Assembly: GCA_048538235.1 (NCBI GenBank)
Contig: JBLYPX010000001.1
Span: 745,554 to 785,010, forward strand
Direction of reading: 5' to 3'
Length of the DNA: 39,457 nucleotides
Source of the DNA: Candidatus Komeilibacteria bacterium
Lineage (GTDB): Bacteria > Patescibacteriota > Patescibacteriia > UBA1558
Part shown: piece after piece, positions 1-39,457 of the stretch
Layout: each line of letters opens with the position of its first letter
How positions within the stretch are numbered: position 1 is the first letter of the stretch
Notes under the pieces: generated by a model
Told to the model about the DNA's origin: nothing
Seen by the model: only the letters and a program-made list of their open reading frames with translations
Databases searched by the model: none
Program-made: the position numbers and the translations under genes

Positions 1-72
1 ACCGCGCTTGTTTATATTTACAAGACTAACAGCAGTTTCATCACAACTTGATTCTATTCCTAAAATTCTCAT
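1..72 (-). CDS. tsaD: tRNA t6A modification protein TsaD, N-terminal fragment (runs off the window edge)
   Basis: Hand translation from ATG at 72: MRILGIESSCDETAVSLVNINKRG, matching the TsaD/Kae1 N-terminal ILGIE[TS]SCDETA motif. Not in the ORF track. Confidence 0.9.
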   Translation of the reverse strand, partial: MRILGIESSCDETAVSLVNINKRG

Positions 73-126
73 AGTGTTCATATTATAGCTTATGATTGTC
101 CTATAGTTCAACCTATATGTCAAGAA

Positions 127-154
127 AACACCCCTACATTTAAGTAGGGGTGTT
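127..154 (-). terminator. Intrinsic terminator after the MFS gene
   Basis: 11-bp stem AACACCCCTAC/GTAGGGGTGTT with a 6-nt loop, followed by a T-run on the minus strand. Confidence 0.8.
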
Positions 155-157
155 AAT

Positions 158-1357
158 TTAGAGTCTTGTTACCTTCTTGCCATTAAAAAACATAACAGCA
201 GGCATTGCTAGGATGATAATTAGCCCAGAGATAAGCCAAGCAGTATCTATGCTGTAATACTTAGCAATAAGTCCAGACATGACAAGCCCTATACCAGACG
301 CACCAGTTGCTATCATATGCACAAATGAATCTACTGTAGCTCTTGTTTTTGATGGAATACTTTCCTGAATGGTTGTATCTACATATGGTCTAATAAGTCC
401 ACGCATCATCTCGTGTCCCATAAAACCTAATACCAAGATACTTAAAGTATTAGACATGGCAGCTACAACCATAAACAGACCAACCACCAAACCAATTACC
501 ACAAAGCCAATTTTCTGTCTTGGAAACTTCTTAGTAAAAAAGCGAACAAGTTCATTACCAATCATAGCTGTTAACACCACAAACACCCATACATATCCTA
601 AATATTCTGTATTAGATAAATATTCAGAAAACTGAGGCTGCCAATACATGTTAAAAGCTGGGAAACCTAAATTAAAAACAGTAGTAGCAGTTATAACCAT
701 AAAGACTATCTTGTGTTTAAGTCCATAACTAACACTAGTTGTAGCAATCTCTTTTAAATTCCACCACACTTTTACTTCTGACAATTTCTTAGGTGTGAAA
801 TAATCTTCGCGAACTATAACTGCTGCTAAGAAAGCCAAACCAAGAAATCCAATACCAGTAATAATCATAGGCAGAGATAAACTCACCGCTCCAATGTAAG
901 CACCAATAAGTCCACCAAGTAATGTAGCAACATTGCGACACCTACCTTCTAAACGAAACACATCCGAAAGTTCTCCTGGCCAACTATGATACTGCAAAGA
1001 ATCAACCAGCCAAGCACGAAAAGCACCAGAGGTTAATGTAACAGCCAAAGCAATTGTAATCTCAGCTATAACAAAACCTACAAAGTTGTCTGTAATACCA
1101 TACCAAATAAATCCTAAAGCCATTACAACGCTAGATGATACAAAAGACACTTTTCTACCAAAAAGATCTGCAATGGCACCAGTTGGTATTTCTAATATAA
1201 AAACAGATACCATAAATGCCACATTGACTAAATTAACTTGTAAAAGATCTAAGCCATTACTTAACAAATATGTTACATAAATGGCTGTGTGCAATCCCAT
1301 GAATAAATGGTCAATTGATGTTAACCACATGTACTGCCTAATAATTTTCTTCCCCAT
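158..1357 (-). CDS. MFS transporter
   Basis: 399 aa, about 12 hydrophobic segments, MFS motif A-like GAIADLFGRK; GGGAG SD upstream. Confidence 0.9.
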   Translation of the reverse strand: MGKKIIRQYMWLTSIDHLFMGLHTAIYVTYLLSNGLDLLQVNLVNVAFMVSVFILEIPTGAIADLFGRKVSFVSSSVVMALGFIWYGITDNFVGFVIAEITIALAVTLTSGAFRAWLVDSLQYHSWPGELSDVFRLEGRCRNVATLLGGLIGAYIGAVSLSLPMIITGIGFLGLAFLAAVIVREDYFTPKKLSEVKVWWNLKEIATTSVSYGLKHKIVFMVITATTVFNLGFPAFNMYWQPQFSEYLSNTEYLGYVWVFVVLTAMIGNELVRFFTKKFPRQKIGFVVIGLVVGLFMVVAAMSNTLSILVLGFMGHEMMRGLIRPYVDTTIQESIPSKTRATVDSFVHMIATGASGIGLVMSGLIAKYYSIDTAWLISGLIIILAMPAVMFFNGKKVTRL

Positions 1358-1383
1358 TTTTTTATCTCCCTTTTTAAATGTTC

Positions 1384-1413
1384 AAAAAACCCCTGGGGCA
1401 CAAGTCCCAGGGG
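1384..1413 (-). terminator. Terminator/attenuator hairpin in the MFS leader
   Basis: CCCCTGGG/CCCAGGGG 8-bp GC stem followed by U6 on the minus strand, about 27 nt upstream of the MFS ATG. Confidence 0.7.
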
Positions 1414-1438
1414 AATACTTTCGAGCAATTTAATTCTG

Positions 1439-1612
1439 TTAATTAGAGTTTAATTGCAGTCCATCATAATCACTTACAACAAAGTAATCCGCCTGGGCCT
1501 GACTATTATCAATAGTCGGTGCACAAACATAGCCAACTTTTCTTAAAAGTGACTTTGCCTTTGCATAAACGCTCATAAACTGACTATTCTGTTGTGAGTT
1601 TTGATTATTCAT
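1439..1612 (-). CDS. 57-aa small ORF, candidate leader peptide
   Basis: Hand translation MNNQNSQQNSQFMSVYAKAKSLLRKVGYVCAPTIDNSQAQADYFVVSDYDGLQLNSN*; AGGAGG lies 17 nt upstream of the ATG (long spacing). Confidence 0.5.
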   Translation of the reverse strand: MNNQNSQQNSQFMSVYAKAKSLLRKVGYVCAPTIDNSQAQADYFVVSDYDGLQLNSN

Positions 1613-1700
1613 AGTTGTGTTAAATTGTCCCTCCTATAATATTAGACGAATAAAATTGGCAAATGTTACAGCTTAAATTAGGTTATACACAGGAGGATTG

Positions 1701-1730
1701 TTGACAGGTGAACGAACGTTCACTTATAAT
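1701..1730 (+). promoter_or_regulatory. Sigma70 promoter with a LexA-type operator between -35 and -10
   Basis: TTGACA(1701)-18 nt-TATAAT(1725); the spacer holds the palindrome GTGAAC-GAAC-GTTCAC (1708-1723), i.e. GAAC-N4-GTTC. Confidence 0.85.
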
Positions 1731-1736
1731 ATATTC

Positions 1737-2315
1737 ATGGATAAAAGACTAGAACAAGCAACAGCCAAATTAAGGAAGTATTGGCAGAAGAATAGACGCC
1801 TTCCCTCTTTCTCAGAAATGGCTAGTATCTTTGGTTATGCTTCTAAAAATGCTGTTAGTAAATTAGTCGTCAAATTAAAAGATGCTGGCATTGTTGATCA
1901 AGATGAAAACGGTCATTTAATACCTGGGGAGATTTTAACTTCCCTACCACTACTAGGTAATGTACAGGCTGGCTTTCCTTCACCAGCAGAAGAAGAACTG
2001 GTTGATACTCTTACCCTAGATAGGTATTTAATAAATAATCCTGATAGCAGTTTTTTAATTGAGGTGTCTGGTGACTCAATGATTGATGCTGGTATTCAAC
2101 CAAAAGATTTAGTAATTGTAGATAGAGCTTTAACACCAAAAAATAATGATATTGTTTTGGCTAAGATAGATAATGACTGGACACTAAAATATTTATACAA
2201 AAAAGGACAAAGAGTTTATCTGCAAGCTGCTAATGAAAATTATCCGAATCTAGTACCAAATGAAGAACTTGAGATAGCTGGAGTAATAGTATCTTCAATT
2301 AGAAAATATAAATAA
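1737..2315 (+). CDS. lexA: LexA-family repressor: winged HTH plus UmuD-like S24 peptidase domain
   Basis: N-terminal PSFSEMASIFGYASKNAV HTH, Ala-Gly cleavage site in QAGFPSPA, catalytic Ser (GDSM) and Lys (TLKYL). Start moved from 1698 to ATG 1737 because the promoter lies inside the longer ORF. Confidence 0.85.
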   Translation: MDKRLEQATAKLRKYWQKNRRLPSFSEMASIFGYASKNAVSKLVVKLKDAGIVDQDENGHLIPGEILTSLPLLGNVQAGFPSPAEEELVDTLTLDRYLINNPDSSFLIEVSGDSMIDAGIQPKDLVIVDRALTPKNNDIVLAKIDNDWTLKYLYKKGQRVYLQAANENYPNLVPNEELEIAGVIVSSIRKYK

Positions 2316-2334
2316 AAAATTAAAATATAAAAAG

Positions 2335-3654
2335 ATGGAGTATAAAAAGGGAAATAGTTTTCTTATTAAATCATGGCCACGTGCTTTTCTGCACATTGAT
2401 GCAGATGCTTTTTTCGCCTCTTGCGAACAAGCCCTTAATCCAAACCTAAAAGGTTTGCCTGTTATTACAGGGGCAGAGAGGGGTATTGTGTCTGCTGCGA
2501 GTTATGAAGCAAAAGATTTAGGAATTGGCAGAGGCATTCCTTTGTGGGAAGTTAGAAAGATTTGTCCTGACGCTATTATCCTACCTAGCGATTATGAAAG
2601 CTACTCTTTAATATCTACACGTATGTTCGACATTATGCGTCGCTTTGTACCAGTGGTTGAAGAATATTCTATTGATGAAGGATTTGCAGATCTTACTGGT
2701 ATGCGTCGTCCTTTGCACTGCTCATACCATGAAATTGGCAGACGCATAAAGGAACAAATTGAGGTTGAGCTTGGTATTACTGTTTCTGTTGGTATAGCTC
2801 CAACTAAAAGCCTTGCTAAAATTGCTGCTAATATACAAAAGCCCTCTGGTTTAACAGTTGTGCCCGGAAGCTTAATAGAAAATCTCTTAGAAAAAACTCC
2901 TATCAATAAAGTTTGGGGCTTTGGAGAAAGTACAACCAGTTATTTAAAAAGGTTTGGCATTAAAACAGCTTATGACTTCACGCTTAAAAGTAAATACTGG
3001 GTTAAACAACATTTAAATAAGACTGGATTAGAAATATGGAACGAGTTAAGAGGACAAGCAGTATATGATATAGCTGATGAGAAGCACGAAAAGTATAAAT
3101 CTATTAGCAAGACTAAAACTTTTACACCGCCCTCTACTCAAAGAAACTATTTACTTGGACAAATGATACGCAATTTAGAATCTGCTTGTATAAAAGCCAG
3201 AAGACATAATTTGGTAAGCGATAGATTAGTAATATATTTACGTCAACAAAATTTTCAAAGCTCGGGTATTGAAATAAAACTAGATAGAGCTAGCAACTCT
3301 TCCCTGCTTATGACAAGTTCTTTAAAAAAAGCTTTTAAACAAATATGGGCACCCGGCACACCTTACAGATCAACTGGAGTGGTTCTAAGTAATTTAAAAG
3401 CAGATAATAAAATACAGGAATCATTATTTACAGATAAAGTTAAAGTTATAAAAATGGAACAACTAACAAATGTAATAGATATTATTAATAATAAATTTGG
3501 TAAACACACACTACACCAAGCGTCCAGTTTATCAGTAAATTTTACCAGTCGTGGTAATAGAGAAGCAAAGAGCAGTAAATGGCAAAACCTTCTTAAAGGA
3601 GAAAACTACAGACAGCATTTATACATTCCACGCTGGTCCATTAAAGCGAATTAA
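2335..3654 (+). CDS. dinB: Y-family DNA polymerase (DinB/UmuC)
   Basis: HIDADAFFAS, SYEAK and YSIDE motifs, HhH region and little-finger domain. Confidence 0.9.
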   Translation: MEYKKGNSFLIKSWPRAFLHIDADAFFASCEQALNPNLKGLPVITGAERGIVSAASYEAKDLGIGRGIPLWEVRKICPDAIILPSDYESYSLISTRMFDIMRRFVPVVEEYSIDEGFADLTGMRRPLHCSYHEIGRRIKEQIEVELGITVSVGIAPTKSLAKIAANIQKPSGLTVVPGSLIENLLEKTPINKVWGFGESTTSYLKRFGIKTAYDFTLKSKYWVKQHLNKTGLEIWNELRGQAVYDIADEKHEKYKSISKTKTFTPPSTQRNYLLGQMIRNLESACIKARRHNLVSDRLVIYLRQQNFQSSGIEIKLDRASNSSLLMTSSLKKAFKQIWAPGTPYRSTGVVLSNLKADNKIQESLFTDKVKVIKMEQLTNVIDIINNKFGKHTLHQASSLSVNFTSRGNREAKSSKWQNLLKGENYRQHLYIPRWSIKAN

Positions 3655-3800
3655 TTAGCAGTATATAGCTAAAGGTTTTATATGATAGCACGGCCCTCGC
3701 TTATCATTAAAAACACTAAGCTGAAACCCTGTTTAAAAGTCTGATTTGACTAAGTTTACTTAGTTAAATAAATTAGACAAAACTGCAAGTTAATATATAT

Positions 3801-3834
3801 ACAAAACACCCATCATTTCTGATGGGTGTTTTGT
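3801..3834. terminator. Bidirectional terminator between convergent dinB and protease genes
   Basis: 15-bp stem ACAAAACACCCATCA/TGATGGGTGTTTTGT with a 4-nt loop. Confidence 0.85.
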
Positions 3835-3865
3835 GATACAACGCTATACGTGTTACATCAAACAA

Positions 3866-4921
3866 TTAATAACTATTTATATAATCATTAAGCTCGTCTG
3901 TTATAGAATCCTCAAACTCATAAACAAATTGCGCATCAATTATTTCCCCATATTGCTCTTCCTCTTTTTCAATATAAACTGCCGTTGGAACTCCGACATA
4001 GCAACCCCTAGCATCAATAGCTAATCCGCCTGAATTACCAGAGGAAATCTTAGCCGACGTTATTATGTATCCATTAACTGAATATAAACTACTAACCAAC
4101 CCGTTTGTAATTGTTAATGCCCCACCAGTAATATTAGGGAATCCCACCACGAACAAGGAGTCGCCCAACTGAATTGCGTCTTCACACTCCCCACTAGGAT
4201 TGCTGTAATATGGGAACAACCCCTCAATTACTTTATCCGCATAGCCATAAATATTATAATTATCATCAAACATTGGAGACTTTATTGATAGATATGCTAA
4301 ATCATGAACCATATTCTCGTCTCTGTCGATAATTGGCACAGCCCAATAAGCCTCCTCAACTAAGCCAGTACCAGAATTTACAAAACCAACAGCACAACCG
4401 TCAACACCTTCAACTATATGCAAATTTGTTAATATATACCCACTAGGGTCTGTATTAGTGCCCGAACCAATATAAAAGTAATCATCATCCTCACACACCA
4501 ACTTAACAACAGAACTAATTATGTTCGTCTGATTCTTGAACTGATATCTGTTTTCGTCAAAATCAATTTCAGGACTCTCTAGCTCATAATATTCAACATA
4601 AGAATACCATTCTTTCCAGCCCATATCTTCGTCATCAAAGACATCTGAGTTTGTAAAATATCCCAGCGGCTCTAAACTAGGTTCCAACTCACTCAAAATA
4701 TCGTACCCCTCACTATCTTCATATAATGAATCAAAATCTTCAAAATAATAAAACACTGCAACCAGAGCTGCAACAACAAACAAAACAAATACAATCAACA
4801 CTTTTTTTAGAATTTTAAACCTACTTTGTCTTCTAACAAGTCCTGATTTGGTTGATTTCCCACAGTGTATACAAAAAGAAATCGCCCCCTCTATTTCCTT
4901 TCCACAATTTTGACAAAACAT
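3866..4921 (-). CDS. Zinc-ribbon + TM + trypsin-like serine protease
   Basis: CQNC..CIHC at the N-terminus, one TM, catalytic triad motifs TNLH, HDLA, GNSGG. Confidence 0.85.
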   Translation of the reverse strand: MFCQNCGKEIEGAISFCIHCGKSTKSGLVRRQSRFKILKKVLIVFVLFVVAALVAVFYYFEDFDSLYEDSEGYDILSELEPSLEPLGYFTNSDVFDDEDMGWKEWYSYVEYYELESPEIDFDENRYQFKNQTNIISSVVKLVCEDDDYFYIGSGTNTDPSGYILTNLHIVEGVDGCAVGFVNSGTGLVEEAYWAVPIIDRDENMVHDLAYLSIKSPMFDDNYNIYGYADKVIEGLFPYYSNPSGECEDAIQLGDSLFVVGFPNITGGALTITNGLVSSLYSVNGYIITSAKISSGNSGGLAIDARGCYVGVPTAVYIEKEEEQYGEIIDAQFVYEFEDSITDELNDYINSY

Positions 4922-4936
4922 ATAATACTCACTATG

Positions 4937-5530
4937 TTAATTAATAAAAGTTGCCTTTACCCTTTTTGATACTCTCATGTAGGGTATCCATATACAGGCA
5001 CCAACAAACTGTCTGATCAAATCTTCATCTAAACCATCTGTTAACGAGGTAAGCTCTTCTCCCTCAAAATAATTTGGGAAAATAGAGTAAGCAGCTATCG
5101 TGTCAATAATCAAAACAATCAACGAGCCCAACGTCCAAACAATCCACATTATTGGAAATTCTTTCTTTTTACGAAAAAAAATAAATATTAAATAAAAACA
5201 AAAGCCAACAATAAAAACATTTGCAACAAATTCAAAAATCAAATAAATCTTAAAATCAAAATCCAGGAATTGGAATGACTCCCACCAACCAGTAAACAAT
5301 GAATAAAGGATAACATAAATTGGTGTTGCAAATAATCCTATTGCAACTAAATACAACCAACCTCCTATACCCTTATACTCATCATCGATGTTTTGATTTA
5401 AAGGTAGATTATTATCATCATTTAAAGCATCTGATTTTTTTTCACTTTCATCTACTGAAATCCTCTCTCCACAATTTTGACAATACAAAAAATCTTTTTT
5501 TAGCTGTGAACCACATTTTTTACAATACAT
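4937..5530 (-). CDS. Zinc-ribbon + DUF2569-like membrane protein
   Basis: CKKC..CQNC N-terminus; GIGGWL start and WIPY..SKRVKATF end typical of DUF2569; about 4 TMs. Confidence 0.75.
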   Translation of the reverse strand: MYCKKCGSQLKKDFLYCQNCGERISVDESEKKSDALNDDNNLPLNQNIDDEYKGIGGWLYLVAIGLFATPIYVILYSLFTGWWESFQFLDFDFKIYLIFEFVANVFIVGFCFYLIFIFFRKKKEFPIMWIVWTLGSLIVLIIDTIAAYSIFPNYFEGEELTSLTDGLDEDLIRQFVGACIWIPYMRVSKRVKATFIN

Positions 5531-5617
5531 AATGTTTTAAAATAATCTATTTATACACAAAGTATATCAAAAAGCTAATAACAAAAATAACGCTTAATAA
5601 TATTTACTTATATCTGG

Positions 5618-6349
5618 TTAATACAAATCGAACTGACTCGAATCAACATTGCTCGTCTCAGCATTTCCTCCAACAACCGGATATAAAGTGACTTCAAACC
5701 CAGAAAAATAATAATATTCTCGATCCGATGTTGTTTGATAATCGAATGTTTCATCAAAAACTGAATACTGTTGACTACGATTAAAACCTTTACTATCCGA
5801 ATTATAGTCTAAACCTTGAGCAAAAGCTAACCAATACACACCGTCAGATATACCCGTGATAGTATATTCACTTTCGGATTTGATATACACAGTAAACACC
5901 GATACCCCATCAGTAATAAGCTTGGCTACAGCATCTAAACTGGTGCCATTATCTATATACAACGTCCCTCCATCTCCTTGAAAATAATTGTCATTCTTTT
6001 TTAGTATAGTTCCATTGGCAAGAGATGCTGGCAATACAACAGACCCTGTTTCAACGTCACCATCATAATCTTGTTGTGCTGGCAACGGAAGCGGTGCCTT
6101 TACTCCACCACCATAAATTGTATCATCATCTGAAATAATCCAAGAAAAAAACAGTATTCCTACTAGAACAAAAACTATGCGTTTAGATATCAACTTTAGA
6201 TCATATTCTTTTTTCGCACCATAAGATTCCGTTTCAGAGAAACTTTCATTCAAAGCTATTTTCTCAATTAATATCTGGCGACAATTAGGACACACTTCTT
6301 CAGTGAAGTTTATTTTTGCTCTACAAAAGGCGCAAAATTTTGATTTCAT
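5618..6349 (-). CDS. Zinc-ribbon + TM + extracellular domain protein
   Basis: CAFC..CPNC, one TM, beta-rich C-terminal domain. ATG 6349 preferred over the track start at 6367. Confidence 0.7.
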   Translation of the reverse strand: MKSKFCAFCRAKINFTEEVCPNCRQILIEKIALNESFSETESYGAKKEYDLKLISKRIVFVLVGILFFSWIISDDDTIYGGGVKAPLPLPAQQDYDGDVETGSVVLPASLANGTILKKNDNYFQGDGGTLYIDNGTSLDAVAKLITDGVSVFTVYIKSESEYTITGISDGVYWLAFAQGLDYNSDSKGFNRSQQYSVFDETFDYQTTSDREYYYFSGFEVTLYPVVGGNAETSNVDSSQFDLY

Positions 6350-6356
6350 AGATTTG

Positions 6357-6800
6357 TTACTTATCAAATTTACTACTTATACTATCAACAAAAAAACCAA
6401 CAACATATCTCATGTCGTCTTCTTTATACCCTTTATCTTTTAGCACCTGTTCAAGGTCAGTCATTATCTTATTAAGGTTGTTTGCTGGGTCATCATTACA
6501 ATTATTAAAAAAATCTATAACATCGTTATAGATTTTAATAGAAACTTCATTAGATGGTAAATTTGCAACACTAGCCAAAAGTTCATTCATGCTCTTTTCA
6601 TCAAGTTCAAATCCAGCATCACAAACGGGACAGACTAAATAGTATTTCTTGTTCCATTTAGCGACTGGTACGAAATAGAGGCTCGCCTTATTACTTAATT
6701 CTCTCACCTCTGCACCCGCCACATTCATGCAATTACGACAAGTCATTAAACCAACATCTGCAATTTTTTTACTTTTTTTACCCCAACCAAATATCAACAT
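6357..6800 (-). CDS. Zinc-ribbon (zinc_ribbon_15-like) protein
   Basis: MLIFGW..CRNC..LYFVPV..YYLVCPVC pattern. Confidence 0.7.
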   Translation of the reverse strand: MLIFGWGKKSKKIADVGLMTCRNCMNVAGAEVRELSNKASLYFVPVAKWNKKYYLVCPVCDAGFELDEKSMNELLASVANLPSNEVSIKIYNDVIDFFNNCNDDPANNLNKIMTDLEQVLKDKGYKEDDMRYVVGFFVDSISSKFDK

Positions 6801-6804
6801 AAGA

Positions 6805-7047
6805 TTATCTCTTTAATGCTTCTACCTGTTCCTTTTTAATTTGCTTGGATATGCGCCTACATACAGGACAGATCAAGTAATACCTTTTAAAGGAAAGCCA
6901 GGGCTTCTTTGCAAACGGGAAACCAATAGCAGGACCAACTGGCTCAGTACAGACCTCGTGCTCGGAGTCGTTACTACAATTAGAACAAATCATTTTGACC
7001 GTGTTTGTATTCTTAACCGGTGTTGGCGCATAATTTGTAAAATACAT
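6805..7047 (-). CDS. Small zinc-ribbon protein
   Basis: CSNC..YYLICPVC, 80 aa; extended -10 TGtTATAAT 6 nt before the ATG. Confidence 0.7.
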   Translation of the reverse strand: MYFTNYAPTPVKNTNTVKMICSNCSNDSEHEVCTEPVGPAIGFPFAKKPWLSFKRYYLICPVCRRISKQIKKEQVEALKR

Positions 7048-7113
7048 AATGTTATTATAACAACTTATTAGCTTATATTCATTATATCAAAAAACTCCCA
7101 ATAAAGGGAGTAA

Positions 7114-7188
7114 TGGTACCGCCTAGGGGAATCGAACCCCTGTTGCCAGGATGAAAACCTGATGTCCTAACCACTAGACGAAGGCGGC
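7114..7188 (-). tRNA. tRNA-Glu(UUC)
   Basis: Cloverleaf GCCGCCT...AGGCGGT-ACCA, anticodon loop TT-TTC-AT; promoter TTGACT-17-TAGAAT at 7234-7206. Confidence 0.95.
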
Positions 7189-7290
7189 ATGAAAAACTAT
7201 GAAGTATTCTAATACATTTTCATAAATTAGTCAAGGTTGACTCGACTTGAAATAACTGTTAAGACATAGAAGTAACAAATAACATAAATT

Positions 7291-9093
7291 ATGAAAAAAA
7301 TACTTATAATAAGCCTAATATTAATTAGTTTAAGCTTAGTAGGGCTTAAGGCCTCTTGGACAATGCCATCCTCTAATTCTCCTATTAATATTAATGATGG
7401 CTACAATGACCAAATAGAGTTTGCAGCTACCGATCAATATATTGTCTATACGGAATATGGTGATAACACTTTTTCGCTATATCTCTACACTATATTAACT
7501 GGAGAAAAGCAATTATTAGCCGAACAGACAGGAGATAAATTTAGTCCATCAATTGATGGCACAGATATAGTCTGGCAAGCTATTGGTAGTGGTGGAAAGA
7601 AATATATTAATCACTACAATATACTTACTGAAGAAAGTGGTGCATATTTTATGCCAACTACTAGCTATCATGATACACATCCATATATTCAAGGAAATAA
7701 AATTTCATTCATTCGTTGGAACTTAAACGCTGGCACATCTTATGTAATGGTTTATGATATTGCTTCTGCTTCACTTTCTACGATAGATGGTGTTAGTCAC
7801 GGATCACAAACAAACCAAAGACATTATAGCAATACAGTTGTTTGGCAAGACAAAAGAAATGACATCGATGAAATATTTATTAAACAAACAATAGACGAAG
7901 AAGAAGTTGTTTCTAATTTATCCAATAATGGATTAAATCATTACTTTCCAAAAATATCTGATAATAATGTTATCTGGGATACAAAAAATTCTGTTTACGT
8001 AAAAAATCTAGAAGACCAATCATTACAAATTATTGGTAGCAAATCTTACGCAAACTTCTACTCTTCAATAGATGGCAATAATGTTGTTTACCAATCACAA
8101 CGTAATGGTTCTTACAATATTTATTTGTACAATCTAAAAACTAAGTCTGAAATAAGGTTAACAAATAGTTACCAGAATGATGAATCTCCTTCAATCAGAG
8201 GAAATATTGTTACTTGGCGCAGACAGAACGATAATGGTCGTTATGATGTTCACTATACTAATATAAAACCGGCTTTAGAAAAGATATATACAGAATTGAG
8301 CTTTAGTCCAATTACAACAACTGATGTACTAATTACTTGGCCAGAATATGATGATGGCAATTATGTAAATGCTACACTTTATCGCTCAAACACTTATACA
8401 GATAAAGGAATGTTAATTGGAGATCATTTAACAAATTATACATATACAGACACAAACCTAATCCCTGGCAATAACTATTATTACACTCTAACTTTAACAG
8501 ATAAGAATGGTAATGAATCAAACAACTCTGAACAGTTTAGATACACAGCTGCCAATAAGAAACTTGTGAAATTGGTCAATAGCCCAACTGTTTATTTAAT
8601 AGATGAAGATAGTTCATACATAATAGCTAGTGAAGAGATGTTCAATGCATATAAATTTAATTGGGCAGATATAATAACCATTACACAAAGAGAATTAGAT
8701 ACTTACCATTATAGTGGCGCTCTAAAATATCCTAGCGGAACTTTAATTAAGGCTAATCACAATTCTGTATATTTAATATATGGAGATATTGCTAGGCCTT
8801 TTGCTAATGAAGAAATATTTATTAGGGCTGGATATAAATGGAATCAGATAAAGCAAGTAACTCAATTAGAATTTAATACTTATGAAATTGGTGAGGAGTT
8901 AACCTTAGATAATTTCATACATCCAGACGATACATTAATTAAATATACATATAATCCTGATGTGTACTTAATAGAAAACAATACCAAGAGATTAATTATA
9001 GATGAATATAACTTTAATAGACATGGTTTTAACTGGTCAGACATCTTAACAATTCCTGTATACTGGGAATATCCTACTGGACCAAATTTATAA
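7291..9093 (+). CDS. Secreted beta-propeller repeat protein with FN3-like domain and three C-terminal ~50-aa repeats
   Basis: Signal peptide; repeats such as DGNNVVYQSQRNGSYNIYLYNL; FN3-like YTDTNLIPGNNYYYTL; three LIK..VYLI...F...GxxW repeats. Confidence 0.75.
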   Translation: MKKILIISLILISLSLVGLKASWTMPSSNSPININDGYNDQIEFAATDQYIVYTEYGDNTFSLYLYTILTGEKQLLAEQTGDKFSPSIDGTDIVWQAIGSGGKKYINHYNILTEESGAYFMPTTSYHDTHPYIQGNKISFIRWNLNAGTSYVMVYDIASASLSTIDGVSHGSQTNQRHYSNTVVWQDKRNDIDEIFIKQTIDEEEVVSNLSNNGLNHYFPKISDNNVIWDTKNSVYVKNLEDQSLQIIGSKSYANFYSSIDGNNVVYQSQRNGSYNIYLYNLKTKSEIRLTNSYQNDESPSIRGNIVTWRRQNDNGRYDVHYTNIKPALEKIYTELSFSPITTTDVLITWPEYDDGNYVNATLYRSNTYTDKGMLIGDHLTNYTYTDTNLIPGNNYYYTLTLTDKNGNESNNSEQFRYTAANKKLVKLVNSPTVYLIDEDSSYIIASEEMFNAYKFNWADIITITQRELDTYHYSGALKYPSGTLIKANHNSVYLIYGDIARPFANEEIFIRAGYKWNQIKQVTQLEFNTYEIGEELTLDNFIHPDDTLIKYTYNPDVYLIENNTKRLIIDEYNFNRHGFNWSDILTIPVYWEYPTGPNL

Positions 9094-9145
9094 TTTGGCG
9101 AAAAACAACATTTTGTACTATAATATAGGCACTTAGAATTAAAAT

Positions 9146-9598
9146 GTGCCTATGTTTAATTTAGGAAAAAGCAAAAAAAATAACGACATTGTCGAGAATG
9201 ACGACTTTTTTAATAAAGCTGCAGCTCAAACAGACGATAAATGGATCAATGAAGAAGATTATGAAGGTCAATTATCTGTTGATGTTTACGAAGATGGAGA
9301 TAATATTGTAATTAAATCTACAATCGCTGGCATTAAATCTGAAGATGTAGATATCTCTATTAATAATGAGATGATTACAATAAAAGGTAGGAGACAGCAA
9401 ACAGAAACCATAAATGAAGATAACTATTATTACCAGGAATGTTATTGGGGTGGTTTTTCTAGATCAATCATACTACCTGTAGAAATACAGCCAGATAAAG
9501 TAGATGCTTCATTAAAAAATGGCGTTCTAAAGATTGTTTTACCTAAAGCAAAGAAGTCTAAATCTGTCTCAGTTAAAGTTAATACCAGAGAAGCATGA
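9146..9598 (+). CDS. Hsp20/alpha-crystallin small heat-shock protein
   Basis: VDVYED..IAGIKSEDVDI..GGFSRSIILP..VDASLKNGVLKIVLPK. Confidence 0.92.
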   Translation: MPMFNLGKSKKNNDIVENDDFFNKAAAQTDDKWINEEDYEGQLSVDVYEDGDNIVIKSTIAGIKSEDVDISINNEMITIKGRRQQTETINEDNYYYQECYWGGFSRSIILPVEIQPDKVDASLKNGVLKIVLPKAKKSKSVSVKVNTREA

Positions 9599-9801
9599 AT
9601 TGGAGATTAATTAAGTTCTTAGACAATAACGCAGTCATTCAAAACGAAGATAATGAACAAATAATAATACCCCATCACCTATTACCAGCAGACTATAATA
9701 TTGGTGACGAGTTTACATTAAATTTCAATAAGGAAAATAACAACCTATCTGGAGATAAAGAAGCTATACAAATAATTAACTCTATTTTACAAACAGAGTA
9801 A
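9595..9801 (+). CDS. Small protein, DUF3006-like
   Basis: 68 aa, translationally coupled on both sides; AVIQ..IIIP..LLP..GD pattern. Confidence 0.55.
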   Translation: MNWRLIKFLDNNAVIQNEDNEQIIIPHHLLPADYNIGDEFTLNFNKENNNLSGDKEAIQIINSILQTE

Positions 9802-11633
9802 TGCTAAATAAAAAAACGAATGCAAATAGTTTTATGAGGTGGTTACTTATTATAGTAACCGCTTCTTTAGTTGTCCTCACTCTTATCCTAGCAGTAGGAC
9901 TTGGTTTGCATTATATATATAAGAATAAAATAATAGTTGGTGTTTATGCAGCCGAGCAAAACTTAAGTGGGAAAACAATAGATGAAGCTAAAGAAATATT
10001 AAGATCTTCTGTAGATAATTTTAAACAGTCTGGCCTTCATTATAGATATAATGATCATGCTGTAGATTTGCAAACAGATGTTACTTCCGCAGATTTAGAT
10101 AATGTGTACAGCCTAATAAGCTTTTTTCCCGATGAAACAATAGATAAATTATGGTTAATAGGTCATGAACAAGGTTATTTAAAAAACTACTGGCAGCAAA
10201 TAAGACATTTAATTATTCCCAAGCATTACGCAATAGTAATTGAAGCTAATAGCGATAGATTAGAAGAGTCTTTAAAAGACAACTTTTCACAATTTGAAAC
10301 CATCACCTCTTCTGCTCTACCGATTATAAACAGCAATGAAGATATTGAAATTACTGCTCATAAACTTGGTTTGAATTTTATATATGAAAATGTAATTGAG
10401 CAGACTATATACAATTCATCAAGATTAGATAATAGTACAATTGAGCTACAAAGGGAGATATTTTTTCCTACTGTTACCAGTAATGAAATAACTGACGATC
10501 AAGTAAATAGCCTTAAAGATTTTCTTAATGAAAATAAATATTTAACTTTGACATATAATGACAGAAATTGGAGTATTGATCCAGCTACATACAAACCTTG
10601 GATAATTTTTGATAAAAAAGATCAAAAAATAGTTTTAAGTTTAGATAAAAAACTATTCACTGAATACTTAGAAAGTAATGTAGCTAATATAATAGATCAG
10701 GAACCACAAGATGCTAAGTTCGACATTCAAAACGGTAGGGTGGTTGAATTCCAAAATAGTAGAGATGGTAGAGAACTTAATACAGAAGGAACCATTGAGC
10801 TAGTTAATACCAGCTTCTTTAACTCTGAAGACTCTACTTTCGGTTTAGTAGTGATCGAACAAAAAGCAAAACTTGCTGTTGGCGACACCAATGACATGGG
10901 AATAGTAGAAAAGATTGGTGAGGGTAGATCAAACTTTGCTGGTAGTCCAAATAATCGTGTACACAATATTCGAACAGGTGCAGAAGCTATTAATGGTTTA
11001 ATTGTAAAACCTGGGGAAACTTTCTCTTTAATAACAGCGCTTGGTCCAATTGATGGAGATCATGGCTATCTTCAAGAACTAGTTATTAAAGGAGACAAAA
11101 CTGTTCCAGAGTATGGTGGTGGTTTATGCCAAATAGGGACAACAACTTTTAGAGCAGCCTATGGTTCTGGCTTACCTATTGTTGAAAGAAGAAATCATTC
11201 ATACAGAGTATCTTACTATGAACCAGCTGGGACAGATGCTACTATTTATTCTCCAAAACCAGATATGCGCTGGCTAAACGATACAGATAGTAATATTCTT
11301 ATCCAAACAAGAATGGAAGGGACTGAATTAATTTTCGAATACTGGGGAACAAGTGATGGGAGAATAGCAACCGCAACTGAACCAAGAATATATAATATAG
11401 TTAGACCACCGGAAACAAAATATATTGAAACAACAGAATTAAAGCCTGGTGAAAAAAAATGTACAGAACGTGCACACAATGGTGCAGACGCTGAGTTTAC
11501 CTATACCGTAGAATATCCAGATGGTGAAATCAAAGAGGAAACCTTTACAAGTCACTATGTTGCCTGGCCAGAGGTCTGCTTAATTGGTGTTGATCCAGAA
11601 GAAGTTGTAGAAGAAAAAATAATTGAAGAATAA
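9801..11633 (+). CDS. VanW-family protein with peptidoglycan-binding domains
   Basis: N-terminal TM; VanW motifs NRVHNI, GGGLCQIGTT, VERRNHS, GTDATIY. Confidence 0.9.
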   Translation: MLNKKTNANSFMRWLLIIVTASLVVLTLILAVGLGLHYIYKNKIIVGVYAAEQNLSGKTIDEAKEILRSSVDNFKQSGLHYRYNDHAVDLQTDVTSADLDNVYSLISFFPDETIDKLWLIGHEQGYLKNYWQQIRHLIIPKHYAIVIEANSDRLEESLKDNFSQFETITSSALPIINSNEDIEITAHKLGLNFIYENVIEQTIYNSSRLDNSTIELQREIFFPTVTSNEITDDQVNSLKDFLNENKYLTLTYNDRNWSIDPATYKPWIIFDKKDQKIVLSLDKKLFTEYLESNVANIIDQEPQDAKFDIQNGRVVEFQNSRDGRELNTEGTIELVNTSFFNSEDSTFGLVVIEQKAKLAVGDTNDMGIVEKIGEGRSNFAGSPNNRVHNIRTGAEAINGLIVKPGETFSLITALGPIDGDHGYLQELVIKGDKTVPEYGGGLCQIGTTTFRAAYGSGLPIVERRNHSYRVSYYEPAGTDATIYSPKPDMRWLNDTDSNILIQTRMEGTELIFEYWGTSDGRIATATEPRIYNIVRPPETKYIETTELKPGEKKCTERAHNGADAEFTYTVEYPDGEIKEETFTSHYVAWPEVCLIGVDPEEVVEEKIIEE

Positions 11634-11758
11634 AAAAATACCCATTGAAGTGCAGACAAGAAAATCAGATTTGGAAGCAATTGAGCAAAAAGCCTAATTA
11701 GATCCAAGTTTGATCCCCATGCTTGTCGTGCCTGCACTTCAACAGGTACTTTAAGTAA
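11632..11758 (-). ncRNA. Candidate rod-shaped structured ncRNA of unknown family
   Basis: Own promoter TTGACA(11793-11788)-17-TAAGCT(11770-11765); 17-bp closing stem 11639-11655/11732-11748 plus inner stems; ends in U7. Confidence 0.55.
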
Positions 11759-11855
11759 TATAGGAGCTTAACACAGATATAATCTTTTGTCAAGACCTAT
11801 TATCAACAAGTGCTTAATAATTAGCTAATATTAGTCAAATACTAAGTATCTATTC

Positions 11856-11884
11856 TTGACAGAATATTAAAAATAGCATATACT
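11856..11884 (+). promoter_or_regulatory. rpmF operon promoter
   Basis: TTGACA-17-TATACT. Confidence 0.8.
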
Positions 11885-11918
11885 GTAAAAGCTTTTTTAG
11901 TAATATTAATAAATATAT

Positions 11919-12119
11919 ATGAGTGTACCGAAGAAACGAAGAACTAGCGGGTCAAAAGGTAAAAGAAGATCGCACTATAATAGAGCAGCTGTAAATTCAC
12001 AAGCTTGCCCTAAGTGTGGTGCTGCTAAACTACCTCACAGAGCCTGTGGTAAATGTGGCAACTACAAAGATAAAGAAGTTGTTAAAATAAAGTCTTCATT
12101 AGATAAAAAGAAGAAATAG
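11919..12119 (+). CDS. rpmF: 50S ribosomal protein L32
   Basis: [24 protein letters not shown]. Confidence 0.95.
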
Positions 12120-12147
12120 TTTTTCTTCTTTTTTATTAGTTAAAATT

Positions 12148-13014
12148 ATGTCCAACAGACACCTAGCAAGAACATTATCTCTACAAACACTATTTCAGTG
12201 GGATTTTAATGAACAGAAAGAAAATATAGACGACATACTTGCTTACAATTTCAAGGAATTTGCGGTAGATTTTGATGATGATGGTTTTAGTAAAGATTTA
12301 GTTAAGGGTGTTGTAAAGAATATTGAAGAAATAAATAAGTTAATAATAAAATTCGCACCGGAGTGGCCTCTTGATCAAATAACAACCTCAGATCGTAATT
12401 GTCTTAGAATTGGAATATATGAACTTAAATTTGATCAAACCATACCACCAAAGGTTGCTATCAACGAAGCCATAGAACTTGCTAAAACATATGGCGGAGA
12501 ATCGTCTGGTAAATTTATCAATGGCGTTCTAGGTTCTATCTTTAAAGAAATGGAAGTAAAAGGTGAGAAAACAAACATGGATGAAGTAATTAAAGAGGAA
12601 ACATCTGTTGGTGGGGTTGTGTATTATAAAGAAAAAGAAGACTATAAAATAGCTTTAATATTTAGCGCTCATGATAAATGGGCACTACCAAAGGGTCATA
12701 TTGATGAGAATGAAAATGAGAAAGAAACAGCTGCTAGAGAAATATCTGAAGAAACAGGTCTTACTAAATTAAACGTAAAAGATTATCTTTGTGAAACAAA
12801 AGTTAAAATAAAGAAACCAAAAACAACAACTGTTTTAAAAACAATTAAATTTTATTTAGTTGAGAGCTTGGACGATAAAATTATTGTACCAAATACTGCT
12901 GAACTTAAAGATGTTAAATGGTTTTCTCCAAAAGAAGCTTATGAAAAAACAGATTACGATAATGTTAGAGAAGCTTTAGATAAGGCATATAAAATTTTAA
13001 ACATTAAAATATAA
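12148..13014 (+). CDS. nusB: NusB fused to a C-terminal NUDIX hydrolase
   Basis: NusB motifs [13 protein letters not shown] and [20 protein letters not shown]; complete Nudix box [23 protein letters not shown]. Confidence 0.92.
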
Positions 13015-13092
13015 TAATTAATAGTAGATATTGGTCTTTTTAAATTAACTACTAATTTCAGAAGATCAGCACCTACTAGAGGAAAACTTAAT

Positions 13093-13788
13093 ATGAGAGA
13101 CTTTAAAAAGCTTGCAAACAGCTGGGGGATAAAATTTAATGACTACGATATCCTACGCCAAGCTCATGTACACCGATCTTATTTAAATGAGCATCGTAAT
13201 TTTGAGCTTGATCATAATGAGAGATTGGAATTTTTGGGCGATGCAGTTCTTGAATTAGCTGTTACAGAATATCTATATAAAAATTATGAAAACCCTGAGG
13301 GAGAGCTTACAAACTGGCGCGCTAGCCTTGTTAATGGTCAAATGTTAGCAGTTATTGCTCAAGATTTAGAGATAGAAAAAAACCTTTTCTTAAGTAAGGG
13401 TGAATCTAAAGATCAAAACGGAAAAGCAAGAAACTATATCTTAGCTAATGCTGTAGAAGCCTGTATTGGAGCTGTGTATCTAGACCAAGGTTGGGAAGTA
13501 GCTGATCAGTTTGTTAAAAAATATGTTTTAGTAAAATTACCAGAGATATTAAAAGAAAAAAGATATATTGATCCTAAAAGTAGTTTTCAGGAGAAATCTC
13601 AAGAACTATACAGTGTTACACCAAGCTATAAAGTATTAGATGAATCTGGACCAGATCATAATAAATTCTTTAGAGTTGGTGTGTATATAAACAAAGACAA
13701 GGTTGCTGAAGGTGAAGGAAATTCAAAACAAGAAGCACAGATTGATGCAGCCAGAAATGCTTTAGAAATAAAAAAATGGTTAGACTAA
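13093..13788 (+). CDS. rnc: Ribonuclease III
   Basis: HNERLEFLGDAVLEL signature and C-terminal dsRBD. Confidence 0.97.
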   Translation: MRDFKKLANSWGIKFNDYDILRQAHVHRSYLNEHRNFELDHNERLEFLGDAVLELAVTEYLYKNYENPEGELTNWRASLVNGQMLAVIAQDLEIEKNLFLSKGESKDQNGKARNYILANAVEACIGAVYLDQGWEVADQFVKKYVLVKLPEILKEKRYIDPKSSFQEKSQELYSVTPSYKVLDESGPDHNKFFRVGVYINKDKVAEGEGNSKQEAQIDAARNALEIKKWLD

Positions 13789-13813
13789 ATTAACCAATTA
13801 AATACTATACTTT

Positions 13814-13843
13814 AAACTCCCCTATCTGTAGGGGAGTTTTTTT
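13814..13843. terminator. Terminator between rnc and the convergent gene
   Basis: AAACTCCCCTA/TAGGGGAGTTT stem followed by a T-run. Confidence 0.85.
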
Positions 13844-15230
13844 ACCAAACAAATCTACTAATAATATCTTGACCCTCTAATCTTAATCTACTATGTTCAA
13901 TTATTTCTGTTTTAGACTCGCCCGTATGAAAACCATTCTCAATGGATACCTTATACACCCCGCTCAATGCCTGGGTTAAAATTTTATCTCCTTGCTGCCA
14001 TTTTAAAGTAATAATATCTCCATCAATTTTTTGATCAATCAAAGTTCCGTTGATTTGCCAGAATTGTAAATAATTTCTTTTACCTTTATCTGCTACTACC
14101 AAACTACTACTGTCTGACTCTACTGTTCTAACAATATTACCAGCAAGTTTAATAACTGCTTTATTAACTCCAGATTCCTCTCTCTTTAAAAGTTCTGCCT
14201 GACCGCCAAATACACGCCATAAAGATCTCCAAAAATATGACCATTTAGTCATAGCAACATTATGGAATTCTGGTTTAACACTTTTAGCATCCCAACCAAC
14301 ATAACCAGGAGCAACCAACCACCAAGTATCGTTTGTCTTTAATAACACATCACCATTAGAATAATTTCTATGCAATCCTTGCCATTCTTTATCTCTTAAA
14401 CGATGCCTTATCCAAACAGTTGTATCTCCATACCTCCATATAGTCTCCTGTTTATTGTATGTATTACTATCTGGAATATTATTAAATTTAAAATTAGCTC
14501 TCCAATAATCATTAACCTCTTGAAAGGCACTTATTTTACTTGGCAAAACACTGGCAAGCGAATCATCAAAGGGTGGCTTATACCTATCTTGTGAACTAAT
14601 ACTAGCTAAATAGTTAATGTTATTAATCAAGCTCTGTTTAACATCTTCATCTTTTGTAAAATACACATAGCCAGATAGTATAGACATAGCATAAAGACCA
14701 TACTCTGGGCCTTCATAAGCATAACCATCTGGTAAATATATTTTATCTACACTTTTTCTAAGTTTTTCTTGCAAATTAGAAAACCTCTCATCTTCCAATA
14801 AATACGCAAGTGAAGCTAAAGAGGCATATTCCCTGGCATAATGATTACTATTTTTAGTGCCATGCCACATTCTTAACCTTCTATCTATTATTCTAGTAAG
14901 TGGTTTTTTAAGCTCTTCTGGTTTTCCCAACCTATCATAACCAATACATAGAGCCATTACAAAATCATTATACAAAACTTCACTTCCTTTTGGGTTATTA
15001 AAAAAGACACTATGATAAGCATCTCCAATCCAGTCTACAAACCTATATTTATATCCCTGATCAACAACCAATTTAATAAACTCCTCCTCATCTACTTCCC
15101 CATCTTCTAGCAAACCATAAGTATAGTCTCTAAGTCCTAAATAGGAAGCGTCTGCCACACCACTAGCAATAACACTTGTAAAACAAATAGAAAATAAAAT
15201 GGTTATAGTAAATATATATCTAAACATCAT
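13842..15230 (-). CDS. Secreted heparinase II/III-like (polysaccharide lyase-like) protein
   Basis: Signal peptide from ATG 15230; motifs SNH, YEGPEY, LHRNYSNG, APGY, FHNV in the order seen in heparinase II/III-type lyases. Confidence 0.55.
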   Translation of the reverse strand: MMFRYIFTITILFSICFTSVIASGVADASYLGLRDYTYGLLEDGEVDEEEFIKLVVDQGYKYRFVDWIGDAYHSVFFNNPKGSEVLYNDFVMALCIGYDRLGKPEELKKPLTRIIDRRLRMWHGTKNSNHYAREYASLASLAYLLEDERFSNLQEKLRKSVDKIYLPDGYAYEGPEYGLYAMSILSGYVYFTKDEDVKQSLINNINYLASISSQDRYKPPFDDSLASVLPSKISAFQEVNDYWRANFKFNNIPDSNTYNKQETIWRYGDTTVWIRHRLRDKEWQGLHRNYSNGDVLLKTNDTWWLVAPGYVGWDAKSVKPEFHNVAMTKWSYFWRSLWRVFGGQAELLKREESGVNKAVIKLAGNIVRTVESDSSSLVVADKGKRNYLQFWQINGTLIDQKIDGDIITLKWQQGDKILTQALSGVYKVSIENGFHTGESKTEIIEHSRLRLEGQDIISRFVW

Positions 15231-15331
15231 AAAGATATTATACCAAAAACTAAGAATAAAAGCTTGAATAGTAATTGAAAAAAGACCCAAATAATGCTAA
15301 AATAAATTATGTTTATTACGAATATATAATA

Positions 15332-17929
15332 ATGTTTTTACAAAAACTAGAAATACAAGGATTTAAATCTTTTGCTAACAAAACCACATTAGAATTCAAT
15401 AAAGACTTAACAGCTGTTGTTGGTCCTAATGGTTCTGGTAAATCAAATATTGCAGATGCTGTTCGCTGGGTACTCGGTGAACAAAGTTTAAAAGTACTAC
15501 GTGGTAAAAAATCTCAAGATGTAATATTTGCCGGTTCAGACAAAAAGACTCGCCTAGGCATGGCCGAGGTTAATTTGTATTTAAATAATGAGGACGGCAA
15601 AGCACCAATAGATTATAAAGAGGTTGTTATTAGCAGAAGAATATATAGAAATGGTGAAACAGAATATTTAATAAATAAAAACAAAGTTAGATTATCTGAC
15701 ATACAAATGCTAATGGCTAAATCTAGCTTTGGGCAAAGATCATATTCTATTGTTGGCCAAGGAATGGTTGAATCTATTTTAACTTCATCACCACAAGAGA
15801 GAAAAGAATTTTTTGACGAAGCTACTGGCGTTAGACAATACCAAATAAAGAGAGAGCAAAGTTTAAATAAATTAGAAAAAACTTACGAAAATTTACAACA
15901 ATCTGAACAGCTATTAAAAGAAATTGAACCAAGGTTAAAATCTTTGACCAGATCAATGAAACGCTTGGAAGAAAAAGCTGAAGCTATTAAGGAATTAGAT
16001 AAATTACAAAACGAATACTATGGTCAGATATATTTTGGACTAACAGAAGAATTAGATAGAAATAATGATAATTTTAAAACACTAGAAACAACCCGAAGAA
16101 GAACTGAAGAGGAAATTTCCCAAATACAACAAAGTTTAGATAAAATTGAAGCAGAAGATAGTCGCACACAAAGTTTTAGAGCCATTGAAGATAAATATTC
16201 TCAATTGGTTGGTGAAAAGAACCGTTTATTACAAGAAATATCTCTCTTGCAAGGTAAAATAGATTTAAAACTAACCTCTTCTGGACAGGCAAATATTGTT
16301 TGGCTACAAAAGAAATCTCAAGACCTTTCTGTTGAATTAACATCTCTGCAAGAACAGCTAGAAACAGTCAGGAACAGAGAAAAAGAAAAAAGTGCACTCT
16401 TGGAAGAAAAAACAAAAGAACAATCTGCAATAGTTGCTGAATTTGATAACATTAGAGACAAGCTTCTAGGAATACAAAAGAATGTTGGTAATGACGATAA
16501 CTTAACCGCCATACATGATAAAGTTATATCGCTTAAAGACGCATATAAAGATTTTATGGATGACCTAGACAGAGCTAGTGCTGTTGAAGAAATTAATGAA
16601 TTAAAAGAAACTGCCAAACAAATATCTATACTAATTCAATCATTAAACAGTAATCTTAAAGAAACTTCTCCAACTAGCGCCCAAGAAATAGTTTTCCTTG
16701 AGGAAAAAATGAATCAATTTTTAACCAGTAAAGATAATCTAGTTGATGAAATTAATCAAATTAGAGTTGAATTAGAAATTGCTAAAACACAAACAGAGCA
16801 AGTCAATAACAGACTTAAGATAACAAGTGACGAGAAAGAAAAGATAGACAACGAGATTACTGCCAACACCCAAGATACAGATGATGAAAAGCAAGCTGCC
16901 CTACAGAAGCAAAAGAAAGAGCTACAACTTAACCTAGAACAAGTAAATGCTAGTTTAGAACTTGCTAAACAAGAAATAGATAATTTTAATAATCAAGCAG
17001 AAGCAAAACAAGGTAAACTTATACAATCTCAAAAGAAAGCTAGAGAGCTACAAATAACACTTAATGATCAGAATAACAAAATCAATCAAATCAATATTGA
17101 AATTGCTAAGATAGAAACAAAGCTTGAAGATTTAAATGAAGAAATTAAAAATGAAAAGGGATCAGACTGGTCGCCAACAAAACCGTTAGCTGAAATAGAT
17201 ATTGAAAGCAGTAGACAAAAAATAGTTACTTTAAAAAATAAACTTGCTCTGATCGGTGGAATAGATCAAGGAATATCTGAAGAATATGAAGAAGTAAAGG
17301 AAAGATTTAATTTCTTAGATGAGCAGTGTAGTGACCTTAATCAATCAATCACTACCCTGCAAGACGTAATACAAGAACTAGATGAAAAAATTGAAAAACA
17401 ATTTGAAACTAATTTCACTGTAATTAATGATGAGTTTAAAAAATACTTCAATATATTATTCAGTGGTGGAAAAGCTAGCTTAACTTTAAACAAAAGAGAG
17501 GAAGAAGAAACAGACGAAGAGGAAGAAAAAGAAGAGATTTCACCAATTAAAAAACTTAAGAAGAAACTCACAGACACTGAAATAGAAATAAAAGCATCCC
17601 CTCCTGGAAAAAAGATAGATACTTTGAGTACTCTATCTGGTGGAGAAAAAGCTATGACAGCTATTGCCCTTATCTGTGCAATTATTTCTTCAAACCCATC
17701 ACCATTTGTAATACTAGACGAAGTTGATGCTGCTCTAGATGAAGCTAATGCTGGTAGATATGTAGCTATTATTAATGAACTATCTGACAAAACTCAATTT
17801 ATTGCTGTAACTCATAACAGAGTAACAATGCATCACGCTAGCATTCTATACGGTGTTACTATGGGAAATGACAGCGTTTCTAGACTATTATCCATAAACC
17901 TAAAAGAAGCCGAAACATATACCCAATAA
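15332..17929 (+). CDS. smc: SMC chromosome segregation protein, short, no recognisable hinge
   Basis: MFLQKLEIQGFKSF start, Walker A GPNGSGKSN, signature LSGGEK, Walker B LDEVDAALD; about 865 aa. Confidence 0.9.
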   Translation: MFLQKLEIQGFKSFANKTTLEFNKDLTAVVGPNGSGKSNIADAVRWVLGEQSLKVLRGKKSQDVIFAGSDKKTRLGMAEVNLYLNNEDGKAPIDYKEVVISRRIYRNGETEYLINKNKVRLSDIQMLMAKSSFGQRSYSIVGQGMVESILTSSPQERKEFFDEATGVRQYQIKREQSLNKLEKTYENLQQSEQLLKEIEPRLKSLTRSMKRLEEKAEAIKELDKLQNEYYGQIYFGLTEELDRNNDNFKTLETTRRRTEEEISQIQQSLDKIEAEDSRTQSFRAIEDKYSQLVGEKNRLLQEISLLQGKIDLKLTSSGQANIVWLQKKSQDLSVELTSLQEQLETVRNREKEKSALLEEKTKEQSAIVAEFDNIRDKLLGIQKNVGNDDNLTAIHDKVISLKDAYKDFMDDLDRASAVEEINELKETAKQISILIQSLNSNLKETSPTSAQEIVFLEEKMNQFLTSKDNLVDEINQIRVELEIAKTQTEQVNNRLKITSDEKEKIDNEITANTQDTDDEKQAALQKQKKELQLNLEQVNASLELAKQEIDNFNNQAEAKQGKLIQSQKKARELQITLNDQNNKINQINIEIAKIETKLEDLNEEIKNEKGSDWSPTKPLAEIDIESSRQKIVTLKNKLALIGGIDQGISEEYEEVKERFNFLDEQCSDLNQSITTLQDVIQELDEKIEKQFETNFTVINDEFKKYFNILFSGGKASLTLNKREEEETDEEEEKEEISPIKKLKKKLTDTEIEIKASPPGKKIDTLSTLSGGEKAMTAIALICAIISSNPSPFVILDEVDAALDEANAGRYVAIINELSDKTQFIAVTHNRVTMHHASILYGVTMGNDSVSRLLSINLKEAETYTQ

Positions 17930-17942
17930 TATAATTTACAAT

Positions 17943-17966
17943 AAAGCGCCTAATATGGCGCTTTTT
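17943..17966 (+). terminator. smc terminator
   Basis: AAAGCGCC/GGCGCTTT stem plus T-run. Confidence 0.8.
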
Positions 17967-17969
17967 GTA

Positions 17970-17998
17970 TTGACAAGAAATAGCCACTATGGTATATT
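17970..17998 (+). promoter_or_regulatory. rpsO promoter
   Basis: TTGACA-17-TATATT. Confidence 0.75.
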
Positions 17999-18080
17999 CC
18001 AGTCACTAATTAATTACTCAAGCTAGGAAATGCGTAAGCTAACATAACGTTATTCTTGGCATGAGCGAAAGGCAAAAAAC

Positions 18081-18413
18081 ATGTTAGATAAGAAAAAAAA
18101 GGATAAACTCATTGAAAAGTTTAAAACACATGACAATGACACTGGTTCTCCAGAGGTGCAGATTGCTATCCTATCTGCTGAAATCACAGAATTAACAGAA
18201 CACCTTAAAGAACATCGTAAAGACTTCTCTTCAAGAAGAGGTTTAATCCGTAAAGTTAATCAAAGACGTAAATTACTTCGTTACTTAGAAAAAACAGACG
18301 AAAAAAGTTTTGAAAATATGGTAAAGAAGTTAAAGATAAAAATAGCTAGACGTGAAGTAACAAACGAAGAGCCTTCTGAAGAAGAATTAAAAGAATTAGA
18401 GGAAAAAGAATAA
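18081..18413 (+). CDS. rpsO: 30S ribosomal protein S15 with acidic C-terminal extension
   Basis: DTGSPEVQIAILS..HLKEHRKDFSSRRGL. Confidence 0.97.
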   Translation: MLDKKKKDKLIEKFKTHDNDTGSPEVQIAILSAEITELTEHLKEHRKDFSSRRGLIRKVNQRRKLLRYLEKTDEKSFENMVKKLKIKIARREVTNEEPSEEELKELEEKE

Positions 18414-18419
18414 TACATA

Positions 18420-18944
18420 ATGGCTGTTTCTCACACAAATCAACGCATAGGTGTTTTTGTAGATGTTGGTAATATGTACCACTCTGCAAAAAATCTATAC
18501 AATGCTAAATTAAACTTTGGTAAAATTTTAGAATCAATAAAAGATGGTCGACAATTAGTTCGTGCCATGGCTTATGTAGTTGAAACAGAAGCAAATGAGG
18601 AAAAAGGTTTTTTTGAAGCTCTTGAAAAACAGGGTTATGAAATTAAAAGTAAAGATTTACAAATATTTCCTGGTGGCGCAAAAAAAGGTGACTGGGATGT
18701 TGGTATAGCAATTGATGCTATTACTATTGCTAATCACATTGATGTAGTAATTTTAGTAACTGGTGATGGTGACTTTATACCACTTGTTAATTTCTTAAAA
18801 AATAATAAAGGTTGTAAAGTTGAAGTAGTAGCCTTTAAACAAAGCGCATCTGCTAAATTAATAGAAGACGCAGATGAATTCCTTAATATAAGTGATGACG
18901 CGAGTAAGTATTTAATTAAAAATAGATACTCTCGCCGTAAATAA
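18420..18944 (+). CDS. NYN domain (LabA/DUF88) protein
   Basis: FVDVGN, KKGDWDVGIAID and VTGDGDF motifs. Confidence 0.9.
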   Translation: MAVSHTNQRIGVFVDVGNMYHSAKNLYNAKLNFGKILESIKDGRQLVRAMAYVVETEANEEKGFFEALEKQGYEIKSKDLQIFPGGAKKGDWDVGIAIDAITIANHIDVVILVTGDGDFIPLVNFLKNNKGCKVEVVAFKQSASAKLIEDADEFLNISDDASKYLIKNRYSRRK

Positions 18945-18954
18945 TAATAAATTT

Positions 18955-19013
18955 TACTGACCATTAGACAGATAGACTATAATAAGTTCTAGTCTATTGC
19001 TTGGTGGTCAGTA
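18955..19013 (+). promoter_or_regulatory. Long irregular hairpin in the pnp 5' leader (putative RNase III site)
   Basis: TACTGACCA/TGGTCAGTA (9 bp) and ATAGACTA/TAGTCTAT (8 bp) joined by GU-rich pairs; no U-tract. Confidence 0.6.
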
Positions 19014-19031
19014 GTAAGAAAGGAAAAAATT

Positions 19032-21269
19032 ATGTCGGAAATCAGAGAATTTTCAACATCTATTGCTGGCCGTACTCTTACAATACAAACCGGACAATTG
19101 GCTGGACAAGCCGGTGGTTCGTGTACGGTACAATATGGTGAAACTGTAGTTCTTGCTACAGCTTGTTCATCAGATAAACCTCGTGAAGGTTTTGATTTCT
19201 TCCCACTAACAGTGGATTATGAAGAAAAATTTTATGCTGCTGGAAAAATTAAGGGCAGTCGTTGGATAAAAAGAGAAGGCAGGCCTTCAGAAGAGGCTAT
19301 TTTAACAGCTCGTGTTATTGATCGTTCAATCAGACCGCTATTTAGTGAGAATGAAAGACGTGAGGTGCAAGTAGCTGTTACAGTTCTATCTTGGGATCAA
19401 GAAAATGATCCAGATATGCCTGCATTAATTGCTGCATCTTGTGCGTTAGCTATGTCACCAATGCCATGGGGCGGACCGGTTGCTGGTGTTAAAGTTGGTA
19501 GAGTAAATAATGAATGGATATTAAACCCATCATACGAAGATCTAGATAATAGCGATTTAGACGTTGTTGTTGTTGGTAAAGAAGACGGATTAATAATGCT
19601 AGAAGCTGGTTCAAAAGAAGTAAATGAAACAGATATGACAGAGGCTATTTCTTTTGGTCAAAAACATTTAGATCAAATAATTAAATTAATTAATGAAGTT
19701 GTTACTGCTGTTGGTAAAGAAAAAGCTGAATTAAAAATTGAGCAAACCGAAGAAGAGAAAGCTGCAGAACAAAAAGTTAATAACAAAGTTAAAGAATTTG
19801 TCTCAGGTAAAGATCTTACAAAAATATTTAATAAAGATAAAAAGATTACGAAGGATAATATGGAAAAACTTCGTGATGAGTTGAACGATATTTTGAAAGA
19901 AGATAATGAGATTAATAAAGAAGAAAGAGCTCGTGGTATTAACGTTTTAAACCTACACATTGATGAGGCTGCTAGAGATTTAACATTATCTGGTACTAGA
20001 ATCGATGGTCGTGGATATGATGATGTGCGTCCTTTAGGAGCACAGGTTGGTATACTACCAAGAACACATGGTACTGGACTTTTTCACCGTGGTGAAACTC
20101 AAGTACTATCTGTTGTTACTCTAGGCTCTCCTGGGGCAGAACAGTATCTAGAAAATATGGAAGATGATGGTATTAGCAAAAAAAGCTACATGCATCACTA
20201 CAACTTCCCTGGCTATTCTGTTGGCGAAGTAAGACGTATGGGTTCTCCTGGAAGAAGAGAAATTGGTCATGGAGCTTTGGCTGAAAAAGCTTTAATTCCT
20301 GTATTACCATCTAAAGAAGACTTCCCATACACAATTAGAGTTGTATCTGAAGTTATGTCATCAAACGGATCTTCTTCTCAAGCATCTGTCTGTGGCTCAA
20401 CCCTATCTTTAATGGATGCTGGTGTGCCAATTACAAGACCAGTTGCTGGTATTGCTATGGGGTTAATAACAAATCCTAAAGACTTTAACGATTACCGTAT
20501 CTTAACAGATATTCAAGGTTTTGAAGATCATGCTGGAGATATGGACTTGAAGGTAGCAGGAACAAATCAAGGTATTACAGCTATCCAATTAGACATTAAA
20601 CTAAGTTGTATTCCGCTAAAAGTCATTAGCGAAGCTTTAGTAAAAGCTAAGACAGCTAGAGAAAAGATTTTAGAAGTAATGACTAGTGCTATAGACAAAC
20701 CACGTACTGAATTATCTAAATATGCTCCACGTATTGAAACTTTACACATTGATCCAGAACAAATAAGAGATGTTATTGGTCCTGGCGGTAAAGTTATCAA
20801 TGAAATAATTGAACAGACTGGAGTAGAAATAGACATCGAACAAGATGGTACTGTAATGATTACATCAACAGATGCTGAAGGAAGCGCTAAAGCAATTGAA
20901 ATAGTTAAAGGAATAACTAAAAAGATATTAGTTGGTGAAGAATATGAAGGTGAAGTTGTTAAAATTGTTACAGATAGAAATTCTGGATCAGAAATAGGTG
21001 CAATTGTACAATTAGCACCTAATAAAGACGGAATGGTTCATATATCTAATCTTGCTAATGAACATGTTAACAGAGTATCAGATGTAGCTAAGGTTGGTGA
21101 AAAACTGAAGGTTAAGGTTATAGATGTAGATGAAGAAAAAGGTAGAATAGGTCTATCACACAAAGAATACACCGCTCCCAGAACATCTAGCGACGGTCCA
21201 AGAGACGATCATAGAAGTGATCATAGAAACGACCACCGTCCTAAGAGAAAACCTTTTTACAAGAAATAA
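19032..21269 (+). CDS. pnp: Polyribonucleotide nucleotidyltransferase
   Basis: FFPLTVDYEEK, RREIGHGALAE, SNGSSSQAS, GDMDLKVAG; KH and S1 domains. Confidence 0.97.
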   Translation: MSEIREFSTSIAGRTLTIQTGQLAGQAGGSCTVQYGETVVLATACSSDKPREGFDFFPLTVDYEEKFYAAGKIKGSRWIKREGRPSEEAILTARVIDRSIRPLFSENERREVQVAVTVLSWDQENDPDMPALIAASCALAMSPMPWGGPVAGVKVGRVNNEWILNPSYEDLDNSDLDVVVVGKEDGLIMLEAGSKEVNETDMTEAISFGQKHLDQIIKLINEVVTAVGKEKAELKIEQTEEEKAAEQKVNNKVKEFVSGKDLTKIFNKDKKITKDNMEKLRDELNDILKEDNEINKEERARGINVLNLHIDEAARDLTLSGTRIDGRGYDDVRPLGAQVGILPRTHGTGLFHRGETQVLSVVTLGSPGAEQYLENMEDDGISKKSYMHHYNFPGYSVGEVRRMGSPGRREIGHGALAEKALIPVLPSKEDFPYTIRVVSEVMSSNGSSSQASVCGSTLSLMDAGVPITRPVAGIAMGLITNPKDFNDYRILTDIQGFEDHAGDMDLKVAGTNQGITAIQLDIKLSCIPLKVISEALVKAKTAREKILEVMTSAIDKPRTELSKYAPRIETLHIDPEQIRDVIGPGGKVINEIIEQTGVEIDIEQDGTVMITSTDAEGSAKAIEIVKGITKKILVGEEYEGEVVKIVTDRNSGSEIGAIVQLAPNKDGMVHISNLANEHVNRVSDVAKVGEKLKVKVIDVDEEKGRIGLSHKEYTAPRTSSDGPRDDHRSDHRNDHRPKRKPFYKK

Positions 21270-21282
21270 TACAGATTATATG

Positions 21283-21314
21283 AAAAACACCCGTAGATAA
21301 ACGGGTGTTTTTTT
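21283..21314 (+). terminator. pnp terminator
   Basis: AAAAACACCCGT/ACGGGTGTTTTT stem plus T-run. Confidence 0.85.
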
Positions 21315-21328
21315 GTTACACTATAGTC

Positions 21329-22825
21329 ATGCTAAATTTCCTAAAAACAAATTGGTTTATTATTACCATCTGTATAATGCTTACAATTGTTTGTGTTTGG
21401 CTTATTAAAGTAGACTATTTTAAATACTCAATAGATTTAGATAAGCTATTACCTCAGGAAACAAAGCTTAGTATTAATTTAAACATGTCAGAGCTTAATA
21501 CCACAATTAATCAAAAGTCTAAGTTGTTAAAAAATAATGCTATAGGAAAAATACTAAACAATATAAACACAGAACTACAATCTACTTCTACTAATTACGA
21601 TATCTCCTGGCCCGAGAATATCATGAATTATATTGAACCAGAAATAATTTACTACATTACAGATGAAACAGAATGGGGGGTATTAGCCAAAGCTAATAAC
21701 AAGAAGTTATTATCTTACCTACAGTCATCCGGAGACTTAATAATATCTTCAACCTTTAATGATTTAAACATATATAAACTAACCACGAAAGATAATTCAA
21801 CCATATACTTCTCCTTTATAAACGGCAACACTCTTTCAATATCTTCAAGCCCAGACCTTGTTAAAACAAGTCTAGATAACTACGCAAATAATCCAGACTC
21901 TTCATGGCAACAGCGCTTCTCCATTATTAGCCTAGAGCCAATTCTTAGAATAAAAATAGATCCAAATGCTAATATTAAGCCAACAGATAACGGTATATTG
22001 GCTAAACTCTACCAAATTCTTGACCCTGTTTTACAAAAATCTGAAACAGACTTAAAACTTGAGTTTAATCAAACTGGTAATTATTTAACTTGGCAGATAT
22101 CAAACATTGGGGCAAGAAATTTTAACGCAGAATATAATAAAAACAATATTGCAGACAGCTTAACATATATAAACTTTAAACCTGACATATTGTTTGGCTC
22201 ATATGAACCAGATAAGCTTAATAACAATAAACTTGGGTCGAGTTTAGTTTGGCAAAGTCTCACAAATTATGCACTAAGCGCCACAAATGTAGACATCATA
22301 AAAGAATTAACAAATAAAATAAGAAGCAGTCTCTTAATAGCAATAAAAGATCAAACAAGCTTTATAGGAATTGTTAATAGAATAGATTTTGAAGCAACCA
22401 TTCAATTAATATATGAAATATTGGGTAAACAAAACCCCAAAAGTGTAGAGAAAATTCTGCCGGATGGTTCAAAATCCTACGAATTGATTGCAGACGAATC
22501 ACAAATACAAGAAAGAACCACAATGGTTGGAAATAAAGAAATTACAACTATATTTGCACCAAACGCAAACGCCACCTTTAATTACTATATTGATGGTAAG
22601 AAGATAATTATTAGCACTGATTATGATTTACTTGAAGAAAATCTAAAGTCTCCAATAAAAAACCCAAACCAATGCTTAATTAATACAAACTTTGCTGAAT
22701 TGCTATATTTTAACAACAAGGTAGAAAATCCATACATAAATAGCCAAAACCTAGAAGAATTCACTATTTTTGATCAAAGCTATAATGAAAATATAGTAAT
22801 AAAGGGTTGTTTAAGACTTAAATGA
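21329..22825 (+). CDS. Membrane-anchored hypothetical protein (possibly DUF3352-like)
   Basis: N-terminal TM then a long soluble domain; start moved to ATG 21329, 6 nt after TGtTACACT. Confidence 0.6.
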   Translation: MLNFLKTNWFIITICIMLTIVCVWLIKVDYFKYSIDLDKLLPQETKLSINLNMSELNTTINQKSKLLKNNAIGKILNNINTELQSTSTNYDISWPENIMNYIEPEIIYYITDETEWGVLAKANNKKLLSYLQSSGDLIISSTFNDLNIYKLTTKDNSTIYFSFINGNTLSISSSPDLVKTSLDNYANNPDSSWQQRFSIISLEPILRIKIDPNANIKPTDNGILAKLYQILDPVLQKSETDLKLEFNQTGNYLTWQISNIGARNFNAEYNKNNIADSLTYINFKPDILFGSYEPDKLNNNKLGSSLVWQSLTNYALSATNVDIIKELTNKIRSSLLIAIKDQTSFIGIVNRIDFEATIQLIYEILGKQNPKSVEKILPDGSKSYELIADESQIQERTTMVGNKEITTIFAPNANATFNYYIDGKKIIISTDYDLLEENLKSPIKNPNQCLINTNFAELLYFNNKVENPYINSQNLEEFTIFDQSYNENIVIKGCLRLK

Positions 22826-22963
22826 CCTGTGGATAATCTGTTAAGTAGTGAGTAAAACTTTTGTTCACAAAACTATAATTATAGAGACACTACCATATTT
22901 ATTTGCTAACTTTAGCCATAAAACACTGTTGACTTTTTCGTAAATTGATGATATAATGGATGT

Positions 22964-23308
22964 ATAGTAAAAGTACATTTATATATGAGATATTGCTTCA
23001 AAGCTATTTGTAGTAATTCTCAAGTATCTACTGTTATTAGTCAGCGTGACTCAGCCATGCTGCCCAAAAAACAAAAATGCAAAAAAATGCAAATAAAATA
23101 AAAATAAAAAGGTAATCCTCGCCTATTGCGGAGAAAACCATTTAAACGGTAGATATTAAGAGTTAGCTGAGATGCTCGAAATATTTTTTTGCTTCGATGT
23201 TTACAATTGCCCCCTGGCGATATGTAAGCGAAACAAGAAAACATTTAACGGGCGTTGAGGGCCATATATTAAATTTTTTTAGGGTTCATCACGCCCGTTT
23301 TATTTTTG
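22964..23308 (+). ncRNA. Candidate ~340-nt structured transcript of unknown family
   Basis: Promoter TTGACT(22929)-17-TATAAT(22952); several hairpins; terminal stem AACGGGCGT/ACGCCCGTT plus T-rich tail; only short ORFs inside. Confidence 0.45.
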
Positions 23309-23319
23309 CCAAAAAACCA

Positions 23320-23348
23320 TTGACATTTTACGTATTTTCCTTTATCCT
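23320..23348 (+). promoter_or_regulatory. Promoter for the dksA-like/lspA unit
   Basis: TTGACA-17-TATCCT. Confidence 0.65.
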
Positions 23349-23427
23349 TTAGGGGTAATTATTTACCTAAAGTAGCTAAAATAGCTATTTTATTGCAAAA
23401 AATAATATAAAAATTAACAATAAACAT

Positions 23428-23790
23428 ATGCTATCACAAGATTTCATAAACGCTAGAAAAGAAGAGTTATTAAAGAAAAAGGCTGAATTAGAGGAACAAT
23501 TGGGTTCTATTGTTAAAATTGATCGTCAAAGTACTGAATATGATGCAAAATTCCCAGATTTTGGAGATAAAGAGGATGAAAACGCTGCTGAAGTAGCCGC
23601 TTATCAAAACAACCTATCTTTAGAAGAAGATCTTAAATTCTCATTAAGCAGAATAGATAAAGCACTGCACAATATGGGAAATAATACCTATGGTCTTTGT
23701 GAGAAGTGTAATGCAGAAATTCAACCAGGAAGACTTGAAGCGTTCCCACAAGCAACGGTTTGTATGGATTGTAAACAAAAGGATATATAA
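23428..23790 (+). CDS. TraR/DksA C4-type zinc finger protein
   Basis: Coiled coil then YGLCEKC..RLEAFPQATVCMDC. Confidence 0.9.
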   Translation: MLSQDFINARKEELLKKKAELEEQLGSIVKIDRQSTEYDAKFPDFGDKEDENAAEVAAYQNNLSLEEDLKFSLSRIDKALHNMGNNTYGLCEKCNAEIQPGRLEAFPQATVCMDCKQKDI

Positions 23791-24233
23791 TGAAAAAATC
23801 ATATTTAGTAATAGTTACATTATTACTATTTATTATAGATAGAATAACAAAAATATTAGCCTTAAAGTTTTTAACTGATGGGCTTTTTTGTTGCAATCAA
23901 ATTGCAGGACTAAAACTATTACTAAATAATGGCGTTGCTTTTGGAATTCTAATTCCTAAAATATTAAGCATCACCTTAGCCAGTCTAATTATACTAATTT
24001 TAATAAATGTATTATTAAAAACAAAAACTAATCTTTTCCCTCTTCTAATTATTATAGCCGGGGCTTTTAGTAATATTTTAGATAGGCTTAATTATGATGC
24101 TGTTATAGACTTTATTACAATCAAATATATGCCCATTTTTAACCTAGCTGACATATATATAGTAATTGGGCTTATAATGCTCATATATGGCCTAAAATCG
24201 CCCAATAAAGACACTATTGCACATAATACGTAA
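23790..24233 (+). CDS. lspA: Lipoprotein signal peptidase II
   Basis: NNGVAFG, GAFSNILDR, VIDFI and FNLADIYI motifs. Confidence 0.9.
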   Translation: MKKSYLVIVTLLLFIIDRITKILALKFLTDGLFCCNQIAGLKLLLNNGVAFGILIPKILSITLASLIILILINVLLKTKTNLFPLLIIIAGAFSNILDRLNYDAVIDFITIKYMPIFNLADIYIVIGLIMLIYGLKSPNKDTIAHNT

Positions 24234-24320
24234 TATTTAATATATTACCTTGACAAAGCACTCTACGTGGTGTATTTTATTAAACTAGCCTTTTATAGAG
24301 ACGGCTATTTTAATGAACAT

Positions 24321-25460
24321 ATGCTAAGTCAAAAAAACCAAATAACTGAAAAAATTAGACAAGCAAAAAATATACTTTTACTTTCTAAGCAATATTATAG
24401 TGGCGATGACATCGCTACTCTTTTAGCTTGGCATATATTTTTAAATCAATTGGGCAAACACAATGATGTTGTTATTAGTGATTTTGTTTTAAAGGATCAT
24501 TATGGGTTTTTACCAGAAACAAATAACATTAAACCTAATCTACAAAAATTAAAAAAATTTACAATTGCTGTAGACATATCTCAAACAAAGCTAGATGATT
24601 TTAGTTATGATATTAAAGATAGCGAATTGCTTTTATACTTAACTCCTAGTAAAGGATTTGTTAATTACCAAGACGTTAAATTTAAAGATACTAACTTTAA
24701 ATATGATTTAATTATATGTTTAGGTGTACAAGACTATGAAGGTTTAGGAAAGATACACAATGAACATGCAGACTTTTTCTACCAAGTGCCATTAATAAAT
24801 ATAGATAATAATCATCAAAATGAAATGTTTGGTAATATTAATGAGGTGGATATAACAAAGACATCTGTTGCTGAAATGTCATATGATATTATGCAACAAA
24901 TAAATGCTGATGTAATAAATAAAGATATAGCACAATGTTTATTAACTGGTATTATAGACGCTACTAAGAGTTTTAAAACATCTACTGTTAACCCTCAGAC
25001 ACTACACCTGGCTAGTGATTTAATTAACCGGGGTGCAGATAGAAAAGAAATAATAGATAAATTATTTAATACAAAGTCTGTATCAATTCTAAAACTTTGG
25101 GGAAGGGTACTTGCTAGACTAAAAATAGATAATAAATACAAGATAGCGTGGTCTGCAATCAACCAAAATGATTTTATAAGATCTGGTGCTGCAGAAGAAG
25201 ATATGTCAGGTGTTATTGAAGAAATAATAATGACTTCACAAACAACCGAAATAGCTATAATATTCTATGCCCAGGAATACAGCAAGGTTAAAGTATATGT
25301 ATATAGCAGCAAAAGTTTTGATTCCCAGTTCCTAGCTAATGCCTATGAAACAACCGGTAATAAACAACTAGCCTGTTTTACTTTAAACAAACCAATTGAA
25401 GAGGTTGAAGAAGAAGTGATTGGTTCTATTACGAGAAAATTAAATAATTTACTGCCTTAA
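24321..25460 (+). CDS. DHH/NrnA-like phosphoesterase homolog with degenerate motifs
   Basis: NrnA-like organisation (CLLTGIIDATKSF; SILKLWGRVL), but motif I reads SGDDIA and the DHH position reads IDNNH. Confidence 0.75.
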   Translation: MLSQKNQITEKIRQAKNILLLSKQYYSGDDIATLLAWHIFLNQLGKHNDVVISDFVLKDHYGFLPETNNIKPNLQKLKKFTIAVDISQTKLDDFSYDIKDSELLLYLTPSKGFVNYQDVKFKDTNFKYDLIICLGVQDYEGLGKIHNEHADFFYQVPLINIDNNHQNEMFGNINEVDITKTSVAEMSYDIMQQINADVINKDIAQCLLTGIIDATKSFKTSTVNPQTLHLASDLINRGADRKEIIDKLFNTKSVSILKLWGRVLARLKIDNKYKIAWSAINQNDFIRSGAAEEDMSGVIEEIIMTSQTTEIAIIFYAQEYSKVKVYVYSSKSFDSQFLANAYETTGNKQLACFTLNKPIEEVEEEVIGSITRKLNNLLP

Positions 25461-25505
25461 CAAAACAGCTAAAATAATGTAGAATGTTGAGGTGTTAGAC
25501 ATCAT

Positions 25506-25582
25506 GGGTGTATAGCTCAGCCGGTTAGAGCGCGGCTCTTATAAAGCCGAGGTCGATGGTTCAAGTCCATCTACACCCACCA
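25506..25582 (+). tRNA. tRNA-Ile(UAU)
   Basis: Acceptor GGGTGTA/TACACCC-ACCA; anticodon stem CGGCT/AGCCG, loop CT-TAT-AA. Confidence 0.92.
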
Positions 25583-25659
25583 GGGCGGTTAGCTCAGTTG
25601 GTTAGAGCGCCACATTGACATTGTGGAGGTCACAGGTTCAAATCCTGTATCGCCCACCA
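25583..25659 (+). tRNA. tRNA-Val(GAC)
   Basis: Anticodon stem CCACA/TGTGG, loop TT-GAC-AT; encoded CCA. Confidence 0.95.
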
Positions 25660-25721
25660 CTTAGAAAATTCACTTTGTCGTGAATTTTTATTTTACTCAC
25701 ATAACATATATAATATACATA

Positions 25722-26648
25722 ATGACAAAACTTAATTTTACAGTAAATATAGATGAGCCAAAAGTACGTTTGGATGTTTTTTTGCACGAAAATTTAAAAG
25801 ATAGATCCAGATCCTTTATTCAAAAAAATATTAAAGCTGGTAATGTTAAAGTAGATGATAAAGTTGAAAAAACAGTTCACTGTTGGCTTAAAAATAACGA
25901 TACGGTTGAGTGGCGAACCAATGATGTAAAAGAAGTTGTTATTACACCACCAGCTATAGAAAAGGTTGAGGTATTATTTGAATCAGATGAATATATAGTA
26001 ATTAACAAACCAGCAAAACTTTTGGTTCATGCACTGCCAGACAAACCAAACACACCATCTTTAATAGATTGGTTAATAGATAAATACCCACAAACAAGAC
26101 AGTTAGGCGAAAATCCACTAAGACCAGCTCTTGTTCACAGATTAGATAAAGAAGTTTCTGGCTTAATGGTCATACCTTTAACACAAGATATGTTAGATTA
26201 TTTCAAACAACAGTTTAAATTAAGAAAGGTTACTAAAGAATATACTGCACTGGTTTATGGAAACTTTGAAGATGTAGAAGGTGAAATCAATCTTCCCATC
26301 AGTAGATCAAAAAACACTGGTAGAATGGCTGCTCACTCAATTGAACAAGGCGGTAAACCAGCTATTACCAATTTTGAAGTTGTAGAAAGATACACCAACC
26401 ATACATTATTAAAAATACATATTGAAACCGGCAGAACAAATCAAATAAGAGTCCACATGCAAGCCCTTGGACACGCTTTAGTTGGTGACACATTATATAC
26501 AAACAAAAATATTACCAAACCAATAGACTTGGGTAGAGTATTTTTACACGCTAGTTATTTAGAATTTGTTTTACCTTCGGGTGAAAAAGTAAACTACTTT
26601 TCTGAATTGCCAAAAAAATTAATAGATTTATTAAAAACATTAAAATAA
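25722..26648 (+). CDS. rluD: RluA/RluD-family pseudouridine synthase
   Basis: S4 domain, INKPAKL, HRLDKEVSG, TGRTNQIRVH; start moved to ATG 25722. Confidence 0.88.
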   Translation: MTKLNFTVNIDEPKVRLDVFLHENLKDRSRSFIQKNIKAGNVKVDDKVEKTVHCWLKNNDTVEWRTNDVKEVVITPPAIEKVEVLFESDEYIVINKPAKLLVHALPDKPNTPSLIDWLIDKYPQTRQLGENPLRPALVHRLDKEVSGLMVIPLTQDMLDYFKQQFKLRKVTKEYTALVYGNFEDVEGEINLPISRSKNTGRMAAHSIEQGGKPAITNFEVVERYTNHTLLKIHIETGRTNQIRVHMQALGHALVGDTLYTNKNITKPIDLGRVFLHASYLEFVLPSGEKVNYFSELPKKLIDLLKTLK

Positions 26649-26650
26649 TT

Positions 26651-27238
26651 ATGACCAATTCTGAAAAAAGAGTATTAGTTATTGCAGGACCAACCACTGC
26701 TGGAGAAAGCACTATAACAAACAAACTAATTGAACAGTTTCCTAAGTTTAAAAGACTAGTAACTGCTACCACCAGACCACCGCGTCTTAATGAAAAAGAA
26801 AAGATAGACTACTATTTTTTTTCTGAAGAAGAATTTAAAAAACAAATTGAGAATGGCAATATTCTAGAACATACTCAACTTGCTGGAACTGGTATATATT
26901 ATGGAACATATAAGAAAGATTTAGATGAAAAACTAGCAAATGATTATAATATAATAATTAACCCCGACCTTGTTGGTGCTAAATTCTATAAAGAGAAATA
27001 TAATGCGACAACCATATTTATTGACCCAGGCGGTCTTGAAGAAATAGAAAGAAGGTTAAGAAGTAGAGATTCGTCCATATCCGATGAAGATGTTAAAAAA
27101 AGACTTGAATCTGCTAAAAATGAACTAGACAATGAAATGCCACACTATGACTATGTTGTAATGAACAAAAGAGATAAATTAGACCAAGCTGTGCAAGATA
27201 TTATAAATATACTAAAAAAAGAGGGATATAATATATAA
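26651..27238 (+). CDS. gmk: Guanylate kinase homolog with atypical P-loop GPTTAGES
   Basis: TATTRPPRLNEKEKIDYYF and YYGT GMP-binding motifs. Confidence 0.85.
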   Translation: MTNSEKRVLVIAGPTTAGESTITNKLIEQFPKFKRLVTATTRPPRLNEKEKIDYYFFSEEEFKKQIENGNILEHTQLAGTGIYYGTYKKDLDEKLANDYNIIINPDLVGAKFYKEKYNATTIFIDPGGLEEIERRLRSRDSSISDEDVKKRLESAKNELDNEMPHYDYVVMNKRDKLDQAVQDIINILKKEGYNI

Positions 27239-27312
27239 TCAGGAAAAACCCTTGACTTTATTTAGCTTTTCGAGTAAAATATTGAGGCAAATAAATTACT
27301 AATATTAAATAT

Positions 27313-27714
27313 ATGGCTGAAAAAACTGCAAAACAACCAGAAAATGTAGAAGAAAAAACTGCAAAACAGACCCAGTCTGAAGTTTCAAAATACGACCCTA
27401 AATCACTAAATCTAAAACCAGGGCTAACTGTTCGTGTTCATCAAATGATTAAAGAAACAAACGCTAAAGGTGAACTAAAAGAAAGAGTACAGATCTTTGA
27501 AGGTCGCATAATTGCAATGAAGCACGGGCTAGAACCAGGAGCAACCATTACTGTTCGTAAAATCTCTGAAGGTATTGGTGTTGAAAAAATATTCCCACTA
27601 TTCTCACCAAATATAGAAAAGATTGAAATTAAAAAAGAAGCAAAAGTAAGACGCGCTAAACTATATTTCTTAAGAGAATACAAGAAACGTTTAACAGAAA
27701 AACTTCTCGGTTAA
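27313..27714 (+). CDS. rplS: 50S ribosomal protein L19
   Basis: RVQIFEG..TITVRKISEGIGVEKIFPL..VRRAKLYFLR. Confidence 0.97.
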   Translation: MAEKTAKQPENVEEKTAKQTQSEVSKYDPKSLNLKPGLTVRVHQMIKETNAKGELKERVQIFEGRIIAMKHGLEPGATITVRKISEGIGVEKIFPLFSPNIEKIEIKKEAKVRRAKLYFLREYKKRLTEKLLG

Positions 27715-27727
27715 TTCACACCGCTAT

Positions 27728-27817
27728 GCGGATGTGGTGGAATGGTAGACACGCAAGCTTGAGGGGCTTGTGACCAATATATCGGTCGTGGAGGTTCAAA
27801 TCCTCTCATCCGCACCA
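27728..27817 (+). tRNA. tRNA-Leu(GAG)
   Basis: Long variable arm; loop TT-GAG-GG; acceptor GCGGATG/CATCCGC-ACCA. Confidence 0.93.
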
Positions 27818-27843
27818 CCACTAAAACATTGAAATAATATAAT

Positions 27844-27920
27844 GGGCGCTTAGCTCAGCTGGTTAGAGCATCTGGTTTACATCCAGAGGGTCGGGGGTTC
27901 GAATCCCTCAGCGCCCACCA
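27844..27920 (+). tRNA. tRNA-Val(UAC)
   Basis: Loop TT-TAC-AT, stem TCTGG/CCAGA. Confidence 0.95.
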
Positions 27921-27932
27921 TAAAATAAAACT

Positions 27933-28172
27933 ATGAGATTTATTATAGGATTAATATTAATAGGTGTTGGATTCACAATGGTGTGGAAGACTGAAGGTTG
28001 GTTTAGTTTCTTTGGAAGAATAGCTTTTGCTGAAAAATATTTAGGAACAGAAGGTGGTAGTAGGTTATTTTACAAGTTAATCGGAATACTAGGAATACTT
28101 ATTGGTATGTTACTTGTTACTGGTCTTTACGATGACGTAATGGGAACAGCCACTGGTCCACTAGTAAGATAA
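27933..28172 (+). CDS. Small two-TM membrane protein
   Basis: 79 aa with two hydrophobic helices. Confidence 0.7.
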   Translation: MRFIIGLILIGVGFTMVWKTEGWFSFFGRIAFAEKYLGTEGGSRLFYKLIGILGILIGMLLVTGLYDDVMGTATGPLVR

Positions 28173-28179
28173 ATTTTAA

Positions 28180-28256
28180 GGGCCCGTAGCTCAGTTGGCT
28201 AGAGCACCTGCTTTGCAAGCAGGGGGTCGCTGGTTCGAATCCAGTCGGGTCCACCA
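28180..28256 (+). tRNA. tRNA-Ala(UGC)
   Basis: Loop TT-TGC-AA; G3:U70 identity pair present. Confidence 0.96.
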
Positions 28257-28387
28257 AAAAATCATCAACAATTTAGTTGGTGATTTTTTATTTACAAAAA
28301 TATTAAAATAATTATTGTTTAGCTTGTCAAAAAGTTGTATAATATATACATAAAGTTTTTTATACCATTAATGAAGGAGGTGATAAT

Positions 28388-28477
28388 ATGCCAGCAAAAA
28401 AAAGAAAAGTAGCAAAACGTAAACCAGCTAAGAAAGCTGCTAAGAAAAAAGTAGCTAAGAGAAGAAAGAGAAAATAA
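28388..28477 (+). CDS. 29-aa Lys/Arg/Ala-rich protamine- or histone H1-like micropeptide
   Basis: MPAKKRKVAKRKPAKKAAKKKVAKRRKRK*; SD AAGGAGGTGA 4 nt upstream; promoter TTGTTT-17-TATAAT (28315-28343); downstream terminator. Not in the ORF track. Confidence 0.85.
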   Translation: MPAKKRKVAKRKPAKKAAKKKVAKRRKRK

Positions 28478-28501
28478 CTTCAATTCTATCTAGATAGAAT
28501 C

Positions 28502-28528
28502 AAAAATCCCGTTGTTTACGGGATTTTT
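28502..28528. terminator. Terminator between the micropeptide and the convergent endoQ-like gene
   Basis: AAAAATCCCGT/ACGGGATTTTT stem. Confidence 0.85.
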
Positions 28529-28574
28529 GGTTTAAATTCTATAAATCACCACAACACAATTAAAGGTAAAATTA

Positions 28575-29819
28575 TTAAAGTAAGGACTTCTGTACTTCTA
28601 ATTCGTCCTTGGTAAATATTTCTATTTTTCCATACTGTCCATCAAAACCAGGTGTTAATTTTACTTTACCTTTTCTTACCCGCATAATAGCTTCAACAAT
28701 TCCTGAATCACATATTTTTAACAATTCGTCTTTAGATAAATTTAGTAAAACATTAAATTCATCTTTTCCAAACTTAATTATCTCTTCATACATGCTTTGT
28801 ACTTTCTTAGATTGCTTACCAACAGATAGTACGTCAGCAATAATATCCTGCAGTGGAATAAAATTTGTACAATTATATAAACTGTGGATATCTTTTTCAT
28901 CTCTATCCGCTAATTCTTCCACCCTGTACATAACTCCAAGTGTTAAAGGTTTCTTACATTTAGGGCAAATACCTTTATGTTTTTTTGTTTCTTTTGGAGT
29001 AAACGATGTGTTACATTTTCGATGTCCATCATAATGATAGATACCTTCTTCAGGATAAAACTCTAATGTCTTAACAATCTTTTTTGATTTTGGAGTGTTT
29101 ATAGCATTCCTTAATTCATCATAAGTTAATTTATCTAAATCAAACAGAGTTGCGTTACGACCAATGTTTGGCAAACTATGAGAATCTGAACTGGATAATA
29201 AATTTATTCCATCCAGCATAGACAACCTTCTGTTCATGGCTGGACTTGAAGATAATCCAGTCTCCACGGCCTTAACCTCTGACGTTAATTCTTCAAAACA
29301 TTCTTCTAAAGAATCATAGCCAGACTTTGAACCAAACATAGCAAACCATGGTGTCCAAATATGAGCTGGCACAATAAAACCTTTCTTATCTATGGACATA
29401 ACTATCTGTAACACCTCTTTTGAACTCATACCAATAATTGGTCTACCATCAGATTTTAATTTAGCCCCTCTTTGTTCTAATTCTTTATTAAACTTATCTA
29501 CCTTTTCTAAACTAGATAGAAATACACACATATGTATTCTCCTTGTTTTGTCTTTATCTCTATATATTAAAGATAACTCTGTGCTTAAAACAAACAGTAC
29601 GCCGCTATTACTTTTCTTTATTTTGTATAATCCTGACTTGCCTACCTCTTCTAAATCCTGTTTTATTTCTTTTAATCTTTGTGGGTGCGTAAAATCCGCA
29701 ACTGATATTATGTTAATACCTTTTTTCTTAGCCCAAACTTCTATATTACGAAGTGTTAGTTCTTTTGAACATGCCCTGGCATAGCCAGAGTGTATGTGTA
29801 GATCTGCTATTATTTTCAT
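28575..29819 (-). CDS. Endonuclease Q family (PHP domain + Zn finger)
   Basis: ADLHIHS, PAHIWTPW, SSSDSHS, YHYDGHRKC, CPKC..LTLGV. Confidence 0.88.
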   Translation of the reverse strand: MKIIADLHIHSGYARACSKELTLRNIEVWAKKKGINIISVADFTHPQRLKEIKQDLEEVGKSGLYKIKKSNSGVLFVLSTELSLIYRDKDKTRRIHMCVFLSSLEKVDKFNKELEQRGAKLKSDGRPIIGMSSKEVLQIVMSIDKKGFIVPAHIWTPWFAMFGSKSGYDSLEECFEELTSEVKAVETGLSSSPAMNRRLSMLDGINLLSSSDSHSLPNIGRNATLFDLDKLTYDELRNAINTPKSKKIVKTLEFYPEEGIYHYDGHRKCNTSFTPKETKKHKGICPKCKKPLTLGVMYRVEELADRDEKDIHSLYNCTNFIPLQDIIADVLSVGKQSKKVQSMYEEIIKFGKDEFNVLLNLSKDELLKICDSGIVEAIMRVRKGKVKLTPGFDGQYGKIEIFTKDELEVQKSLL

Positions 29820-29844
29820 AAAAACAGTTTAGCATTATTTAAGA

Positions 29845-29876
29845 AAAGAAAAAAGCGCTCCAAAAAGGAACGCTTT
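29845..29876 (-). terminator. rRNA operon terminator
   Basis: Minus strand GCGTTCC/GGAGCGC stem followed by a long T-run. Confidence 0.75.
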
Positions 29877-29885
29877 CTTCATAAA

Positions 29886-29999
29886 ACCGGCAATGACCTA
29901 CTTTCCCACACCACAGGGGCAAGTATCATCGGCGCTGAAGGGCTTAACTACCGAGTTCGAAATGGGATCGGGTATTTCCCCTTCGCAAGAATCACCGGA
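29886..29999 (-). rRNA. rrf: 5S rRNA (ends approximate)
   Basis: CCCGATCCCATTTCGAACTCGG..GTTAAGC..GCGCCGATG..GTAGGTCATTGCCGG. Confidence 0.93.
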
Positions 30000-30178
30000 A
30001 GTTAATTAACAATATATTATTAACTAACTACCAGCGATTATATTATAGGAAATACGATGAAACTAGCACATATGATGGCTATTAAGAAAATAAACACCAT
30101 TACAAGCTTTATACTGCCTGTAGAAGGTAACATAACTTATACTTTTAGTTATTTTATTTAACCTAAACAAAATAATTA

Positions 30179-33302
<3,124 letters not shown>

Positions 33303-33374
33303 CAAATATTTTGGCTAGGTTACTAAAAGTAGCACATTTATTTTTATTACAAATGCTCGTTATGTTACCTATGC

Positions 33375-33389
33375 AATTATCAATGATCA
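33375..33389 (-). promoter_or_regulatory. boxA-like antitermination element upstream of 23S
   Basis: TGATCATTGATAATT resembles the rrn boxA TGxTCTTTGAxAA. Confidence 0.5.
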
Positions 33390-33399
33390 TTTTAGGAAC

Positions 33400-33423
33400 A
33401 AAAAACCGCTTGGTACCAAGCGG
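33400..33423 (-). terminator. Intrinsic terminator-like hairpin inside the rRNA leader
   Basis: CCGCTTG-GTAC-CAAGCGG followed by U6. Confidence 0.6.
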
Positions 33424-33451
33424 AGTTACGCGTAGGAGAAAATCCTTGAGC

Positions 33452-33493
33452 TTAACTGCTTGGCTTGTTATGAATTAACTTAAATTTATTCAT
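33452..33493 (-). CDS. 13-aa uORF in the 23S rRNA leader (candidate)
   Basis: MNKFKLIHNKPSS*; AGGA 7 nt upstream of the ATG; last codons overlap the putative antiterminator arm. Confidence 0.4.
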   Translation of the reverse strand: MNKFKLIHNKPSS

Positions 33494-33566
33494 ACTGATT
33501 TCCTATCCTAAAATTCTTAATTTTAGCTATTTTTAGGCTGTTGATAACCTTTCCAATAGCACATAC

Positions 33567-33595
33567 ATAATATATTAATTTATAAAGAATGTCAA
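33567..33595 (-). promoter_or_regulatory. Promoter of the 23S-5S unit
   Basis: TTGACA-17-TATTAT. Confidence 0.8.
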
Positions 33596-33623
33596 GAGAT
33601 TATGGGGTAATTTAAAGAAAACC

Positions 33624-33652
33624 TTGACAAAATATGAAAAATAGGATATTAT
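33624..33652 (+). promoter_or_regulatory. Divergent promoter for the lipoprotein gene
   Basis: TTGACA-17-TATTAT. Confidence 0.75.
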
Positions 33653-33749
33653 AGGCTATTACATAATATGATTTTGTGTAATAATAAAGAACGGGAGGGA
33701 GTTTAATTTCGCCCCTTAACAACAAAAACATAGAAAAAGGAGAAAGACC

Positions 33750-34775
33750 ATGAAGAATTTCATGAAGTTTCTGATGATCGCAATTCTGACCGTCATGGTT
33801 ATGGTCAGCTGCGATAATGGGCCAACTGGTCCAACTGACAAACCTGACGAAACCATGGGCAAGCTCATTCTCGTTCCTTTGGGAAATGATGCTTTATCAA
33901 AAGTTTACGTCGGCGAAGATGGCAACAAATATCTGCCGCGCGAGGCTGCTGTAGACAATTTGAGAAAAATGGGTCGTCTTGCAGTGCGTTTGGAAGATGT
34001 TAACAAACAAAGTCTTGCCAAAATTGCATCTGCAATGATCGATTATGGTGAAGTGCTCAATACACGTATTTTGCAGTACGTGATCATGAATGTCGGCAAC
34101 CAAGACATTTTTGATATCGACTTCACAGCTAACGATCTAGTTATTTTCCCTGGTGCAATTAGCCTTATCCAGGCTTCAGAACAGGGAACGGAGGTTACCG
34201 CTCTGCCAATTGTTAACATTGCAAAAGAGCACGTCACGCCGATATCTGGTGTAGGAAGTTTGCTAGATATGACAGTAGGAGGCTTTACTGACACTCTTAC
34301 TCTCTCATACAAATACACAACTGGAAACGATACTGTCGTTGTTGAAGATGCGTATAATGTAGCTGGTTCAACAATGGGAGCCATTATTGACGTTATGCTC
34401 TCTGGAACAAGTTTTTCAGAGCACTCATTCAATGAAACCCCAAATACTCACGTAACCGGTAATGACTGGAGTAGTTGGCCTATACAGGTTATGTGGCCAT
34501 TCTACTCTGAGGATATGGACACAACCGTAATCAGTAATAATGGTAATGCACCAATGCGAATTAGAGTTGTGAGTCTATCCACCTCTACAGCTCTTATTGA
34601 TACTATTCTAGGTGAGTATTCCGAAGTTGATGTAAGCGGTTTGCTAGCACCAAATGATACCGATTCTACTGGCAACACCGTACTTATTGGAGATACGAGG
34701 AACCAACCTTATATCTTCAACTTCGGCGACCGATTAGAAAAGGATGGATATTTGGGCGTTATGTTTGCCAACTAA
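33750..34775 (+). CDS. Putative lipoprotein of unknown function, compositionally atypical
   Basis: Signal II with lipobox MVS-C; SD AAAGGAGA; GC-richer than its neighbours. Confidence 0.8.
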   Translation: MKNFMKFLMIAILTVMVMVSCDNGPTGPTDKPDETMGKLILVPLGNDALSKVYVGEDGNKYLPREAAVDNLRKMGRLAVRLEDVNKQSLAKIASAMIDYGEVLNTRILQYVIMNVGNQDIFDIDFTANDLVIFPGAISLIQASEQGTEVTALPIVNIAKEHVTPISGVGSLLDMTVGGFTDTLTLSYKYTTGNDTVVVEDAYNVAGSTMGAIIDVMLSGTSFSEHSFNETPNTHVTGNDWSSWPIQVMWPFYSEDMDTTVISNNGNAPMRIRVVSLSTSTALIDTILGEYSEVDVSGLLAPNDTDSTGNTVLIGDTRNQPYIFNFGDRLEKDGYLGVMFAN

Positions 34776-34786
34776 CCAAAAACCCC

Positions 34787-34819
34787 AACACCCTAAATCA
34801 AACAACGATTTAGGGTGTT
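34787..34819 (+). terminator. Lipoprotein gene terminator
   Basis: 13-bp stem AACACCCTAAATC/GATTTAGGGTGTT plus T-rich tail. Confidence 0.8.
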
Positions 34820-34860
34820 TTCTTTTTATAAACAAAAAAACACACCTTAAGTGTGTTTTA

Positions 34861-34945
34861 TGGTGCCGGGGACAGGACTTGAACCTGCACGCCTTGCGAC
34901 ACGTGGTCCTAAACCACGCGTGTCTACCAATTCCACCACCCCGGC
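34861..34945 (-). tRNA. tRNA-Leu(UAG)
   Basis: Loop TT-TAG-GA, stem CGTGG/CCACG, long variable arm. Confidence 0.95.
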
Positions 34946-35202
34946 GTATTAAACTGTAATAATTTATACTTCATTATATTCAAAAAGTCAATAATTATAA
35001 AAAAATTGTTAAAAAACATTTGACTGTTAATAACTTTTATATTACACTACCTATTGATATCTTCTTTATCAAAATGCCCGAAAGTCGGGTACCAAGAAGA
35101 TATCCCCTTTTTATACTCCCTCTTTATAATTCTATTGCAGAGTTGCAAGGAGGGAGCTAAAAATGTTTATCATAAAACTCCGTATTTAACGGCGTTTTTT
35201 AT

Positions 35203-37134
35203 TTATAATAATTTTAATTTCAGAGCCCATGAAGCCATGGTTAAGCCAACCACACCTAGGCCATAGCCCAGATAATCACTATTATTACCATCTTCACTCT
35301 TAGTCTCTTCTATATACCTATCGTTTGATCCATTTATTACATTAATTTCTGGTTCGACTACCTCCAAAATATTCTTTTCAACAATAATATCATCATCTAT
35401 TCTTGGTAAAAGTCTATAGCCACTTTTCGTCTCACTAACAATTCCAACAACCAATACTTCTTGCCCCACTTCAATAGCGGGCTTTTCAATTCCAGTTTTT
35501 GAACTTATATACACCCTAACCTCTCCAGAATCGTCGTCTATATACCAAGAGGAAGATTTCTTTTCTATTAATTCACCAGATACATATACCAAACCACCCT
35601 CATAGTCTTCTGATACTTCTCCAGTTAATAATTCTTCTACCTCTGGCAAAGTAGTGTTGTCTACAATTTCTATATCTTCCTTTTCTTTAATTTTAATTCT
35701 TTTCTCACCACTAACTTCTGACATACTACCAATAACAATCACCACATCTCCAATGTTTAAATTTATAAAATCTTTTTTCGAGAAATACACTTGAATTCCT
35801 GTGCTTAAATTAATATCTCCATTCAAATCTATTTCAGATATATAAAAATATGTATCAGCTAAATAACTAGGTGGAACAGTTACTACTCCCTGAGTAAAAA
35901 CCTCTTCATTCTTTTCTAAAAGTTTAATATCTGAAATTGCTTTTAATTCTAATACGTCTTCTTCTAAATCATTTAAAACCTCATCATTATTATCGGTTTC
36001 TACAACTTCTTCTACAACTTCTTCTATAATAAAATTTTCACTACCTGGTGTTATATCCTCCGTCCACTTCCATCCTTCTGTAAAATAAGAATAGCTGTAT
36101 GAGGTTAGCGATTTATCATATGACAAATTTGAAACCAACTCATCGATTGGGTTAAACAAACTTAATACATCGCCAGAACTATTGTTTAAAGTAATTTTTG
36201 TATCTGTTCTGTAAAAAACTATAAAACTTTTAGACGCTACATTGCCAGACAAAATATATTTTTTACCACTAAGATCTTCTATGTACCAACCTTCTAGATC
36301 TATATCTAAATCGTCATCATTAAACAACTCAATAAACTCATTCTCTTCGTCACTGCCGTCTGGATCTGGTAATAATTCGTTTATTCTTACCTTATTACTA
36401 TATATGACTGGTGTTTCGATTTCATTATCAACCACATCAACAATCTCCTCAACTTGATCGCTTTGGACTCCATTTGTATCTTGACTTTCATCATCCTCTT
36501 CTTCCTCTTCGTTAACATTCTCCTCTTGAACTACCTCTAGTGGCGTGCAAACATTACAGTCACATTCATTATTATTTTCTACAAATTCATACAAACCAGG
36601 ACTACCCCCAATATTTACGCTCGACTTATAGACAACACCATCATACTCCAAACTATAACCCTCACCAGACTCATTCATTGTCTCTAAATATTCTACTTCA
36701 GCTATCCAATTATCTCCGCCATCAATACTCAACTTAATAATTTCACCAGTATTATTTAATTTTACAACTGAATCAAGAATGGTTCCTGAATAATCTGGAT
36801 GAATTTGCAAAAAATTATCTACGCTGTCTGTAATCACTAAAACCTCTCCTATATCAAACACATCATCACCTTGCACAATATTTACCAAATGATTACTACC
36901 ATCATAAAATCTCCAATTATCGTCTATCACATAGCTTTCGTTTGTATTATTATATATTTCTACCCACTCATAACCATCATCACCACCCTCTAAATCATAC
37001 ATAATCTCTGTAAATAATATTGAGTCAATTTCCGCAGCCACAACAACTTGTATTGCAGACAGAAAAACAATAAAGAATAAACCTACAAACAAGATAAATA
37101 TTGTTAATTTTAAATCCTCTAAATACATATTCAT
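35203..37134 (-). CDS. Surface protein: two lamin-tail domains, acidic linkers, two OB-fold-like domains, C-terminal TM
   Basis: FTEIMYD..EWVEIYN and INELLPDP..EFIELFN LTD starts; GVVTVPP..GIQVYF and VSGEL..IDDDSGEVRVYI..GIVS OB-like units. Confidence 0.75.
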   Translation of the reverse strand: MNMYLEDLKLTIFILFVGLFFIVFLSAIQVVVAAEIDSILFTEIMYDLEGGDDGYEWVEIYNNTNESYVIDDNWRFYDGSNHLVNIVQGDDVFDIGEVLVITDSVDNFLQIHPDYSGTILDSVVKLNNTGEIIKLSIDGGDNWIAEVEYLETMNESGEGYSLEYDGVVYKSSVNIGGSPGLYEFVENNNECDCNVCTPLEVVQEENVNEEEEEDDESQDTNGVQSDQVEEIVDVVDNEIETPVIYSNKVRINELLPDPDGSDEENEFIELFNDDDLDIDLEGWYIEDLSGKKYILSGNVASKSFIVFYRTDTKITLNNSSGDVLSLFNPIDELVSNLSYDKSLTSYSYSYFTEGWKWTEDITPGSENFIIEEVVEEVVETDNNDEVLNDLEEDVLELKAISDIKLLEKNEEVFTQGVVTVPPSYLADTYFYISEIDLNGDINLSTGIQVYFSKKDFINLNIGDVVIVIGSMSEVSGEKRIKIKEKEDIEIVDNTTLPEVEELLTGEVSEDYEGGLVYVSGELIEKKSSSWYIDDDSGEVRVYISSKTGIEKPAIEVGQEVLVVGIVSETKSGYRLLPRIDDDIIVEKNILEVVEPEINVINGSNDRYIEETKSEDGNNSDYLGYGLGVVGLTMASWALKLKLL

Positions 37135-37157
37135 TAATTAATAATAAATATATTAGA

Positions 37158-37200
37158 GGGATCAGTTCTTAGCCAGGGTCGTTAACCAAGAACTGACCCC
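37158..37200 (-). other. Hairpin between ssb and the LTD gene
   Basis: TCAGTTCTT/AAGAACTGA core with flanking G/C pairs; no clear U-tract. Confidence 0.5.
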
Positions 37201-37209
37201 CGACTAATA

Positions 37210-37623
37210 TTAATCTTTTAACTCTTCTGCCTTAACTTCTTCAACCGTAATATCTTCCTCAGTTAATTCATCTGGTTGTTTTTCTTCTTTAGTTCTATGT
37301 CCAAGCATTATTAAATGATCAGCAATGATTTCTGTCATATAATGCTTAATACCTTTATCATCTTCCCAAGACCTAGTAGCTATTCTACCTTCTAGATAAA
37401 CATTGCTACCCTTCTTTAAATACTTGTTAATAATGCCAGCGAGCTTGCCCCAGGCAATAACATGGTGGAACTCTACACTTTCTTTTATCTCTTTAGATTT
37501 CTTGTCTTTCCATGTGTGATTTGTAGCTACACGGAAAACTGCTAAATCAATACCTGATGGCATTTTTTTAGCTTCTGGATCAGCAACTAAGTTACCGATC
37601 AATGTCGCTTTGTTTAAATTCAT
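37210..37623 (-). CDS. ssb: Single-stranded DNA-binding protein lacking the terminal DDxPF tip
   Basis: MNLNKATLIGNL..FRVATN..EFHHVIAWGKLA..KKGSNVYLEGRI. Confidence 0.92.
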   Translation of the reverse strand: MNLNKATLIGNLVADPEAKKMPSGIDLAVFRVATNHTWKDKKSKEIKESVEFHHVIAWGKLAGIINKYLKKGSNVYLEGRIATRSWEDDKGIKHYMTEIIADHLIMLGHRTKEEKQPDELTEEDITVEEVKAEELKD

Positions 37624-37921
37624 TTTTTCATTATTAAATAATTAAAACTACCCGCAAAGGTAGCTTAAACTATTGACATTCTAATAATATTACTTAATAA
37701 TGTATTAGCTAGCTGCCTTTGGCAGATTTAGCAAACCCCGTAAAGTCCTGTTTAACCACAGGACTTTACACTTTATATACACATCAAACGACTTCTCTTT
37801 CGTCCGACGGCTTATAATAAACGTACTGTTTATTTTATTTTTTGGAAAAATAGAGACTCCTTTTTAACCACCTCTATCTCAATTTTCATAGTATCTTAGC
37901 AGAAATTTTAAGATGAATCAA

Positions 37922-37948
37922 AAAGACAACTCTAAATGAGTTGTCTTT
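37922..37948. terminator. Terminator downstream of the tRNA-Gly/Leu pair
   Basis: AAAGACAACTC/GAGTTGTCTTT stem. Confidence 0.8.
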
Positions 37949-37949
37949 G

Positions 37950-38037
37950 TGGTGGGCGAGGAGGGACTCGAACCCTCACGAGTGTTAAGCTCATTGGATT
38001 TTAAGTCCAACGCGTCTACCAGTTCCGCCACTCGCCC
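37950..38037 (-). tRNA. tRNA-Leu(UAA)
   Basis: Loop CT-TAA-AA, stem TTGGA/TCCAA, long variable arm. Confidence 0.95.
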
Positions 38038-38081
38038 GTTGTTATATTAAATAATCCCGCTATAAAAGCTCGGGATTATAG

Positions 38082-38158
38082 TGGAGCGGGTGACCAGATT
38101 CGAACTGGCGACCTTCTCCTTGGCAAGGAGGTGTTCTAGCCAACTGAACTACACCCGC
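38082..38158 (-). tRNA. tRNA-Gly(GCC)
   Basis: Loop TT-GCC-AA; acceptor GCGGGTG/CACCCGC, discriminator U. Confidence 0.94.
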
Positions 38159-38218
38159 ATAACAACGCTATAAATTAGCACAAGCAGTATAGCAAATTAT
38201 ATAAATTTGTAAAGAGTT

Positions 38219-38449
38219 TTAATCTTCATCAATCTTTATCTGCTTATCTCTACTCTTAACACCGCTAATTATACTTATTTGTCTTTGTTTTATATTTAAA
38301 TATTTAGCTAACACCTCAAGTAATAAAAAATTAGCTTTATTGTCTACAGGGGGAGCTGTTAACCATACCTTCAAACTATTATCTTCTAACTTCTCAACCT
38401 TATTCTGCTTAGCCCTTGGCACAACCTTTATTTTATACACTTTAGGCAT
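38219..38449 (-). CDS. DUF167 (YggU-like) protein
   Basis: IKVVPRAK..LKVWLTAPPVDNKAN..IISGVKSRDK. Confidence 0.9.
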   Translation of the reverse strand: MPKVYKIKVVPRAKQNKVEKLEDNSLKVWLTAPPVDNKANFLLLEVLAKYLNIKQRQISIISGVKSRDKQIKIDED

Positions 38450-39236
38450 TATTAAAAACCTTTAATATTTTATTATGAACTTTTCCATTGGTTGCTATCA
38501 TATCTGTGCTGCCCAATCTCCAAGCGCCACCATTAGCATCTGTTACTTTGCCGCCAGCCTCTCTTACTAATAAAATACCAGCTGCTACATCCCAAGAATT
38601 AGCCCCAGGAATTACAATACTTTCACTTCTTCCAGATGACACTAAAGCAAGTTCAATAGCTGCTGACCCCAATTGTCTTGCATCAATGTTTTTCTTTTTT
38701 AAGTTTAAATTATATCTACCAGACTTACTCATATATGTTGGTCCTTGCCCGTGACAAAAAGTATGTTGAGCGTCTTCCATTTTAGCAATCTTAGAAACAT
38801 ACACTTTCTTTCCATTCAATTTTGTTCCTTTATGAAGACTTGCTTCATACATATCTTTTAATACTGGCACGTATACAAAGCCGTGTTTAACTTCTGCCTT
38901 TGAACTATTCTTATCTGGCAAATATATAATAGCAATAGCTACAGAAAAAACTGGATTGCGCATAGTAAAATTTCTAGTTCCATCCAACGGATCTACAATC
39001 CATAAATATTCTGATTCCTTATTATTGGCTCCAGCTTCCTCAGACAAAATAGCATCATTAGGAAAATATTTTTTAATAGCTTTTAATATTATCTTCTCCG
39101 CTCCTTTATCATATTTAGTAACGGTGGTTTTATTAGCTTTATAACTTTTCTCTTTTGGTTTAAAAGTATAGAAATTATTCAATAGATATTCTCCAGCTTC
39201 TTTTGCTAATTTTTTAGCCAATTGTTCTCTTGTCAT
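38442..39236 (-). CDS. suhB: Inositol monophosphatase family protein (SuhB-like)
   Basis: LSEE, WIVDPLDGTRNF, RQLGSAA, WDVAAG. Confidence 0.85.
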   Translation of the reverse strand: MTREQLAKKLAKEAGEYLLNNFYTFKPKEKSYKANKTTVTKYDKGAEKIILKAIKKYFPNDAILSEEAGANNKESEYLWIVDPLDGTRNFTMRNPVFSVAIAIIYLPDKNSSKAEVKHGFVYVPVLKDMYEASLHKGTKLNGKKVYVSKIAKMEDAQHTFCHGQGPTYMSKSGRYNLNLKKKNIDARQLGSAAIELALVSSGRSESIVIPGANSWDVAAGILLVREAGGKVTDANGGAWRLGSTDMIATNGKVHNKILKVFNNA

Positions 39237-39237
39237 A

Positions 39238-39456
39238 TTATTTTATAGTATTTAATTGTATTAATATAAATTTATCTGTTAATGTATCCCACACAGCAAA
39301 TGTTGGAGGGTAACCATAATTACTTACATTACCTGGGTTTAGCACCAATTTGTTATTCTTATACTCTTGCCACGGCTTATGCGTATGTCCATAGAATATA
39401 TATTGTAAATCATCATTATCTAAATATTTCTCATAATACTTTGGCTCATGAACTAC
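39238..39456 (-). CDS. YfcE-like metallophosphoesterase, C-terminal fragment
   Basis: Hand translation VVHEP..YIFYGHTHKPW..VLNPGNV..TIK*; truncated by the window end. Confidence 0.85.
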   Translation of the reverse strand, partial: VVHEPKYYEKYLDNDDLQYIFYGHTHKPWQEYKNNKLVLNPGNVSNYGYPPTFAVWDTLTDKFILIQLNTIK

Positions 39457-39457
39457 T

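Follow-up and report, generated by a model that had tools for sequence, protein, structure and literature searches.

A modular zinc-ribbon gene cassette with a predicted membrane-tethered protease next to tRNA-Glu in Candidatus Komeilibacteria

Introduction

In PSP-linked systems, a role beneath the membrane was proposed for ZnR and SHOCT modules, SHOCT-like domains being seen as anchors of proteins at the inner leaflet, and operons of the ydjFGH(L) type hold several proteins with a cytoplasmic C4 ribbon, a transmembrane (TM) segment and varied domains (PMC11237479). A similar plan of head, anchor and ectodomain is seen in Gram-positive proteins of the PF13240 type, e.g., TcaA. DegS and HtrA are tethered extracytoplasmic proteases of the trypsin fold, and in the DegS/RseA pair the protease gene accompanies a single-pass protein with a cytoplasmic zinc module and an ectodomain. 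A trypsin-like domain in a mobile, accessory context is known from the retron type XI RT-protease, and tRNA-linked genomic islets represent accessory blocks at the 3' end of a tRNA gene.

Here, we describe a gene cassette that shares features with all of these systems. It is located in a window of 39,457 nucleotides from Candidatus Komeilibacteria (contig JBLYPX010000001.1), and all positions below count from the first letter of this window. The organism belongs to the Patescibacteria, which are ultra-small, represent a large fraction of all bacterial diversity and live attached to other cells; we know of no role for most of their envelope proteins. The features of the locus are as follows.

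3801..3834, no strand assigned: bidirectional terminator with a 15-bp stem (terminator scan); left-hand cassette border
3836..7113, minus strand: inserted block of ~3.28 kb (blastn against G001), exactly G1-G5 and their own putative promoter region
3866..4921, minus strand: G5, 351 aa; ribbon CQNC-x10-CIHC (PF13240 type), TM, acidic linker, S1 protease domain
4937..5530, minus strand: G4, 197 aa; ribbon CKKC-x10-CQNC (PF13240 type) and DUF2569 multi-pass membrane domain
5618..6349, minus strand: G3; C4 ribbon CAFC-x10-CPNC, one TM helix, exodomain
6357..6800, minus strand: G2, 147 aa; CRNC...CPVC, Pfam PF17032
6805..7047, minus strand: G1, 80 aa; cytoplasmic C4 protein, CSNC-x36-CPVC
7054..7089, minus strand: promoter-like stretch read by eye (TGaTATAAT at 7089-7081, second TATAAT at 7059-7054)
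7094..7111, minus strand: hairpin and T-run just past tRNA-Glu (terminator scan); within the inserted DNA and absent from G001
7114..7188, minus strand: tRNA-Glu (UUC), found by ARAGORN; its 3' end is the right-hand cassette border

The cassette departs from each of its closest counterparts. Unlike the PSP operons, it lacks PspA, band-7 and TPM, centres on Zn_ribbon_15 proteins, a new exodomain and an S1 protease predicted to face outward, and is of a type that is patchy, mobile and found mainly in Patescibacteria. G5 shares the intact triad of DegS and HtrA, but a PDZ domain, a sigma factor and a site-2 protease are all missing, the score is 42.8 against 416 bits, and the anchor is an N-terminal C4 ribbon. 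In comparison with TcaA, whose plan recurs in G3, G4 and G5, the ribbon region alone matches (NF053815, 12-16.5 bits at a cut-off of 550) and the ectodomains are unrelated; to our knowledge, TcaA-type proteins are not members of a conserved protease cluster. The match to the retron type XI RT-protease (PADLOC RT-Protease_XI, 4.6e-6) is one of fold only, the window has no reverse transcriptase or ncRNA, and G5 is predicted to be membrane-tethered and outward. Finally, the cassette sits exactly at a tRNA 3' end and is absent from a congener, as in tRNA-linked islets, but it comprises only 3.28 kb of genome-like composition, with no integrase, duplicated tRNA end or direct repeats.

Results

Layout and insertion of the cassette

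G1 to G5 are co-oriented on the minus strand (3866-7047), each with a CxxC...CxxC motif, and the intergenic gaps from G1 to G5 amount to 4, 7, 87 and 15 nt. The second gap is counted from the G3 ATG at 6349, the start in the public gene call P0016; the longest ORF (5618-6367) begins at TTG 6367. The original prediction of five consecutive Cys4-ribbon genes by tRNA-Glu is in good agreement with the ORF coordinates and with ARAGORN, which places tRNA-Glu directly upstream of the array (7114-7188, minus strand). The membrane proteins with an exodomain, a DUF2569 or a trypsin domain were likewise recovered (Pfam; TM predicted). Of the two proteins thought to be zinc_ribbon_15-like, G2 is one by Pfam (35.7 bits), whereas G1 has no PF17032 match. 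The idea of one shared ribbon had to be given up: the window holds three kinds, the long-insert Zn_ribbon_15, the PF13240 type (G4, G5) and a DZR-like ribbon (G3).

A crude ORF scan of the whole 860-kb genome yielded only about 5 ORFs with an N-terminal ribbon and TM among 843, and three of them in a row arise by chance with P ~ 7e-5 in a simulation. A chance array is therefore excluded. We regard the five genes as one operon-like accessory unit of 3.28 kb.

The borders were obtained by blastn of window positions 1-12000 against the same-genus genome G001. Positions 7-3838 and 7114-12000 align at 76-83% nucleotide identity, and nothing of the window in between aligns to G001. There, both sides of the block are collinear, and the 3' end of tRNA-Glu, the insertion point, abuts the dinB terminator; in G005, tRNA-Glu likewise adjoins dinB. 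Since the block 3836-7113 is absent from this congener, we consider it an accessory cassette, one apparently gained or lost as a single block. The terminator at 3801..3834 is common to the cassette and the convergent dinB and is kept in G001, where it abuts tRNA-Glu. The hairpin at 7094..7111 probably ends the tRNA-Glu transcript. Both -10-like boxes precede the G1 ATG at 7047, and the stretch 7054..7089 is a candidate cassette promoter, unlisted by the consensus scan for want of a -35 match. No integrase was found in the window flanks, no second copy of the tRNA-Glu 3' end within 3 mismatches and no flanking direct repeats; the base composition of the cassette is like that of the rest of the genome. 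The flanks carry lexA/umuD-like, dinB and tRNA genes, and defence genes are absent there.

The encoded proteins

G2 matches Zn_ribbon_15 (PF17032: two CxxC knuckles around a ~30-aa hairpin) with 35.7 bits at residues 19-68, above the gathering cut-off of 28.9 bits. In its AF2 model (pLDDT 85), a zinc ribbon with a long beta-hairpin precedes a bundle of four helices, and no PDB relative of G2 was found by fold or by sequence; 14 homologues share 45-62% identity. G1, with no match to PF17032 at E<=0.1, is a weak paralogue of G2 (phmmer 4.6e-5 and 7.6e-5; six-frame match 0.009). An orthologue of G1 occupies the same position in L025-27 (59% identity), and the tandem G1-G2 pair was seen again in about 10 metagenome loci.

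The G3 exodomain comprises ~150 conserved residues folded as a beta-sandwich of an unnamed family (AF2, exodomain pLDDT 80-90) and follows a conserved Pro-rich juxtamembrane stalk, KAPLPxPxQQ. It has no match in Pfam, NCBIfam or PHROG, and its best Foldseek match in the PDB reaches E=0.014, to CnaB-type and pilin-type sandwiches. A profile of full-length G3, ribbons included, retrieves 1,997 representative proteins at E<=1e-10. The exodomain also occurs in a second, ribbon-free operon with S49 peptidase, Hsp70-like and AAA+ proteins and is thus not bound to G5-type proteases alone.

G4 matches DUF2569 (PF10754) over profile positions 1-143 of 143 with 100.7 bits (1.3e-28; a full-length match above 26.5 bits was required), and its ribbon matches Pfam Zn_Ribbon_1 at 3.5e-5. 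The same architecture is present in the clusters L027, L034, L036, L041 and L096, and the G4 homologue of the same-genus genome is found by itself, among genes unrelated to the cluster.

G5 matches Trypsin_2 (PF13365) with 51.9 bits (1.8e-13), where more than 27.6 bits and a His-Asp-Ser triad were demanded. The triad is intact (His in TNLHIV, Asp in HDLAYL, Ser in GNSGG), and together with four Cys residues it is conserved across the G5-type proteases of ribbon-rich loci in a family alignment that also held four proteins of the ribbon-free operon, which proved not to be proteases. From its sequence, the protease domain is predicted to face outward, to the extracytoplasmic side. Pfam and NCBIfam revealed no PDZ domain, and the DegS model TIGR02038 reaches 3.7e-9 on the protease domain. 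Orthologues of G5 adjoin G3 homologues (E 1e-97 to 1e-120). A canonical HtrA is encoded separately in the genome that holds the window (G000), and G5 is therefore an extra protease.

Recurrence across Patescibacteria

The five-gene cluster is absent from 40 genomes of the same order. In a search seeded with the exodomain, we found 16 distinct ribbon-rich loci, and in 13 of these a G5-subfamily protease lies no more than three genes away (phmmer 3e-24 to 1e-96); a Zn_ribbon_15 gene lies next to the exodomain gene in 10 and a ribbon-DUF2569 gene is present in 5. Seeding with Zn_ribbon_15 added at least 10 metagenome loci in which ZR15-ZnR is directly followed by a ribbon-TM-protease. In L025-27 and L070, which represent one metagenome lineage, G1, G2, G3, G5 and ribbon-DUF2569 are all kept at 50-59% identity. 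This recurrence of all five genes in one other lineage supports the functional linkage that was originally predicted.

We define the neighbourhood as a run of a few co-oriented genes that includes a Zn_ribbon_15 gene, a G5-subfamily ribbon-TM-S1 protease and other membrane proteins with ribbon heads, the G3 exodomain often being among them. The window contains all of these, and parallel loci are L027, L028, L032-L036, L041, L046, L052-L054, L096, L101, L105, L108, L122, L125 and L142. G2, G3 and G5 types hence co-occur in many Patescibacteria loci instead of being found only singly. Zn_ribbon_15, exodomain and G5-subfamily protease form a non-paralogous trio that recurs in similar order in Saccharibacteria, Paceibacterota and others, and neighbouring cluster genes frequently touch or share a few bases, e.g., in L041 and L045. 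Distances of exodomains and adjacent proteases co-vary (Mantel r=0.47, 8 of 10,000 permutations). Zn_Ribbon_1 is carried by 37 of 148 cluster neighbours; by the looser measure of any short CxxC-x6-20-CxxC, about 26 of 843 ORFs in G000 qualify. Composition differs greatly from locus to locus, and genes of the G4 and G2 types are also found singly. We consider the window cassette to be one variant of a gene cluster that is modular and recurrent among Patescibacteria.

Mobile context and comparison with known systems

Large serine recombinases lie beside the clusters L030, L033, L034, L053, L054, L112, L136, L142 and G019. XRE regulators and reverse transcriptases accompany some of these clusters, XRE genes being seen only where a recombinase is present; in L030/L031 and G019, the cluster lies immediately 3' of the XRE gene. 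Two clusters adjoin a defence-type ATPase, one OLD/AriA-like (8e-50) and the other PDC-S06-like (1e-29). Reverse transcriptase genes, including retron-type and UG17-like ones, lie near four related clusters, and among the neighbours of 15 related clusters no defence family recurs beyond three or four reverse transcriptases. PADLOC (PADLOC-DB v2) matched the five proteins to no known defence system; for these proteins, it reported RT-Protease_XI at 4.6e-6, for the protease fold only, and a stray LmuB at 0.0034. A pattern-based scan of 2.9 million viral contigs in IMG/VR confirmed no exodomain and one Zn_ribbon_15 relative, and PHROGs gave generic ribbon and protease matches only. In agreement with the earlier statement that no system of this layout had been described, a literature search found none, nor any published explanation of the exodomain or the gene set, and none of the matches in defence, phage, Pfam and PDB resources accounts for either.

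Several assignments were tried and rejected. Scores for TIGR02037 and TIGR02038 (42.8 versus a cut-off of 416.2, and 36.2 versus 422.95) do not permit G5 to be called HtrA, DegP or DegS. The viral searches gave no reason to regard the module as prophage- or phage-borne. A ZAS anti-sigma/RIP module was dismissed on account of the C4 ribbons and of the lack of sigma or DNA-binding genes in 3836-7113 and its flanks, and a PSP/ydjFGH(L)-type operon because neither the five proteins nor the flanking genes match PspA/Snf7, band-7 or TPM.

Discussion

We tentatively propose, with confidence a little short of even, that the cassette is a mobile envelope module around a tethered extracytoplasmic protease. 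G5 would stand at its centre, anchored by a cytoplasmic zinc ribbon and one TM helix, with the active protease outside. G3 on the outer face would be partner, substrate or adaptor of G5, and the Zn_ribbon_15 protein (G2, duplicated here as G1) would lie on the inner face; these two types are the most constant neighbours of G5. The DUF2569 protein G4 may be an exchangeable extra, in whose place other ribbon-headed membrane proteins would stand elsewhere. The products would assemble at the membrane, where the module may cut or process surface proteins, while the ribbons and the Zn_ribbon_15 or SHOCT-type proteins would help to assemble or anchor it from beneath the membrane. Between genomes, the cassette presumably travels as cargo, and its pay-off is most likely accessory: it may keep out incoming elements and phages or alter the cell surface. 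The roles suggested originally (sensing, host contact, defence) would each be conceivable.

A more far-reaching reading, which we regard as doubtful, sees an undescribed, horizontally mobile envelope machine largely specific to Patescibacteria. Its zinc-ribbon heads (PF13240 type, Zn_ribbon_15/SHOCT) would act as an assembly code that brings interchangeable modules (beta-sandwich exodomain, DUF2569, DUF6804, TPR, Cys-rich repeats) around an outward-facing serine protease, in a surface exclusion, defence or host-contact device of epibiotic bacteria. In any case, the cassette lends itself to experiments. Its genes make a compact and self-contained set of ~3 kb that is apparently gained or lost as a block and recurs, in modular versions, in several named Patescibacteria groups, and it ties three uncharacterised families (Zn_ribbon_15, DUF2569 and the unnamed exodomain) to a protease for which an assay is obvious. 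Should the products prove to form a complex, this would provide a first functional handle on the very widespread "zinc ribbon + TM" head, which is borne by thousands of membrane proteins in bacteria. Should the module turn out to keep out phages or mobile elements, a new type of defence would join the few known from this lineage.

The five products may also form no joint machine. Ribbon and TM would then be a generic signal-anchor of type II membrane proteins, their local pile-up would stem from co-regulation, duplication and domain shuffling, and protease, beta-sandwich protein and DUF2569 protein would each act alone at the surface. Both ribbon types are indeed heads of many unrelated architectures (TPR, DUF805, DUF4234, thioredoxin-like, FtsK, FGE-sulfatase-like, TerB-like), ribbons are no closer within a locus (identity 0.451) than between loci (0.426), and homologues of G4 and G2 occur singly. 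The three ribbon kinds of the window, the generic use of such heads and the missing within-locus similarity likewise lend no support to the ribbon as one common docking tag, as suggested originally. Because locus composition varies, a loose co-regulation of independent surface proteins fits as well. We nevertheless hold this explanation to be fairly unlikely, given the three abutting, non-paralogous families that recur jointly in similar order in several named Patescibacteria groups, the preservation of all five genes (50-59% identity) in a second lineage, the co-varying exodomain and protease distances and the apparent gain or loss as one block. Unlikely, too, is a dedicated anti-phage or anti-mobile-element system, carried on integrative elements and in variable or defence islands, that blocks entry or kills the infected cell via its protease. 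The accessory indel at a tRNA 3' end, the recombinase and XRE genes beside clusters, the ATPase and reverse transcriptase neighbours and the trypsin-like effector known from the retron type XI RT-protease point in this direction. They are opposed by the lack of a PADLOC system, an RT-Protease match due to the shared fold only, the near-empty IMG/VR result and generic PHROG matches, and the window copy has no defence neighbours; an outward-facing protease would moreover be odd as an abortive-infection effector.

Trans-membrane proteolytic signalling of the anti-sigma/site-1-protease type, in which an outside cue would make G5 cleave the ectodomain of G3 and the released ribbon-bearing stub would relay the signal to the cytoplasm with G1/G2, is quite improbable. 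Sigma factor, DNA-binding output and site-2 protease are all absent from the cassette, the ribbons are C4 in place of the HxxxCxxC of ZAS anti-sigma factors, XRE genes are confined to recombinase-associated clusters, and G5 lacks the PDZ sensor of DegS. This outweighs, in our judgement, the cytoplasmic zinc module, TM and sensor-like ectodomain beside a DegS-like tethered protease, the TIGR02038 match, the conserved Pro-rich stalk of G3 and the small cytoplasmic partners in the same operon. Least probable is an envelope maintenance or stress module akin to PSP-linked operons and HtrA quality control, where ribbon and SHOCT pieces would hold a protease and a set of membrane proteins in place from beneath the membrane, so that damaged envelope proteins are repaired or cleared. 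PspA, band-7, TPM and Toastrack genes are absent in and beside the cassette, a housekeeping HtrA is already present, and a patchy, mobile distribution is unusual for maintenance. In its favour, PSP-linked operons, e.g., B. subtilis ydjFGH(L), also combine several ZnR membrane proteins (PMC11237479), the related ribbon-free operon holds Hsp70-like, AAA+ and S49 proteins, and G2-type proteins of other loci bear a SHOCT-like helix, NQLLxxGxITxEEY.

Gene content and domain assignments

The host genome is a single contig of 860 kb with 33% G+C, and the proteins encoded in the window find their closest homologues in metagenome-assembled genomes (MAGs) of Patescibacteria. The five genes considered here, G1 to G5, lie on the minus strand and are flanked by tRNA-Glu (7114-7188) and the convergent gene dinB.

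Features of the cassette, in minus-strand order (window coordinates)
7111-7094, minus strand: short hairpin with T-run, directly 3' of tRNA-Glu
7089-7081, minus strand: TGaTATAAT box, putative promoter, read off the sequence only
6805-7047, minus strand: G1, 80 aa, weak paralogue of G2
6357-6800, minus strand: G2, 147 aa, Zn_ribbon_15 (Pfam, 35.7 bits; cut-off 28.9)
5618-6349 from an ATG, or to 6367 from an upstream TTG, minus strand: G3, ribbon, transmembrane (TM) helix and exodomain
4937-5530, minus strand: G4, 197 aa, DUF2569 (1.3e-28) and a PF13240-type ribbon (Pfam)
3866-4921, minus strand: G5, 351 aa, Trypsin_2 (1.8e-13) and a PF13240-type ribbon (Pfam)
3834-3801, both strands: bidirectional terminator hairpin with a 15-bp stem, which would serve dinB and the cassette and close the gene set

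The array of five co-oriented ribbon genes described in the original prediction is confirmed, with the qualification that its ribbons are of three different kinds. Of the two small proteins likened there to Zn_ribbon_15, G2 is assigned to this family by Pfam, and G1 is just its weak paralogue. The first 35 residues of G3 give only weak double-zinc-ribbon matches in Pfam, and its C-terminal domain of about 150 aa, the exodomain, has no match in Pfam, NCBIfam or PHROGs.

The intergenic gaps from G1 to G5 measure 4, 7, 87 and 15 nt, and we infer that the five genes are co-transcribed as one unit; among public sequencing runs none was found to cover this region. In a crude genome-wide ORF scan, an N-terminal C4 ribbon with a TM helix after it occurs in about five ORFs, three of them being G3, G4 and G5. 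Finding three consecutive genes among five such ORFs in a total of 843 has a probability of about 7e-5; the adjacency of G3, G4 and G5 is more than chance.

An accessory block between tRNA-Glu and dinB

The alignment with G001, a genome of the same genus, covers window positions 7-3838 and 7114-12000 at 76-83% nucleotide identity and nothing in between. In G001 the dinB terminator hairpin runs directly into the CCA end of tRNA-Glu, with an overlap of two bases, and thus the insertion point lies exactly between terminator and tRNA. The tRNA likewise adjoins dinB in G005, which represents a second genus of the family. The 3.28-kb block (approximately 3836-7113) comprises exactly the five genes along with the region of their promoter, and a substitute hairpin for the tRNA. 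Neither an integrase nor a duplicate of the tRNA end nor a flanking repeat was found at its borders, and its base composition is not distinctive.

On the other side of the tRNA, outside the indel, a plus-strand gene (7291-9093) that is conserved in G001 encodes a secreted protein of 600 aa. It has a weak match to PD40, a beta-propeller repeat, its C-terminus matches phrog_9616 (2.7e-10), and a relative, L028_13, is located beside a ribbon/protease cluster of Andersenbacteria.

The cluster was not found in any of 40 genomes of the same order searched with G2, G3, G4 and G5. G2 has no homologue there; G3 has one, in the genome G039; G4 has three, of which the one in the same genus is isolated, with Nudix and HD-domain genes around it; G5 is matched through its protease domain alone, in larger proteins. 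On these genomes alone, homologues occur singly and without co-occurrence, the outcome that the original prediction had named as speaking against it, and the cluster looked like a one-off. This was reversed by wider database searches: among 5.8 billion proteins, 14 homologues of G2 and 78 of G3 were found, on contigs of coinciding lengths, and across Patescibacteria genes of the G3, G5 and Zn_ribbon_15 types recur together in many loci.

On two short contigs of G039 that are probably joined (C41 and C34; loci L021 and L019), two genes come before that of the G3 homologue: one encodes a membrane protein with a HEWAH zincin motif, the other a ribbon-TM protein with a receiver-like central region, both domains having been read by eye.

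Conservation and composition of related loci

A relative of the cassette, on contigs L025-27, encodes an 80-aa G1 orthologue, a 146-aa Zn_ribbon_15 protein, a 122-aa protein with two TM helices, a G3 orthologue, a ribbon-TM-Trypsin_2 protein and a ribbon-DUF2569 protein, which are 50-59% identical to those of the window. This cassette follows pnp-dksA-lspA, genes that share 40-58% identity with those of the window; there, however, they lie 12-17 kb from the cassette, and hence its position differs between the two genomes.

An alignment of 22 G3 homologues (A1) retrieved 30 loci from contigs of one genome per species, distributed over Saccharibacteria, Paceibacterota, Campbell-, Kerfeld-, Uhr-, Adler- and Magasanikbacteria; a few non-CPR MAGs gave weaker matches. 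Counting the window and metagenome sites, 16 distinct loci are ribbon-rich, i.e., their exodomain gene stands among other ribbon-headed genes. A protease of the G5 subfamily lies at most three genes from the exodomain in 13 of these 16 (phmmer with the protease domain, 3e-24 to 1e-96); a count of 19 obtained with the TRYP HMM is too high, being contaminated by sequences from the ribbon-free operon described below. Zn_ribbon_15 genes are present in ten of the 16 loci, usually directly upstream, and ribbon-DUF2569 genes in five. Abutting or overlapping genes are common. Among 148 neighbours in 15 ribbon-rich loci, the Pfam assignments are Zn_Ribbon_1 (37), Trypsin_2 (12), Zn_ribbon_15 (9), DUF6804 (6), large serine recombinase, RVT_1 and DUF2569 (4 each) and HTH_3 (3). 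Pairwise distances of exodomain and adjacent protease co-vary (Mantel r=0.47, reached in 8 of 10,000 permutations), which shows at least co-inheritance.

The reciprocal census started from the best 80 metagenome loci with Zn_ribbon_15, of which 64, having at least two neighbouring genes, were scored. Most of these 64 are singletons or have different surroundings, as many architectures, TM proteins among them, carry this head. To judge by eye, it is joined to what looks like an FtsK-type translocase ATPase (L112:6422-8131), to a TM helix with an FGE-sulfatase-like domain (L082:3403-4935) and to a TerB-like domain (L083:7001-7702). The sequences suggest that Zn_ribbon_15 is a general N-terminal module of membrane-proximal proteins. 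Within the best 80, the G1-G2 tandem pair recurs in about ten loci. At least ten loci carry a protein of about 155 aa, composed of Zn_ribbon_15, a SHOCT-like helix and a C-terminal ribbon, followed directly by a ribbon-TM-protease; ahead of this gene, ribbon proteins measuring about 130, 200 and 300 aa are often encoded. The window cassette is a G1-G2 pair module joined to an exodomain/DUF2569/protease module, a combination seen in exactly this form only in the window and in L025-27/L070.

Large serine recombinases adjoin the clusters at L030, L033, L034, L053, L054, L112, L136, L142 and in the genome G019. Reverse transcriptases adjoin four clusters (L033:322-1572, L034:10993-12252, L053:3468-4508, L049:8533-9513); three of them are of a UG17/group-II-like kind, and the fourth resembles retron RT_VI (1.9e-20).

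Features of the proteins

The alignment shows that G5 shares with the G5-type proteases of the ribbon-rich loci the triad motifs, TNLHIV for His, HDLAYL for Asp and GNSGG for Ser, and four conserved cysteines. G5 lacks a PDZ domain, and its scores against the HtrA and DegS models fall far short of the cut-offs. A canonical HtrA is encoded elsewhere in the genome, so that G5 is an extra protease. In the model of G3 the ribbon is followed by a TM helix (residues 51-73) and, after a stalk rich in Pro, by a beta-sandwich (pLDDT 80-90), whose best fold matches in the PDB are generic sandwiches of CnaB, pilin and pVHL type (E >=0.014). With the ribbons included, a profile of the full-length G3 alignment matches 1,997 representative proteins at E<=1e-10. 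G2 is modelled (pLDDT 85) as a long beta-hairpin ribbon with a four-helix bundle. Neither model has a specific PDB relative, G2 having none by fold or sequence, and sequence searches of the PDB were empty.

In a housekeeping context, between alaS-like and infA plus ribosomal-protein-like genes (by eye), locus L016 (G027:C30, 4250-7114) has a 210-aa ribbon-TM gene directly upstream of a gene for a secreted 740-aa trypsin-like protease.

Functional interpretation

We are highly confident that the five genes form a real, conserved and mobile unit; the originally proposed interpretation is supported in part. That their products act together in a single physical module built around the protease is put forward tentatively, with slightly more doubt than belief. 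In such a mobile, protease-centred envelope module, G5 would be the outward-facing enzyme, G3 its surface partner, substrate or adaptor, and G4 an exchangeable membrane subunit, while G1 and G2 might act as assembly or regulatory pieces on the inner face. Alternatively, the products could be independent ribbon-anchored surface proteins that are merely clustered. The original prediction had regarded the shared ribbon as a common docking tag of a trans-envelope complex. Among 142 ribbons of the form CxxC-x10-CxxC from 34 loci, identity is 0.451 within and 0.426 between loci, and the shared positions are mostly cysteines and glycines. The near-equal values rule out locus-specific matching of the ribbons, and concerted evolution within a locus was not seen; as to a common partner, this sequence comparison speaks neither for nor against one.

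Our confidence in any particular physiological role is low. This holds for a defence or exclusion system, for anti-sigma-like proteolytic signalling and for envelope quality control alike. PHROGs and PADLOC, the latter proposed as a check in the original prediction, returned nothing beyond generic ribbon or protease-fold matches for the cassette. Carriage by phages was rejected on the PHROGs result and on IMG/VR, where a scan by sequence pattern through 2.9 million viral contigs confirmed no exodomain relative and only one relative of Zn_ribbon_15.

The cassette is best placed among operons of ribbon-headed membrane proteins and tethered envelope proteases, with the exodomain as a sizeable unnamed family. 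The nearest described concept is that of the PSP-linked systems, where SHOCT-like helices were proposed as sub-membrane anchors of proteins and operons with several ribbon-bearing membrane proteins were noted (PMC11237479); the cassette, however, has none of their defining components. In agreement with the claim that no described system has this layout, our literature search found no description of the cluster, nor of a function for DUF6804, Zn_ribbon_15 or DUF2569.

Two related loci have defence-like neighbours. At L017 (G019:C6:100000-114000, 2792-12133) a large serine recombinase gene directly adjoins tRNA-Ser; next comes an array headed by an XRE gene, with four zinc-ribbon membrane genes. 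One of these is DUF805-like and has its ribbon at the C-terminus, and another encodes a ribbon-DUF2569 protein with a probable thioredoxin-like tail; an 800-aa ATPase matching the PADLOC candidate PDC-S06 (1e-29) follows. At L028/L029 (7623-10551) the ribbon/protease cluster is immediately followed by genes for an OLD/AriA-like ATPase (PADLOC Old, 8e-50) and for a helicase resembling PIF1/RecD.

The exodomain outside the cassette

A ribbon-free exodomain protein of 192 aa occurs in a different operon at seven loci. This operon encodes an Hsp70-like protein of 837 aa, a 531-aa protein, Yip1, a TM protein with Cys-rich repeats, a classic AAA+ ATPase, DUF6804, the exodomain protein, Peptidase_S49 and a 394-aa protein, and is conserved and apparently undescribed. 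Examples are L040, L042 (933-10683), L043, L044 and L047, from Saccharibacteria, Paceibacterota and Uhrbacteria. Owing to Peptidase_S49, the exodomain adjoins a protease of another fold here. An apparent G5-type protease in this operon was discarded, since the BLAST link consists of C-terminal Cys-rich repeats and not of the protease domain.

From precomputed Pfam labels, the 432-aa protein P0045 of Andersenbacteria looked like a G2-G3 fusion of the Rosetta-stone kind. On reading, G3 is fused there to another family, with two TM helices and a C-terminal ribbon as in L030_06. The fusion of the P0045 type belongs to the ribbon/protease cluster at L028/L029 (GCA_023131785.1).

Follow-up and report, generated by a model that had tools for sequence, protein, structure and literature searches.

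A family of small rod-shaped RNAs with an invariant bulge module in Patescibacteria

Introduction

A large part of bacterial diversity belongs to the Patescibacteria (CPR). Their genomes are tiny, their ribosomes are unusual and they are very hard to culture. To our knowledge, their RNA biology is almost unexplored. The RNA reported here has likenesses to several described RNAs. With 4.5S SRP RNA (ffs; RF00169) it shares the shape of a single rod-like hairpin of ~110-120 nt with paired ends, an internal loop that is asymmetric, its extra bases lying on the 5' strand, strong independent expression, wide conservation and, possibly, tRNA genes as neighbours. Domain IV of SRP RNA and the M domain of Ffh are conserved in all domains of life, reduced genomes included. 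6S RNA (SsrS; RF00013) is likewise abundant and encoded by a stand-alone gene, and its long, imperfectly double-stranded rod has a conserved interruption halfway along. The Ro/Rsr-binding Y RNAs resemble it in a long stem that pairs the ends, a conserved bulged helix as presumed protein site and a variable distal module; Y-like RNAs, too, occur in phages. Finally, the raiA, OLE and ROOL RNAs and the 'species 1/2' RNAs of the T4 tRNA cluster also combine strong covariation, an own promoter and lineage-wide conservation with the lack of a known partner. As with the T4 stable RNAs, one copy of the new family lies in a phage tRNA cluster.

Results

A stand-alone RNA gene convergent with vanW

The window, i.e. 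the whole stretch of 39,457 nt analysed, derives from a Candidatus Komeilibacteria genome. A preceding sequence-only reading had proposed that its minus strand carries an orphan, independently transcribed rod-shaped ncRNA with the promoter TTGACA-17-TAAGCT, convergent on vanW. The RNA of ~120 nt (range ~115-125 nt) corresponds to positions 11633-11752 and ends in U7. The vanW-family open reading frame (9801-11633, plus strand) runs towards it, as had been described, with a stop codon that directly adjoins the U/A tract. The parts of the locus are:

11824..11839, no strand assigned: palindrome-like site of the GCTAAnnTTAGC type, lying between the promoters of the RNA and of the divergent rpmF
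11788..11793, minus strand: -35 box TTGACA, read directly in the sequence
11765..11773, minus strand: extended -10, TGT-TAAGCT (TAAGCT at 11770-11765; the 17-nt spacer after the -35 box ends in TGT)
11729..11752, minus strand: P1, 5' strand of the closing helix; sequence variable, pairing co-varies
11713..11730, minus strand: invariant 18-nt core CACGACAAGCAUGGGGAU, identical in all syntenic homologues found without the search pattern
11719..11728, minus strand: 10-nt bulge CGACAAGCAU of the 5' strand opposite a single unpaired U; putative functional site
11684..11694, minus strand: apical hairpin GGC-UUUUU-GCU, in which G-C follows an invariant G.U pair
11657..11665, minus strand: 3' partner strand AUUUUCUUG, family consensus R-U-Y-U-U-C-U-U-G
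11635..11656, minus strand: P1, 3' strand of the closing helix, from the fold and the covariation table
11633..11639, minus strand: U7 tract, with P1 an intrinsic terminator; overlaps the vanW stop codon on the plus strand

The proposed promoter was present, with a TG-extended -10 element. It was not detected by a generic promoter scan because TAAGCT agrees with TATAAT at only three of six positions. Among the matches listed, 76 of 101 non-redundant family loci had an exact TTGACA at the same position and 80 (~80%) had TTGACA-16..18-TAnnnT; the extended TG was found in 78 of these 80 detected promoters. The arrangement TTGACA-17-TGnTAAGNT was kept in homologues L001, L002 and L005. At the other end, a run of at least four U followed P1 in 84 of the 101 loci, again among the matches listed, mostly ~20 nt past CUUG. 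Several relatives with rpmF linkage, L005, L008 and L010 among them, carry an exact GCTAANNTTAGC upstream of the RNA; the window copy has one mismatch. This GCTAAnnTTAGC-type site is a candidate operator and may belong to the RNA unit. Within the window no repeated copies or MITE-like spread of the element were found.

The RNA folds end to end as a rod

The window RNA was predicted to fold end to end as a rod of ~45-50 bp at -50.5 kcal/mol. Two hundred shuffled sequences folded at -24.6 +/- 3.2 kcal/mol and none equalled it (z = -8.1). Together with promoter and terminator this bore out the proposal of an independently transcribed rod-shaped RNA. The plus strand fold was 10 kcal/mol weaker and, if the RNA were read from this strand, the invariant G.U pairs would become C.A mismatches. 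The 17-bp closing stem, the inner and apical helices and the U7 tract of the earlier proposal were all located on the minus strand. The closing stem UACCUGUUGAAGUGCAG / CUGCACUUCAAUGGGUA comprises 17 bp including two G.U pairs, and A-U pairs lengthen it to ~24 bp.

The bulge module lies in the middle of the rod and is the only sequence-invariant module of the RNA. Its flanks are CA/UG and a G.U-rich helix, GGGGAU/AUYUUC. Minimum-energy folds left CGACAAGCAU unpaired in the window RNA and in three divergent members out of four tested; L021, a degenerate variant, folded differently. An ACAAG/CUUGU stem, as originally proposed, can indeed form. It is one of two mutually exclusive pairings available to the core, and sequence variation slightly favours the alternative with the 10-nt bulge. 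Among the matches listed, the 3' partner strand occurred as AUUUUCUUG, AUCUUCUUG, AUUUCUUG and AUUCUCUUG. The U-to-C changes convert G.U to G-C opposite GGGG; pair 38-104 was G.U in 41 sequences and G-C in 21 among the matches listed.

A second small invariant feature is the G.U/G-C pair step of the apical hairpin. In 62 members among the matches listed the G.U pair was present in all, the G-C pair in 57, and the third pair co-varied (C-G in 31, U-A in 25). The loop itself varies in sequence and length (UUUUU, UCCG, UUCG, UUCGC and others) and tolerates insertions of 20-120 nt, e.g. in L032 and L111. Judged by eye, K-turn, loop E, tetraloop-receptor, box C/D and H/ACA motifs did not fit.

The stem and U7 of an intrinsic terminator are present. 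A bare, bidirectional terminator was nevertheless rejected; an own promoter, the invariant 18-nt core, the conserved bulge and co-varying inner helices are also present, in line with the initial impression that there is more structure than a terminator needs. A coding role was rejected as well: short reading frames that begin at the core AUG have different lengths and ends in different relatives, and at the nucleotide level even the wobble positions of the core are invariant.

A large family with covariation

Metagenomes were searched with the 18-nt core CACGACAAGCAUGGGGAU as pattern. At least 112 true homologues were recognised by the 3' partner and by P1 pairing, and with more than 110 family members retrieved the RNA is not an orphan. 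Invariance of the core in the metagenome set is by construction, and the independent evidence consists of nine syntenic loci only. These synteny-found homologues had an identical core and wholly different, yet compensating, P1 sequences. The core is unchanged letter for letter across lineages of ~36% to 62% G+C.

Covariation, a check proposed at the outset, was assessed on 62 non-redundant members among the matches listed. The covariation score was 0.525 compared with at most 0.255 when the partners were slid, and 80.5% of the cells were paired compared with 61.3% after shuffling, a value that none of 500 shuffles reached. In P1 both sides had changed in 22 of 24 pairs; the pair adjoining the core was found as G-C, G.U, C-G, U-A and A-U.

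The family was defined in a covariance model (R1) by the core CACGACAAGCAUGGGGAU, the 3' partner RUYUUCUUG, P1 pairing immediately outside these two, and a GGY-loop-RCU hairpin at the apex. Members scored at least 23 bits and chance 18-mer matches at most 19 bits. Independent members reached 23-91 bits. The window copy (108.8 bits, E = 8e-29) has all these parts; it is in the seed alignment, so its match is by construction. The family spans ultra-small Patescibacteria and one probable phage of theirs, and appears confined to Patescibacteria.

Comparison with SRP RNA and 6S RNA

With Rfam 15 at the gathering threshold no family matched the RNA in a search of the whole window, nor was there one for the RNA in 283 kb of member loci. 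On the locus no family was found at E <= 10 either; RF00169, RF01854 and RF00013 had no match at this cut-off over 11500-11950. No description of such an RNA was found in the literature on CPR/Patescibacteria ncRNA, SRP, 6S and structured RNA. The family thus is new, without Rfam counterpart or published description found, and its novelty stands after the covariance-model search for 6S and SRP that had been suggested. Three options had been offered, a miniaturised 6S-like RNA, an RNase III substrate or a new class; as no Rfam family matches, the last is the right choice.

Could the RNA be the functional SRP RNA of this lineage, highly diverged and with the Ffh site moved to the bulge module? 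It resembles 4.5S RNA in size, in its rod shape and in the pairing of its two ends, and it is abundant and widespread. tRNAs flank the copy in L019, so RNase P-type processing would be possible, as for 4.5S RNA. Moreover, no canonical SRP RNA was detected in the window or in 283 kb of member loci, a tiny and non-random sample. An SRP domain IV consensus (regular expression, 1.03 Mb of fetched loci) gave three chance-like matches only, of which that in L089 was not confirmed by Rfam. With an approximate sequence of E. coli Ffh as query, tblastn retrieved no ffh from any of the fetched loci. However, RF00169 and RF01854 are unmatched on the locus even at E <= 10. The apical loop is variable and the GNRA (GGAA) tetraloop of SRP RNA was absent from the members examined. 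The symmetric loop 5' AGG / 3' AGCA, the site of the Ffh M domain, was absent from all members, in agreement with the early observation that no SRP domain IV motif is present; the sole AAGCA of the RNA is on the 5' strand, inside the bulge. The phage version lacks the conserved apical motif and has a plain hairpin only, and tandem duplicates occur. A diverged SRP RNA is therefore very unlikely.

A miniature 6S-like RNA would be a promoter mimic on the RNA polymerase holoenzyme, with the bulge as template and P1 as 'downstream DNA'. The length of the rod and its interruption in the middle correspond roughly to a promoter footprint, the bulge would template a product beginning AUG..., and a phage could switch off host transcription with such an RNA. 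But a large central bubble with both strands unpaired, as in 6S RNA, is not present: 10 nt face 1 nt, and the 3' strand opposite the bulge is fully paired save that single U. Members are as short as 82 nt (L019) and RF00013 was not matched at E <= 10. The suggestion of a miniaturised 6S RNA was thus not upheld, and like an SRP function we hold it to be very improbable.

Genomic neighbourhood

Among the matches listed, 62-64 of 107 loci (~60%) had a convergent vanW-family gene directly downstream of the RNA, itself preceded by hsp20 and a small DUF3006-like gene. Other neighbours of the RNA gene were rpmF, clpP, rnj and ruvB. The vanW convergence could point instead to a local, operon-specific role: the RNA would act on the hsp20-DUF3006-vanW operon in cis or as an antisense, a bidirectional terminator and a convergent transcript that tune its expression or bind one of its products. 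An A-run precedes P1 and a U-run follows it, which gives the shape of a two-way terminator, and modelling of the DUF3006-like protein yields a small beta-barrel whose S1/OB-like matches are weak and, like all its fold matches, non-significant (E > 0.02). However, ~40% of the members among the matches listed sit elsewhere, for example at rnj/DAGK or within the tRNA array of a phage. In L004 an extra gene separates the RNA from vanW and the RNA still adjoins rpmF. The overlap with vanW mRNA is confined to the terminator, for which an invariant 18-nt core and a conserved bulge are superfluous. A purely local function is accordingly a shade less probable than either an SRP or a 6S-like identity. 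mRNA targets near the RNA gene with complementarity to the bulge were scattered chance matches only. Kinship with boxA was rejected; the RNA bears no resemblance to boxA from the local rRNA leader.

A phage-borne copy

A phage-like contig (L019) with PHROG matches carries a minimal 82-nt version (46.6 bits with R1) exactly between tRNA-Ile and tRNA-Gly of a 21-tRNA array. It retains P1, the bulge and the G.U helix only; the apical region is a plain hairpin without the GGY/RCU motif. The contig also encodes an Acb2/Tad1-type protein. By analogy with pseudo-ToxI, the RNA might be an inhibitor or antitoxin-like RNA that restrains a host enzyme, and the phage copy, a core-only version adjoining an anti-defence gene of this type, might keep it from firing while infection proceeds. 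Phylum-wide syntenic conservation at a single locus and an invariant core argue against this, as defence and toxin-antitoxin loci are patchy; neither a conserved neighbouring toxin gene nor a repeat array was present. We rate it as the least probable of the readings considered here.

Expression

In four studies, metatranscriptome contigs of 151-357 nt cover the RNA alone; the data are strand-blind and DNA carry-over is possible. Around these contigs the flanking rnj and DAGK genes had zero depth. The samples were from wetland, lake and wastewater. The window's own variant was in no RNA run searched; DNA runs alone matched parts of the locus.

Complementarity to 16S rRNA

The bulge with its flanks, the 12-mer ACGACAAGCAUG, is Watson-Crick complementary at 11 of 12 positions to the universally conserved GCAUGGUUGUCGUC in the 16S gene of L045, a contig which carries both this gene and the RNA. 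The target, C1054-U1065 (E. coli numbering), is the 5' strand of helix 34 in the decoding-site, tetracycline and spectinomycin region; B. subtilis 16S rRNA, too, has the U with which the core would pair. An equal match to the L045 16S was obtained with 2 of 400 shuffled cores, and with 11 of 400 for 16S, 23S and 5S combined. As an antisense to the ribosome the RNA might be a folding chaperone or checkpoint on pre-30S particles, or a silencing factor on the 30S subunit. An invariant target would account for an invariant seed, and the phage copy in a tRNA array is consistent with a link to translation. Yet the search was post hoc and several targets were tried, energy-based duplex scores were not significant (p about 0.04-0.1), the duplex is broken by a central G.G mismatch and the target is base-paired in mature 30S subunits. 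Core and target are both invariant, so covariation is uninformative. We know of no bacterial precedent for a helix-34-directed RNA. We regard an antisense action on helix 34 as unlikely, and as a little less likely again a ribosome-directed RNA that displaces the native 3' strand of the helix, as an assembly chaperone, a checkpoint or a reversible silencer of 30S subunits, with phages manipulating host ribosomes by minimal copies in tRNA arrays; the complementarity is a weak lead. For 23S and 5S rRNA the core was no better than shuffled cores. UUCUU in the 3' core resembled what follows CAUGG in the 16S gene of L045, but L080 has CCCUU there, and the likeness was dismissed as coincidental.

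Discussion

On balance, the locus probably encodes, as a gene of its own, a stable and structured ncRNA that is highly expressed and belongs to a large uncatalogued Patescibacteria family; it would have a housekeeping role in trans, in which the bulge docks a putative partner. We infer the trans role, the docking site and the mechanism from anatomy and genomic context only. Transcription would start from the -35 / extended -10 promoter, at a predicted distance of about 7 nt past the -10 box, and end at the terminator formed by P1 and the U-tract. The RNA may then act as a housekeeping ribonucleoprotein or as a decoy. The invariant bulge and the G.U helix would be the docking site of an extremely conserved partner, possibly a core protein or the ribosome, most likely in the sphere of translation or proteostasis. 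P1 and the apical domain might mainly be spacers, stabilisers and terminator, and phages may carry a stripped-down copy to supply the function or to hijack it.

Invariance of the core, consensus promoters, the metatranscriptome signal and the phage copy are hallmarks of a core RNA like SRP, 6S or tmRNA, yet the RNA corresponds to none of the three. Tandem duplicate copies, as in L041 and L063, are unusual for a core housekeeping RNA and count against that reading. Identification of the partner would reveal either a novel ribonucleoprotein with a housekeeping role or a novel way of controlling ribosomes. In addition, the RNA would give a specific molecular marker of, and a handle on, these hard-to-culture bacteria.

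The new RNA differs from each of the known RNAs which it resembles. Compared with OLE, ROOL and raiA it is much smaller and simpler and shares neither sequence nor structure. As to Y RNAs, the Ro-binding consensus, the tRNA-like module, a neighbouring rsr gene and an Rfam match are all lacking. Unlike 6S RNA, which is about 160-200 nt long, it has 82-125 nt and a one-sided 10-nt bulge, and the 6S covariance model does not match. In contrast to 4.5S SRP RNA it has no GNRA tetraloop, no AGG/AGCA loop and no covariance-model match; its conserved module is located mid-rod and not at the apex, which is free to vary.

A separately promoted, rod-shaped RNA opposite vanW

The minus strand of the window carries a ~120-nt non-coding RNA (rod RNA) between a vanW-family gene and rpmF:

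11793-11788, minus strand: -35 box TTGACA, read in the window sequence
11770-11765, minus strand: -10 box TAAGCT, 17-nt spacer to the -35 box, spacer end TGT
11752-11633, minus strand: rod RNA, onset about 12 nt past the -10 box; a single continuous rod with a U7 end
9801-11633, plus strand: vanW-family ORF, convergent, stop at the A/U tract
11919-12119, plus strand: rpmF, divergent from the rod RNA

Promoter, end-to-end rod, U7 and convergence on vanW had been described from the sequence alone; direct reading of promoter, fold and gene layout demonstrated that this description was accurate. The RNA folded at -50.5 kcal/mol compared with -24.6 +/- 3.2 for 200 dinucleotide shuffles (ViennaRNA; z = -8.1), and the plus strand of the locus folded 10 kcal/mol more weakly. 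A generic promoter scan of the window did not list the rod RNA promoter because TAAGCT agrees with TATAAT at only three of six positions. The promoter is credible because it carries an extended -10 TG and is conserved among relatives. R1, a covariance model built for the family, detected a single copy in the window, at 108.8 bits; no repeats were present elsewhere in the window.

On the plus strand, hsp20 (9146-9598), a 68-aa DUF3006-like gene (9595-9801) and vanW/PG_binding_4 (9801-11633) overlap at their ends, and this trio (9146-11633) recurs widely. The DUF3006-like protein was modelled as a small beta-barrel with a disordered tail (pLDDT 71); its only fold matches (S1/OB-like, RsgI N-terminal domain) were weak and fell short of significance. 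Directly after rpmF comes a NusB-NUDIX fusion (12148-13014, plus strand), also present in the syntenic relatives, and then rnc (RNase III). A conserved GGCTAAnnTTAGCC-like palindrome at 11824-11839, between the divergent promoters of the rod RNA and rpmF, was also seen in the rpmF-linked relatives inspected (contigs L005:5086-5097, L008:8013-8024, L010:8016-8027 and L020:7300-7311). It may be an operator for some regulator.

The rod RNA belongs to a family

The window belongs to a Komeilibacteria-like member of the Patescibacteria (CPR). A first set of relatives was gathered by synteny alone via the neighbouring VanW protein. The element was found on the same strand in all nine syntenic loci which retained the intergenic gap (VanW identity down to 44%). 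The more distant locus L003 (44% VanW identity) had no rod RNA next to vanW; in L004 an extra gene separates it from vanW, and it is still located beside rpmF. Across the nine loci, the CACGACAAGCAUGGGGAU block and its 3' partner (A)UUU(U)CUUG did not vary, yet the closing helix P1 had wholly different, compensating sequences, e.g. CUGCCUACUAACUGCAG/CUGCAGUUAGUAGGCAG in L002. Public metagenome contigs were then scanned with the 18-nt core, the 5'-strand block, which yielded at least 120 loci. Among the matches listed, at least 112 occurrences had the 3' partner and flanking P1 pairing, and five or six were chance matches. R1 told the two groups apart cleanly (members ≥23 bits, chance matches ≤19 bits). 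Thus, the RNA is not the orphan it had been taken for.

The core-to-core span was 72-78 nt in most members among the matches listed, with a full range of 45-151 nt because the apical part has gained insertions or been lost. Insertions of 30-120 nt were located in or next to the GGC...GCU hairpin loop (L111:8430-8625, L032:798-949, L024:2430-2624, L105); the apex tolerates large extra modules. Two related contigs share a tandem pair of paralogous copies ~135 nt apart (L041:210-463, L063:8135-8420), with the core kept in both copies and differing P2-P4 sequences. A degenerate short variant (L021:3989-4079 and L107; span 45 nt, 3' partner AUUUUCUG) is situated beside methyltransferase, HNH-like and RuvC-like ORFs, which may represent a second mobile or phage context.

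Covariation supports the rod, which contains a conserved bulge module

Covariation was examined in 62 non-redundant members (alignment A1), and it supported the rod. Paired cells amounted to 80.5% vs 61.3% after shuffling (none of 500 shuffles as high), and double-sided changes to 609 cells vs 239 in shuffles. The covariation score of 0.525 dropped to at most 0.255 when the 3' partners were slid by 1-3 columns. The P1 pair abutting the core occurred as G-C, G.U, C-G, U-A and A-U. Four features were invariant or nearly so:

a bulge of 10 nt on the 5' strand, CGACAAGCAU, facing a single U
the pairs CA/UG flanking the bulge
a helix GGGGAU/AUYUUC containing two or three G.U pairs in a row; in 21 of 62 sequences one of these is G-C instead
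an apical hairpin GGY-loop-RCU with a G.U pair in 62/62 sequences and a third pair co-varying C-G/U-A

The sequence-only reading had paired ACAAG with CUUGU in the core. Such CAAG/CUUG pairing in place of the bulge is a possible alternative because all bases concerned are invariant. At minimum energy, the window RNA and three out of four divergent members folded with the bulge, and one-sided U-to-C changes fitted it slightly better. The fourth, the degenerate L021 variant, folded otherwise.

A minimal version of the RNA was present in L019, a 5.2-kb contig (1-5246) whose 21 tRNA genes all point the same way. Its small ORFs include one with an Acb2/Tad1 hairpin domain (1220-1471, E = 1.7e-16; anti-CBASS/Thoeris sponge-type) and a PHROG match; therefore, L019 is a phage-like element. 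It also encodes a methyltransferase and an HNH-like ORF. The 82-nt rod RNA (~2431-2518, minus strand, 46.6 bits with R1) exactly fills the gap between tRNA-Ile(UAU) and tRNA-Gly(UCC), and evidently can be matured by tRNA-processing enzymes. It retains the bulge and the G.U helix, with a P1 of 9 bp and a plain hairpin in place of the conserved apical motif. This indicated that what matters is the bulge module. Three features establish that the minus strand is the functional strand: the invariant G.U pairs, the U-tract and the direction of the tRNA genes flanking the L019 copy.

Expression signals and gene neighbourhoods

Among the matches listed, 80 of 101 non-redundant loci had a TTGACA-like/16-18/TAnnnT promoter within 110 nt upstream (76 with exact TTGACA, 78 with extended -10 TG). 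A run of at least four U followed P1 in 84/101, mostly ~20 nt past CUUG. The commonest variant was present in many metatranscriptome runs; the window's own variant was in no RNA run searched. In four different studies, metatranscriptome contigs of 151-357 nt spanned the rod RNA only, and the rnj and DAGK-like genes beside it were not covered. These data support a discrete transcript, both stable and comparatively abundant, although the contigs are strandless and DNA carry-over is possible.

Among the matches listed, 62-64 of 107 loci had a convergent vanW-family gene directly downstream, usually with hsp20 and the small DUF3006-like gene upstream of vanW. The other flank varied:

the window's own arrangement, rpmF-nusB/Nudix-rnc
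clpP or ruvB
rnj upstream plus a convergent DAGK-like gene downstream (a large group of its own)

Possible function

The rod RNA is a real, structured RNA with its own promoter; it is conserved, and so is its module of bulge and G.U helix. The diverse housekeeping neighbours, consensus promoter, metatranscriptome signal and phage copy in a tRNA array argue for a core function and against a local regulatory role; the function probably lies in translation or proteostasis. We moderately favor an RNA which would act in trans, its module docking an extremely conserved partner. No conserved complementary target was found in the nearby sequence searched. Might the partner be the ribosome, with the bulge region pairing to the 5' strand of 16S helix 34? 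The 12-mer ACGACAAGCAUG, the bulge extended by one base at either end, is complementary at 11 of 12 positions to 16S C1054-U1065 of L045, a contig bearing both a 16S gene and the rod RNA. An equal match to this 16S was obtained with only 2/400 shuffled cores, and to all three rRNAs with 11/400. However, the search was post hoc, energy-based scores were not significant and a central G.G mismatch breaks the duplex. We consider this pairing unlikely.

Comparison with known RNAs

Rfam 15 had no family for the rod locus at gathering threshold or E ≤ 10, and in 283 kb of member loci it detected nothing but rRNA and tRNA. The GNRA tetraloop, the AGG/AGCA symmetric loop and the conserved apex of SRP RNA are all missing, as the sequence-only reading had noted for SRP domain IV. 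Its suggestion of a miniaturised 6S-like RNA was not supported: the two-stranded central bubble and the length of ~160-200 nt are absent. The RNA is not coding. Its own promoter, invariant core and co-varying inner helices exclude a plain terminator; the earlier impression of more structure than termination needs was correct. An SRP-analogue, 6S-like, operon-local or antitoxin-like role is in each case very improbable. No Rfam family was found for the RNA, and literature searches found no description of it. New here are an explicit consensus with covariation statistics, the delimitation of the bulge module as the functional unit, a minimal phage-borne version within a tRNA array, metatranscriptome support and the helix-34 complementarity as a lead.

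Follow-up and report, generated by a model that had tools for sequence, protein, structure and literature searches.

A gene for an intricately folded non-coding RNA upstream of dksA-lspA in Komeilibacteria and related Patescibacteria

We confirmed that the stretch flagged in an earlier sequence-only reading is a real gene for a folded non-coding RNA of roughly 345 bases. Within the window (the whole 39,457-nt stretch of DNA that was analysed, from the 860-kb genome of a Candidatus Komeilibacteria bacterium), positions 22929-23308 hold a near-consensus promoter, a predicted non-coding transcript of ~345 nt and, closing it, a long terminator hairpin that runs into a U-tail (Table 1). The RNA belongs to a new family that is in no RNA catalogue and that appears to be confined, as far as detectable, to one class of Patescibacteria containing Komeilibacteria, Falkowbacteria and their relatives. 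No paper describing this family was found in the literature searched, which included PMC10768705, PMC8321541 and PMC11665869.

A promoter, an intrinsic terminator and a conserved secondary structure with no conserved ORF were all found at the locus, pointing to a stand-alone non-coding RNA gene. Our leading explanation, with a probability of about 0.55, is a stand-alone, intricately folded RNA of this new family that is predicted to be strongly transcribed, coupled to replication and active in trans.

The RNA gene and its relatives

The promoter, which also carries a TG extension, reaches a score of 11 of 12 and is the best of 11 promoter-like sites in 22000-24500, a region where such sites are not enriched overall (11 vs 14.7 in shuffles, sd 3.8). 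When 34 homologous loci were compared, the top-scoring site ahead of the RNA usually read TTGAC(N)-17-TATA(A/C)T, and the mean score over the 31 loci with dksA downstream is 10.3 of 12. The terminator was read directly from the sequence, as a terminator scan passed over this hairpin (loop > 8 nt). Its outer arms, AACGGGCGT (23247-23255) and ACGCCCGTT (23291-23299), enclose the inner helix GGGCC/GGTTC, and TTTTATTTTT follows the stem. In the order-level alignment A7 the outer helix is 97.3% paired, with all 9 of its pairs changed on both sides, and the sequence GCCAYAUAAU...UUUAGGG is kept out to loci labelled Falkowbacteria and Parcubacteria. Both the near-consensus promoter (TTGACT-17-TATAAT) and the terminal stem with a T-tail that had been proposed from the letters alone were thus borne out, the latter by covariation.

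Table 1. Predicted features of the RNA locus and its flanks (window coordinates)
Feature	Position	Strand	Details
Upstream gene	21305..22825	+	506-aa protein; no Pfam family; not part of RNA
DnaA box, perfect, predicted	22828..22836	-	TTATCCACA on minus strand; about 136 nt before RNA start
Palindrome	22859..22872	.	TTTTGT-TC-ACAAAA; kept in 5 genomes of the window's family
Palindrome, candidate operator	22905..22916	.	GCTAAcTTTAGC; CTAA core begins 23 nt before -35
Promoter	22929..22957	+	-35 TTGACT, 17-nt spacer, extended -10 TGATATAAT
RNA gene	22964..23308	+	about 345 nt; 5' end inferred from -10 element, 3' end from U-tail
P1 hairpin	22986..23022	+	15 bp; TGAGA...TCTCA
P2 long-range helix	23023..23157	+	13 bp, 23023-23035 with 23145-23157; encloses P3, A-rich tract and P4
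P3 hairpin	23042..23062	+	7 bp, CAGCGTG/CATGCTG; loop ACUCAGC at 23049-23055
A-rich tract, single-stranded	23063..23112	+	conserved core AAAUAAAAUAAAAAUAAAAAGG at 23091-23112
P4 hairpin	23111..23139	+	GGUAAUCCUCGC ... GCGGAGAAAACC
P5 hairpin	23160..23177	+	GAGU/GCUC stem; loop carries GCUGAG, 23166-23171
P6 long hairpin	23179..23246	+	15 + 13 bp
P7 terminator hairpin	23247..23308	+	9 bp + 5 bp; conserved 19-nt loop AUAUAUUAAAUUUUUUUAG; U-tail 23300-23308
Second promoter-like site	23320..23348	+	TTGACA-17-TATCCT, before dksA-like gene
DksA/TraR-type zinc-finger gene	23428-23790	+	PF01258, E 1e-10
Signal peptidase II LspA gene	23790-24233	+	PF01252, E 2.7e-23

The RNA region folds far more stably than its shuffles (MFE -93.8 kcal/mol vs -64.7, sd 4.4; z = -6.6), and none of 100 shuffles folded as well. 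The MFE fold joins the ends of the RNA by pairing an A-run with the U-tail, a pairing without covariation support.

The sequence-only reading had suggested a homologue search upstream of dksA-lspA, and homologues were recovered across the order and the class, with one copy per genome. Most families of the order, which comprises Komeilibacteria and kin, are represented. BLAST yielded three homologues in the window's family. Using cmsearch with default filters, a first model (R1) scored the window RNA at 399.7 bits and its homologues at 27-388 bits. Of 25 loci from two other families, 18 had a full-length match to R1 immediately 5' of the dksA-like gene, and one more had a partial match. A second model restricted to the 5' domain (R2) matched 45 of 151 sampled class genomes, once each; in a sample of the phylum it matched 2 of 151 genomes, namely the window's own and, weakly, one outside the class. 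Within the order, R2 matched all six loci of family f6 and the single locus of f4, and the families that bear the RNA are f1, f2, f4, f5 and f6. The RNA was not found at the six dksA loci of family f7, nor in four whole f7 genomes that are 97-100% complete, which means that it cannot be indispensable.

Helices and a kissing-loop pseudoknot

Covariation among the homologues supports a predicted structure of seven helices and a kissing-loop pseudoknot between the loops of P3 and P5. In A7, 94.2% of 1690 cells are paired, vs 63.2% when shuffled and 43-48% when partners are slid, and 87 of 90 pairs are changed on both sides; in the class-wide alignment A9, 95.5% of cells are paired. The full-length pair counts are drawn from model-fitted alignments (473-769 columns) that are biased towards the structure of the model. 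RNAalifold recovered P2, P3 and P4 from a plain MAFFT alignment of 22 sequences with no structure fitting. The orphan, multi-hairpin, non-coding transcription unit proposed earlier is thus supported by a structure conserved through compensatory changes and by the lack of an Rfam family.

P1 has 90-99% of its cells paired and changes on both sides in 14 of 15 pairs (A7). P2, the long-range helix that closes the 5' domain, was predicted by RNAalifold from the plain alignment with 14 pairs, 10 of them with compensatory changes; it is paired in 96.8% of cells in A7 and 95.4% in A9, and its core pairs A-U, C-G and U-G are near-invariant. Every pair of P3 is changed on both sides. P4 is 93.7-96.5% paired (A7), with AUCCUCGC/GCGGAGAU widely conserved within the order. 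The P5 stem shows changes on both sides in all four pairs, and in P6 this holds for all 28 pairs, at 82.5-98.7% paired (A7); P6 was also predicted by RNAalifold from a four-sequence MAFFT alignment. The A-rich tract lies within P2 and is unpaired in every consensus structure; both the order and the class alignment keep it as AAAAYAAAAAYAAAA...AAAAAGG.

Several of these elements had been drawn by eye in the sequence-only reading. Its first hairpin (TGAGA...TCTCA, our P1), its GGT..CTCGC/GCGGAG..ACC helix (P4) and the inner P6 helix GTTTACAATTGCC/GGCGATATGTAAGC are upheld by covariation, as is the single-stranded state of the A-rich tract by the consensus structures. Two of its helices found no support: where it placed AGTC/GACT the covarying helix is P3, and the bases of its TCGAA/TTCGA belong to the outer P6 helix AAATATTTTTTTGCTTC/GAAACAAGAAAACATTT. 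The 13-bp P2, hairpin P5 and the pseudoknot were absent from that reading.

The pseudoknot pairs GCUGAG of the P5 loop with CUCAGC of the P3 loop (23050-23055) and ties P3, inside the junction closed by P2, to P5, just outside it. On a 22-sequence MAFFT alignment made without structure fitting, 95.5% of its cells are paired and five of its six pairs are changed on both sides; when the partner columns of the P3 plus pseudoknot structure were slid, the paired share dropped to 27-39%. Complementarity between the two loops averages 5.19 within a sequence vs 3.69 across sequences, and when 13 regions were compared pairwise, only the P3 loop with the P5 region was conspicuous. Over a wider span the same comparison was too noisy to be informative (own 6.59 vs cross 6.11; the own mean was matched in 6 of 1000 permutations). 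For the A-rich tract and the terminator loop the values were 5.43 (own) and 5.16 (cross), and both elements vary too little to discriminate.

Gene neighbourhood and known RNA families

The locus has a conserved order: a DUF3352-like membrane-protein gene, a DnaA box, the palindrome GCTAAnnTTAGC, the promoter, the RNA, a dksA-like gene and lspA. In phmmer comparisons the 506-aa upstream protein falls into one cluster with the ORF that precedes the RNA at 15 of 20 class-level loci, and one of the ten clustered ORFs that were scanned matched DUF3352. With an HMM of this cluster, used to examine the protein as a possible obligate partner of the RNA, it was found to adjoin the RNA at five of six f6 loci and at none of five RNA-bearing loci of families f2 and f5 or six f7 loci. 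Downstream, dksA-lspA lies co-oriented and directly after the RNA at every order-level locus; at class level the dksA-like gene follows at 22 of 27 loci and lspA at 21. Five class-level loci have no dksA downstream. Two of these have no co-oriented gene at all, and in the other three a co-oriented gene follows directly, which by eye is RNase HII-like, CCA-enzyme-like or unnamed.

This placement makes a cis-acting leader of the dksA-lspA operon the main rival of a stand-alone RNA, and one that we consider a serious but distinctly less probable explanation. The RNA would then be a riboswitch-, T-box- or protein-dependent attenuator whose 5' domain senses a ligand or factor, and the contact between P3 and P5, helix P6 and the terminator would settle whether transcription continues into dksA. 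The leader is favoured by its position on the same strand and immediately 5' of the dksA-like gene (all order-level and 22 of 27 class-level loci), by the other co-oriented gene that directly follows at three of the five dksA-less loci, and by a terminator loop whose sequence is conserved beyond the needs of termination alone. Cobalamin riboswitches are known to use kissing loops between the sensor domain and the expression platform, and they and T-boxes share with this RNA a co-oriented upstream position, an intrinsic terminator and a loop-loop contact to the 5' domain. However, no riboswitch or T-box model matched the region with an E value up to 10 or any of 20 homologous loci at gathering score. 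Inspection of the alignments by eye showed no conserved antiterminator pairing, one candidate in the window not being kept in a relative, and ~90 nt of well-conserved helices (P5 and P6) part the 5' domain from the terminator. The near-consensus promoter, typical of stable-RNA genes, and the two loci without a co-oriented downstream gene also weigh against a leader.

The second promoter-like site bears on the same question. The claim that the next gene has its own promoter is supported in part, namely for the window's family, where TTGACA-17-TATCCT/TATTAT lies 3' of the terminator in all five genomes, and such sites score 9-11 of 12 in many loci outside it, which argues against a leader. The claim is weaker elsewhere: at three class-level loci the spacer between RNA and dksA is just 17-58 nt, with no good promoter and, in favour of a leader, too short for a separate one. 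The RNA is probably independent of dksA, since five of 27 class-level loci lack dksA, two of them lacking any co-oriented gene, and since the window's family has this second promoter-like site after the terminator.

Searching Rfam 15 (4227 families), which includes OLE, ROOL, GOLLD and raiA, we found no match at gathering score in the window region or in the 20 homologous loci, and the Rfam check suggested with the original proposal therefore returned no family; the best sub-threshold match was RsaOG (22.3 bits vs a threshold of 50). The sequence-only reading was also right that the RNA is neither tmRNA nor RNase P RNA, both of whose genes lie elsewhere in the genome. For tmRNA (RF00023), ARAGORN found none in the window, and the model did not match 22700-23500 with an E value up to 10; the tmRNA gene of this genome was located at C1:664087-664466 (96.4 bits). 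The RNase P RNA model (RF00010) likewise missed the region with E values up to 10, and it placed the genome's RNase P RNA at G000:C1:437321-437710 (191.7 bits). SRP RNA models (RF00169, RF01854) matched neither the region nor the genome, even at E up to 10. As a side observation, the genome yielded neither an Ffh M domain nor an SRP54-type GTPase and apparently lacks Ffh, FtsY and SRP RNA.

A lineage-specific stand-in for 6S RNA, which would be abundant, would bind RNA polymerase and would act beside the DksA-like polymerase-binding factor encoded next to it, seems to us improbable. Like 6S RNA (RF00013), this is a single-copy, promoter-driven, presumably stable RNA, and it adjoins a gene of an RNA-polymerase-binding-factor family; its strong sigma-70-type promoter would suit the role. 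The 6S model matched neither the region, nor the genome, nor any of 121 class genomes, vs 15 of 101 phylum-sample genomes (0 of the 5 class members therein), a contrast limited by the modest sensitivity of the model, which matched only 5 of 14 control genomes. The rod-like 6S fold was rejected: the covariation-supported structure consists of two domains, with no end-joining helix and no central bubble. In addition, at about 345 vs about 185 nt the RNA is roughly double the length of 6S RNA, and family f7 has neither RNA. The genomic context differs too, as 0 of 12 6S loci in other Patescibacteria lie near dksA, lspA or the upstream protein and 11 of 12 are without a DnaA box; no positional orthology was found between the RNA locus and the 6S genes of other classes.

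The nearest likenesses are to large RNAs of no known function. OLE, raiA motif RNA, ROOL and GOLLD are, like this RNA, lineage-restricted, several hundred nt long, built of covarying helices with a pseudoknot and set in a conserved gene neighbourhood; as here, OLE RNA also adjoins the gene of an uncharacterised membrane protein. They differ in that their Rfam models do not match this RNA and in that they occur in other taxa, and this RNA is set apart by the DnaA box and palindromic operator-like site before its promoter and by its long conserved A-rich strand. That strand recalls CrcZ and CrcY of Pseudomonas, sRNAs of about 400 nt with exposed A-rich (A-R-N-like) single-stranded motifs that act as protein sponges. 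There is no homology with these, however; they carry several dispersed motifs vs one long tract here, and the tertiary structure of this RNA is far more elaborate. For Hfq as a possible partner, a scan by motif alone found no Sm2-like motif, and so no Hfq signature, in a plausible ORF of the genome.

Upstream DNA and the proposed role

The perfect DnaA box before the promoter is one of nine in the 860-kb genome, which has a dnaA gene 35 kb from the RNA. Of 22 order-level loci, 21 have a box with at most one mismatch between -132 and -161, and in 17 it is perfect; a box is found within 300 nt upstream of the RNA in 25 of 27 class-level loci, including four of the five without dksA; several class-level loci have 2-5. 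Box density is 4.7 per kb upstream of the RNA vs 0.32 per kb elsewhere in the same loci. Nearer the promoter, 20 of 21 order-level loci have the CTAAnnTTAG core precisely at -23 relative to the -35 element, and it is looser at class level (30 of 46 loci overall by a loose pattern). In place of the TTTTGT-TC-ACAAAA palindrome, other families have TTGTCAA or TTGACA-N4-TGTCAA.

Conserved boxes, repeated 2-5 times at several class-level loci and followed about 240 nt downstream by an AT-rich tract, could in principle mark a replication origin or DnaA-titration site that acts as DNA and not as an RNA gene. We regard this as highly unlikely, as compensatory changes in seven helices and the pseudoknot reveal selection on RNA pairing and the region is bracketed by a conserved promoter and terminator. 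An origin at the RNA locus was rejected from the position of dnaA and the GC skew: dnaA is 35 kb off (112-223 kb in three other genomes with both on one contig), and the cumulative GC skew reaches its minimum near 835 kb, with the RNA at 768.5 kb.

The least credible alternative, with almost no weight in our view, is an mRNA for a small protein encoded by the longest ATG ORF (38 aa, 22985-23101) or another ORF: a congener alone shares a related ORF of 35 aa, whose protein identity (50% over 36 aa) is below the DNA identity (80%), the ORF is absent from the other 20 of 22 aligned homologues, further shared peptides are short and occur between close relatives only, and alignment indels are not multiples of three. 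The earlier statement that the region has no substantial ORF accordingly stands, with no ORF conserved among the homologues.

We return to a stand-alone structured RNA, which is probably trans-acting, with gating of its transcription by DnaA as the best reading of the upstream DNA. DnaA, together with a dimeric DNA-binding protein, would set the level of the RNA, and DnaA control would couple that level to replication status. The transcript would end at its own terminator and act in trans, with the A-rich tract as a docking platform for its partner, a protein or another RNA, so that the RNA may serve as a sponge or scaffold in the manner in which CrcZ or 6S RNA sequester their partners. A more specific and speculative version, to which we give little weight, is that DnaA occupancy sets the amount of an abundant, compactly folded RNA whose exposed A-rich platform sequesters or scaffolds a core machine, either RNA polymerase with the adjacent DksA-like factor or the ribosome. 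In its RNA-polymerase form the RNA would take over the role of 6S RNA, apparently lacking in the class.

To our knowledge, large many-helix bacterial RNAs with conserved tertiary contacts are rare, and those that are understood are ribozymes or the cores of ribonucleoprotein machines. Patescibacteria have genomes of about 1 Mb with little spare DNA, and a single-copy RNA kept across one of their classes, with a DnaA box at a fixed distance, suggests a link to replication control. The family would add an entry to RNA catalogues and make a roughly 0.4-kb "intergenic" stretch annotatable in hundreds of CPR genomes. It also offers a defined and testable target, comprising a 345-nt sequence, a pseudoknotted structural model, a promoter and two candidate operator sites, in a bacterial group whose regulation is almost unknown. 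If the replication-gated version were true, the RNA would be a direct link from chromosome replication status to global gene expression in these ultra-small bacteria.

Predicted transcription unit, coding potential and known RNA families

We scanned positions 22000-24500 for promoter-like sites, and the top-scoring one bears out the near-consensus promoter of the sequence-only reading: TTGACT-17-TATAAT, with a TG extension and 11 of 12 matches. Promoter-like sites as a class were not enriched here (11, against 14.7, sd 3.8, in shuffles). From this promoter, transcription of the RNA would start near 22964. The terminal stem with T-tail claimed in the same reading is also present; the terminator scan missed this hairpin only because its loop is longer than 8 nt. 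The 345-nt stretch folds at -93.8 kcal/mol, compared with -64.7 (sd 4.4) for shuffles (z = -6.6), and none of 100 shuffles folded as well.

To the question of coding potential, our ORF search gave the same answer as the sequence-only reading: there is no substantial ORF, and the longest from ATG is the 38-aa one already named. Its only counterpart is in the congener (a 35-aa ORF, 50% identical over 36 aa, where the DNA is 80% identical). The remaining 20 of 22 homologues lack one, their longest sense ORFs lying at different places and frames, and peptides common to homologues are short and confined to close relatives. No conserved small protein that might explain the locus was found.

The genome (one contig, C1, of 860 kb, 98.4% complete) encodes RNase P RNA at C1:437321-437710 (191.7 bits) and tmRNA at C1:664087-664466 (96.4 bits), and ARAGORN predicted no tmRNA in the window. 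The RNA is therefore neither of these, as had been supposed from its lack of signature motifs. At the gathering score, no Rfam 15 family matched the RNA region. Raising E to 10 gave six weak matches, the top one being RsaOG (22.3 bits, where the threshold is 50), and tmRNA, RNase P, 6S, SRP, riboswitch and T-box models were absent among the six. No Rfam match was found in 20 homologous loci examined. The family is new in that no Rfam family matches it; our literature search, with supplementary files outside its scope, found no paper on this RNA.

Rfam models gave no 6S RNA or SRP RNA match in the whole genome. In 9 of the 12 Patescibacteria 6S loci examined, an ORF of 213-225 aa precedes the 6S gene. 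No SRP RNA was detected in this genome with E relaxed to 10, nor in 31 relatives. The genome search likewise found no Ffh M domain or SRP54-type GTPase domain, and no ORF with two of three SRP-GTPase motifs. Across 81 class genomes, the SRP GTPase search returned weak partial P-loop matches only (≤29.4 bits), and at E 1e-10 it matched 0 of 61 phylum genomes versus 14 of 14 control genomes. Either SRP has been lost across the phylum or the search has a blind spot; we found no paper on the absence of SRP components in these bacteria.

Secondary structure and the P3:P5 pseudoknot

In a model-fitted alignment of 22 order-level sequences, which is biased towards the model, standard pairs filled 94.2% of 1690 cells, compared with 63.2% in column shuffles and 43-48% with slid partners, and 87 of 90 pairs had changed on both sides. 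Because of this bias, we re-examined the 5' domain on a plain MAFFT alignment, from which RNAalifold independently recovered P2 (14 pairs), P3 (6) and P4 (5), with compensatory changes in 19 of these 25 pairs. A class-wide alignment of 30 sequences was 95.5% paired versus 70.0%. Two helices of the sequence-only reading gave way to this model: AGTC/GACT to P3, and TCGAA/TTCGA to the outer part of P6.

Features of the RNA locus and of the window (window coordinates)
Feature	Position	Description
DnaA box	22828-22836	perfect
Second palindrome	22859-22872	TTTTGT-N2-ACAAAA
First palindrome	22905-22916	GCTAAnnTTAGC
Promoter	22929-22957	
P1	22986-23022	hairpin
P2	23023-23035 with 23145-23157	closes junction containing P3, A-rich tract and P4
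P3	23042-23062	
P3 loop	23050-23055	CUCAGC
A-rich tract	23063-23112	single-stranded; conserved core AAAAYAAAAAYAAAA...AAAAAGG
P4	23111-23139	
P5	23160-23177	
P5 loop	23166-23171	GCUGAG
P6	23179-23246	28-bp hairpin
P7	23247-23299	terminator
P7 outer helix	23247-23255 with 23291-23299	AACGGGCGT with ACGCCCGTT, read from sequence
P7 inner part		helix GGGCC/GGTTC, 19-nt loop, then TTTTATTTTT
dksA leader	23343-23400 (+)	two more hairpins
tRNA-Ile	25506-25582 (+)	anticodon UAU
23S rRNA match	30174-33305 (-)	spans 3132 nt

The P3 and P5 loops are complementary, and the two co-vary across genomes: CUCAAC/GUUGAG, CCAAC/GUUGG, CCUAAC/GUUAGG, CCUGAC/GUCAGG, CCGAC/GUCGG, CUUGAC/GUCAAG and CUUAC/GUAAG. In a plain MAFFT alignment covering the P3-P5 interval (22 sequences), 95.5% of cells were paired at the six pseudoknot pairs, five of which had changed on both sides; one position, for example, has 12 GC, 9 AU and 1 UA. 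P3 and the pseudoknot combined fell from 95.9% paired to 27-39% when partner columns were slid by 1-3 positions. Complementarity of the P3 loop to P5 was higher within than between sequences (5.19 vs 3.69), the sole such excess among all pairs of 13 regions, and the complement recurs in class-level sequences, 2-17 nt beyond P2. That this is a real structured RNA family is close to certain.

Distribution and neighbouring genes

BLAST matched the stretch to the congener (80% identity, spanning 1-385) and to two more genera in the window's family (68-69% identity). From the two closest sequences we built a covariance model, R1, which added two further genomes when run at whole-genome scale. Downstream of the RNA are encoded a DksA/TraR zinc-finger protein, which 81 of 86 order-level genomes carry, and LspA. 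We collected 25 loci around homologues of the DksA-like protein, and R1 matched at full length directly upstream of the dksA-like gene in 18 of them, plus one partial match. Further R1 matches came from loci bearing the labels Falkowbacteria and Parcubacteria, and a weaker one from a Doudnabacteria-labelled locus.

R2, a model of the 5' domain from the plain MAFFT alignment of 22 sequences, matched at least 45 of 151 evenly sampled class genomes, once per genome; this count is a lower bound because of the strict filters. In a phylum-wide sample only 2 of 151 matched, one being the genome that holds the window and the other a weak match. Within the order, R2 matched upstream of dksA in 6/6 loci of family f6 and 1/1 of f4, and in 0/6 of f7 and 0/1 of f3. 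It matched nowhere in four f7 genomes (97-100% complete), so the RNA is widespread in the class and not universal. The f7 loci (L139-L142, L147 and L148) retain a dksA-like gene with no RNA detected upstream, and the DUF3352-like neighbour was likewise not detected in them.

Of 27 class-level loci, 22 have dksA after the RNA and 21 have lspA. In three of the five loci without dksA, a co-oriented gene comes next, named by eye as RNase HII-like, as CCA-enzyme-like and, in one case, with no assignment; the other two have no co-oriented gene downstream. The upstream ORF (~450-506 aa) has no Pfam match and clusters with the ORF ahead of the RNA at 15 of 20 class-level loci, with a DUF3352 match in one of ten clustered ORFs scanned.

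The dksA leader, past a second promoter-like site, contains the hairpins CTTTAGG...CCTAAAG and TAGCTA-AAA-TAGCTA, the latter followed by TTTTATT, with no obvious Shine-Dalgarno before the ATG (all read by eye). Elsewhere in the window, the tRNA-Ile(UAU) represents an uncommon bacterial way of reading AUA, and the 23S rRNA gene carries ~200 nt extra, as insertions or an intron, given its span against a 2925-position model.

Upstream sites and candidate roles of the RNA

The DnaA box upstream of the RNA is one of nine perfect boxes genome-wide. Among the 22 order-level loci, 21 have a box with no more than one mismatch (17 of these boxes perfect) between -132 and -161 relative to the RNA start. 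Boxes number 4.7 per kb upstream versus 0.32 per kb over the remainder of these loci. At class level, one or more boxes occur in the 300 nt upstream in 25 of 27 loci, with 2-5 in several, and boxes are kept in four of the five loci without dksA. We rejected the locus as a replication origin: dnaA maps to 803 kb, against 768.5 kb for the RNA, the minimum of the cumulative GC skew falls near 835 kb, and 112-223 kb separate the RNA from dnaA in three other genomes.

In 20 of 21 order-level loci, the first palindrome has its CTAA core exactly 23 nt upstream of the -35; at class level its occurrence is looser, and the overall count is 30 of 46 loci. In place of the second palindrome, other families carry TTGACA-N4-TGTCAA. 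Both palindromes are likely operators.

The main rival reading is that the RNA is a cis-acting leader of dksA-lspA, with which it is tightly co-oriented, at spacers of 17-58 nt in three loci. We consider this unlikely though worth keeping in view, as the window's family has a second promoter-like site, some loci lack a co-oriented downstream gene, and neither a known aptamer nor, on inspection of the alignments by eye, an antiterminator was found. A 6S-like role, to which the complementary distribution of Rfam 6S might point (0 of 121 class genomes vs 15 of 101 in the phylum sample), is quite improbable since neither the fold nor the genomic context fits.

At these loci, promoter, RNA and terminator form a conserved unit in which the RNA has a compact, pseudoknotted fold and an exposed A-rich strand, with a DnaA box and a palindrome upstream. 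In the reading we favor, with a probability of roughly 0.55, DnaA and a dimeric factor would control synthesis of the RNA, which would end at its own terminator and act in trans, its A-rich platform serving to bind a partner.

Follow-up and report, generated by a model that had tools for sequence, protein, structure and literature searches.

An unannotated micro-gene of Patescibacteria encodes a lysine-rich, acid-free peptide that resembles bacterial H1-like proteins in composition

The tail of linker histone H1 is a disordered polycation rich in Lys, Ala, and Pro, with motifs of the PAKK/AAKK type, and is presumed to act by neutralizing the charge of DNA. Ribosomal micro-proteins, among them bS22, bL37, Thx, bL36, and eL41, are tiny and basic, and their genes tend toward translation-related neighborhoods; they have a fixed length and a conserved, Arg-rich, non-repetitive sequence. 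Hc2 (hctB) is Lys/Ala-rich and of low complexity, with short basic repeats, and its length is given as 165-237 aa, varying between strains through the number of repeats (PMC2848022). Basic K/A/P repeats are also found in AlgP of Pseudomonas, in the Burkholderia-type proteins of NCBIfam family NF038053, and in the H1-like domains of DdbA and HupS, which differ from the peptides described below in being about 200 aa or longer, or in being fused to folded domains (PMC9239181, PMC3643593, PMC11229371). AlgP organizes polyphosphate granules, an indication that H1-like proteins may serve polyanions besides DNA (PMC9239181).

Here we analyzed a micro-ORF within a 39,457-nt stretch of DNA from a Candidatus Komeilibacteria bacterium (the window). 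The preliminary description had presented this ORF as a stand-alone gene for a K/R-rich, acid-free peptide of 29 aa that is too short for standard gene callers. Translation of the 29 codons gave MPAKKRKVAKRKPAKKAAKKKVAKRRKRK, which contains 13 K and 5 R residues and neither D nor E. K and R thus make up 62% of the peptide, the remainder being A, P, and V, and the net charge is about +18. The exact peptide was absent from a collection of 15 billion proteins, in keeping with the remark on gene callers, and exact look-ups of 14 sequences of its family in the protein collection all came back empty. A literature search likewise returned no description of this micro-protein family. We conclude that the ORF is a real, conserved, unannotated micro-gene with its own transcription unit, a claim borne out by its conservation, by frame-specific codon statistics, and by conserved signals. 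The peptide is probably without a fold, a disordered polycation. Among the basic repeat proteins of bacteria that resemble H1, it is a new, miniature form that stands alone, with a function that we infer.

Upstream of the micro-ORF lie, in order, tRNA-Leu, tRNA-Val, the gene for a 79-aa membrane protein, and tRNA-Ala. On its other side, the gene for an EndoQ-like protein converges on it, and beyond that gene are the 5S and 23S rRNA genes, so that the micro-ORF has a 23S-5S operon on one side and tRNA genes with rplS on the other. Translation-related neighbors in the window are the rRNA, the tRNAs, rplS, and rluD, surroundings that speak against a protein of the nucleoid. The coordinates of the features discussed are collected in Table 1.

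Table 1. Features of the micro-gene and its immediate surroundings in the window
Feature	Position	Strand	Remarks
Upstream terminator hairpin of the tRNA-Ala unit (AAAAAATCATCAAC / GTTGGTGATTTTTT), with T-run	28256..28289	+	Separates the micro-gene from the tRNA transcript
A/T-rich block 5' of the -35, UP-element-like (...ATATTAAAATAATTA)	28296..28314	+	Comparative
Promoter	28315..28343	+	-35 TTGTTT at 28315-28320, 17-nt spacer, -10 TATAAT at 28338-28343; read from the sequence
Conserved spacer stretch GTCAAAAAGTTG	28326-28337	+	Inside the 17-nt promoter spacer
Shine-Dalgarno AAGGAGGTGAT, 11 nt	28374..28384	+	ATG 3 nt further on
Micro-ORF	28388-28477	+	29 codons plus stop; product MPAKKRKVAKRKPAKKAAKKKVAKRRKRK
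Perfect 18-nt palindrome ATTCTATCTAGATAGAAT	28483..28500	+	7-bp stem, CUAG loop; in the 3'UTR of the micro-gene
Bidirectional intrinsic terminator (AATCAAAAATCCCGT / ACGGGATTTTTGGTT)	28498..28532	both	Common to the micro-ORF and the convergent EndoQ-like gene
EndoQ-like gene, 414 aa, PHP/TIGR00375	28575-29819	-	Converges on the micro-ORF; gene end at 28575

Two neighbors were used independently as probes for further loci, the EndoQ-like protein and the 79-aa membrane protein. The search with the EndoQ-like protein returned 160 loci from genomes and metagenomes, and in 32 of the 145 that had enough downstream sequence a K/R-rich, acid-free ORF was found convergent to the EndoQ-like (TIGR00375) gene. 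The distance from that gene was 89-660 nt, and 2-3 kb in a few more loci. All three of the nearest relatives found in this way (74, 57, and 55% identity) carried the micro-ORF. Homologues of the 79-aa membrane protein, being 75-90% identical, led to much closer relatives and to six more loci of the window's own type. The order 23S-5S-EndoQ, followed by the convergent micro-ORF, tRNA-Ala, the 79-aa membrane protein, and tRNA-Val, recurs in the relatives. The preliminary description had looked to the region downstream of tRNA-Ala in CPR genomes, where the gene indeed lies in many loci and not in all, and had staked itself on conservation, which is provided by 32 distinct complete homologues of 13-102 aa that occupy the corresponding locus in other Patescibacteria. 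Across the related loci, about 1 Mb in total, no K/R-rich, acid-free ORF of at least 18 aa turned up anywhere but at the homologous position; the only others were three unrelated ones of 15 aa.

The family is invisible to homology searches by HMM or by words. A homology search with a 48-aa relative returned only the query itself and one with a 79-aa relative returned no match, both outcomes reflecting the limit of the method on short, low-complexity queries and not evidence of absence. The same limit applies to a profile of 10 family sequences, which had 0 matches among 1.84 billion representatives, again not evidence of absence.

Conserved signals surround the ORF. The hairpin upstream of it, with arms of 14 nt, 93% complementarity, and a folding energy of -14.6 kcal/mol (z = -4.5), is kept in L161, L164, and L169; it ends the tRNA-Ala unit, which makes the micro-ORF an independent unit. 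The A/T-rich block that follows is nearly invariant in six window-type loci whose 5'UTR is variable (alignment A4), and it presumably acts as an UP element. In the same alignment, the promoter block is conserved in L161, L164, L168, L169, and L173, and the near-invariant form ATTAAAATAWWTATTGTTT-N5-GTCAAAAAGTTGTATAAT is common to L169, L164, L168, L161, and L173/L174. A scan for consensus promoters did not call this promoter because its -35 element matches only 3/6 positions, and support for it is comparative. The earlier claim of a promoter of its own is upheld on this ground, the TTGTTT-17-TATAAT block being nearly invariant in five related loci.

The Shine-Dalgarno sequence had been called near-perfect, and we found that no other stretch on either strand of the 39-kb window matches the complement of the 16S 3' tail over a greater length (a canonical tail was assumed, and the window holds no 16S gene). 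Under the same assumption, matches of at least 6 nt precede only about 4 of the 29 large ORFs of the window, which is near background, so that the statement that this genome rarely uses Shine-Dalgarno sequences holds within the window. No such match was found upstream of the neighboring rplS. The core AGAAGGAGGTGA is conserved in the window-type relatives, and the extended form is present in the window-type lineage and in several other lineages. The ORF had further been credited with the strongest expression signals in the window, which is true of its Shine-Dalgarno sequence and was not shown for its promoter. From these signals, the micro-gene is predicted to be independently transcribed and efficiently translated.

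At the 3' end, the palindrome is weak when folded alone (-3.7 kcal/mol, z = -1.8). It is identical in L169, and in L164 and L168 it reads ACTCTATCTAGATAGAGT, a compensatory change from T-A to C-G. L081 has CTCTTT/AGAGAG, with a G-U pair, and more distant members of the family have TTTCTAGAGAAAC at its place. A TCTAGA-centered element is found just 5' of the terminator in most members, the window included, and in the window-type lineage it takes the form of the 7-bp stem. The terminator hairpin itself folds with z = -6.05, and the same arrangement is seen in relatives. The preliminary description had assigned this terminator to the micro-ORF; the hairpin is real, but it is shared with the convergent 414-aa gene and is therefore not exclusively the micro-ORF's own. 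Promoter block, Shine-Dalgarno core, palindrome, and terminator are all common to the window-type relatives, as are the 26 nt with which the ORF opens.

We then examined the reading frame across the 32 distinct complete members, which comprise 1318 codons. In frame, there were 0 GAN (Asp/Glu) codons and 0 stops, whereas GAN codons numbered 75 in one of the other two sense frames and 272 in the other, and stops 57 and 116, respectively. The start codon is ATG in every member. The closest pairs differ almost entirely at third positions, with 14 synonymous versus 2 non-synonymous changes. The composition of the family is K 53%, A 18%, V 9%, R 8%, and P 6.5%. Although Lys accounts for more than half of the residues, the longest A-run in any member is at most 8; when synonymous Lys codons were shuffled (2000 shuffles), an A-run of at least 9 arose in 17.5 genes on average and in at least 11 genes in every shuffle. 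The order of Lys codons fits selection against poly-A slippage, which matters only if the frame matters. Judged by these patterns, selection acts on the reading frame of the micro-ORF.

The alternative that the real gene is an antisense ORF for a hydrophobic protein (28319-28483, minus strand, 54 aa), or that the micro-ORF is a chance ORF in a purine-rich stretch, draws on the observation that, in most of the family, two of the antisense frames are open. These frames are open because the sense strand is without TTA, CTA, and TCA codons. One of them shares third positions with the sense frame and shows 13 synonymous versus 3 non-synonymous changes, so that counts of this kind cannot by themselves pick the strand. 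That frame, however, has no start codon in the window, no Shine-Dalgarno sequence, and no promoter, and the frame of the 54-aa ORF has 1 synonymous versus 15 non-synonymous changes. The strand is decided by the start codon, by the extended Shine-Dalgarno sequence of the window-type and several other lineages, and by the complete exclusion of acidic codons, all of which favor sense. Chance ORFs of this kind were not seen elsewhere in the roughly 1 Mb of loci. We regard the probability of this alternative as negligible.

The length of the product varied widely. In loci of the window's type the ORF has 86 codons in L169, 57 in L164, 102 in L168, at least 69 in L161, and at least 50 in L173/L174, the last two ORFs being cut. 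The ORF of the window is identical to the 86-aa gene of L169 over its first 26 and its last 12 nt. The N-terminus MPAKKRKVAK is common to the window and the window-type relatives, and the C-terminal ends are nearly alike, KRRKRK in the window and AKRKKRK in L169. Family members are built from variable numbers of short repeats of the type (A/V/P)-x-K-K-K, and their lengths spread 8-fold. Because relatives that agree in promoter, start, and 3' end have products of 29, 57, 86, and 102 aa, length changes by gain and loss of repeats. With its shared N-terminus and nearly identical C-terminal end, the 29-codon ORF of the window is a contracted form of a repeat protein, and its length could be a collapse, in the assembly, of repeats of roughly 45 nt. 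The smallest members, of 13-20 residues, are short for a chromatin protein.

These features were compared with the described systems. The peptide of the window had no match at E <= 1 in Pfam or NCBIfam and none in a sequence search of the PDB. The only profile responding to any member of the family was Pfam HC2 (PF07382), to which the best member, an 80-aa protein of L032, scored 33.2 bits (E = 7e-8) against a cut-off of 40. This sub-cut-off match reflects composition. The best members reached 18.5 bits with NCBIfam NF038052 (Hc2), whose cut-off is 135, and 19.2 bits with NF038053 (Burkholderia-type H1-like), whose cut-off is 80. The winged-helix domain PF00538 was not hit in Pfam by the window peptide or by seven longer members. 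The likeness to H1 and Hc proteins that had been proposed thus stands as to composition and fails as to family membership, the window peptide having no hit and its best relative staying short of the HC2 cut-off.

With Hc2 the micro-family shares a Lys/Ala-rich, low-complexity sequence of short basic repeats, the copy number of which varies between close relatives in the micro-family and between strains in Hc2; other bacterial H1-like proteins offer a parallel as well. The micro-family, with 13-102 aa (29 aa in the window), differs in size from Hc2, for which 165-237 aa are given (PMC2848022). Hc2 differs as well in phylum, in locus, and in RNA signals. In composition the peptide qualifies as an H1 tail, being a K/A/P-rich, disordered polycation with PAKK/AAKK-type motifs, and its action on DNA is presumably the same neutralization of charge. 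Unlike linker histone H1, members of the micro-family have no winged-helix globular domain, and the peptide stands alone and is not a tail. The resemblance to the H1 tail is most likely convergent. The micro-peptide would work like the H1 tail or Hc2, and it is a member of neither by any criterion tested.

The possibility of a protamine was considered and ruled out, since the family is Lys-rich and not Arg-rich, with R at 8% versus K at 53%, and 5 R versus 13 K in the window.

Most relatives carry a further element upstream of the ORF. An invariant 18-nt motif, TTCTCCCCATGCTCGTCG, is found at the likely start of the transcript in 20-21 of the first 28 distinct members, and it is closed by a GGAGAAAG-like sequence, with inserted hairpins in some members. 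When leaders were folded singly, the outer stem and a CAUG stem agreed, with z from -0.2 to -3.2, and no compensatory changes were found in a search for covariation; a hairpin structure predicted in this way is plausible. The motif was absent from the window, as it is from the window-type lineage, the sole near-match in the window being an unrelated site at 11717. It had no match in viral contigs. With Rfam 15, neither the window nor any of 15 loci had a family that reached its gathering threshold, and permissive scans returned only terminator-like chance matches. The 5S rRNA of E. coli contains UCUCCCCAUGC, as the leader does. A role of the leader as a 5S rRNA mimic was rejected, as the 5S rRNA of the carrier genomes is without UCUCCCCAUGC and their 23S rRNA is without a match. 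Hairpin leaders of this kind are seen in autoregulated ribosomal-protein mRNAs, and their presence in most relatives sits awkwardly with a nucleoid protein.

Public sequencing runs were searched for expression. For the homologue of L029 (Kuenenbacteria), a groundwater metatranscriptome contained a contig of 162 nt with exactly the sequence of the micro-gene unit, and this was the only match to the 6.5-kb locus; it appears in two entries, which are probably one data set filed twice. The same run also has 31-kb contigs, so that carry-over of DNA is possible, in which case the chance of the match landing on the micro-gene is about 4%. The match suggests that the L029 micro-gene gives a short, abundant transcript, with the reservation that DNA may have been carried over. 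None of the public runs searched for the window holds it; the shares found were at most 0.07 and probably come from conserved (tRNA) parts of other organisms. The organism of L025 was not found in wastewater metatranscriptomes.

As to function, the preliminary description had proposed a nucleoid-condensing protein or a peptide that binds RNA or the ribosome. We give a little better than even credence to a disordered polycation that would bind nucleic acid electrostatically, most likely in H1/Hc2-like fashion on the nucleoid. The peptide would bind by charge and without sequence specificity. Binding in the manner of the H1 C-terminal tail or of Hc2 would neutralize and compact the chromosome, and possibly RNA, in a very small cell. 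The peptide is predicted to be abundant, to bind DNA or RNA, and to act there. In favor of this reading are the H1/Hc2-like composition and the repeat-driven variation in length. A further point for it is a SET-domain gene immediately 5' of the micro-gene in L049, the sole lineage among the loci examined to have one there; chlamydial SET reportedly methylates Hc1 and Hc2. No SET gene was found near the micro-ORF in the window.

The main alternative is a micro-protein associated with the ribosome or with rRNA, a counterpart in Patescibacteria of bS22, bL37, Thx, or eL41, which would fill a cavity in the rRNA or aid assembly and be co-regulated with the translation apparatus. The conserved order in which the gene is flanked by the 23S-5S operon and by tRNA genes with rplS is consistent with this, as are an exceptional Shine-Dalgarno sequence where such sequences are seldom used, the 5' hairpin leader, and the similarly small size range and extreme basicity of the known ribosomal micro-proteins. 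Ribosomal proteins that bind in a pocket, however, keep their length and sequence, whereas the micro-family is 8-fold variable (13-102 aa) through gain and loss of repeats, even among close relatives. Its members are rich in K and low in complexity, and they lack a conserved core as well as aromatic or hydrophobic residues that could serve as anchors. The loop of the leader is no mimic of the 5S or 23S rRNA of the organisms that carry it. No match was found to the bS22, bL37, Thx, bL36, or bL34 profiles in Pfam and NCBIfam, or to ribosomal chains in the PDB. The repeat-driven variation in length favors a non-specific binder of polyanions over a ribosomal protein fitted to a pocket, and we consider the ribosomal alternative unlikely.

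It is also conceivable that the RNA or the act of translation is the function and the peptide a by-product. Translation of the ORF might, for example, sense lysyl-tRNA or the stalling of ribosomes, the transcript might be a small RNA with a dual function, or, being convergent, it might modulate the EndoQ-like gene. The non-coding parts, namely the 18-nt leader motif of relatives, the 3' TTCTAGA, and the promoter block, are conserved at least as well as the peptide, which can be as short as 13 aa, and the convergent layout with its shared terminator is conserved too. There is, however, no gene in the same orientation downstream of the micro-ORF that could be attenuated, and in several loci 0.6-3 kb separate the micro-gene from the EndoQ-like gene. 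The complete absence of acidic codons, the interchange of K and R, and the avoidance of A-runs speak for selection on the peptide as a whole, and the longer versions, at 57-102 aa, exceed the size of a leader peptide. This makes a function in the RNA or in translation itself very unlikely.

A role on another polyanion or outside the cell, as an AlgP-like organizer of polyphosphate granules or as a polycation that an episymbiont exports to act on the envelope of its host cell, appears highly improbable. The composition equals that of the H1-like AlgP, an organizer of polyphosphate granules (PMC9239181), and polycationic peptides can cross or perturb membranes (PMC9606270). Against this, the peptide has no signal peptide and no hydrophobic segment, and no transporter or ppk gene lies beside the micro-gene in the window.

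A bolder form of the polycation reading, which we hold to be rather doubtful, is that of a bulk "peptide polyamine," a very highly expressed oligo-lysine, tunable from 13 to 102 aa, that would be the main counter-ion of DNA and RNA in cells of minimal metabolism. Through the conserved 5' hairpin (where the loop region UUCUCCCCAUGCUCGUCG is invariant) and the 3' UUCUAGA, its own mRNA would sense how much of it is present. A SET lysine methyltransferase encoded next to it would modify it in some lineages, and the two would together form a chromatin system of a minimal, bacterial kind.

Much of bacterial diversity falls within the Patescibacteria, and next to nothing is known of the organization of their chromosomes and ribosomes. 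A conserved micro-protein with strong expression signals that gene callers miss would be missing from every current cell model. The analysis also exposed two undescribed conserved RNA elements, which could be autoregulatory, and it provides a recipe for the detection of such genes that combines the locus with codon statistics for each frame and with RNA signals that are conserved. The micro-gene raises the question of whether the smallest known kind of bacterium may use a stand-alone peptide resembling a histone tail instead of, or besides, folded nucleoid proteins.

Most relatives of the micro-gene, the 29-codon Lys-rich ORF, carry an invariant 18-nt motif, TTCTCCCCATGCTCGTCG, situated where the micro-gene mRNA probably starts. 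The motif is closed by either GGAGAAAG or GAAAGG, and some relatives have hairpins inserted. A search of Rfam returned no match for the 18-nt motif, and it was not found in the window. This leader is a candidate for a new cis-regulatory RNA.

A DnaA-box-like sequence, TGTGGA(T/A)AA, was present in 18 of the 28 distinct members (homologues of the micro-ORF) and was restricted to loci also having the hairpin leader. Its usual place is approximately 90 nt upstream of the leader and approximately 20 nt past a TATAAT; the window has none.

At the other end of the transcript, an element of the 3'UTR centered on TCTAGA is conserved, and in the relatives it lies just 5' of the terminator. The element reads TTTCTAGAGAAAC(A)5-7 in distant members, and in the lineage of the window type it is a palindrome of 7 bp, in which one compensatory change is seen. 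The element may act as a hairpin in the RNA, be a site of processing, or serve as a protein site.

Between tRNA-Val and tRNA-Ala of the window is a gene encoding a 79-aa two-helix membrane protein that contains the motif GG(T/S)RLFYKLIG and whose position is conserved across many Patescibacteria (45 homologues). Pfam holds no family for this protein, which one source labels YkgB-like. The 414-aa PHP-domain protein, whose gene directly follows 23S-5S and has its bidirectional terminator in common with the micro-gene, is EndoQ-like; it has a Cys-rich, zinc-finger-like segment and scored 182 bits on TIGR00375, under the cut-off of 326.6, and its relatives match MJ0043_C.

Features of the window and of related Patescibacteria loci (L-numbers)
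Feature	Locus	Position	Strand	Remarks
79-aa membrane protein	window	27933-28172	+	
3'UTR element	window	28483-28500		
EndoQ-like protein	window	28575-29819	-	
Leader motif	L018	5469-5520	-	also in L011, L013, L015, L020, L022, L025, L029, L030, L033, L041, L045, L089, L099, L115, L125, L128, L146, L159
DnaA-box-like sequence	e.g. L018, L022, L099	70-190 nt 5' of micro-ORF ATG		
16S rRNA 3' end	L018	8534-8560	-	
Group I intron match	L018	6662-6893		adjoins tRNA-Ile
5S rRNA	L011	2251-2382		132 nt in total
SET-domain gene	L049	4292-4752	-	directly between tRNA-Ala and micro-ORF
Tandem repeats	L172 (JANLIN010000112.1)	~2900-3500		
Promoter, SD, and start	L170	~2925-2965		

The SET-domain gene of L049, matched over its C-terminal half with 36.5 bits, is broken into two overlapping frames, either by a frameshift or by a sequencing error. 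Three GC-rich tandem repeats of approximately 200 nt each follow tRNA-Ala in L172, from Komeilibacteria, and occupy the place of the micro-gene in relatives. L165-L167 have units of approximately 130 nt within which the 5' part of tRNA-Ala recurs. The promoter, SD, and ATGCCA start of L170 are identical to those of L169 and are followed by MPRGNGSGPPQG to the contig end; this points either to a variant or to an assembly that is chimeric at the repeat. In addition, the 5S rRNA of L011 has an insertion of approximately 25 nt, and the group I intron match in L018 scored 100 bits.

When all 29 large ORFs of the window were surveyed, complementarity of at least 6 nt to the 16S tail was found in only about four, indicating that SD use is rare; rplS (27313) had none of that kind. 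The SDs of members with the hairpin leader are weak or odd (AAAGG, GGAGAAAG). The 16S rRNA of the relative L018 ends in GGAUUAUCUCCUUUCU, the canonical sequence being GAUCACCUCCUUUCU, and such a non-canonical 3' end may be the reason for the weak or odd SDs of these members.
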